From: an uncultured Pseudomonadota bacterium
GTDB taxonomy: Bacteria; Pseudomonadota; Gammaproteobacteria; Methylococcales; Methylomonadaceae
Direction: 5' to 3'
Length of the DNA stretch: 16,794 nucleotides
Assembly (NCBI GenBank): GCA_903875455.1
Contig: CAIQWF010000086.1
Coordinates: forward strand, 1 to 16,794
Shown: one piece after another, positions 1 to 16,794 of the stretch
How positions within the stretch are numbered: position 1 is the stretch's first letter
How the letters are laid out: the number at the start of each line of letters is the position of its first letter
Position numbers and translations under genes: made by a program
Notes under the pieces: generated by a model
What the model saw: the letters and a program-made list of their open reading frames with translations, nothing else
The model's database searches: none
What the model was told of the DNA's origin: nothing

Positions 1-166
1 CGCAACCCACGTCGAGCACCGTGCCGATTAAATCGTGGCTAATAATTTGAGTTAATAAGTCCCGCCCTACCCTTCTTTGTAAATCCGCTACAGCATCGTA
101 AGTGTTGGCGGCTTGAGAAAATGAGCTTTTTACCCAGATTTTGTCCAACTGCCTGTCAAACAACAT
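1..166 (-). CDS. bioC: Malonyl-ACP O-methyltransferase BioC, N-terminal part only; the gene runs off the left edge of the window
   Basis: I translated the reverse complement of 1..166 by hand. It gives MLFDRQLDKIWVKSSFSQAANTYDAVADLQRRVGRDLLTQIISHDLIGTVLDVGCG. This has the BioC N-terminal pattern (F..AA..Y...A.LQR) and the start of SAM-methyltransferase motif I (VLDVGCG). The ATG at 166..164 overlaps the bioH stop at 156..158 by 11 nt, as in bioH-bioC operons. Confidence 0.6.
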   Translation of the reverse strand, partial: MLFDRQLDKIWVKSSFSQAANTYDAVADLQRRVGRDLLTQIISHDLIGTVLDVGC

Positions 167-932
167 TCGTGGTCCCCATAAACTCTTTTAGAACTGCAAT
201 TAATTCTGCTTGATGGGACAAAAATGGTACATGCCCTGCTCTATTAATAATGCTGACTCTAAGGCGTGGATTTAAATTCAGCATTTGCTCACCTACAGCC
301 ACCGGCACTAAAGTATCGTGACTTCCTAAAATCACTTGCACAGGACAATGCAATTTAGTTAACTGTGGGCGTAAATCCTGCTGTTGTAAAACCTCCAAGC
401 CACCTTGTAAAATTTCTACAGTCGGAGGTTCACAATCATGCAAAGCTGTTTTTAGCTCTTTCAACACGCCTTTGTAATCCTGCAAACCTTTAACTTGCAG
501 AGACAAAAATCGCAATAAAGTTCCGCGACAATCGGCAGTCAAATCAGCAGTGAATTTTTCCAGTGTTGCCTGTTTCATCCCTGCCCAAGTGGGAGTCTTC
601 ACAAAACAGGGATTGCTGCCGATAACAACCAGATTTTTGATTCGTTCAGGAAATCGAGTGGCTAAATCCAATGCTACTGCGCCTCCTAACGACCAACCTA
701 CTAAAGTACAAAGGGAAACTGGCAATATTTTTTGTAACTGGTTGCTGATATTTTCCAAGGTAAATTGAGGTAGCTTTTCGCTATGTCCGTGTCCGGGCAA
801 GTCTACACATATCACTTGATAATGCTGTGCGAGTTGTTTGGCAAAAGTCCGCCATATACCAGTGTGCATGGCCCAGCCATGAATTAATAGTACCGGTTCA
901 CCGGCACCATAAGTTTCTGTGTGAATAAACAT
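156..932 (-). CDS. bioH: Pimeloyl-ACP methyl ester carboxylesterase BioH (alpha/beta hydrolase)
   Basis: 258-aa ORF. The N-terminus (GEPVLLIHGWAMHTGIWRTF) matches the BioH signature. It has a GWSLGG nucleophile elbow and a C-terminal His (AGHVPFLSH). bioC lies immediately downstream and overlaps it. Confidence 0.75.
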   Translation of the reverse strand: MFIHTETYGAGEPVLLIHGWAMHTGIWRTFAKQLAQHYQVICVDLPGHGHSEKLPQFTLENISNQLQKILPVSLCTLVGWSLGGAVALDLATRFPERIKNLVVIGSNPCFVKTPTWAGMKQATLEKFTADLTADCRGTLLRFLSLQVKGLQDYKGVLKELKTALHDCEPPTVEILQGGLEVLQQQDLRPQLTKLHCPVQVILGSHDTLVPVAVGEQMLNLNPRLRVSIINRAGHVPFLSHQAELIAVLKEFMGTTNVV

Positions 933-1305
933 TATTAATTATTTTCTCTAAAGCAGACAGAAGCAAATCAACCTATTGAAAATGAAGTCGCTCTCGGCTA
1001 TAAAAACTTCAATATCCTGTTAGCCTCTGTACTGGGATTGGTGGACTATCTATAAGCGGGATTTTATCGCTAATTTTTTCGCCTGCCATATTTGCTATCT
1101 ATGTAGCAGCGTATTGGGATTGTTTCGGCAACTCTTCAGAAGGGGGAGCTACCCTGAATCGTTTGCCAGTTTGACCGCAGATAAGTTAAATTTGGGAGTA
1201 TAAATGCCAACGTTCTTCTCGACCCATTTCGGAACCGCTTTTTCTTTTAGATATTTGTTAATATGCTGCGCCTAGTGTAGCCACTCCACCCGCATCTGTC
1301 TAACA

Positions 1306-2121
1306 TCAAGTTTGGCATACAGGACAAAAATAACTGGCACGTTGCCCAATCTTAACTTGTTGAATTAAATGTTGACACTGATAACAAGGCAATTTTTCCC
1401 GCCCATAAACAGCTAGTGACTGACTAAAATAGCCCGGTTTTCCTTCAGCATTAACAAAATCGCGCAAAGTGGTTCCGCCTTGGTCTATGGCTCGTTGCAA
1501 TACAGCTTTAATTGATAAAGCCAATTTTTGATACTCGTTTAAGGAAATGCCGCCCGCAGCTCGTGTCGGCAAAATTCCCGCCATAAACAGTGATTCACTG
1601 GCGTAGATATTTCCCACACCTACTACATTGTGCCCATCCATTATAAAAGTTTTAATCGGTATTTTTCTCCCAGTTGCCCGGAAAAACAAATATTCCCCGT
1701 TAAAATCTTCCGTCAAAGGCTCTGGCCCTAAATTTTTTAGCAGCGGATGTATTGCAACATCTCCCTCTGCCCACAACACTGCGCCAAACTTACGCTGATC
1801 GTTAAAACGTAACACCAGCTCATTTTTAAAAAGAATATCAACATGGTCATGTTTTCCAGCTTTTTCCGAAGCATGGGTAATGCGCAAATTGCCTGACATC
1901 CCTAAATGTAAAACGATTGCGCCCAAATGGGTATTCAGCAGGCAATACTTGCCGCGCCGTGTCACGCTGTCAATTTGCAAGCCGGAGACAACGCTCGTTA
2001 AATTGGCCGGAACAGGCCAACGCAGTTGACTTTGACGTACAATGGCTGAAGTGATCGTATTACCGATAATATAAGGACTAATGCCTTTACAGGTGGTTTC
2101 GACTTCGGGTAATTCTGGCAT
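1306..2121 (-). CDS. mutM: Formamidopyrimidine-DNA glycosylase (Fpg/MutM)
   Basis: The protein starts MPELPEVETT (the catalytic Pro2 of the Fpg/Nei family) and ends with a C4 zinc finger, CYQCQ...CPVCQ. The six-frame ORF runs 24 codons further upstream to 2193. The functional start must be the Met just before Pro-Glu-Leu-Pro, so I place the start at 2121. Confidence 0.85.
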   Translation of the reverse strand: MPELPEVETTCKGISPYIIGNTITSAIVRQSQLRWPVPANLTSVVSGLQIDSVTRRGKYCLLNTHLGAIVLHLGMSGNLRITHASEKAGKHDHVDILFKNELVLRFNDQRKFGAVLWAEGDVAIHPLLKNLGPEPLTEDFNGEYLFFRATGRKIPIKTFIMDGHNVVGVGNIYASESLFMAGILPTRAAGGISLNEYQKLALSIKAVLQRAIDQGGTTLRDFVNAEGKPGYFSQSLAVYGREKLPCYQCQHLIQQVKIGQRASYFCPVCQT

Positions 2122-2379
2122 AGTGAAAGATAAAAAATGGTGACACAACTGACAATGTCTTATTCTACACACATACGGCGTTGAACTTAGCAAATTTATC
2201 GTAGAATTTACTATGATGATACTTATGTTCGGGTGTAGAATTTTTAAAGACTCTAAATTTAGGTTTTAGTTTAAGAGTAATGTTTTACCCTAATCCATTA
2301 TTCAAAAAATCATGATAGGGCGAACCTAGAAAGATGTTTTTATCCTGTATGTGTAATTTTATTGTTTGGGAGAATTGTG

Positions 2380-3111
2380 ATGAATAACAAATTTAATAAA
2401 CGTATCGTTTTATTAGCTCTTAATATCGGGTTAATGGTGGGGAGTTTTGCTACAGGTAGTGCCATAGCAGCAGGGTGCGGACAAGCAAAACTGGTAGAAG
2501 CCGGAAGTGCAGGAATCAGTGTGAGTAAAAACACATGCCAGGAACAGTCAAGAGTTAATCTTGGTTCAGTATTGGAATTGTCGCCAGGAAGCAGAATGTG
2601 GTTAAAATTTGACCCCAATCCCACAGGCGAAAGCTTTCAATTGATTTGTCAAAATAGATCAGCGGCTGCGATAAATGTCAGTGTCGCCAGCACTGCTTCG
2701 CCCTGGATTAAACCCCAAGGCTTGAAAAACTGCGATCAATGGAAAAACAACAAACTTGTTTGTGAAGACGCGAGTGGAGAGAAAACCAGCTTTTTTTGCG
2801 CAATTGCCAGTGCTAAGCCAGAAAAATCCAAAAATCCGATGGAAGTGACCACCTCTGTAAAAATGCGTGGAATCCCGATGCCTGCTGTTGTACCTGTGGA
2901 AGATGTTATAAAAAGCATCAAGCCGGACATTGAGTTATGTAAAAGCTTATACAACGTAACTGAAAAAGCAGAAATGAGCTGGACTGTCTCGTTTGGAATT
3001 ATCAAAGACCTGTCAGTCAGTAGTGACAACAAAGACTTTATTACTTGTGTAGAAGGGGTAGTAAAACAGGCTAACTCAAATCAAGACGTTACCGTTAAAC
3101 ACTCTTTCTAG
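2380..3111 (+). CDS. Hypothetical secreted or periplasmic protein, Cys-rich (8 Cys), possibly a lipoprotein
   Basis: A GGGAGA ribosome-binding site sits 9-14 nt upstream of the ATG at 2380. The N-terminus MNNKFNKRIVLLALNIGLMVGSFATGSAIAAGC looks like a signal peptide, with a weak lipobox-like IAAGC. Eight cysteines are spread through the mature part. I do not recognise the family. The stop is only 10 nt before the cyclase gene. Confidence 0.55.
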   Translation: MNNKFNKRIVLLALNIGLMVGSFATGSAIAAGCGQAKLVEAGSAGISVSKNTCQEQSRVNLGSVLELSPGSRMWLKFDPNPTGESFQLICQNRSAAAINVSVASTASPWIKPQGLKNCDQWKNNKLVCEDASGEKTSFFCAIASAKPEKSKNPMEVTTSVKMRGIPMPAVVPVEDVIKSIKPDIELCKSLYNVTEKAEMSWTVSFGIIKDLSVSSDNKDFITCVEGVVKQANSNQDVTVKHSF

Positions 3112-3121
3112 TTGGTAGATT

Positions 3122-5293
3122 ATGAAAATGCGTCCCTTTACACATAAAAAGACCTTAGTTTTTTTTATGGTAGTTGCTGCTATAGTCGGCATATTTACCG
3201 ACTATAGCATGGGGACAAAAGTCGATTACTGGATACACGACTCTGCAATAGTTCATCAATATCGTAAAGAGTGGAAACACACTGGCATCGTAGTGCTGGA
3301 TAATGATGTTCCTTTCAGAGTCACCCGTATTCAGGCATTGCCACTGTTTGCCAGAGCAATTGAGCGTTTGGTTGCGGCAGGGGCGAAAGGCGTTTTTCTG
3401 GATGCCCAGGTATCCAAAGAAATAGAAGGGACAATGCCTTATGCCGTCTGTCTGGAGACTGACAGTAACCAACAAATACAAGCTCGCTGGTCTCGGCCGA
3501 AATGTGGTGTTAGTTCTGCAAATAAAAATGCCTGTACTATTACCAATAGCGAAGCAGGTAACGCACCACTAAAGATGAGCCCAGAAGCTATCGCCCGTTT
3601 TAGAATTGCGCCTTATCTGAATGACACTGATCACTTACCGGAGGATTTGCTTTATGACTTTGAAGCTGCTGCGGCAATTCCTGAAACTGGGGTAGTGGCC
3701 CATGAGCGTCTGGTGAGCAGATTATCTTCACCTATGGGCAGATGGCTGGATATGAGTGATGACCACGCTATTTTTCAACTAGCCAGTTTATTAAATCCTG
3801 AGAAAATTGCCAAGTTATACGAAAAAAATCCTTTATTGGACGAAAACTGTGATAACAATAGAAGATGTCGGCGAATACGATTAAGCAAGCCTATTCATGA
3901 TATCAATATAAAAAACAATCAGTTAATTTTGCCACTCAGCCAGTTAGCCTCCTGCAATAATACAATTGCCAACAAAACAGCAGCTTTGCTGAAAAATAAA
4001 TTAGTCATTTTACAAGTAGCAGGCCCTGCAGAAGCCACTGACATCATTGTAACACCAATGACCACCGCATTGTTTAGCCCTCAAATGATGACCCCTGGAG
4101 CGCAATATCTGGTCGATGAAATAGAAACTTTACTGAATCAAGATTATCCACAACAACCACCGCAAGCGGTGCGGATTCTGCTATTTATTTGTGCAGCAGC
4201 GTCAAGCGTTTGGCTAGGTGCTTATTTTTCTCTGGCTTTTTTGCTATTGAGTGCCACCGCTATTTTTATGATCATGGCCGCACTGTGCTTTTTTTATCCC
4301 ATAGTGCAATTATGGCCAGTCACAGCAGTCATGGTGACTTATTCTTTCGGTGCTTTGCAAATAGTCTCGATGCAGCTAATTTTAGGCGGCAGAAAAGGCA
4401 AAATATTATCGGAAATTTTGCCTAGACAGGTACTTGACCAACTCGAAAAAGTAGACTCGTTCAGGAGTAAACAATGCAATGTTGTAGTGCTGATGAGCGA
4501 CCTTGCAGGCTATACCACGGTCACAGAATTGTTAAAAAAGCCAGAGTATGTCATGGACCTGATGAACGACTATTTAGGCAGCACATCGATAGTGTTACAA
4601 AAAGAATACAATGGTATTTTGGAGGCTTATGTAGGAGATATGGTTTGTTATTACTGGGAATATGAAGAAGAAGAAAAACTTGCTGTTTATAAACAGGTTT
4701 TATCTGCAGCCATCAAATTATCAATTTTACAAAAAAACTTTTTCTCCTCAGTTGCTGAACGATATAAAGAATTATTAACACCGGAAGTACTTAAAGAAAT
4801 TAGCATTCTCATTAATGCCGGTATCGGTATTACTGCAGGCACTGTCGTTAAAGGTAATCTAGGTCCTAAAACAGGATTGAAAAAGTTTGCTATTTTAGGC
4901 GACCCTATTAATTTGGCTTCAAGGGTTGAAAGTTTAACCCGTCATTTTAACACTGAAATTATTGTTACAGGTGACTTTGCCGAAGCGATTACAGGAGATG
5001 AAAACTTAGCAGTTAGGCGGTTAGGAGCAATAACAGTGAAAGGAAGGCTTGTGCCGGAAGTGCTATATGCGCTAGGACAAAAAAGCGATCCCAGATTCAT
5101 GGCGGAAAACATAAACGCATGGGAACAATGGATTGCCGAAATAGAAAAAAAAGCTAATGCCAAAAACACTGCCAATGCCCGCATTATAGCCGCCTGCCCT
5201 ACAATTTATAGCAAAGACTACAAAACGGTTCTGGATTGGAGGGAAAAAGGGGTAATGAATGAAAATGGCGTTTGGCAATTGCACGAAAAATAA
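3122..5293 (+). CDS. Membrane-bound class III adenylate/guanylate cyclase with an N-terminal CHASE2-type sensor (TM, ~310-aa periplasmic domain, 3 TM, cyclase, ~100-aa C-terminal extension)
   Basis: 723-aa ORF. The N-terminal TM helix is TLVFFMVVAAIVGIFTDY. A long extracytoplasmic region follows, then a hydrophobic block (LLFICAAASSVWLGAYFSLAFLLLSATAIFMIMAALCFFYPIVQLWPVTAVMVTYSFGALQIVSMQLILGG). The class III cyclase core motifs are present: VVVLMSDLAGYT (metal Asp), AYVGDMV (second Asp), TAGTVVKGNLG and GDPINLASRVESL (transition-state Asn/Arg). This topology matches CHASE2-cyclase proteins. Confidence 0.75.
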   Translation: MKMRPFTHKKTLVFFMVVAAIVGIFTDYSMGTKVDYWIHDSAIVHQYRKEWKHTGIVVLDNDVPFRVTRIQALPLFARAIERLVAAGAKGVFLDAQVSKEIEGTMPYAVCLETDSNQQIQARWSRPKCGVSSANKNACTITNSEAGNAPLKMSPEAIARFRIAPYLNDTDHLPEDLLYDFEAAAAIPETGVVAHERLVSRLSSPMGRWLDMSDDHAIFQLASLLNPEKIAKLYEKNPLLDENCDNNRRCRRIRLSKPIHDINIKNNQLILPLSQLASCNNTIANKTAALLKNKLVILQVAGPAEATDIIVTPMTTALFSPQMMTPGAQYLVDEIETLLNQDYPQQPPQAVRILLFICAAASSVWLGAYFSLAFLLLSATAIFMIMAALCFFYPIVQLWPVTAVMVTYSFGALQIVSMQLILGGRKGKILSEILPRQVLDQLEKVDSFRSKQCNVVVLMSDLAGYTTVTELLKKPEYVMDLMNDYLGSTSIVLQKEYNGILEAYVGDMVCYYWEYEEEEKLAVYKQVLSAAIKLSILQKNFFSSVAERYKELLTPEVLKEISILINAGIGITAGTVVKGNLGPKTGLKKFAILGDPINLASRVESLTRHFNTEIIVTGDFAEAITGDENLAVRRLGAITVKGRLVPEVLYALGQKSDPRFMAENINAWEQWIAEIEKKANAKNTANARIIAACPTIYSKDYKTVLDWREKGVMNENGVWQLHEK

Positions 5294-5364
5294 TCAGATG
5301 TATTTTTCATTAAGATTAATTCAACAATCCATAGTAAAGCTAACCATTTTTCATTTTATTATGA

Positions 5365-7227
5365 GTGATTATAATTTTGAAAAAACTCAAGTTAATAAAA
5401 TCAAGCAGGCAACATAATCAGCCGCAAACTATCCCAGACATTTTTGATCAGGCTTTTGAATTACACCAACAAAGACAATTTCAACAAGCGGAAATTTTGT
5501 ATCAGAAAGTATTAAGGAAACAACCCCAACATTTCGATGCGCTTCATTTATTAGGCGTACTTGCCAAACAAAAAGGCCAAAATCAGCGTGCAGTCGATTT
5601 AATCAGTCTCGCAATCAAGATAAATCCTAACATTGCTATTGCTCATTCAAATTTAGGTGTAGCCCTTTATGATATGCAGCTGTTTGAAAAAGCAATCGCT
5701 AGTTATGATAATGCTTTGGCCATCAATCCTGATAATGCAGAAGCATTGTCCAATCGAGGCAATGCCTTGCAAAACCTCAATCGTCATGAAGAAGCATTAG
5801 TCAACTATAATCGCGCTTTAACTATCAGCCCTAATTATTTTGATGCCCTCTACAATCGAGGCAATGCTCTACAAAATCTGGAGCGTTATAATGAAGCCCT
5901 TGATAGCTATAACCGAGCTTTAATTATTAAGCCTAATGATCCTAGCATACTATGCAACCGTGGCAACACTTTGCAAAGTCTCAAACGCTATGAGGAGGCA
6001 CTTACTATTTATGATCAAGCCTTGGCTATCAATGAAAATTATGCAAAAGCACTCTTCAACCGTGGAAGCGTACTACGCTTTTTGCATCGACTTGATGAAG
6101 CTCTGGTTAGCTATAACCGTGCTCTAGCTATTCAACCTGATTCTGCAGAAGTGCTTTATAATCTTGGAAATTTGTTCTATTTTGAAGGAAAAGCAGAAGC
6201 GGCAATCGAATATTATCTGCAAGCTATTGCTCTTAAAAATGACTATTTTGAAGCACGTTACGCATTAGGTTTTCTGTTACTTTCCTTAGGAAAGTTCAAA
6301 GAAGGATGGCAATATTATGAAGCTAGATATAATCCGAATATCCAAAATAAAAATACCATTGCACCTAACTTTCAATTTCCTCAGTGGCAAGGTGAATCGG
6401 TTATAGGTAAAACTTTAGTTATTTGGGGAGAGCAAGGCTTTGGAGATGAAATCCAGTTTTGTCGCTATGTATCTGTTCTTAAATCCCAGGGTGCAGCTTA
6501 TATTAGTTGGGTATGTAAAAAACCTCTCAAAGCTTTGTTTAAAACTTTAGAAGCCGTTGATAATGTTCTTTCTGTGGAAAATGCAAGCTCAATCCTTCGG
6601 CACGATTATTGGACTTTTGCATTAAGCATCCCGCTGCATTGCAAAACTACACTTGATAATATTCCGGCAACAGTCCCTTACCTTTATGCAAACCCAGAAA
6701 AAATAACCACAATTACATCCAAGTTAAGTTCTATGAATGAGCTTAAAATAGGTCTTTGTTGGAAAGGAAACCCTAATTTTCAAAATGATGCTGAACGCTC
6801 ACCCGGTATCGACTACTTCAGGCCTTTATTTAAACTGACTGGAATAAAGTTTTTCACCTTACAGCCTGACACTCGTGACGAGTTCCTTGCAGCTACAGAC
6901 AATGCAGGCGTTGATTTTGGACGTGAACTTGATAAAAGCAGTTTTGAAGAAGCAGCCGCTTTAATTATGAACCTTGATCTGGTGATTACCAGTTGTACCT
7001 CTATTGCTCATTTAGCAGGTGCTTTAAATAAGCCGGTCTGGATTGTTTTACCCTTTAGTGCTGACTGGCGATGGCTAACTAACAGGGAAGACAGTCCTTG
7101 GTATCCAAACACACGCCTCTTTCGACAATCTCAACGTGGTAATTGGAGCGAAGTTATTCAGCATATAGAAAAAAAATTGAAAGAAGTCGTCTTAGGAAAA
7201 AGTCAGATTATATGGCCTCTTTCGTAA
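5365..7227 (+). CDS. TPR-repeat protein with a C-terminal glycosyltransferase family 9 (heptosyltransferase-fold)-like domain
   Basis: 620-aa ORF. At least 7 tandem 34-aa TPR units are visible, with the recurring pattern A.YNRGNALQNL.R..EAL.SYNRAL.I.P. The C-terminal ~230 aa carry a GT9-like motif, DLVITSCTSIAHLAGALNKPVWIVLPFSADWRW, comparable to the WaaC/WaaF motif DSGPMHLAAALG.P. There is no in-frame ATG at the 5' end, so the most upstream candidate start is GTG at 5365. Confidence 0.65.
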   Translation: MIIILKKLKLIKSSRQHNQPQTIPDIFDQAFELHQQRQFQQAEILYQKVLRKQPQHFDALHLLGVLAKQKGQNQRAVDLISLAIKINPNIAIAHSNLGVALYDMQLFEKAIASYDNALAINPDNAEALSNRGNALQNLNRHEEALVNYNRALTISPNYFDALYNRGNALQNLERYNEALDSYNRALIIKPNDPSILCNRGNTLQSLKRYEEALTIYDQALAINENYAKALFNRGSVLRFLHRLDEALVSYNRALAIQPDSAEVLYNLGNLFYFEGKAEAAIEYYLQAIALKNDYFEARYALGFLLLSLGKFKEGWQYYEARYNPNIQNKNTIAPNFQFPQWQGESVIGKTLVIWGEQGFGDEIQFCRYVSVLKSQGAAYISWVCKKPLKALFKTLEAVDNVLSVENASSILRHDYWTFALSIPLHCKTTLDNIPATVPYLYANPEKITTITSKLSSMNELKIGLCWKGNPNFQNDAERSPGIDYFRPLFKLTGIKFFTLQPDTRDEFLAATDNAGVDFGRELDKSSFEEAAALIMNLDLVITSCTSIAHLAGALNKPVWIVLPFSADWRWLTNREDSPWYPNTRLFRQSQRGNWSEVIQHIEKKLKEVVLGKSQIIWPLS

Positions 7228-7517
7228 ACTCGAGTTAATCGATCCCATGTACTTTTAGCACAGCCGCAGTTTAGAAAAGTTTATACAGCTTTTTAATTAT
7301 CAACTCCAAGCTATGATTTGAACTAACATCTTGTTTGGTGTTACTCTAAGAACCTTATAATTTTAAAAAGAAAAAGGGATTTTGTAATAACGAAAAAGTG
7401 TGTTTTCACAATTAGCCGGAACAAATTCAAAGCACCCAAATTTTTTATGTAACTTTTAATTGCGGCTAATATTCAAAAGCTTAACAATAATATTTGAAAA
7501 ATATCAGGAGATATCTC

Positions 7518-8588
7518 ATGAGGATTAAAAAAATAAGAAGGCAAATTTTTCTGCCATTGCTTTTTATGGCAAGCCAATCTGCATATGCAGTATATACTCT
7601 CGACCCTGCTACTTGCCCCGCAGGTACAACAGGGACATTAGCTGGGATAGGTTATATTTCTGCGGGAACCTTTTTCCCTGCAACATTCGGCTCACCTGTT
7701 TATGATTGTACTACTGTACCTGTTGTTTCTGCACCTACAATACAGACTTTACAAATTGAAAGAACAACATCCAATCTTACTAACCAGCATATTATGGATA
7801 AGGTAGTTCACGAATATGGGTCAAATAGTCCAGGTGCTGCTTCAGGCGATTCAAATGACTACAAACCTGATGCCGTTTGGGGAGAAACCAACCTTTCCAG
7901 CCTGACCGAACATAATAGTAAAGTGCCCGGATTTGCTTCCAACATTTATCAATTCGTTGGTGGACTCGACAAGCGGCATGGCGACCTATTCTATGGCGCT
8001 GCACTCACGTATGCTTATACCGACAACAACCTGATAGCCAATACTGATAATGTAATGCACACTGTCGGCGTTACCCCTTACATGGCTTATAAAATTAATG
8101 ACTTTCTATTTGCTTCTGGATTAGCAAGTTACTATTACTCAAACACCAGCGGCAGTGCCGGCACCCGCAATATAGATACCCATGATTATCAAGGTGAAGC
8201 CAATATTAATGCTTTCAAGGTGCTTGGCTCTTTTACCTTGAAAGGACGGGCCGGTGTTCGATATAAACATACCAACTCCTCACAAAAAGGTGCTCCAGTC
8301 GGCAGGGATAATACCTTTGACGAGGTTACCGGCATTGTTGACGCTCAAGTAGACTATAAATTTGATAACGGCCTGACCTTATTTACCGGAGCTTTGTATA
8401 ACCATTATACCCGCGAGGCAAGTGGCGCAAGCACTTTGGTAAGAGGCAATGATGTCGTCTGGATGCGCTATGGTGCTGAATATCCTGTTACTAAAACTTT
8501 AATGGTTGGAGCTAAAATCGAAAACGATCTTAATGATAGATTCACAAATTACCTGACAGGCAGTTTAAATTTTCGTTTAGAGCTGTAA
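7518..8588 (+). CDS. Outer-membrane beta-barrel protein, autotransporter beta-domain-like, with a short passenger
   Basis: An AGGAGA site sits 7 nt before the ATG at 7518. The track ORF begins at TTG 7494. The signal peptide is MRIKKIRRQIFLPLLFMASQSAYA. The C-terminal ~250 aa show alternating hydrophobic/aromatic beta-strand patterning with Gly/Tyr-rich turns (GAALTYAYTDNN..., GVTPYMAYKINDFLFASGLASYYY, LTGSLNFRLEL), typical of autotransporter translocator domains. Confidence 0.5.
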   Translation: MRIKKIRRQIFLPLLFMASQSAYAVYTLDPATCPAGTTGTLAGIGYISAGTFFPATFGSPVYDCTTVPVVSAPTIQTLQIERTTSNLTNQHIMDKVVHEYGSNSPGAASGDSNDYKPDAVWGETNLSSLTEHNSKVPGFASNIYQFVGGLDKRHGDLFYGAALTYAYTDNNLIANTDNVMHTVGVTPYMAYKINDFLFASGLASYYYSNTSGSAGTRNIDTHDYQGEANINAFKVLGSFTLKGRAGVRYKHTNSSQKGAPVGRDNTFDEVTGIVDAQVDYKFDNGLTLFTGALYNHYTREASGASTLVRGNDVVWMRYGAEYPVTKTLMVGAKIENDLNDRFTNYLTGSLNFRLEL

Positions 8589-8614
8589 GTTGTAGTCATA
8601 CCTAAACTCAATCA

Positions 8615-8640
8615 AAGCCTCGTTAATCGGGGCTTTTTTA
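8615..8640 (+). terminator. Rho-independent terminator after the outer-membrane protein gene
   Basis: AAAGCCTCG-ttaat-CGGGGCTTT hairpin with one mismatch, followed by TTTTTT at 8634..8639. It lies 27 nt after the stop at 8588. Confidence 0.6.
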
Positions 8641-8675
8641 TCTGCACAAAAAATAACATACTTTATGGAGTTCTC

Positions 8676-9023
8676 ATGCCTTATTTAAATCTGACTACCA
8701 ATATTTCTGTTTCCGCAACTGAAACTTCCGAGCTGCTAAGCCAGTTTTCACAACTTCTGGCTCAAAAAACAGGCAAGCCAGAAAGTTATGTGATGGTGGA
8801 GATGACTACTGACAAACCGATGTTATTTGCCGGAAACAACAAACCGTTAGCGTACATCGAATGTAAGAGTATTGGACTAAGCATTTCGCAAACTAAACCT
8901 TTAGCCGCCGCTATTTGTCAGTTATTGCAAACTACTTTGCAGATTGATTCAGAACGAGTTTATATCGAGTTTAGTGATTGCAAAGCTGATTACTGGGGCT
9001 GGAACAGCTCAACATTTGGTTAA
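8676..9023 (+). CDS. Macrophage migration inhibitory factor (MIF)-family tautomerase homologue
   Basis: 115-aa ORF, MPYLNLTTNISVS...TGKPESYVMVEM...ECKSIGLSIS...RVYIEFSD...GWNSSTFG. Several MIF features are conserved. Pro2 is the catalytic Pro1 after Met removal. Lys32 sits in the TGKP motif. The SIG motif is present. The C-terminal GWNSSTF is almost identical to mammalian MIF GWNNSTFA. A GGAG site lies 8 nt upstream of the ATG. Confidence 0.8.
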   Translation: MPYLNLTTNISVSATETSELLSQFSQLLAQKTGKPESYVMVEMTTDKPMLFAGNNKPLAYIECKSIGLSISQTKPLAAAICQLLQTTLQIDSERVYIEFSDCKADYWGWNSSTFG

Positions 9024-9039
9024 GCTGTTCGATACTCAT

Positions 9040-9066
9040 GGAGTACAAAAACTGTTTTTGTACTCC
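9040..9066. terminator. Perfect 12-bp palindromic hairpin between convergent genes; candidate bidirectional terminator
   Basis: GGAGTACAAAAA-ctg-TTTTTGTACTCC: a perfect 12-bp stem with a 3-nt loop. It lies 17 nt after the MIF stop and about 100 nt after the stop of the convergent coiled-coil gene. There is no separate flanking U-tract. The A5/T5 runs are inside the stem. Confidence 0.45.
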
Positions 9067-9164
9067 CTAATCAATATCCCAGAAAATTTATTATTTTAAC
9101 AAAACATCAAGCCGCCCTTAGTGGCGATTCTATCCTTTCTGCTTTATTTTTCAGTCTGAGATTT

Positions 9165-10871
9165 TTATTTGATTTCTGCCTGGTTGTCGAGCTTTTTAAA
9201 AAATCCCTTTAAACCAGCTAGAGTTGACTTATTTTCACTGGCAACCTCTTCAGATTGAGTTTGTTTTACTGGTTTGGATTTTTTTGCGTCTGAAGGATTT
9301 AGCGGTTCTACAACCTCTGCCTGTTTGTCCAGTTTTTTAAAAAATCCTTTTAAGCCTCGATTCGAAGAATCTTTATTTTCAGCAACACTTTTTTCTTCAA
9401 CTTGTGCTTGTTTTTTAGGCTGGGATTTTTTTGGCTCCACCGATTCTGATGGTTTTGACGATGCTGTTTCTTCGGTTTTTTTCGCCAGAATTTTTTGATA
9501 AAAGCCCTTAAATTGATCCGGCAAATGCTTGGCTTTATCTGCTATTTCGTCAATCTGCTGTTTCGCAGGATTGAGCATATCTACCGGACTCGCCTGAGTT
9601 TTCTCTACCGTCTTTTTCACTTCTTTGCGTTTCGGATTAAGCTTTTGTTCCAGCTCGATAATCCGTGCTTCCGCTTGCTCCTGTTTGGCTATGATAGCAG
9701 CCGGAATGGTTTTTAATGGCGAGTTTTTATCACTCATCAGCGCTTTTTTAACTTCCAGGTCATATTCCAACCGGAAAATATAATTGCCTTGTTCTGCTAA
9801 CGCCGTATTTAGCTCAGCAATTTTTTGGGTTAACTCCAACTCAACTGTCGCTGGTTTTTTCGCATTTTTAGCCACCAATTCTTTAATAGCAGCTTCACTT
9901 TCCAATAGTTTTCTCTCTAAAGCCTGATTGCTTTCTTGCAGTCTTTCGATAGTTTGTTGCTGTGCCAAAGTTTCTGGTGATCTTGCCCCGGCTGATTTTG
10001 CGGAGCGGTCTGTCAGTCTTTCTTCCAGTCTTTCCAATTGCAGAGTTGCACCTTCCAATTGTTGTTGCTGTTCAAGTTTGCTTTGCTGAGCCTGTGTAAG
10101 TGCTGTTTGCAGTTCTTGTAATTTTTTTTCTGCTTGTTGCTGTTGCTCAACCTGGTTTTGCTGGCTTTGTTGACGTTCTGAGTGTAATTCCTGCAAAGCC
10201 GTTTCTAATTGCTGCTGTTGTTGCACTTCAGCCTGTTGTAGTTGTGCAAATTCTGTTTGAAGCTGTTGCAAATTTTGCTCTAACTGTTGTTGCGTGGCTT
10301 TTGCCTGTTCTGCAAGCTCTGTTTGTTGCATCAAAAATTTTTGCTCTATCTGGCTAACTTGTGCTTTTTGCTGGTTTAGTTCAGTCGTTAATTCGTTTAT
10401 CGCTGCGTCTTTCTCGGCTAAACTGACTTCCCAGCTTTGTTTCAGACTTTCCTGCTTATTCTCAGATTCCTGTAATCGCTGGGTTAATTGTGCAAATTCC
10501 TGATTTTTTTGATTGAGTGATAACTCCAACATTGAAGTCCGTTTTGCTTCAGTTTCCGCAGCCTGTTTGTCTTTTTCTAATTCTTGGTTATTTTTTTCTA
10601 ATTCTGCAATCTGCGCAGCTTGCTCCGTTATTTTAAGTTCTGTCAGCTGGTTTTTTTGTTGCAAACTATTCAAATCAGTACCCAGCTGCATTCGCTGTTG
10701 CTCAGAACTGGTAATTTCTTTTTCTAAGGTGGTGCGCAACTGGTTTAATCGTGACCTGCTTGCTGCTGCCATCATTAACCAAATTAAAATAGCCGACACC
10801 ACAAAACTTATTGCTGCGGCTAACAGCGTGGTTTCCAGATTATATTCCAGACCAAGTAAAAAATCGGGCAT
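9165..10871 (-). CDS. Membrane-anchored coiled-coil protein, Q/E-rich, with C-terminal tandem 48-aa repeats
   Basis: 568-aa ORF with a GGAGA site 7 nt upstream of the ATG. The N-terminal TM helix is LLAAAISFVVSAILIWLMMAAA. About 400 aa of heptad-like, Q/E/L-rich sequence follow, including poly-Q runs. The C-terminus carries two copies of GLKGFFKKLD(K/N)QAE(V/I) spaced 48 aa apart, which corresponds to a diverged ~144-nt tandem DNA repeat at about 9170..9460. Confidence 0.6.
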   Translation of the reverse strand: MPDFLLGLEYNLETTLLAAAISFVVSAILIWLMMAAASRSRLNQLRTTLEKEITSSEQQRMQLGTDLNSLQQKNQLTELKITEQAAQIAELEKNNQELEKDKQAAETEAKRTSMLELSLNQKNQEFAQLTQRLQESENKQESLKQSWEVSLAEKDAAINELTTELNQQKAQVSQIEQKFLMQQTELAEQAKATQQQLEQNLQQLQTEFAQLQQAEVQQQQQLETALQELHSERQQSQQNQVEQQQQAEKKLQELQTALTQAQQSKLEQQQQLEGATLQLERLEERLTDRSAKSAGARSPETLAQQQTIERLQESNQALERKLLESEAAIKELVAKNAKKPATVELELTQKIAELNTALAEQGNYIFRLEYDLEVKKALMSDKNSPLKTIPAAIIAKQEQAEARIIELEQKLNPKRKEVKKTVEKTQASPVDMLNPAKQQIDEIADKAKHLPDQFKGFYQKILAKKTEETASSKPSESVEPKKSQPKKQAQVEEKSVAENKDSSNRGLKGFFKKLDKQAEVVEPLNPSDAKKSKPVKQTQSEEVASENKSTLAGLKGFFKKLDNQAEIK

Positions 10872-11011
10872 AAGTAGTCTCCATATAAAAAATCAACAAG
10901 TAAGAATGTTAAGTTATAAACTGCCAAACTGCTAAAGTAAAGGAATGGCCTGCAAAGCACAAGGCAATTGCCCCCTACTTCTAACCAGTATGAAGATATT
11001 GACAGGGCATT

Positions 11012-11063
11012 ATAAACAAAACAACCGCTCTGCTTGCCACAAGGTGACTCGCAGGAGCGGTTG
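11012..11063 (-). terminator. Rho-independent terminator of ppiD
   Basis: Inverted repeat CAACCGCTC (11022..11030) and GAGCGGTTG (11055..11063), with the loop possibly forming a sub-stem. A plus-strand A-rich run AAACAAAACAA gives UUGUUUUGUUU directly after the hairpin on the minus strand. It is 27 nt downstream of the ppiD stop. Confidence 0.55.
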
Positions 11064-11089
11064 CCAATAACACAATTGAAAGATGAAAA

Positions 11090-12958
11090 CTACTGTTTTG
11101 CTGGTGGCAATGAAACCCTCACATCAGCATCTGCCTGCAAACTGCCAAGTACTGCTTCAAACATCGACTCTCCAAAAGCTTTAGCGATATTTTTTTCTGC
11201 CAACTTTAACTGTTTTTTATCGCTTTCACTCATCACCCCTTCGGTGACTTTATTTAGGCTAATCACAATTTGTTCGCCACTGGGCATGGCAACTGTCAGG
11301 ACGGTTGGCTTGCCGCCTACAGGTTTGGCAGCTTTAAATATCGCCTGACTGACCTGGGCTGGAACCTCCGCACTACTGCGACTTAATTTAGCCACCGTTT
11401 TAAGCGGCAGCTTATGTTCGGCCACTAAAGCAGAGAATTTTTTCCCTGCCAATAATTGCTTTTTAAGTTCGGCTGCTAAACTAATCGCGTCTTTTTTAGC
11501 CTTTTCAGCCAACAAAGCCGTGACAATGGCAGACTTAACTTCTTTTAGATCGCGAACGGCAGCAGGGTGATGTTCTTTCATCCTTAGCACCACAATTTTA
11601 TCAGTGCCCAGTTCCACAGGCTCGCTATTATTACCTTTTAATACCTCTTCTGAAAAAGCCGCACTTCGTACTGCCGCTTCTTTGGCAATCCCATCACCTG
11701 TTTCTTTGGTAAACAGCGGAGTTTTTTCTACCTGCACACCTAAAGCTTCGGCAACTGCGGTCAAGCTGTCGGGATTTTGATAGCTTACTTCGGCAAGCTT
11801 ATCATTTAAAGCATAAAAATTGGCTTCCGCTTCTTTACGTTGATACGCCTTGGTTACTTCGGCTTTTACCTCTGCAAACGGCTTTACTACTCCTGGTACT
11901 AATTCAGTGACTTTGATCAAATGATAGCCGTAAGCAGATTTAACCGGTTTTGACACTTCGTTGAGTTTTAATTTTCCCGCAACCTCTTCAAAGTTTTTCT
12001 CCATCACCCCCGCTTCAAACAAACCTAAATCTCCGCCTTTTGCAGCGGTAGCTTTATCTTCAGAAACCTCAGCCGCTAACGCTTCAAACGTTTTGGTTTT
12101 TAAAGCTTCCTGTGCAGCTTCAGCTTTTTTCAAAACGGCTTTTTCATCAGATCCTTTAGTGAAAGCAAATAAAATATGACTGATTTTACGCCGCTCTTTG
12201 CTGCTATAAAGTTGTTTTTGCTCCTCATAGAAGCTTTTTAGTTGTGCTTCCGTGGCGTTGACTTCCTTTGCCAAATTGTCCAGAGACAAAGTAGCGTATT
12301 CTATTGAAACCTGTTCCGGTGATTGATACTGGTTTTGGTGCTGCTGATAATAAGCTTTGATTTCCGCTTCAGTCGGTTGGCTGGTTGCAGGAGATACCGT
12401 AACAGTTGTGTATTCTATGTCGCGAAGCTGATTCTGAATTTTAAAGAAATGCTCGATGTCGTATGGGGTTGCAAAACTGCTATCAGTAATACTGCGCTGA
12501 TATTGTTCCATTACCTGGCTTTTTTTGATCCGGTTGACAAATTCTGTCGAAGAAAGATGTTGTGCTGACAATAAGTCCTGATAGCGTTTCTTATCAAACT
12601 TGCCATCCACTTTAAAATAGTCCATGTCCTGAATCAGTTCTCTGGTGGCTTTATCAGTAGCGGCCAAGCCTTGTTTTTCAACGTGTTGCAAAAGCACTTC
12701 GTCCTTGATTAACTTGTTTAAAGCCTGTTTTTTTAAAGTTTCCTCATCAATATTCATCCCTTGCAATTGCTGGCTGAATTGTTGATATGCCCTATTGACA
12801 TCATTTTGGAAAAACTCTTTATGATTAACTGATGCCACAGCTTTTTCTGAGCCACCCGAGATGTAATTTTCAATGCCCCACAATGTGAAAGGAACGCCAA
12901 TAACCAACACAAGCACCCAAGAAAAGGCTCTTGATTTCTCTCTAATTTTTGTCAACAT
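11090..12958 (-). CDS. ppiD: Periplasmic chaperone / peptidyl-prolyl isomerase PpiD
   Basis: The real start is probably MLTKIREKSRAFSWVLVLVIGVPFTLWG, with an N-terminal signal-anchor like E. coli PpiD. The track ORF extends 19 codons further upstream. A SurA-like chaperone region follows. A parvulin motif is present (SAYGYHLIKVTE). The length is typical (~620 aa). The gene sits beside hupB as in enterobacteria. Confidence 0.8.
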   Translation of the reverse strand: MLTKIREKSRAFSWVLVLVIGVPFTLWGIENYISGGSEKAVASVNHKEFFQNDVNRAYQQFSQQLQGMNIDEETLKKQALNKLIKDEVLLQHVEKQGLAATDKATRELIQDMDYFKVDGKFDKKRYQDLLSAQHLSSTEFVNRIKKSQVMEQYQRSITDSSFATPYDIEHFFKIQNQLRDIEYTTVTVSPATSQPTEAEIKAYYQQHQNQYQSPEQVSIEYATLSLDNLAKEVNATEAQLKSFYEEQKQLYSSKERRKISHILFAFTKGSDEKAVLKKAEAAQEALKTKTFEALAAEVSEDKATAAKGGDLGLFEAGVMEKNFEEVAGKLKLNEVSKPVKSAYGYHLIKVTELVPGVVKPFAEVKAEVTKAYQRKEAEANFYALNDKLAEVSYQNPDSLTAVAEALGVQVEKTPLFTKETGDGIAKEAAVRSAAFSEEVLKGNNSEPVELGTDKIVVLRMKEHHPAAVRDLKEVKSAIVTALLAEKAKKDAISLAAELKKQLLAGKKFSALVAEHKLPLKTVAKLSRSSAEVPAQVSQAIFKAAKPVGGKPTVLTVAMPSGEQIVISLNKVTEGVMSESDKKQLKLAEKNIAKAFGESMFEAVLGSLQADADVRVSLPPAKQ

Positions 12959-13020
12959 AATATATGCCTTAGACCTTAAAAAATAGACATAACCCAATAC
13001 GCAGGTTGTAAACACAACCC

Positions 13021-13059
13021 AAAAAAAAACCCCGAAACCAATACGGCTCGGGGTTTTTT
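13021..13059 (-). terminator. Bidirectional-looking terminator hairpin after tRNA-Asp
   Basis: AAAAAAAAA-CCCCGA...TCGGGG-TTTTTT. The GC stem is flanked by an A-run on one side and a T-run on the other. It lies between the 3' end of tRNA-Asp (13065) and the ppiD start. Confidence 0.6.
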
Positions 13060-13064
13060 AGGTT

Positions 13065-13141
13065 TGGCGGAGTGGACGGGGCTCGAACCCGCGACCCCCG
13101 GCGTGACAGGCCGGTATTCTAACCAACTGAACTACCACTCC
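13065..13141 (-). tRNA. tRNA-Asp (anticodon GTC)
   Basis: The reverse complement reads GGAGTGGTAGTTCAGTTGGTTAGAATACCGGCCTGTCACGCCGGGGGTCGCGGGTTCGAGCCCCGTCCACTCCGCCA. It has a cloverleaf, a GTC anticodon in the loop CCUGUCACG, and a 3' CCA. It is near-identical to E. coli tRNA-Asp. Confidence 0.95.
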
Positions 13142-13147
13142 TTAATC

Positions 13148-13223
13148 TGGTGGGTGCTGAGGGGTTCGAACCCCCGACCCTCGCCTTGTAAGGGCGATGC
13201 TCTCCCAACTGAGCTAAGCACCC
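13148..13223 (-). tRNA. tRNA-Val (anticodon TAC)
   Basis: The reverse complement reads GGGTGCTTAGCTCAGTTGGGAGAGCATCGCCCTTACAAGGCGAGGGTCGGGGGTTCGAACCCCTCAGCACCCACCA. The anticodon loop is CUUACAA, it ends in 3' CCA, and it is very similar to E. coli tRNA-Val(UAC). The plus-strand 64-aa ORF at 13064..13258 is an artefact of these tRNAs. Confidence 0.95.
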
Positions 13224-13231
13224 GACTAAAG

Positions 13232-13254
13232 AAGATGCTAGTTTACAGCATCTT
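13232..13254 (-). other. 8-bp hairpin overlapping the hupB stop codon, directly upstream of tRNA-Val; possible processing site or attenuator
   Basis: AAGATGCT-agtttac-AGCATCTT. The hupB TAG stop at 13238..13240 lies inside the stem, 15 nt before the 5' end of tRNA-Val. There is no strong U-tract. Confidence 0.35.
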
Positions 13255-13510
13255 TTAAACTTTTACCAGCTTTAAATGCAGGAATCTTTGCTGAAGGGAT
13301 AGTAATCTCTGCTCCGGTCTGTGGATTTCTGCCTTTGCGCTCTGCTCTTTCTTTCACAGAAAACGTCCCAAACCCAACCAGAGCAACGGATTCACCTTTT
13401 CCAAGCGCAGTTTTTACCGCATCAAGAAAACCATCTAAAGCTTTTCCTGCATCTGATTTTGTTAAGTCAGAAGCGGCAGCAATTGCGTCTATTAGTTCTG
13501 ATTTATTCAT
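13238..13510 (-). CDS. hupB: DNA-binding protein HU-beta
   Basis: 90-aa protein [11 protein letters not shown]...[45 protein letters not shown], a classic HU fold with an Arg/Pro-rich DNA-binding arm. An AAGGGG site sits 6 nt upstream of the ATG at 13510. The track ORF has a 21-codon spurious N-terminal extension. Confidence 0.9.
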
Positions 13511-13874
13511 TATTTTCCCCTTAGGTAGTTTGTTTATTGTGTATTCTGTGAAAAAACATGCCAAATTCCCCACGTTAAGTGTGCATAACGGTAAGAACCT
13601 GCGCTATTTATATCAACGCCCTTATGGAGTGTCAAGCTTTTAAACCGGCTAGAAACCTTGTCTGCTAAGGTTTTGCCGATTTTTGATAGTCTTTTCACAA
13701 TTGCATTTACAAGCTGATAACCACTAAATTGAAATTCTAGTTCTCACTCAATTTCCCCAATTGAATGTTTAAATTTATTACATGCACTGTCTTTTTTACC
13801 AAGCATTAACAATCTACACTGATTCAATTAAGTTATTTTTTTCCATTCATTAAATTTTTTTACTTGGGGGAAGC

Positions 13875-14924
13875 ATGTGCGCTGAACAACAACGCTGGCG
13901 CGGCCTTATGTTGGGAACCGCTGTCGGTGACTCAGTAGGCTTGGCGGCTGAAGGCATATCGCACCAACGCAATGCCAAAATATTTCGTCAGCAATGGCGG
14001 CAGCGCTTTTTTATCCGTTGGGGCATGTGCAGTGATGATACGGAACACACTGTCTTTGTCGCACAAGCTTTATTGGCTCATCCGACCCAGGTTGAGTCTT
14101 TTCGCAACCGTTTGGCGTGGAGTTTGCGCTGCTGGTTTCTGGCATTACCTGCTGGCATTGGTTTGGCGACCGGCAAAGCCATCATTAAATTATGGTTAGG
14201 ATTTAATCCGAAACACAGTGGTGTTTATTCCGCCGGGAATGGTCCTGCGATGCGGGTTGCGCCCATTGGTGCATTTTTCGCCCAACAACCAGCTTTGTTA
14301 AACGAATATCTGACCGCCTCAACCTTAATCACCCATACCGATAAAAAAGCCTTAATCGGGGCAAAAGCTATTGCAGAAACAATTGCCTGGGTATGGCGTG
14401 AAAATTTCACTAAAAAACCAGCGTTAGCTGATTTTATTGCGCTGTTGGGTCAAATTGATGCCGATACAGAATGGCAATCGTTGGTGAATCGGATTGAACA
14501 CGGGCTACAGCAAAATTTAACTGTCAATCAGTTTGCTGATTTGATGGGCTTAAGTCACGGAATTACCGGCTATATCTATCATACAGTGCCGATGGTGCTC
14601 TATGCCTGGTACAAACATTTTGGAGATTTTGCGCAAACTTTAACCAGCATTTGGGATTGTGGCGGTGATACTGATACAACCGGGGCAATTGTCGGAGCTT
14701 TAGCTGGCAGTGTGGCCGGTGAGCAAGGGATTCCGGCTGACTGGATAAACGCGATTTTGGAATATCCGCATTCGGTGAGTTTTTTACAAAAGCTGGCAGA
14801 CCGGCTTGCTAAACGTGAACATAAGCCGGTGTTTTGTTTTGCCCCCGCCATCATTTTGCGGAATTTATTTTTCTTGGGCGTAGTATTGCTGCATGGTTTT
14901 AGACGCTTGTTGCCACCTTATTAA
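13875..14924 (+). CDS. ADP-ribosylglycohydrolase family protein (DraG/ARH-like) with a hydrophobic C-terminal tail
   Basis: 349-aa ORF. ARH signature motifs are present: GTAVGDSVG near the N-terminus, CSDDTEHT, and C-terminal GGDTDTTGAIVGALAGSVAGEQGIPADW. A GGGGGAAG site lies 6 nt upstream of the ATG. The last ~30 residues (VFCFAPAIILRNLFFLGVVLLHGF) are strongly hydrophobic, which is unusual for this soluble enzyme family. Confidence 0.75.
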   Translation: MCAEQQRWRGLMLGTAVGDSVGLAAEGISHQRNAKIFRQQWRQRFFIRWGMCSDDTEHTVFVAQALLAHPTQVESFRNRLAWSLRCWFLALPAGIGLATGKAIIKLWLGFNPKHSGVYSAGNGPAMRVAPIGAFFAQQPALLNEYLTASTLITHTDKKALIGAKAIAETIAWVWRENFTKKPALADFIALLGQIDADTEWQSLVNRIEHGLQQNLTVNQFADLMGLSHGITGYIYHTVPMVLYAWYKHFGDFAQTLTSIWDCGGDTDTTGAIVGALAGSVAGEQGIPADWINAILEYPHSVSFLQKLADRLAKREHKPVFCFAPAIILRNLFFLGVVLLHGFRRLLPPY

Positions 14925-14973
14925 TGACTGCCAATCTTTTTAAGTAACAGAACAAAAATTCTTCGGTATTTAG

Positions 14974-15001
14974 TTGCTAGGCTGGAGTCCCAACTCTTGA
15001 G
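14974..15001. other. Imperfect palindromic hairpin between convergent genes
   Basis: GGAGTCCCAACT-cttg-AGTTGAGACTCC: a 12-bp stem with one mismatch, followed by AAAAAA on the plus strand. It has the same GGAGT...ACTCC outer stem as the hairpin at 9040..9066. Confidence 0.4.
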
Positions 15002-15064
15002 TTGAGACTCCAAAAAACACGGGAAAATTTATGTTGAACCACTTAGAACTGGCGGTCGTGAACT

Positions 15065-16794
15065 TTATGTCAAATCATCCTGATTCACAACCACAGGAGA
15101 TTCTGCCAAAACTTTTTCCAGAATGGTGCCTTTCACCAGTTGCGAAAATACATCCGCAACACTGTTGCCGCCTAAAATAGCCAGCGGAGCCATACTCTCT
15201 GCCAGTTTTTGTGCTAACGCTTTATCCGCAAATGCCTGCATCGCCGCGATAAATTGTGGTGATACTGCCTGCGCCTGCTGCACAGTGGCGGCAACATTGG
15301 CTTGCAGCTCTTCAATCTGTTGTTGCAGCTGTGCTTTGCTAATGGCTAGATTCAAATCGGTTTGCGCTTTATGGCGGGTTAATTCCGCCTGATTAATGCT
15401 GTCTAATTGTTGCTGCTTGGCAAGGTCTGCTTCCAGCCGCTGCTTTTCCACGCCAATCTCATTATTGAGTTTGGCTAAATTCACCGCAAGCTGCTTGTTA
15501 AAAGTGGCAATATCCAAATCCAGTTGCAATTGTTGGGTTTCGGCGCTGGTTTGCAGAATTTTTTGTTTTATCGCCTCCTGTTGCTGTTTCAATTCCAAAT
15601 TACGTTTTTCGCTGGCAATTTCCAGGGTTTGCTGTACCACACTGTGCTGGGCGCGAATCAATAATTGCGAAATAGCCGCGTCCTGAATCGCCACATCCAA
15701 CACTTCCACATCATAAACGTGCATTCCATTTTCCGAAAACAGCAAGCCTGCTCTCACACCCGCTTCATTAGCAGTGCCGAGCAAGGTATCACGCACTAAC
15801 CCAATCGCATTGGCATAAAAAGTTTCGATGCCGTATTTTTTAATCGCATAGCGCAAAATTGAGCGAATATGTTCGGTCAAAAATTTCACATAGTTTTCAA
15901 TATCAAACCATTTATTCGGCTCGCCGGTAAAATTAACCTGATACGACACTAATAATTGTACCGGGCAAAAATCGGCAGTTTCCACCTCAATCCGATCTGA
16001 AACCTTGTTATGCAAGGAGCGCAAATAGACGGTTTTTATCGGTTGCTCATCAGTTTTTGGGGTGCCGGTGGACAAGTAAATGGTTTGCAGGGTTTCGTCA
16101 TATTCCAGCAAATAAGTTTGCGGCCCGACGATGACTTTACGGTCGCCATTTTTGCTGACCACCATCACTGCATAGCCGGTCCAGACATCAATCGACACCG
16201 CACCTTCATATTTGGTATCTAAGGTAATGGTGCGCGGTTTGGTGAAATCCTGTCTGCGGTTGAATTCTTCACTGGCAATAATTGCAGGAGCTGGAGCGGC
16301 ATCAGACAAGGCGCCACGTTGTAAATAAGAACGTGCTTGTTGCTCATCAACAAAATCACTGCCCAATGTTTTTTTCTGATTTAACGCCATTAACTGGGTG
16401 TTATATTCCAACGCTTCTTTATTGCCGGGAAACCAGATTGCCACCAGTTTCGGGTCTATTACCCGCCTTGCAATCACTTGTTTGCGCGGGTCAGGTAAAA
16501 ACATGCAGGGGCCACGCTGCAAAGTAATTTGCCCACTCAAGCGGTTCAACACATAACGCGCTTCACCTGCCGGAATTGCCACCGCATAATTGATTTCCTG
16601 ATCACTGTAACGGACGATGGCATGTTCAGGACGCGGAAAATAAATCATCTGCTCTTTGCCGGTGATAAACAGTTCATCGCCGACCTGATAGGCTTTGCCA
16701 TTTTCTTGGTATGGGGCAATGACCTTGATGTAAATGCCGCTGATTTCATTCAGCTCAATCGCCCGAAATTTAACGGCACCGTCTTTTTTGATAA
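15065..16794 (-). CDS. Major vault protein (MVP) homologue; C-terminal ~576 aa visible and the N-terminus is beyond the window edge
   Basis: I extended the reading frame by hand and it stays open from the track's Met at 16648 up to position 16794, so the gene is 5'-truncated by the window. The translated sequence aligns with human MVP as I recall it. MVP-repeat-like unit: [46 protein letters not shown] versus MVP [26 protein letters not shown]. Shoulder region: [28 protein letters not shown]...[25 protein letters not shown] versus MVP [28 protein letters not shown]...[61 protein letters not shown] versus MVP [32 protein letters not shown]. A ~150-aa Q/E/A-rich helix follows, as in the MVP cap-helix. 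The tail is [21 protein letters not shown]. Confidence 0.8.
   Translation of the reverse strand, partial: [575 protein letters not shown]

Follow-up and report, generated by a model that had tools for sequence, protein, structure and literature searches.

The gene at 8676..9023, in a stretch of 16,794 nucleotides (the window) from an uncultured methanotroph, encodes a member of the macrophage migration inhibitory factor (MIF) branch of the tautomerase superfamily with an intact Pro1. On the basis of sequence comparison and structure prediction, we consider it very probable (about 0.85) that the product is the Methylococcales orthologue of the proteins annotated as "phenylpyruvate tautomerase MIF-related protein" and acts as a cytoplasmic, Pro1-dependent keto-enol tautomerase, and as part of this explanation the gene would have been carried in the Methylococcales since before their genera diverged. 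The protein is of a known, database-annotated kind and occurs in its usual lineage.

The initial annotation had read the gene as eukaryote-like and possibly used at the host interface. However, the gene is found across the order, is compositionally native and is nested among bacteria; therefore, its resemblance to a vertebrate cytokine is no sign of a host-interface role. The outcome is negative but useful, as a C-terminus that resembles that of a cytokine nearly residue for residue is insufficient to indicate a role in a host. It matters little beyond correct annotation, apart from two modest questions of enzymology: what the physiological substrate of bacterial MIFs is, and why this clade fixes Glu at the position of Asn97.

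A MIF-branch protein with an intact Pro1

The ATG at 8676 is the earliest possible start downstream of the preceding in-frame stop, and the translated product is MPYLNLTTNISVSATETSELLSQFSQLLAQKTGKPESYVMVEMTTDKPMLFAGNNKPLAYIECKSIGLSISQTKPLAAAICQLLQTTLQIDSERVYIEFSDCKADYWGWNSSTFG (115 aa). The reading frame opens with ATG-CCT, giving an N-terminal Met-Pro, and every motif named in the initial annotation was found in the translation (Met-Pro with intact Pro1, TGKP, SIG as part of KSIG, and the C-terminal GWNSSTFG). An identical protein is already present in NCBI and ENA (P0001). The features of the window that are discussed here are collected in Table 1.

Table 1. Genes and sequence signals in the window, in order of position.
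Feature	Position	Strand	Remarks
TPR protein	5365..7227		Weak, near-threshold GT9 match
Outer-membrane-protein-like gene	7494..8588		Upstream of the MIF gene
Intrinsic terminator	8614..8636	+	Of the upstream outer-membrane-protein-like gene; 9-bp stem, 5-nt loop, then TTTTTTAT
Shine-Dalgarno-like GGAG	8667..8670	+	5 nt 5' of the ATG; read from the sequence
CDS, MIF-family tautomerase, 115 aa	8676..9023	+	ORF listing, Pfam MIF, fold match
Perfect 12-bp palindrome	9040..9066	.	Arms GGAGTACAAAAA / TTTTTGTACTCC, 3-nt loop; between the convergent MIF and coiled-coil genes
Gln-rich membrane-anchored coiled-coil protein	9165..10871		Convergent with the MIF gene
PpiD	11090..13015	-	Housekeeping
ADP-ribosylglycohydrolase (ARH) gene	13875..14924
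MVP-shoulder/SPFH protein	15065..16648

Assignment to the MIF family, as first proposed, was borne out by both profile and fold comparisons. The Pfam MIF model (PF01187, gathering score of 22 bits) matched the protein with 82.4 bits over profile positions 1-114 of 114. The sole other tautomerase-superfamily models touched in the Pfam and NCBIfam scans remained below their cut-offs, namely Tautomerase_2 (16.6 against 28) and the 4-oxalocrotonate tautomerase (4-OT) model TIGR00013 (17.2 against 56.9). Among solved structures, the best sequence match was the Prochlorococcus marinus MIF (PmMIF; 2xcz, E 1.2e-24), followed in the PDB ranking by Arabidopsis MDL2 (8ap3) and MDL1 (8dq6) and then by mammalian MIFs, with dozens of entries whose E values were about 1e-17 to 1e-18.

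An AlphaFold2 model of the monomer, built from an input alignment of 14 bacterial homologues, reached a mean pLDDT of 87.6 and showed two beta-alpha-beta repeats (strands at residues 3-8, 40-44, 59-64 and 95-99 and helices at 14-32 and 70-88). Only the last five residues (111-115) were of low confidence in this monomeric model; the counterpart of this segment in MIF trimers packs against the neighbouring subunit. When the model was compared with the PDB by Foldseek, all of the 50 best matches belonged to the MIF family (TM of about 0.8, 2xcz first), and neither 4-OT nor CHMI structures appeared among those 50. The 4-OT and CHMI proteins share the same beta-alpha-beta building block and the catalytic N-terminal proline, but the Methylococcales protein is a fused, two-repeat chain of 115 aa as in MIF and not a short 4-OT-type chain of about 60 aa. 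Together with the sub-threshold profiles and the fold matches, this rules out membership of the 4-OT/CHMI branch, the placement that the initial annotation had named as the alternative.

PmMIF, which comes from a free-living bacterium, is the closest solved relative in both sequence and fold. It shares with the Methylococcales protein the length of 115 aa, the Met-Pro start and the GKPE-YVM, KSIG and WGWN-STFG motifs at about 40-42% identity; however, it falls in a separate clade with Synechococcus. The second-best solved relatives, the two Arabidopsis MDL proteins (8ap3 and 8dq6; E values 1.7e-23 and 1e-18), have the same fold and about 40-43% identity but group with Chlamydomonas in another clade. 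Mammalian MIF and D-DT and the parasite MIFs belong to the same Pfam family and fold, and identity was 35-38% to human MIF and 25% to D-DT, the latter with a D-DT sequence entered by hand.

Distribution and inheritance in the Methylococcales

Bacterial MIFs had been described as uncommon in the initial annotation. When one genome for each GTDB species was scanned with two clade-derived peptide patterns, taken from bacterial sequences only, at least 539 species representatives had a confirmed MIF relative, and a profile search of 1.84 billion cluster representatives (50% identity) yielded 2810 clusters at E ≤ 1e-3, 1295 of them at E ≤ 1e-10. A survey of the tautomerase superfamily had likewise placed 1679 sequences in the MIF subgroup and noted "significant representation from bacterial organisms" there (PMC5818174), and a cross-kingdom MIF phylogeny was rooted with the MIFs of Synechococcus, Thioalkalivibrio, Oscillatoria and Microcoleus (PMC6826473). 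Therefore, the description as uncommon is incorrect. Bacterial MIF-like tautomerases are an already recognized and structurally characterized family, of which the protein studied here is a routine methanotroph orthologue. A literature search for MIF in methanotrophs found nothing.

Among the best 80 of these at least 539 relatives, 79 came from Methylococcales or from unclassified proteobacterial or gammaproteobacterial metagenome-assembled genomes (MAGs). The best 80 cover at least nine genera, including Methylomonas, Methylobacter, Methyloglobulus, Methylomicrobium, Methylomarinum, Methyloprofundus, Methylovulum, Methylomagnum and Crenothrix, in addition to unclassified Methylococcaceae and Methylococcales, uncultured proteobacterial and gammaproteobacterial MAGs, a snail endosymbiont and one member of the Thioalkalispiraceae. 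Cultured free-living carriers within the best 80 include M. methanica NCIMB 11130, M. tundripaludum, M. marinus A45 and Methyloglobulus morosus KoM1. The closest named relatives, from Methylobacter, Methylococcaceae, Methyloprofundus and a methanotrophic Bathymodiolus endosymbiont, carry the annotation "phenylpyruvate tautomerase MIF-related protein". The RefSeq/PGAP proteins of that name from Methylobacter, Methylomonas and related Methylococcales fall in the same clade as the window protein, with 51-77% identity, equal length and the same conserved residues, but differ in the chromosomal position of their genes.

A neighbour-joining (NJ) tree was built from 224 sequences, comprising 73 Methylococcales copies, 145 cluster representatives, the Thioalkalispiraceae copy and five references. 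The window protein and every Methylococcales copy fell into a single clade, which also contained two unlabelled representatives and received a bootstrap value of 89/100 in a 111-taxon subset; eukaryotic references fell inside it in none of the 100 replicates. Within the clade, the window protein grouped with that of an uncultured "Methylomonas" MAG (77% identity) and a Methylococcaceae MAG. The clade was nested within a large bacterial radiation, and outside it the Prochlorococcus MIF joined a Synechococcus cluster and the plant MDLs joined a Chlamydomonas cluster, with human MIF and D-DT outermost and D-DT taken as root. The human MIF and D-DT sequences in the tree were entered by hand, and the identity obtained for human MIF (38%) agrees with the 35-37% given by Foldseek. 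Because the tree is distance-based, spans about 115 columns and contains mostly unlabelled metagenomic sequences outside the Methylococcales, with Synechococcus and Chlamydomonas as the only named anchors around the clade, it does not resolve deeper relationships.

The divergence of the MIF gene runs parallel to that of a housekeeping neighbour. Between the window and its 89%-identical relative (locus L005), identity was 88.7% for MIF, 89.2% for PpiD and 89.2% for HU, and between the window and Methylobacter, whose species are the best named PpiD relatives, it was 61-66% for MIF and 60-63% for PpiD. The best named relatives of MIF and PpiD thus assign the contig to an uncultured methanotroph of the Methylococcales and not to any known lineage of pathogens. 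Base composition gave no sign of transfer, since GC and GC3 of the MIF gene (40.2 and 38.8%) match those of neighbouring genes (42.0 and 38.8% for PpiD; GC of the whole window, 41.6%). The initial annotation had itself raised the possibility that a phylogeny would reveal a vertically inherited bacterial tautomerase, and with the clade support, the divergence that tracks PpiD and the native composition, this is essentially what was found at the level of the order.

Only in its chromosomal position does the gene deviate from simple vertical inheritance. The arrangement of the outer-membrane-protein-like gene, MIF, the coiled-coil gene, PpiD and HU was shared only with L005 among the 87 loci compared, and elsewhere the MIF gene occupies at least eight different contexts; with so many contexts no pathway can be inferred, and a conserved neighbourhood was discarded as a clue to function. 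One MAG gave two scan loci (L071 and L079) and may carry the gene twice. These observations could be taken to favour a recent horizontal acquisition, with a eukaryote or a different bacterial phylum such as the cyanobacteria as donor, as could the few plasmid and phage records in which MIF-family genes sporadically occur. However, the plasmid and phage collections contained only two and three MIF matches, respectively, and these are distant (28-35% identity), for which reason carriage by mobile elements was rejected. The list of ORFs in the window and the Pfam and NCBIfam scans of the larger ones revealed neither an integrase nor a transposase near the gene, and no tRNA flanks it in the window. 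As the Methylococcales clade moreover excludes the Synechococcus, Prochlorococcus, Chlamydomonas, plant and human references, and as MIF and PpiD diverged in parallel with no difference in composition, recent acquisition appears very unlikely. The MIF gene is better described as an order-wide resident that was relocated and perhaps duplicated.

Active-site residues and proposed function

With Pro counted as residue 1, the protein has Pro1, Lys33, Tyr37, Ile65, Tyr95, Glu97, Trp108 and Phe113 at the positions of human MIF Pro1, Lys32, Tyr36, Ile64, Tyr95, Asn97, Trp108 and Phe113. In human numbering, Pro1, Lys32, Tyr36, Ile64 and Tyr95 are kept in 72-73 of the 73 Methylococcales sequences (Pro1 in 72), and the range becomes 71-73 when Trp108 and Phe113 are added; all are kept in the protein studied here. 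This near-universal retention of the tautomerase pocket suggests that the catalytic site is under selection. After removal of the initiator Met, Pro1 would become the free N-terminal general base. The protein is presumed to be a homotrimer, and where its subunits meet, Pro1 would form the active sites together with Lys32, Tyr36, Ile64 and Tyr95. Such sites would catalyse keto-enol tautomerization, with an alpha-keto acid or related enol as substrate. Keto-enol tautomerase activity is also known for mammalian MIF. The same activity is reported for PmMIF (Wasiel et al. 2010, as cited in PMC6826473), where the tautomerase activity of bacterial MIF is cited (as ref. 62) as a sign of an ancestral enzymatic function.

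The Met-Pro occupies profile position 1 and no start lies upstream; therefore, there is no N-terminal signal peptide. The secretion signal that was to be looked for has no room in this protein, and the enzyme would presumably work in the cytoplasm of this methane-oxidizing gammaproteobacterium, although export by a non-classical route is conceivable.

Among the active-site positions compared, the one that differs from human MIF is that of Asn97, which contacts the phenolic OH of the substrate in the human protein. It is Glu in all 73 Methylococcales sequences, and Glu is also the commonest residue at this position in the remaining bacterial representatives. PmMIF has Gly here, and with Gly in PmMIF and Glu in the Methylococcales, Asn97 is not universal within the MIF family. 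The clade-invariant Glu suggests a substrate preference differing from that of mammalian MIF, and phenylpyruvate or p-hydroxyphenylpyruvate may consequently not be the real substrate.

Alternatively, Pro1 might be retained for other reasons and the protein might serve a role other than tautomerization, be it as a thiol-protein oxidoreductase, as a nuclease or in a purely structural or binding capacity. Even in mammals it is unsettled whether the tautomerase activity of MIF matters physiologically (PMC6826473), and no metabolic gene neighbourhood was found among the 87 loci. However, the CXXC (CALC) motif of the oxidoreductase is absent, the pocket is conserved to the extent described above, and the closest solved relative is cited as a tautomerase (PMC6826473, citing Wasiel et al. 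2010). We regard a non-tautomerase role as highly improbable, more so than recent acquisition. More doubtful again is the idea that the Methylococcales clade, with its invariant Glu97 and its retention in mussel and snail endosymbionts, has a clade-specific substrate or role that in the symbionts might even have been co-opted toward the MIF pathway of the molluscan host, in which case the window copy would represent the free-living ancestor type.

Least credible of all is a eukaryote-like MIF mimic that is released to manipulate host MIF signalling in the manner of parasite MIF orthologues. Besides its identity to human MIF, the protein keeps Pro1 and the C-terminal GWN-STF, and the clade includes methanotrophic endosymbionts of Bathymodiolus mussels and Gigantopelta snails. 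The symbiont copies are, however, ordinary members of the same Methylococcales clade, and since the orthologue occurs in free-living cultured Methylomonas, Methylobacter, Methylomicrobium and Methyloglobulus as well as in many environmental MAGs, it is not symbiont-specific. The producer is a methanotroph rather than an animal or a parasite. Its protein shares Pro1, Lys32, Ile64, Tyr95, Trp108 and Phe113 with the mammalian and parasite MIFs, but cytokine-linked features are lacking. The pseudo-(E)LR motif, formed by Arg11 and Asp44, serves CXCR2 engagement in MIF. In the residue table, Arg11 is replaced by Val in the window protein (Ile, Val or Leu across the clade), and Leu and Ile stand at the two cysteine positions of the CALC motif (Cys56-X-X-Cys59); Asp44 is present in the window protein and varies between Asp, Gly and Asn in the clade. 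The lack of space for a signal peptide, the native composition and the position of the clade among bacteria likewise speak against a host mimic.

Neighbouring genes and flanking signals

In the initial annotation, the presence of MVP, ARH, TPR and coiled-coil genes in the same organism had lent weight to a possible role at the host interface, and the MVP-shoulder and ARH genes of the window could be counted in favour of an effector. All of these genes do exist, but they stand alongside ordinary gammaproteobacterial housekeeping genes (BioH, Fpg, PpiD and HU) and do not make the organism host-associated. The ARH, TPR and SPFH/MVP-shoulder-type domains were, in addition, matched by Pfam and NCBIfam models that are not eukaryote-specific.

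In other genomes the commonest context of the MIF gene, seen at 16 of the 87 loci and in several genera, places it on the same strand as a LigT-like 2H-phosphoesterase gene and 7-89 bp downstream of it. The LigT-like 2H phosphoesterase has no evident tie to tautomerase chemistry.

The signals around the gene that the initial annotation had listed are real. The ribosome-binding site is the GGAG of Table 1, which also precedes the MIF ATG in L005. The upstream terminator, placed at 8615..8640 in that annotation, corresponds to the stem-loop with T-run that ends the preceding gene (dG -12.6 kcal/mol, z -4.5); none of 200 shuffled sequences was as stable, and both stem and T-run are kept in L005. 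The downstream palindrome also folds stably, with dG of -16 on the + strand and -20.6 on the - strand (z -4.8 and -4.6, respectively). The further claim of an independent transcription unit is plausible and was partly shown: the flanking terminator and palindrome speak for it, whereas the 87-bp gap upstream of the gene showed no sigma-70-like promoter on its + strand. The MIF gene would be pictured as a single-gene unit whose place in the chromosome has shifted many times.

The palindrome has no T-tract on either strand; it is therefore not a canonical intrinsic terminator, and a terminator function is putative. It was also considered as a repeated REP-like element, and this was rejected as it occurs in a single copy in the window and, among the 87 loci, in L005 only. 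Its stem is invariant in L005 while the flanks have diverged, and the palindrome probably forms a hairpin at the transcripts' 3' ends.

Coding and noncoding DNA flanking the MIF gene

The convergently oriented gene downstream of the MIF gene encodes a 568-aa protein for which no family match was found. Its N-terminus carries a membrane anchor, followed by a long Gln/Glu-rich coiled coil, and its C-terminus contains two copies of a GLKGFFKKLD-QAE repeat. When the window was compared with its closest related locus (L005), the two coiled-coil proteins shared only 54% identity, the L005 version being 100 aa shorter, whereas the surrounding MIF, PpiD, and HU products are ~89% identical; the coiled-coil gene thus has a much higher rate of evolution than the genes around it. 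A strong AT skew at positions 9000-10500, with values from -0.3 to -0.4, is also due to this gene.

Between the two convergent genes lies a perfect 12-bp palindrome (GGAGTACAAAAA), the stem of which is identical in the window and L005; the intergenic DNA around it has diverged. No T-tract was found at the palindrome, which could act as (i) a putative non-canonical bidirectional terminator or (ii) a putative protein-binding site.

On the other side of the MIF gene, the 364-aa product (340 aa in the database gene call) gave no match in Pfam or NCBIfam. Its signal-peptide-like N-terminus (…LLFMASQSAYA) and Tyr/Gly/Asn-rich C-terminal half give it the look of an outer-membrane beta-barrel or autotransporter-type domain.

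Features of the window, with L005 positions for two of them
Feature	Length	Window position	Strand	L005 position	Basis or context
Cyclase-domain protein (class III adenylate/guanylate)	723 aa	3122..5293	+		35-bit domain match
TPR protein	620 aa	5365..7227	+		~9 TPR repeats; next after cyclase gene
Outer-membrane-protein-like gene	364 aa	7494..8588	+		Signal-peptide-like N-terminus, residue composition
Palindrome	12 bp	9040..9066		742..770	Between convergent MIF and coiled-coil genes
Coiled-coil protein	568 aa	9165..10871	-	807..2213	
MVP_shoulder + Band_7/SPFH protein	527 aa	15065..16648	-		Pfam matches

MIF genes in other loci and proteins

In 16 of the 87 related loci, spanning several Methylococcales genera, a gene for a LigT-like 2H-phosphoesterase (~170 aa, with two HxT motifs) lies 7-89 bp upstream of MIF on the same strand (L016, L022, L030, L031, L034, L041, L045, L051, L053, L054, L057, L059, L063, L075, L078, and L084). 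This position may be ancestral for MIF, or the two genes may form a co-transcribed pair without an evident functional link. When the library of cluster representatives was searched with the MIF profile, the top-scoring entry was P0121, a 333-aa protein with three tandem MIF domains within a single chain, an arrangement that could constitute a covalent "trimer."

Other genes in the window

Judged by its domain matches, the product encoded at the far end of the window is a methanotroph-encoded vault-shoulder/SPFH-type protein. It scored 95 bits against MVP_shoulder (cut-off, 25) and 29.6 bits against Band_7/SPFH (cut-off, 23.6), with the major-vault-protein repeat (Vault_3) falling slightly under its cut-off (26.7 versus 28.8 bits). 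The window's maximum GC3 (47.5%) occurs in this gene. The cyclase-domain protein has a weak CHASE2-like region at its N-terminus, and the TPR protein has a weak, near-threshold glycosyltransferase-9 match at its C-terminus (22.2 bits; cut-off, 22). Among the window's larger genes, GC content reaches its minimum in the TPR gene (38.3%), whose GC3 is 29.8%.

Follow-up and report, generated by a model that had tools for sequence, protein, structure and literature searches.

Overproduced ATP synthase subunit b bridges internal membranes of E. coli at a regular spacing of 26 nm (bioRxiv 10.64898/2026.03.03.708934). Mic60, in which a transmembrane (TM) segment is joined to coiled coils and to a lipid-binding amphipathic helix, affects the shape of the intracytoplasmic membrane (ICM) in alphaproteobacteria and has been reported as specific to alphaproteobacteria and mitochondria (bioRxiv 10.1101/2022.06.14.496148). 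The biogenesis of ICM stacks has been explicitly described as unknown (PMC9445010). In B. subtilis, placing the membrane-targeting helix of MinD in tandem experimentally raises membrane affinity (PMC13537761), and two MinD tags in tandem have also been used in PMC5471200.

The DNA considered here, referred to as the window, is the whole stretch of 16,794 nucleotides that was analysed. It contains a gene that, with a probability of roughly one half, encodes a bitopic inner-membrane protein belonging to a small, undescribed methanotroph family, in which a helical rod is anchored in the membrane at one end and binds membrane at the other.

The gene and its neighbourhood

The coding sequence and its flanks comprise the following features, of which the ribosome-binding site speaks for the ATG as the start.

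11014..11065, minus strand: intrinsic terminator of ppiD, a hairpin followed by UUUUGUUU, upstream of the coiled-coil gene (RNA fold)
10879..10882, minus strand: GGAG ribosome-binding site, 7 nt before the ATG (read from the sequence)
9165..10871, minus strand: whole coding sequence, 568 aa plus stop codon, ATG start (open reading frame list)
9041..9067, strand unassigned: perfect 12-bp hairpin between the convergent coiled-coil and MIF genes (RNA fold)

Full-length homologues align from Met1, backing this residue as the start. The ppiD terminator folds at -28.3 kcal/mol (z = -5.8), with none of 200 shuffles as good, and because so strong a terminator follows ppiD and the coiled-coil gene has its own ribosome-binding site, the gene is probably its own transcription unit. 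The hairpin at 9041..9067 (-14.8 kcal/mol, z = -4.2, clear U-run absent) is a candidate bidirectional terminator. A terminator-like site at 9127-9112 was rejected, its z of -0.26 being no better than that of shuffled sequence.

The neighbours in the window, hupB, tRNAs, ppiD and MIF, are ordinary gammaproteobacterial housekeeping genes, and among named proteins the neighbouring PpiD is closest to those of Methylobacter spp. (~62% identity). Comparison of gene neighbourhoods over ~10 loci found no conserved partner gene, the other loci carrying unrelated genes, and linkage to ppiD is limited to the closest relatives. Near the coiled-coil gene no phage genes, lysis cassette or o-spanin were found and PADLOC gave no hit; association with pilus or tol-pal genes was absent from the window and from the other loci compared.

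Topology and the helical rod

The N-terminal part of the protein is divided as follows.

10833..10871, minus strand: aa 1-13, short acidic N-terminal tail, MPDFLLGLEYNLE, net charge -3, predicted to lie on the periplasm/ICM lumen side
10761..10832, minus strand: aa 14-37, single TM helix, the only hydrophobic segment
10032..10760, minus strand: aa 38-280, uninterrupted Q/E/L-rich helix, a spacer of variable length (AlphaFold2, periodicity, homologue indels)
9957..10031, minus strand: aa 281-305, hinge containing Gly, Pro and Ser (AlphaFold2 pLDDT <50, without secondary structure)
9864..9956, minus strand: aa 306-336, short helix leading from the hinge to the signature module (AlphaFold2)

Kyte-Doolittle 19-residue windows exceed a mean of 1.6 only at starts 11-21, where the maximum mean is 2.55, and the limits of the TM helix (~aa 14-37) were placed from these windows at that threshold. 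There is exactly one hydrophobic segment, in agreement with the single N-terminal TM helix of an earlier, sequence-only reading of this DNA. The N-terminus carries a motif conserved in the homologue alignment, MPxFLLxxEYNLETT. In all 22 full-length members the N-terminal flank has a charge of 0 to -3 and the flank after the TM helix one of +1 to +5; from the positive-inside rule, the tail is expected to lie on the side of the periplasm or ICM lumen and the remainder in the cytoplasm, the rod being placed there because the basic flank directly follows the TM helix.

AlphaFold2 models aa 12-280 as a single helix, and from ~aa 61 to 240 the pLDDT averaged over blocks of 10 residues is 90 or more; if extended as a coiled coil, the helix of aa 38-280 would be ~35 nm long. 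A simple heptad score is only moderately informative, and a test of hydrophobic periodicity was used in its place. The period is 3.5 for aa 45-160, a result reached by 0.5% of shuffles, and 3.6 for aa 160-280, reached by none of 2000; these values fit amphipathic or coiled-coil helices, and a strict heptad is not kept throughout. Of the ~400 aa of continuous coiled coil proposed earlier, ~240 aa are continuous in the AlphaFold2 model, but the remainder is segmented by Gly and Pro. The poly-Q tracts described in the same reading reflect a protein that is Q-rich (14.6% of residues) but not truly polyQ, its longest runs being QQQQQ, which occurs once, and QQQQ, which occurs twice.

Large indels separate homologues within the rod region of the alignment, and in two of them (P0011 and L015) the coil is built from tandem blocks of ~40 aa. 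Across the family both ends stay the same, and the length of the protein varies between 178 and 688 aa.

The signature module

Beyond the hinge and short helix lies the region by which the family is recognised.

9639..9851, minus strand: aa 341-411, family signature module, two helices joined by SPLKTIPAA (alignment, profile, AlphaFold2)

The module in the window reads …N-Y-I-F-RLEYDLEVKK…IPAAIIAKQEQAEARIIELE, against a family consensus of N[YH]IxRLEYDLE[VI]K…IPAAIVxKQ…ARIxELE. Thirteen columns are invariant (N363, R367, L368, E369, Y370, D371, L372, K375, P390, A391, Q397, L407 and E408), and a profile built on the region finds all of the family and hardly anything besides. AlphaFold2 places the two helices at aa 341-380 and 385-411; modelled alone, the module gave helices and no compact fold (pTM 0.32), and a Foldseek search of this model against the PDB returned no match, the best E being 5.3. 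The want of a compact fold here, like that of a conserved gene neighbour pointing to a pathway, is an observation that runs against our best reading of the protein.

The C-terminal tail and its tandem repeat

Four features make up the remainder of the protein.

9519..9638, minus strand: aa 412-451, K-rich linker with a short conserved helix, LNPAKQQIDEIADKAKHLP (alignments; AlphaFold2 helix 435-448)
9474..9518, minus strand: aa 452-466, copy 0, amphipathic helix DQFKGFYQKILAKKT (alignment, family tails; AlphaFold2 helix 452-466)
9315..9455, minus strand: aa 473-519, repeat unit 1, 141 nt, disordered K/E/S/P linker plus GLKGFFKKLDKQAE, motif at 9315-9356 (AlphaFold2 helix 505-519)
9171..9314, minus strand: aa 520-567, repeat unit 2, 144 nt, linker plus GLKGFFKKLDNQAE, motif at 9174-9215 (AlphaFold2 helix 555-564)

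Lysine makes up 20.4% of aa 412-568 against 7.3% of the residues before, and exact copies of GLKGFFKKLD stand at aa 506-515, followed by KQAE, and at aa 553-562, followed by NQAE, with the protein ending two residues beyond the last motif copy. The lysine-rich C-terminal region and the two motif copies encoded by a diverged tandem repeat of ~144 nt, both noted earlier, are therefore confirmed, the units measuring 141 and 144 nt. Aligned as protein, the units score 90 against a maximum of 42 in 2000 shuffles (10 sd above); as DNA they are 80% identical over 128 aligned positions with 29 gap columns, and their score is 35, where shuffles average -84 and reach -47 at most. A repeat search found the two best-conserved blocks of the repeat, of 41 nt (88%) and 40 nt (78%). 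Tandem Repeats Finder did not call the 141/144-nt repeat, because the units are too diverged and carry indels.

A third, diverged copy, which the sequence-only reading had not included, has the core QFKGFYQKIL at aa 453-462. This copy 0 is conserved across the whole family, with K455 and F457 invariant among close members, and it forms the C-terminus of most homologues; since most relatives end right after it, it is the ancestral one. AlphaFold2 places short helices exactly at the three motifs, with the linkers below a pLDDT of 50.

Between the two exact copies in the window, the 14 motif codons differ by five synonymous changes and one non-synonymous change, and the linkers by five synonymous and 18 non-synonymous changes plus indels. 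This contrast between silent and replacement changes is reported as evidence that the motif codons are probably under selection. The earlier expectation that copy number would vary holds among relatives: most have one motif copy, the window protein and P0004 have three, and P0003 and P0005 have four. The units within P0003 are 79% alike and those within P0005 62%, closer to each other than to the units of other proteins, and this likeness is reported as evidence for probable repeat turnover.

Amphipathic character of the motifs

No other part of the protein has a hydrophobic moment as high as that of the GLKGFFKKL-type motifs, and on a helical wheel their L, F, F and L all lie in the sector of 40-140 degrees. 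On the Fauchere-Pliska scale the moments are 0.40-0.77, with charges of +2 to +4 and values of 1.25-2.05 for D, a HeliQuest-type lipid-binding discriminant, of which ~4% of 12-mers in the protein exceed 1.34, some through charge alone, short basic peptides reaching membrane-binding physico-chemical scores fairly easily. Copy 0 has a D of 1.37-1.70, and the motif of repeat unit 1 a moment of 0.77 and a D of 2.05. For the membrane-targeting sequences of MinD, taken from PMC5471200 and PMC13537761, D is about 1.51-1.63 (1.51 in E. coli and 1.63 in B. subtilis). The description of GLKGFFKKL as a basic amphipathic stretch is upheld by these values, and lipid binding is predicted from them.

Nearly all members of the family, the distant ones and the 178-aa protein of Methylomarinum vadi among them, end in such a helix, and in most homologues the C-terminus lies 0-8 residues from the motif. 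Family tails include VKNFYQKWLS, LKGFYHKFIS, VKGFYRKWIT and IKGLMQKLIPFK. An extreme C-terminal place, a flexible linker, amphipathicity and a net positive charge are the features of the membrane-targeting class, and all of them are found here; membrane binding, a further feature of that class, is predicted for this protein. The K-x-F-[FY]-x-K core is under stricter conservation than many membrane-targeting helices need and also fits protein docking, an observation against the membrane-binding reading.

Distribution of the family

An exhaustive profile search of 1.84 billion representatives recovered 24 clusters and no homologue outside the methanotroph group. The organism-labelled relatives (Methylobacter sp., Methylococcaceae bacterium, uncultured Methylomonas, Methylomarinum vadi and a contig labelled Methylovulum) are all free-living gammaproteobacterial methanotrophs. 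Full-length members share a common plan of acidic N-tail, TM helix, basic flank, variable coiled coil, signature module and one to four C-terminal helices. No hit was labelled Methylobacter tundripaludum, where the gene is absent from the ppiD locus, and none of the labelled hits was from Methylococcus, a genus in which ICM stacks have been imaged (PMC9445010). This patchiness is an observation against a role in the ICM. Pattern scans found at least three loci in GTDB, where variants such as LEYDLEIK escape the patterns, and at least one locus in metagenomes; a word-indexed protein search with a diverse module alignment gave three hits among the matches listed.

Neither the whole protein nor its C-terminal module gave a match above threshold in Pfam, NCBIfam, PADLOC or PHROGs, and PDB sequence searches with both profiles returned generic coiled coils, with no entry above threshold. 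The sub-threshold look-alikes, ERM_helical (E = 0.02), ELKS (E = 3e-4), YtxH, DUF948, FtsA_C, SMC (14 bits), an Rz-like spanin (E = 2.5e-4) and, in 8 of 13 module sequences, SlyX (best E = 3.4e-4), are best explained by coiled-coil composition. The full-length model was left out of fold searches, as one long helix gives meaningless matches. Two homologues carry the JGI label 'chromosome segregation ATPase'. Although the family has a long Q/E-rich coiled coil in common with SMC, the match to TIGR02168 reaches 14 bits against a cut-off of 567 and both ATPase head and hinge are absent, so that the label is a coiled-coil artefact.

Proposed architecture and alternatives

From the TM anchor and the C-terminal helices together, the protein would be fixed at one end and would grip membrane at the other. 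The rod may form a coiled-coil oligomer ~35-50 nm long, to which the signature module could contribute oligomerisation or partner binding. The motif core K-G-F-[FY]-x-K-[IL], carried in three short helices on a disordered lysine-rich tail, might bind the cytoplasmic face of an anionic bilayer reversibly, with tandem copies raising avidity. The protein would then either arch along one membrane as a scaffold or bridge two as a tether or spacer. A role in ICM organisation is speculative; the ICM is the most obvious target because the carriers are packed with ICM stacks. It is a doubtful further step to a methanotroph-specific tether or ruler that has its TM helix in one bilayer, spans the gap with a coiled coil whose length is lineage-specific, holds the cytoplasmic face of the next bilayer with its one to four MinD-like helices, and in this way organises or spaces pMMO-bearing ICM stacks; such a ruler would make the family a functional counterpart, in gammaproteobacteria, of Mic60 or the subunit b bridges.

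The strong conservation of the motif core, with its two invariant residues in the close family and its recognisable form in distant members, would also suit a cytoplasmic scaffold whose K-G-F-[FY]-x-K-[IL] repeats dock a protein partner (cytoskeletal, division or chemotaxis), making it a multivalent recruiter similar to EzrA or ZipA. Tandem copies with disordered linkers are typical of multivalent docking sites, and the predicted N-out/C-in plan with a long cytoplasmic helical region is of the EzrA/ZipA type. However, the Pfam models for EzrA and ZipA are unmatched even at E up to 10, and no conserved neighbouring gene presents itself as the partner. The distant tails SWLNRLKNKYLVS, VLYKVKSLLS and IKGLMQKLIPFK change residues but keep amphipathicity and positive charge, which is the pattern expected for lipid binding, and the extreme C-terminal position matches membrane-targeting sequences of the MinD/FtsA type. 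We consider docking unlikely.

Both of these readings place the rod in the cytoplasm. A periplasmic rod spanning the envelope from inner membrane to peptidoglycan or outer membrane, in the manner of TolA, FimV or Rz i-spanins, draws on a weak match of aa 21-133 to the PHROG of an Rz-like spanin (E = 2.5e-4), on the TM plus coiled-coil plan common to TolA and spanins, and on the adjoining gene for PpiD, a periplasmic chaperone. It is very improbable given that the flank charges are opposite to an N-in/C-out arrangement in 22 of 22 full-length members, that LysM, TolA C-terminal, SPOR and OmpA-like domains are all absent in Pfam and NCBIfam, and that the protein is ~4x as long as the spanin profile (122 positions); moreover, the surroundings hold no lysis cassette or o-spanin and no PADLOC hit, and ppiD is linked in the closest relatives only and parted from the gene by a terminator. 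The sequence-only reading had allowed for a conserved housekeeping protein of FimV or TolA type, and the family does occur in free-living relatives, but it is not of that type and numbers 24 clusters only. Its own suggestion, a eukaryote-like coiled-coil effector mimicking host tethers or SNAREs in an intracellular bacterium of the Legionella or Coxiella kind, draws on composition, namely the long Q/E-rich coiled coil and the sub-threshold matches to ERM_helical and ELKS. We give it next to no credence, since the labelled relatives and the organisms nearest to the neighbouring PpiD are free-living methanotrophs, the neighbours are housekeeping genes, the uncleaved N-terminal TM anchor argues against secretion, and the exhaustive search stayed within the methanotroph group.

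If the membrane-binding reading is correct, the family represents a natural union of a permanent anchor, the TM helix, with a tunable and reversible one, the MinD-like array, joined by a rod whose length evolves freely, a design that could set inter-membrane distances or hold a scaffold. How methane oxidisers build and stack their ICM bears on methane mitigation and methanotroph engineering, and the family offers a genetically testable candidate, cultured Methylomarinum vadi having a minimal version of 178 aa. The analysis also corrects a misleading database label, 'chromosome segregation ATPase', and illustrates that a Q-rich, 'eukaryote-like' coiled coil is not evidence for an effector.

Comparison with known systems

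The Rz-like i-spanin (PHROG 739), TolA and FimV resemble the family in having an N-terminal TM helix followed by a coiled coil, and there is the weak PHROG hit. They differ in their opposite predicted topology; the family is without a phage or lysis context and without TolA_C, LysM or FimV domains. The i-spanin is in addition far smaller, and the C-terminal amphipathic helices belong to the family protein.

EzrA of the Firmicutes and ZipA share with the family a single TM helix at the N-terminus, a very short tail outside and, as predicted here, a cytoplasmic bulk, and EzrA is also of similar size and largely helical or coiled coil. EzrA bears a conserved patch at its C-terminus, and its arch shape brings its two ends close to the membrane. 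There is, however, no sequence relationship to EzrA (PF06160) or ZipA, with no Pfam hit at E up to 10, and the family is without a link to division genes. EzrA moreover belongs to a different phylum, and the methanotroph family is patchy within one group and not universal.

Subunit b and Mic60, precedents for the shaping of membranes by proteins that combine a TM anchor with a coiled coil, resemble the family in their TM anchor and long helical stalk, but the mitofilin and ATP-synt_B domains were not found in the window protein by Pfam, and with Mic60 the analogy is one of architecture alone. Most of Mic60 lies on the side of the periplasm or intermembrane space, whereas the rod of this family is predicted to be cytoplasmic.

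The closest resemblance in the tail is to the membrane-targeting sequences of MinD (KGFLKRLFGG in E. coli and KGMMAKIKSFFGVRS in B. subtilis) and to FtsA-type helices, which are likewise short, basic, amphipathic and C-terminal after a flexible linker. The core K-G-F-[FL]-K-[KR]-L can be superimposed almost completely on E. coli MinD, and hydrophobic moment, charge and discriminant are similar in MinD and in the family motifs; the likeness is convergent, a 10-residue stretch being too short to claim homology. In MinD and FtsA the helix sits on an ATPase or actin fold, whereas here it sits on a coiled-coil rod that is already TM-anchored, and the family has a natural array of up to four copies set on disordered linkers of ~35 aa.

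Gene model and predicted architecture

The coiled-coil gene begins with an ATG that has GGAG 7 nt upstream, and its homologues align from Met1 onward, which makes this a sound gene model. The ORF and the repeat units within it are as follows.

9165..10871, minus strand: coiled-coil ORF in the ORF list, 568 aa, ATG start
9315-9455, minus strand: repeat unit 1, aa 473-519, from alignment of the two units
9171-9314, minus strand: repeat unit 2, aa 520-567, from the same alignment

The protein contains Q 14.6%, E 12.7%, L 12.3%, K 10.9% and A 10.6%. A single segment is hydrophobic enough to span a membrane (mean of up to 2.55 in the 19-residue windows that begin at residues 11-21), in agreement with the one N-terminal transmembrane (TM) helix proposed in an earlier sequence-only reading, and we place this helix at about aa 14-37. 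AlphaFold2 (AF2), run with a 14-sequence family alignment, predicts one helix over aa 12-280, in which block-mean pLDDT (10 residues) stays >=90 between about aa 61 and aa 240, followed by a disordered hinge (aa 281-305), further helices at aa 306-336, 341-380, 385-411, 435-448 and 452-466, and a tail that is disordered apart from two short helices (aa 505-519 and 555-564). Hydrophobic periodicity is 3.5 in aa 45-160 (reached by 0.5% of shuffles) and 3.6 in aa 160-280 (reached by 0 of 2000), and the PDB sequence matches are generic coiled coils only. "Long coiled coil" is a reasonable label, as the sequence-only reading had it; the continuous length of ~400 aa that it gave does not hold, the uninterrupted helix in the AF2 model being only about 240 aa, nor do its poly-Q tracts, since the longest glutamine run is five residues.

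A shared plan that grows by duplication

One plan is shared by all 22 full-length family members. A short N-tail of net charge 0 to -3 (MPxFLLxxEYNLETT in the close family) precedes one TM helix, after which the flank carries +1 to +5. Under the positive-inside rule, an acidic or neutral tail and a basic flank would leave the tail outside and the remainder in the cytoplasm, the orientation also found in ZipA and EzrA. The length of the coiled coil is hugely variable, from a 178-aa Methylomarinum vadi protein with almost no rod to the 688-aa homologue P0005. In the Methylobacter-type homologue (P0011 and L015 2630..4351) the rod repeats a block of about 40 aa in tandem four or five times, AEKDAA.SALT…NEQAERAGQLEQ.LQ.

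Beyond the rod lies a signature module (aa 341-411), Q-x-N-[YH]-I-x-RLEYDLE[VI]K…P-x-x-x-IPAAI[VI]-x-KQ…ARI-x-ELE, which occurs twice in P0005 (RLEYDLE at aa 309 and 447). AF2 models it as two helices with no compact fold (pTM 0.32), as would be expected of an oligomerisation or partner-binding segment, and Foldseek returned no match to this model. The first helix of the module (IAELNxALAEQxNxIxRLExxL; module and tail, window 9474..9851, aa 341-466) gives weak, sub-threshold matches to Pfam SlyX in 8 of 13 family sequences (best E = 3.4e-4; 12.5 bits for the window protein against a cut-off of 30), a likeness that may be mere shared heptad composition.

Basic amphipathic helices close the protein across the family (for example VKNFYQKWLS, LKGFYHKFIS, VKGFYRKWIT and IKGLMQKLIPFK). 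Most members have one, at the terminus; three are present in the window protein and homologue P0004, four in P0003 and P0005, which bears out in silico the suggestion that copy number varies. Repeat units are most alike within their own protein in P0003 (79%) and P0005 (62%), and copies were therefore gained, or homogenised, separately in different lineages. The family grows through duplications inside the protein, at several levels.

In the window protein GLKGFFKKLD is present as two exact copies (aa 506-515 and 553-562), as had been reported, and a third, diverged copy that was overlooked, QFKGFYQKIL (aa 453-462), is the ancestral one. The protein alignment of the two units scores 10 sd above shuffles, and their DNA agrees at 80% of 128 aligned positions (29 further columns are gaps), with a score far outside the shuffle range; a repeat search of the window recovers the two best-conserved blocks of the units, and Tandem Repeats Finder did not call the array. 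The 14-codon motif block differs between units by 5 synonymous changes and 1 non-synonymous, the 31 aligned linker codons by 5 synonymous and 18 non-synonymous changes plus indels. Silent changes have thus had time to build up since the duplication, and selection has preserved the peptide motif but allowed the linker to drift.

Membrane binding and its alternatives

On a helical wheel L507, F510, F511 and L514 fall inside a 100-degree arc with lysines opposite, and no other part of the protein has as high a hydrophobic moment as the motif windows. The HeliQuest-type lipid-binding discriminant D is 1.25-2.05 for the three copies; by comparison, the E. coli MinD sequence KGFLKRLFGG scores 1.51 and the B. 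subtilis MinD helix 1.63 (sequences from PMC5471200 and PMC13537761); the E. coli core, K-G-F-L-K-R-L, nearly equals K-G-F-F-K-K-L here. Moment, discriminant and MinD likeness all favour, in silico, the membrane- or lipid-binding role first guessed for GLKGFFKKL. In B. subtilis a second MinD helix, added via a short linker, markedly raised membrane affinity, and binding no longer responded to loss of membrane potential (PMC13537761); by analogy, a natural array of three helices on ~35-residue flexible linkers should bind with high avidity.

We prefer a model in which a cytoplasmic rod is held in the membrane by the TM helix. Counted at 0.15 nm per residue, the rod would measure about 35 nm over aa 38-280, or as much as about 50 nm if the helices after it are included. 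The C-terminal tail would grip the cytoplasmic face of a bilayer, and the protein would either arch along one membrane or bridge two.

That the motifs are instead protein-docking peptides would suit their rather strictly conserved core; we consider it unlikely, because distant members swap residues yet keep charge and amphipathicity, and the loci show no linked partner gene. A periplasmic role like that of TolA, FimV or a spanin is less probable still: a PHROG spanin match exists (E = 2.5e-4), but it reaches no further than the TM helix and the start of the coil, the charge pattern is contrary in every member, the defining domains are absent and the genomic context speaks against it. We give almost no credence to the Legionella- or Coxiella-type effector raised in the sequence-only reading, which taxonomy contradicts: the labelled relatives are methanotrophs.

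Distribution and genomic context

A word-indexed protein search found 14 clusters, the labelled ones being MAGs of Methylococcaceae and Methylobacter. Sequence patterns run against 185,579 species genomes matched at three loci, in a Methylobacter sp. MAG, a Methylococcaceae MAG and an uncultured Methylomonas; their strictness makes this number a lower bound. Searched exhaustively with an HMM of the C-terminal module, 1.84 billion representative proteins yielded only 24 at E <=1e-3 and 18 at E <=1e-10. One distant member lies on a contig labelled Methylovulum and another is "hypothetical protein [Methylomarinum vadi]", from a cultured species. The closest homologues of the window's PpiD reach 93% identity, and Methylobacter (~62%) is nearest among named proteins. 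Together these affinities place the window in the methanotroph family to which Methylobacter belongs, in an uncultured lineage, and not in a Legionella/Coxiella-type organism.

The order hupB-ppiD-coiled-coil gene-MIF is common only to the closest relatives, and more distant homologues have unrelated neighbours. Methylobacter tundripaludum has tig-clpP-clpX-lon-hupB-ppiD and then an SDR gene in the place of the coiled-coil gene. The pairing with MIF is likewise kept in the closest relatives (L002 and an ENA contig) and is lost with greater distance. The end of ppiD is marked by a hairpin (-28.3 kcal/mol) with a U-run after it, and the coiled-coil gene stands alone. Its flanking features are:

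8676..9023, plus strand: bacterial MIF/tautomerase-family gene (E = 3.8e-23), convergent with the coiled-coil gene
9041..9067, between the convergent coiled-coil and MIF genes: perfect 12-bp inverted repeat, GGAGTACAAAAA / TTTTTGTACTCC, 3-nt loop; fold -14.8 kcal/mol, z = -4.2
10918..10936, minus strand: direct 8-nt repeat, GGCAGTTT twice (Tandem Repeats Finder), some 50-65 nt before the ATG of the coiled-coil gene

The inverted repeat is probably a bidirectional terminator, though without a clear U-run. The direct repeat overlaps a possible TTTACT-17-TATAAC promoter and so may be a regulator-binding site.

Elsewhere in the window, an opposite-strand ADP-ribosylglycohydrolase gene (13875..14924) breaks the tig-clpPX-lon-hupB-ppiD block of Methylobacter tundripaludum beyond hupB, and in the region of 13065..13223 and 13238..13573 (both minus strand) hupB (HU) and ppiD are separated by tRNA-Asp(GTC) and tRNA-Val(TAC). 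A 527-aa bacterial protein (15065..16648, minus strand) with Pfam MVP_shoulder (E = 3.8e-27), Band_7/SPFH and Vault_3 resembles eukaryotic major vault protein and had no PADLOC or PHROG match. Four genes form a same-strand run:

2362..3111, plus strand: 249-aa protein without match in any library searched
3122..5293, plus strand: 723-aa protein, weak CHASE2-like region and class III adenylate/guanylate cyclase domain
5365..7227, plus strand: 620-aa multi-TPR protein, weak GT9-like C-terminus
7494..8588, plus strand: 364-aa protein without match in any library searched

Comparison with known systems

Biogenesis of the pMMO-bearing intracytoplasmic membrane (ICM) of methanotrophs is "not known" (PMC9445010). 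ATP synthase subunit b, a TM-anchored coiled coil, spaces internal membranes at 26 nm when overproduced in E. coli (bioRxiv 10.64898/2026.03.03.708934), and Mic60 affects ICM shape (bioRxiv 10.1101/2022.06.14.496148). With such precedents, and carriers packed with ICM, a role as ICM tether or ruler is worth considering, long shot though we judge it to be; the patchy distribution of the family argues against an essential role. Searches of Pfam, NCBIfam, PADLOC and PDB gave nothing above threshold, and by sequence the family is undescribed. It combines known elements, namely an anchor and orientation like those of EzrA and ZipA, a coiled-coil spacer and MinD-like membrane-targeting helices; what is unusual is the natural tandem array of MinD-like helices on a TM-anchored rod.

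Follow-up and report, generated by a model that had tools for sequence, protein, structure and literature searches.

An ADP-ribosylglycohydrolase with a conserved hydrophobic C-terminal extension, encoded beside a bacterial MVP-like gene

Enzymes of the ADP-ribosylglycohydrolase (ARH) family are the less-studied erasers of ADP-ribosylation. The stretch of DNA analyzed here (16,794 nucleotides; referred to as the window) encodes one such enzyme with a hydrophobic C-terminal tail, and the gene that converges on it encodes a relative of MVP, the protein of eukaryotic vaults. The locus raises two questions: what the tail does for the hydrolase, and whether the MVP-like neighbor is part of its function. 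An earlier note, made from the sequence alone, had suggested that the tail anchors the enzyme in, or targets it to, a membrane and that the neighborhood may reflect a functional link to vaults or an effector that acts on a host. On present evidence, the vault connection of the ARH appears to be mostly coincidental. The weight of the finding lies with the conserved tail and with a module of SPFH and NAD-kinase-like genes that accompanies some relatives, and not with the MVP neighbor. The features of the locus are listed in Table 1.

Table 1. Features of the ARH locus and its flanks, in window coordinates
Feature	Position	Strand	Description and basis
hupB (HU)	13238..13510	-	Divergent, upstream of the ARH gene; Pfam Bac_DNA_binding, E = 7e-35, residues 22-111 of the listed ORF
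Shine-Dalgarno-like run GGGGGAAG	13866..13873	+	Directly 5' of the ARH ATG; read from the sequence
ARH-family CDS	13875..14924	+	ATG start, 349 aa plus stop; ORF list, Pfam PF03747
ADP-ribosylglycohydrolase catalytic domain	13902..14741	+	Residues 10-289; Pfam envelope, MJ1187/DraG alignments, AF2, Foldseek
C-terminal extension, subfamily-defining	14826..14921	+	Residues 318-349; linker P-V-x-[Y]-F-[W]-P, then helix 324-345
Convergent spacer, 140 bp	14925..15064		Ancestral hairpin of ~40 bp (ACTGCCA..TGGCGGT arms) split by an insert of ~100 bp
Hairpin GGAGTCcCAACTC-TT-GAGTTGaGACTCC	14984..15011		Perfect stem inside the spacer insert; A-run after it
Bacterial MVP-like gene, C-terminal ~575 codons	15065..16794	-	Vault_3 repeat, MVP_shoulder/SPFH, and coiled coil

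The catalytic domain and its conserved extension

The assignment of the protein to the DraG/ARH family was confirmed. All of the motifs quoted for it are present, namely GDSVG (residues 18 to 22), SDDTEHT (residues 53 to 59), GGDTDTTGAIVGALAG (residues 263 to 278), and GIPADW (residues 285 to 290). The Pfam profile ADP_ribosyl_GH (PF03747) matched with an E value of 2.4e-55 (188.7 bits versus a cutoff of 26.2), and the match, over residues 10 to 289, spans the whole domain (profile positions 1 to 287 of 287). The metal-site motifs (E26 after GDxxG, S53-D54-D55-T56, and G-G-D265-T266-D267-T268) align with those of MJ1187 and DraG and are invariant or near-invariant in family alignments of 22 and 112 sequences. 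An AF2 model built on 112 homologs (mean pLDDT, 94.9; pTM, 0.94) has the all-alpha ARH fold, for which the top Foldseek matches were MJ1187 (PDB entry 1t5j; E = 3.3e-13), ARH3, and DraG, all with a probability of 1.00. A family profile searched against the PDB likewise recovered MJ1187 first (E = 1.9e-35), followed by DraG, a Thermus ARH, and ARH3. The gene is under purifying selection (dN/dS of 0.08 to 0.10 against three relatives), and the tail is under constraint too. The earlier note had pointed out that mutated metal ligands would make the protein a pseudoenzyme; because the metal-site motifs are unmutated and almost without variation in the family, this does not apply, and the window ARH is a genuine member of the ARH/DraG superfamily that probably acts as a metal-dependent ADP-ribosyl hydrolase.

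Comparison with characterized relatives indicates where the window ARH departs from them. The best PDB match, MJ1187 of Methanocaldococcus jannaschii (function unknown; TMt, 0.84), shares the GDxxG...E, DDTE, and GGDTD motifs, as well as a helix equivalent to residues 301 to 313 of the window ARH, but it stops near the point that aligns with residue 318 of the window ARH and thus has no hydrophobic tail. At the position of DraG D97, MJ1187 retains an Asp, where the window ARH has G94. DraG (3g9d, 2woc, and 3o5t, the last of which is the DraG-GlnZ complex) shares the fold and the binuclear metal-site motifs of the window ARH; it differs in its draT/nif context, absent from the window, and in its catalytic D97, replaced by Gly in the window ARH (PVD(97)VG versus PAG(94)IG). 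This Gly is invariant in the 22-sequence alignment and conserved in at least 90% of the 112-sequence alignment, and the chemistry on Arg-ADP-ribose may therefore differ. ARH3 (ADPRHL2), a hydrolase of Ser-ADP-ribose, poly-ADP-ribose, and O-acetyl-ADP-ribose, matched in fold (TM, ~0.71 to 0.75) at about 20% identity and shares the acidic metal ligands (of the D77/D78 and D314/D316 types named in PDB mutant titles). Unlike the window ARH, it is a eukaryotic, soluble protein without a C-terminal hydrophobic helix. Tri1, the ADP-ribosylarginine hydrolase immunity protein of Serratia, belongs to the same superfamily and gave a weak match (E = 3.1e-11).

The window ARH scored as an equivalog of neither DraG (81 bits versus a cutoff of 337 for NCBIfam TIGR02662) nor Tri1 (42.7 bits versus a cutoff of 490 for NF041672). 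No Tre1-like toxin gene neighbors it in the window, and no ADP-ribosyltransferase, PARP, sirtuin, draT, or nif gene was detected among the window ORFs on the basis of Pfam families. In PADLOC, neither the ARH nor the MVP-like protein nor the proteins of the module described below matched a defense system, apart from weak SIR2 matches in one neighbor.

The claim that the protein carries a hydrophobic C-terminal extension beyond canonical ARHs was also borne out. The letters in question, VFCFAPAIILRNLFFLGVVLLHGFRRLL, are residues 319 to 346, and the solved ARHs (MJ1187, DraG, and ARH3) end before this segment. The orthologs keep it: the best 120 homologs (53 to 83% identity) all align to the final residue of the window ARH, and the tail is present in all of the 112 aligned homologs, which come from Desulfobacterota, Planctomycetota, Gemmatimonadota, Cyanobacteria, and Gammaproteobacteria. 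Named homologs include members of the Desulfobacterales, Planctomycetota, and Gemmatimonadales, Competibacter, and Cyanobacterium aponinum. Even a Pseudomonas plasmid copy with 33% overall identity has the same tail, ending in VIRNIALFFIVVGHVGRRMLPPYWS. The consensus across the family is PVxYFWPxxxxRNxxFLxxVLLHGFRRLLPPY-COOH, in which R329, N330, and R344 show no variation in the alignments of 22 and 112 homologs and H340, G341, R343, P347, P348, and Y349 are near-invariant (>95%).

When the 54 C-terminal residues were searched on their own against 1.84 billion cluster representatives, 163 proteins were matched, nearly all of them at or a few residues from their own C termini. Among the 150 matches listed, 94 have an upstream ARH domain, and the remainder are short gene fragments. 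Because the matches are C-terminal and linked to ARH domains, the tail qualifies as a subfamily-defining ARH extension and not as a mobile module. Judged from sequence, ARHs with this 32-residue C-terminal extension (referred to as tail-ARHs) are a widespread, undescribed bacterial subfamily that spans phyla. Literature searches on membrane-tethered ARHs returned nothing relevant, and an exact-peptide scan of the genome collection with peptides of the window ARH found one distant locus (L001). Whereas DraG and Tri1 are soluble and each paired with a cognate writer or toxin, the members of the tail-ARH subfamily are widespread, slow-evolving, and mostly encoded alone.

Placement of the C-terminal helix

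The tail (residues 318 to 343) was the only part of the window ARH to exceed 1.6 in 19-residue Kyte-Doolittle windows, with a peak of 2.15 at residue 321. The next-best window reached 1.53 (residue 86), and no N-terminal signal or second hydrophobic segment was detected by this measure. Across the 112 family members, the median value of the tail is a borderline 1.69. The longest run free of D, E, K, R, N, Q, and H extends over 11 residues in the window ARH and over 9 residues in the family median, and the apolar core is flanked by the invariant R-N and by H-G-F-R-R. A simple Hessa insertion sum was positive for 112 of 112 tails (median, +4.7 kcal/mol). The Wimley-White interfacial sum was favorable (median, -5.5 kcal/mol), a level that buried core segments of the ARH reach equally. 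The window lineage looks more transmembrane-like than the rest of the family only because it has F320, C321, and A323 where the consensus has R, Y, and W. The earlier proposal of a tail anchor or membrane targeting was thus right about the hydrophobicity of the tail, which passes the Kyte-Doolittle test, but the transmembrane span that it implied is not supported, given the short apolar runs and the uniformly positive Hessa sums. Across the family, we regard the tail as a poor transmembrane candidate and favor a docked helix over a true tail anchor.

The AF2 model places the tail with confidence (pLDDT of ~95 for the linker and ~88 for helix 324-345). Conservation along the helix shows alpha-helical periodicity, with a peak at 90 to 100 degrees, and the conserved face comprises R329, N330, F333, L334, V337, L338, H340, G341, R344, and L345. 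The other positions vary freely, yet they are always occupied by L, F, V, I, or A. On the strength of the pLDDT values and the conservation pattern, we infer that the tail may pack against the catalytic domain or a partner.

In the mechanism that we propose, the P-V-x-Y-F-W-P linker and the conserved helix face would dock on the catalytic domain or a conserved partner, and the variable hydrophobic face would form, together with the flanking arginines and aromatics, a hydrophobic patch. This patch would hold the ARH peripherally (i.e., as a monotopic protein) at the membrane surface, or at another hydrophobic surface or partner, with the bilayer uncrossed. There, the enzyme would remove ADP-ribose from a protein or from an ADP-ribose-containing small molecule. 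Membrane localization of an ARH has a precedent in DraG, the activity of which is controlled by membrane sequestration via GlnZ and AmtB; membrane association would be intrinsic to the window ARH, through its tail, whereas in DraG it runs through PII/AmtB. A C-terminal hydrophobic module conserved this strictly points to the removal of ADP-ribose at a membrane or some other hydrophobic surface. Taken as a whole, the combination of an active tail-ARH, a docked helix, a peripheral hydrophobic patch, a link to NAD or ADP-ribose, and an incidental MVP synteny has, in our judgment, about an even chance of being correct.

Part of the same evidence could be read without any membrane role, with the tail as an intramolecular lid or an oligomerization helix that perhaps regulates the active site. 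The strict conservation of one helix face, polar residues included, is what a protein-protein or intramolecular interface would produce, the AF2 placement is confident, and no conserved membrane-protein neighbor appears in the tally of immediate gene neighbors (see below). The opposite face, however, is hydrophobic everywhere while its residues interchange, as is typical of lipid-facing positions and not of specific interfaces, and the Arg and aromatic residues at its flanks would suit interfacial binding. We consider a lid or oligomerization helix unlikely, if still a credible alternative to the peripheral patch.

A true tail anchor would be a single transmembrane helix of residues ~319 to 342, inserted post-translationally, that would leave the catalytic domain on the cytoplasmic side and the terminal residues on the periplasmic side. 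The segment is the hydrophobic maximum of a protein that has no N-terminal signal or other hydrophobic stretch, and it lies no more than 10 residues from the C terminus, all of which suits an anchor. Yet the invariant R329-N330 pair would be placed mid-span, and H340, R343, and R344 would need to cross the membrane, against the positive-inside rule that is established for the topology of membrane helices. The family-wide apolar-run and Hessa values given above count against insertion as well, and the linker, with its high pLDDT, seems not to be a flexible tether of the kind usual in tail anchors. We therefore judge a true tail anchor to be quite unlikely. A sortase or exosortase C-terminal sorting signal was also considered and rejected: signals of that kind are much less conserved than this helix, and the protein lacks a signal peptide at its N terminus.

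Gene neighborhoods of the tail-ARH subfamily

A Pfam tally of 107 immediate neighbors of tail-ARH genes was headed by PhaC (8 occurrences), MsrA (6), ARH paralogs (5), Band_7 (3), and NUDIX (3), with no universal partner among them, and about 85% of the tail-ARH loci have no NAD-related neighbor. Two recurrent neighbors were used to build HMMs, with which 80 metagenome loci were searched. A Band-7/SPFH gene and/or a NAD-kinase-like gene adjoins the tail-ARH gene in 11 of the 80 loci (~9 of them non-redundant); the NAD-kinase-like gene is present in all 11 and the SPFH gene also in 8. The partners are a Band-7/SPFH protein of ~340 aa that lacks a TM segment and a NAD-kinase-like protein of ~320 aa with a weak match to NF010677. 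On an NJ tree, these loci are spread over at least two distinct ARH clades, and they display three gene orders. Some clusters add PncA (259 bits versus 174), a NudE-like NUDIX protein, Macro, and DUF1152, and some add SIR2-like proteins, a cREC-ARH fusion, and a tail-less ARH paralog.

The operonic occurrence of PncA, NUDIX, Macro, SIR2, and NAD-kinase-like genes in these clusters ties the subfamily to NAD/ADP-ribose metabolism and supports an ADP-ribose or NAD-linked role for tail-ARHs. The recurrence of this operon, SPFH gene included, suggests an undescribed NAD/ADP-ribose module. There may also be a modest link between tail-ARHs and SPFH-type scaffolds, the superfamily to which the MVP shoulder belongs. 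Literature searches on DUF1152 and on the SPFH/NAD-kinase/ARH neighborhood returned nothing relevant. ARG-centric systems with Nudix/WYL regulators, phosphatases, and chaperones have been described (PMC9503650, section 3.8), in an arrangement that differs from that of the module.

The MVP-like gene and its linkage to the ARH gene

The MVP-like ORF matched the Pfam family MVP_shoulder (E = 3.8e-27) and also Band_7. Vault_3 reached 26.7 bits in the window fragment, below the cutoff of 28.8, and 32.8 bits in full-length P0121, an 819-aa relative that is 90% identical to the MVP-like protein. Since the frame is open to position 16792 and full-length relatives have 814 to 830 aa, the gene must run past the end of the contig; a length of 527 aa for this ORF is wrong, as the frame runs open to the end of the window. 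The isolated repeat-plus-shoulder region matched rat and human MVP with an E value of 2.6e-5, and full-length MVP-like queries had no match in the PDB (phmmer). By these sequence comparisons, the protein is only a distant relative of eukaryotic MVP. Bacterial MVP-like proteins have been described before (Daly 2013, PMC3762200; Sokolskyi 2019, 10.1101/872010). They form a large family that is widespread in free-living bacteria.

The earlier note had placed 140 bp and a hairpin between the two genes. The spacer is exactly 140 bp long and contains a strong hairpin (Table 1), and its RNA fold has a z score of -3.96; this hairpin has no T-run and was not reported by the terminator scan. The ancestry of the spacer was reconstructed by alignment with two related loci, L007 and L087, in both of which it measures ~40 bp.

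The ARH-MVP pair is kept in three of eight close relatives and missing in the other five. In L007 (ARH 81% identical), the same MVP C terminus converges on the ARH gene. In JGI sample 3300045051, the ARH gene (L002, 78%) and the MVP gene (L087, 90%) are each found at the end of a contig, and the two ends carry inverted copies of an IS terminus. At the L087 end, the sequence still reads TTGCCGCCTTATTAA (LPPY-stop), and behind it come a hairpin spacer of 42 bp and the MVP stop, a structure which indicates that the pair is conserved in this sample and that an IS has entered the ARH gene at its last codon. The closest relative (L094, 83%) keeps hupB upstream and has a different convergent gene, not MVP. 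Elsewhere, the place of MVP is taken by an unrelated 385-aa protein with no Pfam match (L003 to L005), by DUF8200 and FTHFS (L006), by a PurD-like gene (L095), or by an ABC-type ATPase (L096), the last two identified from translation only. No MVP match was found in the remaining tail-ARH loci, many of which are on contigs too short to show the downstream gene. Conversely, no ARH gene was found within 8 kb of the four independent bacterial MVP loci (L088, L089, L091, and L092).

The MVP-like gene is therefore a real convergent neighbor of the ARH gene, as first described, but the orthologs do not keep it beyond a few close relatives. The suggested functional link to vaults is weak, with no ADP-ribosyltransferase in the window and a linkage that is not conserved across lineages. 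One observation in its favor comes from other clades, in which tail-ARH genes share operons with genes for Band-7/SPFH proteins, members of the superfamily of the MVP shoulder. The adjacency is most likely an incidental, lineage-specific synteny and not a functional pair. In the eukaryotic vault, too, an MVP-type protein is found with an ADP-ribose enzyme; PARP4, however, is a writer and the window ARH an eraser, and the MVP-like clade is distant.

A broader proposal is that tail-ARHs pair functionally with SPFH-type cages, MVP-like ones included, and that the tail delivers the hydrolase to or into the assembly, as a counterpart of PARP4 in the vault. It draws on the tight convergent arrangement, with one ~40-bp hairpin in L007 and L087 and the pair kept in the window, on the Band-7/SPFH and NAD-kinase-like neighbors of at least two ARH clades (11 of 80 loci), and on the fact that the MVP shoulder is an SPFH domain. 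The relatives described above speak against it: L094 keeps hupB without MVP, the majority of the close relatives lack the pair, and the independent MVP loci have no ARH nearby. Moreover, the SPFH and NAD-kinase-like HMMs of the module found nothing in the window at an E value of 1e-5, the MVP-like protein included, and the NAD-kinase-like partner is thus absent. The convergent orientation rules out co-transcription of the two genes, and as ~30 independent genomic contexts were sampled, a single SPFH neighbor by chance would, by a rough estimate, not be improbable. We regard such a pairing as improbable. Its more specific form, in which tail-ARHs would be dedicated clients or partners of SPFH cages (Band-7 proteins elsewhere, the MVP-like protein here) and the C-terminal helix a docking or targeting element, is likewise a long shot. 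If it were true, a bacterial ADP-ribose cycle would be coupled to vault/SPFH cages, as a parallel of the eukaryotic PARP4-vault association that might even predate it.

In its wider setting, the ARH gene adjoins a housekeeping cluster (hupB, tRNA-Val, tRNA-Asp, and ppiD), and hupB lies upstream of the tail-ARH gene in L002 (108-aa HU) and L094 (90-aa HU) as well. GC content is even across the region (~0.38 to 0.46). The nearest named relatives of the window PpiD are from Methylobacter (60 to 63% identity), a free-living methanotroph, and thousands of family members with 50 to 60% identity occur in environmental bacteria that live freely. A further reading takes the ARH for an effector, secreted or translocated, or for a component of a eukaryote-like block gained by horizontal transfer, with the role of undoing ADP-ribosylation in a host. 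The MIF-like and MVP-like "eukaryote-like" genes in the window speak for it; the Methylobacter-like lineage and the broad environmental distribution of both families argue against it, as do the uniform GC content, the housekeeping neighbors, the hupB link shared with relatives, the lack of a signal peptide, and the distance of the MVP-like protein from eukaryotic MVP, and we consider the chance that it is correct to be close to negligible.

Gene neighborhoods of the tailed ADP-ribosylglycohydrolases

The ADP-ribosylglycohydrolase (ARH) subfamily with a conserved hydrophobic C-terminal tail recurs in a cluster in which the tail-ARH is accompanied by an NAD-kinase-like protein and by a Band-7/SPFH protein that lacks TM segments. 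What else the cluster contains varies among loci: PncA, NudE-like NUDIX, Macro, DUF1152, and SIR2-like proteins occur, as do a second ARH and a cREC-ARH fusion. This cluster looks like an undescribed NAD/ADP-ribose module; no paper describing it was found in the literature. A plasmid-borne ARH (L093) retains the RN...H.GRR.LPPY tail despite an overall identity of only 33%, and the genes around it are mostly hypothetical.

In most loci of one ARH clade, the tail-ARH is followed on its own strand, after approximately 100 bp, by the PHA synthase gene phaC; in L016, the distance is 665 bp. The PHA-granule surface could be another hydrophobic target open to the ARH tail, or the adjacency may be plain lineage synteny.

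Features and loci discussed in this section (window coordinates unless a locus or accession is named)
Feature	Location	Strand	Remark
CHASE2-like sensor fused to adenylate/guanylate cyclase domain	3122-5293	+
TPR-repeat protein	5365-7227	+	Next after the cyclase gene
MIF/tautomerase-family protein	8676-9023	+	115 aa; PF01187, E 3.8e-23
Coiled-coil protein	9165-10871	-	568 aa; glutamine-/glutamate-rich
tRNA-Val(TAC) and tRNA-Asp(GTC)	13065-13223	-	Between hupB and ppiD
Spacer insert, ~100 bp	About 14943-15045		Own hairpin at 14984-15011
Bacterial MVP-like gene	15065-16794	-	Truncated at contig end
IS element in ARH of related genome	L002 9040-9168; L087 12461-12639
Plasmid ARH	L093 6896-8032		Pseudomonas sp. 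GXZC plasmid NZ_CP114116.1
SPFH/NAD-kinase-like/tail-ARH clusters	L053, L060, L071, L074/L076, L085, L086, L042/L043, L052, L082
Tail-ARH clade with phaC downstream in most loci	L016, L021, L025, L026, L049, L050, L054, L059, L061		One clade

The MVP-like gene and the spacer

Full-length relatives of the MVP-like protein (814 to 830 aa) share 55 to 90% identity over many phyla, their hosts including Desulfobacterales, Polyangiaceae, Eremiobacterota, Bacteroidia, and "Ca. Venteria." This cross-phylum conservation is unusually high for a protein whose function in bacteria is unknown.

The ARH and MVP stop codons are separated by a convergent hairpin of ~40 bp in L007 and L087, loci outside the window; in the window, this hairpin is interrupted by the ~100-bp insert. 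Possibly a small mobile element or repeat, the insert has no further copy within the window. In the related genome represented by contigs L002 (ARH) and L087 (MVP), an IS hit the last ARH codon, leaving SVHDKKTR in place of Y349. Inverted IS termini occur at the contig ends of both L002 and L087, and both assemblies end at the ARH 3' end because of this insertion.

Other genes of the window

The MIF/tautomerase protein belongs to another "eukaryote-like" family in the window. The coiled-coil protein had no Pfam match, and direct repeats (41- and 40-nt units, spaced 141 to 147 nt) lie inside its C-terminal end. The C-terminal part of the TPR-repeat protein weakly matched glycosyltransferase-9 (22.2 bits versus a cutoff of 22.0).

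What the first reader, a model, noticed from the sequence alone, without database searches (positions are those of the whole stretch)
15065..16794. Bacterial homologue of the eukaryotic major vault protein
The minus-strand gene that runs off the right edge of the window is an MVP homologue. It has MVP-repeat-like beta units (G[DE]E[WL][LF][VI]T..., ...[10 protein letters not shown]...), the shoulder domain with the near-invariant IETAD block and the F.QNG...V.V..V block, a long Q/E-rich cap-helix, and an MVP-like C-terminal tail. The feature entry lists the alignments. MVP is the shell protein of vaults. Vaults are multi-megadalton ribonucleoprotein particles regarded as a eukaryotic hallmark. 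Bacterial homologues are rare and are usually explained by horizontal transfer. Codon usage here looks, by eye, like the neighbouring core genes (AT-rich third positions), so this is not a freshly acquired contaminant-like insert. Only the last ~576 residues are visible, so the number of N-terminal repeats and the real start are unknown.
Basis: partly seen in the sequence, partly recalled or inferred. Interest (0 to 1): 0.9.

Follow-up and report, generated by a model that had tools for sequence, protein, structure and literature searches.

The report
Bacterial major vault protein homologue, truncated
The gene at the right edge of the contig really does encode a bacterial relative of the eukaryotic vault shell protein. 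It belongs to a large bacterial family already described in silico, so it is a correct identification but not a rare or new kind of find.

Summary
A minus-strand ORF is open from the contig edge (16792) to a TAA stop at 15065-15067, giving 575 aa. It hits Pfam MVP_shoulder at E=4.5e-27. A family profile hits only MVP chains in the PDB (E~1e-21). It aligns colinearly with rat MVP 273-846 (hhalign 99.8%, E=6e-29, 27% identity).

An AlphaFold model of the 90%-identical full-length orthologue (819 aa, pLDDT 84) shows about seven beta repeat domains, an SPFH shoulder, one 136-residue cap helix and a C-terminal tail. Foldseek ranks full-length vault chains first (E to 8e-35), then the MVP R1-R7 crystal structure (E=5.5e-15), then flotillin, prohibitin and HflK/C (E>=7e-8). 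It is therefore not a generic SPFH protein.

The premise behind the high interest fails. The family has at least 553 clusters at 50% identity, occurs in at least 10 phyla and in 735-kb phages, and was described in 2013, 2019, 2023 and 2026 papers. Its members are 21-26% identical to rat MVP but 44-90% identical to each other.

No partner gene is conserved, no vault RNA was found, and the human NAD+ pocket is not kept. The gene is under strong purifying selection (dN/dS 0.04-0.08). Verdict: new member of a known kind. Cage assembly is plausible but untested.

The parts
15065..16794 (-). 3' 70% of the MVP-family gene. Coding is 15068-16792 (575 aa), the TAA stop is 15065-15067, and 16793-16794 is a partial codon at the contig end. 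About 244 N-terminal residues are missing.
   Evidence: It is 90% identical over its full length to residues 245-819 of the 819-aa protein P0001.
16742..16792 (-). C-terminal remnant of beta repeat 4 of the bacterial protein (P0001 245-261). It lies in the region equivalent to rat repeat R6.
   Evidence: Secondary structure of the AF2 model and the hhalign register.
16562..16741 (-). Beta repeat 5 (fragment aa 18-77), equivalent to rat R7. It contains [11 protein letters not shown].
   Evidence: pLDDT is above 90.
16196..16561 (-). Beta repeat 6 with a helical insert and a disordered loop (fragment aa 78-199), equivalent to rat R8.
   Evidence: strands 322-354, helices 358-405, low-confidence loop 406-443. 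Register.
16010..16195 (-). Beta repeat 7 (fragment aa 200-261), equivalent to rat R9. It contains [14 protein letters not shown] and the invariant S-x-G-x-P-K loop.
   Evidence: Pfam Vault_3 at aa 215-257. Alignments. S485 and K490 are invariant in 132/132 sequences.
15680..16009 (-). Shoulder domain with an SPFH/Band-7 fold (fragment aa 262-371). It contains IEVETADF and [16 protein letters not shown].
   Evidence: Pfam MVP_shoulder at aa 261-371, E=4.5e-27, and Band_7 at 29.3 bits. pLDDT is 94-98.
15272..15679 (-). Cap helix: one uninterrupted Q/E-rich helix of about 136 residues (fragment aa 372-507).
   Evidence: DSSP helix 616-751 in the model. It aligns with the rat cap helix. Length variants in the family mostly step by 7, 11 or 18 residues.
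15068..15271 (-). C-terminal region equivalent to the cap ring (fragment aa 508-575). It contains [13 protein letters not shown]...APLAILGG.
   Evidence: It aligns with rat 803-846. It is conserved in the family. Model confidence is low here.

Best explanation
This is the C-terminal 575 residues of a roughly 819-residue soluble bacterial member of the major vault protein family.

Shown:
- It is homologous to and colinear with eukaryotic MVP from the first repeat to the C-terminus. In the full-length orthologue the order is about seven small beta repeat domains, an SPFH-type shoulder, one very long cap helix and a C-terminal tail.
- The gene is intact as far as the contig goes and is under strong purifying selection.
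- It stands alone, with no conserved partner gene.

Inferred:
- Like MVP and the other SPFH-family proteins whose assemblies have been solved (HflK/C, flotillin, prohibitin, stomatin, erlin), many copies pack side by side. The shoulders would form a ring, the cap helices a closed helical barrel, and the repeat domains the wall of a hollow cup.
- Two cups may pair through their N-termini into a closed vault-like cage in the cytoplasm that encloses or sequesters cargo.
- Cargo and physiological role are unknown. With seven repeats instead of nine, and a cap helix about 12 residues shorter, the particle would be shorter than the rat vault.
For: Identity:
- Pfam MVP_shoulder E=4.5e-27. MVP_shoulder and Vault_3 hit 30/30 relatives.
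- The family profile hits only MVP chains in the PDB.
- hhalign against verified rat MVP: probability 99.8%, E=5.8e-29, P0001 209-797 aligned with rat 273-846.
- The N-terminal piece 6-122 aligns with rat 4-106, probability 91.8%.

Fold:
- AF2 model pLDDT 84.3.
- In Foldseek the 12 best hits are full-length vault chains (E 8e-35 to 3e-27), then MVP R1-R7 (E 5.5e-15, TM 0.59), then other SPFH cages (E>=7e-8).

Functional gene: dN/dS is 0.036 against the 90% orthologue and 0.076 against the 78% orthologue.

Soluble: none of 132 family members has a 19-residue window with Kyte-Doolittle hydropathy of 1.6 or more.

Helix packing constraint: the shoulder-to-tail spacer is 149 aa in 77/132 members. 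Most variants differ by 7, 11, 18, 22 or 29 residues, which are coiled-coil register steps.

Assembly precedent: solved MVP, flotillin, prohibitin, HflK/C, stomatin and erlin cages are the nearest structures. Daly et al. 2013 predicted that bacterial homologues can dock laterally (PMC3762200).
Against: - No oligomer was modelled or observed. Assembly is inferred by analogy only.
- I found no experimental report of a bacterial vault in the searchable literature.
- There are about seven repeats, not nine.
- The middle of the repeat array (P0001 about 128-208) has no significant sequence match to rat R3-R5.
- No vault RNA was found in the window or in two related loci.
- No TEP1-, PARP- or vWA-type neighbour occurs among 137 flanking proteins from 45 loci.
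- The human NAD+/ADP-ribose pocket is not conserved.
- The N-terminal 244 residues of this particular gene are not in the window.
Confidence: 0.6

Rival explanations
1. The protein has the MVP fold but assembles differently from a two-halved closed vault. It might form a single open cup or a smaller ring capping some other structure or surface. The 10-mer cup modelled for Asgard MVP is one such example.
For: - There are about seven repeats instead of nine, and the cap helix is shorter.
- All other SPFH relatives form single cups (hits).
- The Asgard homologue was modelled as a 10-mer cup (PMC12962969).
- Nothing here tests the N-terminal waist contact.
Against: - The N-terminal R1-R2 region, which makes the waist contact in rat vaults (established knowledge, Tanaka et al. 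2009), is the best conserved part of the repeat array and aligns with rat 4-106.
- No membrane anchor is present to seal an open cup.
Confidence: 0.27
2. It is an ordinary SPFH/flotillin-type membrane scaffold, and the similarity to MVP is limited to a generic SPFH domain plus coiled coil.
For: - Band_7 passes its Pfam cut-off (29.3 against 23.6 bits).
Against: - MVP_shoulder scores 94.9 bits against 29.3 for Band_7.
- The PDB profile search returns only MVP.
- Foldseek puts MVP about 20-27 orders of magnitude ahead of flotillin.
- The repeat array matches MVP R1-R7.
- The alignment is colinear across R6-R9 and R1-R2.
- No hydrophobic anchor occurs in any of 132 members.
Confidence: 0.02
3. 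It is a recent transfer from a eukaryote, or eukaryotic contamination of the assembly.
For: GC3 is 0.48, the highest in the window, and codon usage is the most deviant among the long genes.
Against: - Identity to rat MVP is only 23-27%, against 58-61% to Desulfobacterota, Chloroflexota and Sericytochromatia and 78-90% to close relatives.
- The gene sits on one contig with hupB, ppiD, mutM, tRNA-Asp and tRNA-Val.
- All bacterial and phage sequences form one tight cluster on a long branch away from rat in a rough NJ tree without support values.
Confidence: 0.01
4. The protein works with ADP-ribose signalling. The convergent neighbour is an ADP-ribosylglycohydrolase, and eukaryotic vaults carry a PARP, a TIR-like NADase and bind NAD+/ADP-ribose in the shoulder.
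For: - The ADP-ribosylglycohydrolase gene (PF03747, E=2.4e-55) ends 140 nt from the MVP stop. The same pair lies on a second short contig.
- Human vault shoulders bind NAD+/ADP-ribose (PMC12280208; bioRxiv 2026.05.01.722283).
- Four of the six non-cyanobacterial MVP carriers of Daly 2013 are among the 27 bacterial species with a PARP in Perina 2014.
- K490, the equivalent of human K506, is invariant.
Against: - The two genes are convergent, so they are not an operon.
- The ADP-ribosylglycohydrolase is absent from all 45 related loci.
- No ADP-ribose-related family is enriched among 137 flanking proteins.
- Of 12 mapped pocket residues only K506 is kept. H509, P565 and K573 are replaced by acidic residues.
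- The species overlap may just reflect large genomes rich in acquired eukaryote-like genes.
Confidence: 0.06
5. It is a mobile, conflict-related gene, either a phage-derived shell or an anti-phage device, spread by horizontal transfer.
For: - Full-length homologues occur in 735-kb and 462-kb uncultured phage genomes (44% identity to P0001). Gut phages also carry the gene (bioRxiv 2023.11.10.566534).
- The gene context differs in every lineage.
- The tree is incongruent with taxonomy.
- GC3 is deviant.
Against: - There is no hit in PADLOC or PHROGs and none on plasmids.
- No phage or defence genes lie nearby in the window.
- Very strong purifying selection and 50-60% identity across phyla are unusual for arms-race genes.
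Confidence: 0.04

Closest known systems
Bacterial 'putative MVP homologues' of Daly et al. 2013 (Saprospira grandis H6L4P8, Plesiocystis pacifica A6FXM1/A6FXE2, Microscilla marina, Corallococcus, Flexibacter litoralis, Herpetosiphon), also Sokolskyi 2019
   Same: Same family. The Saprospira grandis and Plesiocystis pacifica genes were recovered as loci L021 and L023 at 53-54% identity over the whole fragment. Length is the same (about 805-890 aa), as are the Pfam hits (MVP_shoulder, Vault_3, often Band_7). All are about 25% identical to eukaryotic MVP.
   Different: The host lineage differs. The closest genome hit is a Methylococcaceae MAG (78%), not one of the gliding Myxococcota or Bacteroidota that the literature emphasises. 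This copy is truncated by the contig end.
Eukaryotic major vault protein (rat/human; PDB 4V60, 4HL8, 9BW5)
   Same: - Same domain order and fold: beta repeats, SPFH shoulder, cap helix, C-terminal ring region.
- Colinear alignment with rat 4-106 and 273-846.
- Shared motifs: IETAD, xNG...V.V..V, GP..Y/L turns, S-x-G-x-P-K.
- No membrane anchor.
   Different: - Only 23-27% identity.
- About seven repeats instead of nine. One domain stands where rat has R3-R5.
- The cap-helix spacer is about 12 residues shorter.
- The NAD+/ADP-ribose pocket residues are not kept.
- No vault RNA, TEP1 or PARP4 partner was detectable in the available sequence.
- Assembly has not been demonstrated.
SPFH-family cages (HflK/C, flotillin, prohibitin, stomatin, erlin, QmcA)
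   Different: Those proteins are membrane anchored and have no N-terminal array of beta repeat domains. This family has the array and no hydrophobic segment.
Asgard archaeal MVP homologues (Nat Microbiol 2026, PMC12962969)
   Same: Prokaryotic proteins with predicted MVP architecture and fewer repeats than the rat protein.
   Different: The Asgard representative has five repeats and only ten homologues were reported. This bacterial family has about seven repeats and hundreds of sequence clusters. I did not test the relationship between the two.
Phage-encoded MVP homologues (bioRxiv 2023.11.10.566534; here also LR756500, LR756501 and LR756503)
   Same: Full-length homologues (809 aa) at 42-44% identity, colinear over the whole protein.
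   Different: They are encoded by viruses, and in the rough NJ tree they lie on a longer branch.

Membership tests
Major vault protein family (Pfam MVP_shoulder PF11978 plus Vault repeat families) | MVP-type shoulder domain | tested here: met
   PF11978 scores 94.9 bits (cut-off 25), E=4.5e-27, at aa 261-371 of the window protein. It hits 30/30 relatives.
Major vault protein family (Pfam MVP_shoulder PF11978 plus Vault repeat families) | Array of small beta MVP repeat domains N-terminal to the shoulder | tested here: met
   By HMM alone the result is borderline. Vault_3 scores 26.5 bits (cut-off 28.8) in the fragment and 32.8 in P0001. PF01505 hits only 6/30 relatives weakly. The feature is met by profile and by structure:
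- hhalign is colinear with rat R6-R9 and R1-R2.
The window itself shows only the last three repeats and a remnant of a fourth.
Major vault protein family (Pfam MVP_shoulder PF11978 plus Vault repeat families) | Long single cap helix directly after the shoulder | tested here: met
   The model has a helix at 616-751 (136 residues). It aligns with the rat cap helix.
Major vault protein family (Pfam MVP_shoulder PF11978 plus Vault repeat families) | C-terminal cap-ring region | tested here: inconclusive
   The sequence aligns with rat 803-846 and is conserved in the family. The model is of low confidence there (pLDDT below 50).
Canonical eukaryotic vault particle | Nine repeat domains R1-R9 | tested here: not met
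   The model of the orthologue has about seven repeat domains, counted from secondary structure and alignment registers. This cannot be counted in the window itself because the 5' end is missing.
Canonical eukaryotic vault particle | Self-assembly into a closed 78-mer (two 39-mer halves) cage | not testable with these tools
   No multimer prediction or experiment was available. The only indirect hint is the heptad/hendecad-stepped conservation of cap-helix length.
Canonical eukaryotic vault particle | Association with vault RNA, TEP1 (TROVE/WD40) and PARP4 | tested here: not met
   Rfam finds no vault RNA in the window, L011 or L045. No TROVE, PARP, vWA or WD40 family appears among 137 proteins flanking the gene in 45 loci. 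The test covers only about 10 kb either side, so the rest of each genome was not examined.
Canonical eukaryotic vault particle | NAD+/ADP-ribose pocket at the shoulder 'keyhole loop' (human R504, K506, R507, P508, H509, R511, L517, D521, F522, W545, P565, K573) | tested here: not met
   Only K506 is kept (K490, 132/132). D521 becomes N. H509, P565 and K573 become D/E. W545 becomes V (residues from PMC12280208).
SPFH/Band-7 membrane scaffolds (stomatin, prohibitin, flotillin, HflK/C) | SPFH domain | tested here: met
SPFH/Band-7 membrane scaffolds (stomatin, prohibitin, flotillin, HflK/C) | Membrane anchor (N-terminal transmembrane or hairpin segment) and no large N-terminal soluble array | tested here: not met
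   No 19-residue window reaches hydropathy 1.6 in any of 132 full-length relatives. About 500 residues of beta repeats precede the SPFH domain.

The most novel reading that the evidence does not exclude
This gene is one representative of a pan-bacterial and huge-phage family that builds real vault-like megadalton cages in the bacterial cytoplasm. That would be an unrecognised class of bacterial protein compartment and the prokaryotic stock from which eukaryotic vaults descend. A weaker add-on is that, in some lineages such as this one with an adjacent ADP-ribosylglycohydrolase, the particle is tied to ADP-ribose metabolism, as human vaults now appear to be.
Probability: 0.35. Interest if true: 0.65.

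Novelty: new member of a known kind. Interest (0 to 1): 0.3.

Why it matters
Vault function is a 40-year-old open question, and vaults are still widely described as exclusive to eukaryotes. Bacterial homologues offer simpler, partner-free systems for asking what the shell does by itself. This window adds no new principle.

It does show a few things about the family:
- It reaches a gammaproteobacterial lineage. The closest genome hit is a Methylococcaceae MAG.
- It is far larger and more conserved than the 'few bacteria' cited in recent papers. It has 553 clusters at 50% identity, with 50-60% identity between phyla.
- It has about seven rather than nine repeats.
- It travels as a solo gene.

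The practical value is as a pointer to cultured carriers, such as Saprospira grandis and Plesiocystis pacifica, for expression and imaging.

Tried and rejected
1. Single-sequence phmmer of the fragment against the PDB found nothing at E<=1. The profile search was needed.
2. The first AF2 run used 30 close relatives and was unusable in the N-terminal half (pLDDT 52). Its Foldseek TM-scores (0.14-0.16) are not meaningful. It was replaced by a 132-sequence alignment.
3. I looked for a conserved partner gene and found none.
   - tblastn of the ADP-ribosylglycohydrolase, HU, PpiD, the coiled-coil protein and MIF against 45 loci gave no hits.
   - All-against-all clustering of flanking ORFs gave only lineage-local synteny plus shadow ORFs inside the MVP gene.
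   - The one cross-lineage cluster (7 loci) is made of hybrid histidine kinases with different sensor domains. I take this as chance in kinase-rich genomes.
   - A Pfam census of 137 neighbours showed nothing enriched.
4. Rfam found only tRNAs and no vault RNA.
5. PADLOC and PHROGs gave no hit for the MVP protein. No plasmid carries it.
6. The terminator scan of the 140-nt spacer found no canonical terminator. An inverted repeat is present there.
7. Extending the gene from other assemblies failed. The only other contig carrying the same ADP-ribosylglycohydrolase is 2,983 nt and has no DNA on file.
8. The afdb50 fold library was unavailable.
9. I did not run a rigorous phylogeny with eukaryotic and Asgard sequences. 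The NJ tree is rough and has no support values.
Full report
**What is in the sequence**

The window is a complete 16,794-nt metagenomic contig. On the minus strand an ORF is open from nt 16792 down to a TAA stop at 15065-15067, giving 575 residues. Translating from 16794, as the finding's coordinates imply, is out of frame. The gene runs off the contig, so its start is not available here.

The rest of the contig is ordinary bacterial gene content:
- a BioH-like hydrolase and mutM;
- a class III nucleotide cyclase and a TPR protein;
- a MIF/tautomerase-family protein;
- ppiD, tRNA-Asp and tRNA-Val, and hupB;
- an ADP-ribosylglycohydrolase that converges on the gene of interest.

The closest copy of the gene in species-representative genomes is in a Methylococcaceae MAG at 78% identity. 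A metagenomic protein, P0001 (819 aa), is 90% identical over the whole fragment. The window is therefore probably gammaproteobacterial. That is an inference from the best hit and from the hupB-ppiD arrangement, which I know from enterobacteria.

**Is it an MVP homologue?**

Yes. The sequence evidence is as follows.
- Pfam MVP_shoulder scores 94.9 bits against a cut-off of 25 (E=4.5e-27). Band_7 passes weakly. Vault_3 falls just short in the fragment (26.5 against 28.8 bits) but passes in the full-length orthologue.
- All 30 relatives examined hit MVP_shoulder and Vault_3. The classical Vault repeat model is seen only weakly, in 6 of 30.
- A profile of 30 relatives finds only MVP chains among 177,635 distinct PDB sequences (E about 1e-21).
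- I wrote rat MVP from memory and verified it against PDB 4HL8/4V60. It was identical apart from one residue, and I used the PDB version.
- A 132-sequence family profile aligns with rat MVP at 99.8% probability, E=5.8e-29 and 27% identity. P0001 209-797 aligns colinearly with rat 273-846.
- The N-terminal piece, P0001 6-122, aligns with rat 4-106 at 91.8% probability.
- The window protein itself gives 26% identity over 389 residues by BLASTP.

**Fold**

A first AlphaFold run with a shallow alignment was poor. A second run with 132 diverse relatives gave pLDDT 84.3 and pTM 0.64. The model shows:
- about seven small beta domains at roughly 9-58, 59-128, 133-200, 206-258, 262-318, 322-443 (with helices and a disordered loop) and 444-500;
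- a shoulder at 506-615;
- a single helix at 616-751;
- a low-confidence C-terminal region.

The alignment registers match the rat domain borders as I recall them from Tanaka et al. 2009 (shoulder from 520, cap helix from 647, cap ring from 803). The last four bacterial repeats correspond to rat R6-R9 and the first two to R1-R2. One domain stands where rat has R3-R5. The window shows the tail of repeat 4, repeats 5-7, the shoulder, the cap helix and the C-terminal region.

The fold searches gave these results.
- Foldseek against the PDB ranks twelve full-length vault chains first (E 8e-35 to 3e-27, TM up to 0.48-0.52).
- Next comes the MVP R1-R7 crystal structure (E=5.5e-15, TM 0.59 on the target).
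- Flotillin, prohibitin, HflK/C, erlin and stomatin follow (E>=7e-8).

So the shoulder and helix alone are generic SPFH features, as expected. The repeat array is what makes this an MVP.

**How common is it, and is it known?**

The word-indexed search returned 4,859 significant hits among the 8,000 candidates scored. The best 120 are nearly all 805-900 aa, and several are already named 'major vault protein' by JGI or UniRef. An exhaustive HMMER search of 1.84 billion 50%-identity representatives found 553 clusters at E<=1e-30.

Species-representative genomes with the gene span these groups:
- Desulfobacterota, Myxococcota and Bacteroidota;
- Chloroflexota and Cyanobacteriota (Sericytochromatia);
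- Pseudomonadota, Eremiobacterota and Nitrospirota;
- Spirochaetota and Lentisphaerota.

The family is strikingly conserved, with 69% mean column identity among 30 members from many phyla. A rough NJ tree does not follow taxonomy. For example, the Burkholderiales copy pairs with an Eremiobacterota copy, and the nearest relatives of the window clade are Desulfobacterales, Caldilinea and Ca. Venteria. All bacterial and phage sequences are 21-26% identical to rat MVP.

The literature already describes these proteins in silico:
- Daly et al. 2013 list Saprospira, Plesiocystis, Microscilla, Corallococcus, Flexibacter and Herpetosiphon homologues at about 25% identity to eukaryotic MVP and predict lateral docking.
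- Sokolskyi 2019.
- A 2023 preprint on phage MVPs.
- A 2026 paper on Asgard MVPs, which still speaks of 'only a few Bacteria'.

I found no experimental structure or imaging of a bacterial vault.

**Is the gene functional and native?**

dN/dS against the 90% and 78% orthologues is 0.036 and 0.076. dS is near saturation, so these values are approximate. GC3 is 0.48 against 0.24-0.45 for the other eleven genes, and the codon-usage correlation is the lowest among the long genes. A moderately old horizontal acquisition is plausible, as is a bias linked to expression level.

**Partners**

None is conserved.
- The adjacent ADP-ribosylglycohydrolase is absent from all 45 related loci.
- Flanking-gene clusters are conserved only within close lineages.
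- The one cross-lineage cluster consists of heterogeneous hybrid histidine kinases.
- A Pfam census of 137 flanking proteins shows no enriched family and no PARP, TROVE, vWA, WD40 or macrodomain proteins.
- Rfam finds no vault RNA.
- In the 90% orthologue's contig an RND efflux pump lies 54 nt upstream on the same strand.

**NAD+/ADP-ribose pocket**

Human vaults bind NAD+, ADP and ADP-ribose behind a basic 'keyhole loop' in the shoulder. I mapped twelve of the pocket residues onto the 132-sequence alignment.
- Only K506 is kept, and it is invariant.
- D521 is replaced by an almost invariant Asn.
- H509, P565 and K573 are replaced by acidic residues.
- W545 is replaced by Val.

The S-x-G-x-P-K motif at the base of the loop and one shoulder arginine are invariant in bacteria and shared with rat. 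The human pocket as such is not conserved, although the loop is clearly important.

**Mechanism**

Shown: homology, domain order, solubility (no hydrophobic segment in any of 132 members) and purifying selection.

Inferred: lateral self-assembly into a cup or closed cage, as in every solved relative. One new piece of indirect support concerns the distance between the end of the shoulder and the start of the C-terminal region. It is 149 residues in 77 of 132 members. Most other lengths differ by 7, 11, 18, 22 or 29 residues. That is the pattern expected if the helix must keep a coiled-coil register with its neighbours.

I put about 0.6 on a vault-like closed cage and about 0.27 on a different assembly with the same fold. 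Small weights go to an ADP-ribose link and to a conflict-related role. The generic SPFH and eukaryotic-contaminant readings are effectively excluded.

**Verdict**

The claim of rarity, and hence the high interest, does not hold. This is a new, truncated member of a known, widespread and experimentally unexplored bacterial MVP family.

Noticed in passing
window 13875-14924 (+): An ADP-ribosylglycohydrolase gene (PF03747, E=2.4e-55) converges on the MVP gene, with 140 nt between the two stops. Its last ~30 residues are hydrophobic (FCFAPAIILRNLFFLGVVLLHGF), which is unusual for this family. The pairing is suggestive because human vaults bind ADP-ribose, but it is absent from all 45 related loci.
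   Followed up: yes
literature: PMC3762200 and PMC4245714: Four of the six non-cyanobacterial MVP-carrying species listed in 2013 (Microscilla marina, Flexibacter litoralis, Plesiocystis pacifica, Herpetosiphon aurantiacus) are also among the only 27 bacterial species reported in 2014 to encode a PARP. No genome-wide co-occurrence test was run.
   Followed up: partly
L046:3272-5701 (LR756501.1, 735,411-nt uncultured phage; also LR756503.1 and LR756500.1): Some very large phage genomes encode a full-length 809-aa MVP homologue. It is 44% identical to P0001 over 816 aligned positions. The records carry no annotation.
   Followed up: partly
alignment A2, P0001 residues 607-756 (window about 15257-15706): The cap-helix spacer length is quantised across the family. 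It is 149 aa in 77/132 members. The commoner variants are 138, 142, 160, 131 and 167 aa, which differ by 11, 7, 11, 18 and 18 residues, as expected for a helix held in coiled-coil register.
   Followed up: partly
L045:6821-9946 (+), next to the MVP gene at 10001-12460: In the contig of the 90%-identical orthologue an AcrB-type RND efflux pump gene ends 54 nt upstream of the MVP gene on the same strand. The same pair occurs on a second contig. Co-transcription is possible. The corresponding region of the window lies beyond the contig end.
   Followed up: no
window 9165-10871 (-): This encodes a 568-aa protein with an N-terminal hydrophobic segment and a very long Q/E-rich coiled coil. Its C-terminus has two copies of a ~45-aa unit (…GLKGFFKKLD.QAE…). 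It has no Pfam hit. The region has the strongest AT skew in the window (about -0.4).
   Followed up: no
window 14983-15013: An imperfect inverted repeat (GGAGTCCCAACTC ttg AGTTGAGACTCC followed by AAAAAA) lies in the spacer between the convergent ADP-ribosylglycohydrolase and MVP genes. The A-run is on the wrong side for a canonical terminator of either gene.
   Followed up: partly
window 3122-5293 (+): This encodes a 723-aa membrane protein with a C-terminal class III nucleotide cyclase domain. It gives weak hits to Pycsar cyclase models in PADLOC (E=4.8e-8). That is probably generic cyclase similarity.
   Followed up: no
window 2362-3111 (+): This 249-aa ORF has a signal-peptide-like N-terminus and no Pfam hit. 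It has the most deviant codon usage in the window (correlation 0.64 with the other genes).
   Followed up: no
L001:5709-6743 (-); L002, L009, L011, L012, L016, L023, L037: A caspase-domain (Peptidase_C14) plus SH3 protein lies about 1.2 kb upstream of the MVP gene in a Desulfobacterales genome. Hybrid histidine kinases with differing sensor domains lie close to the MVP gene in seven loci from five lineages. I judged this to be chance, but did not test it statistically.
   Followed up: partly
window 8676-9023 (+) and 13065-13223 (-): There is a MIF/tautomerase-family gene (PF01187, E=3.8e-23). tRNA-Asp(GTC) and tRNA-Val(TAC) sit between ppiD and hupB.
   Followed up: no
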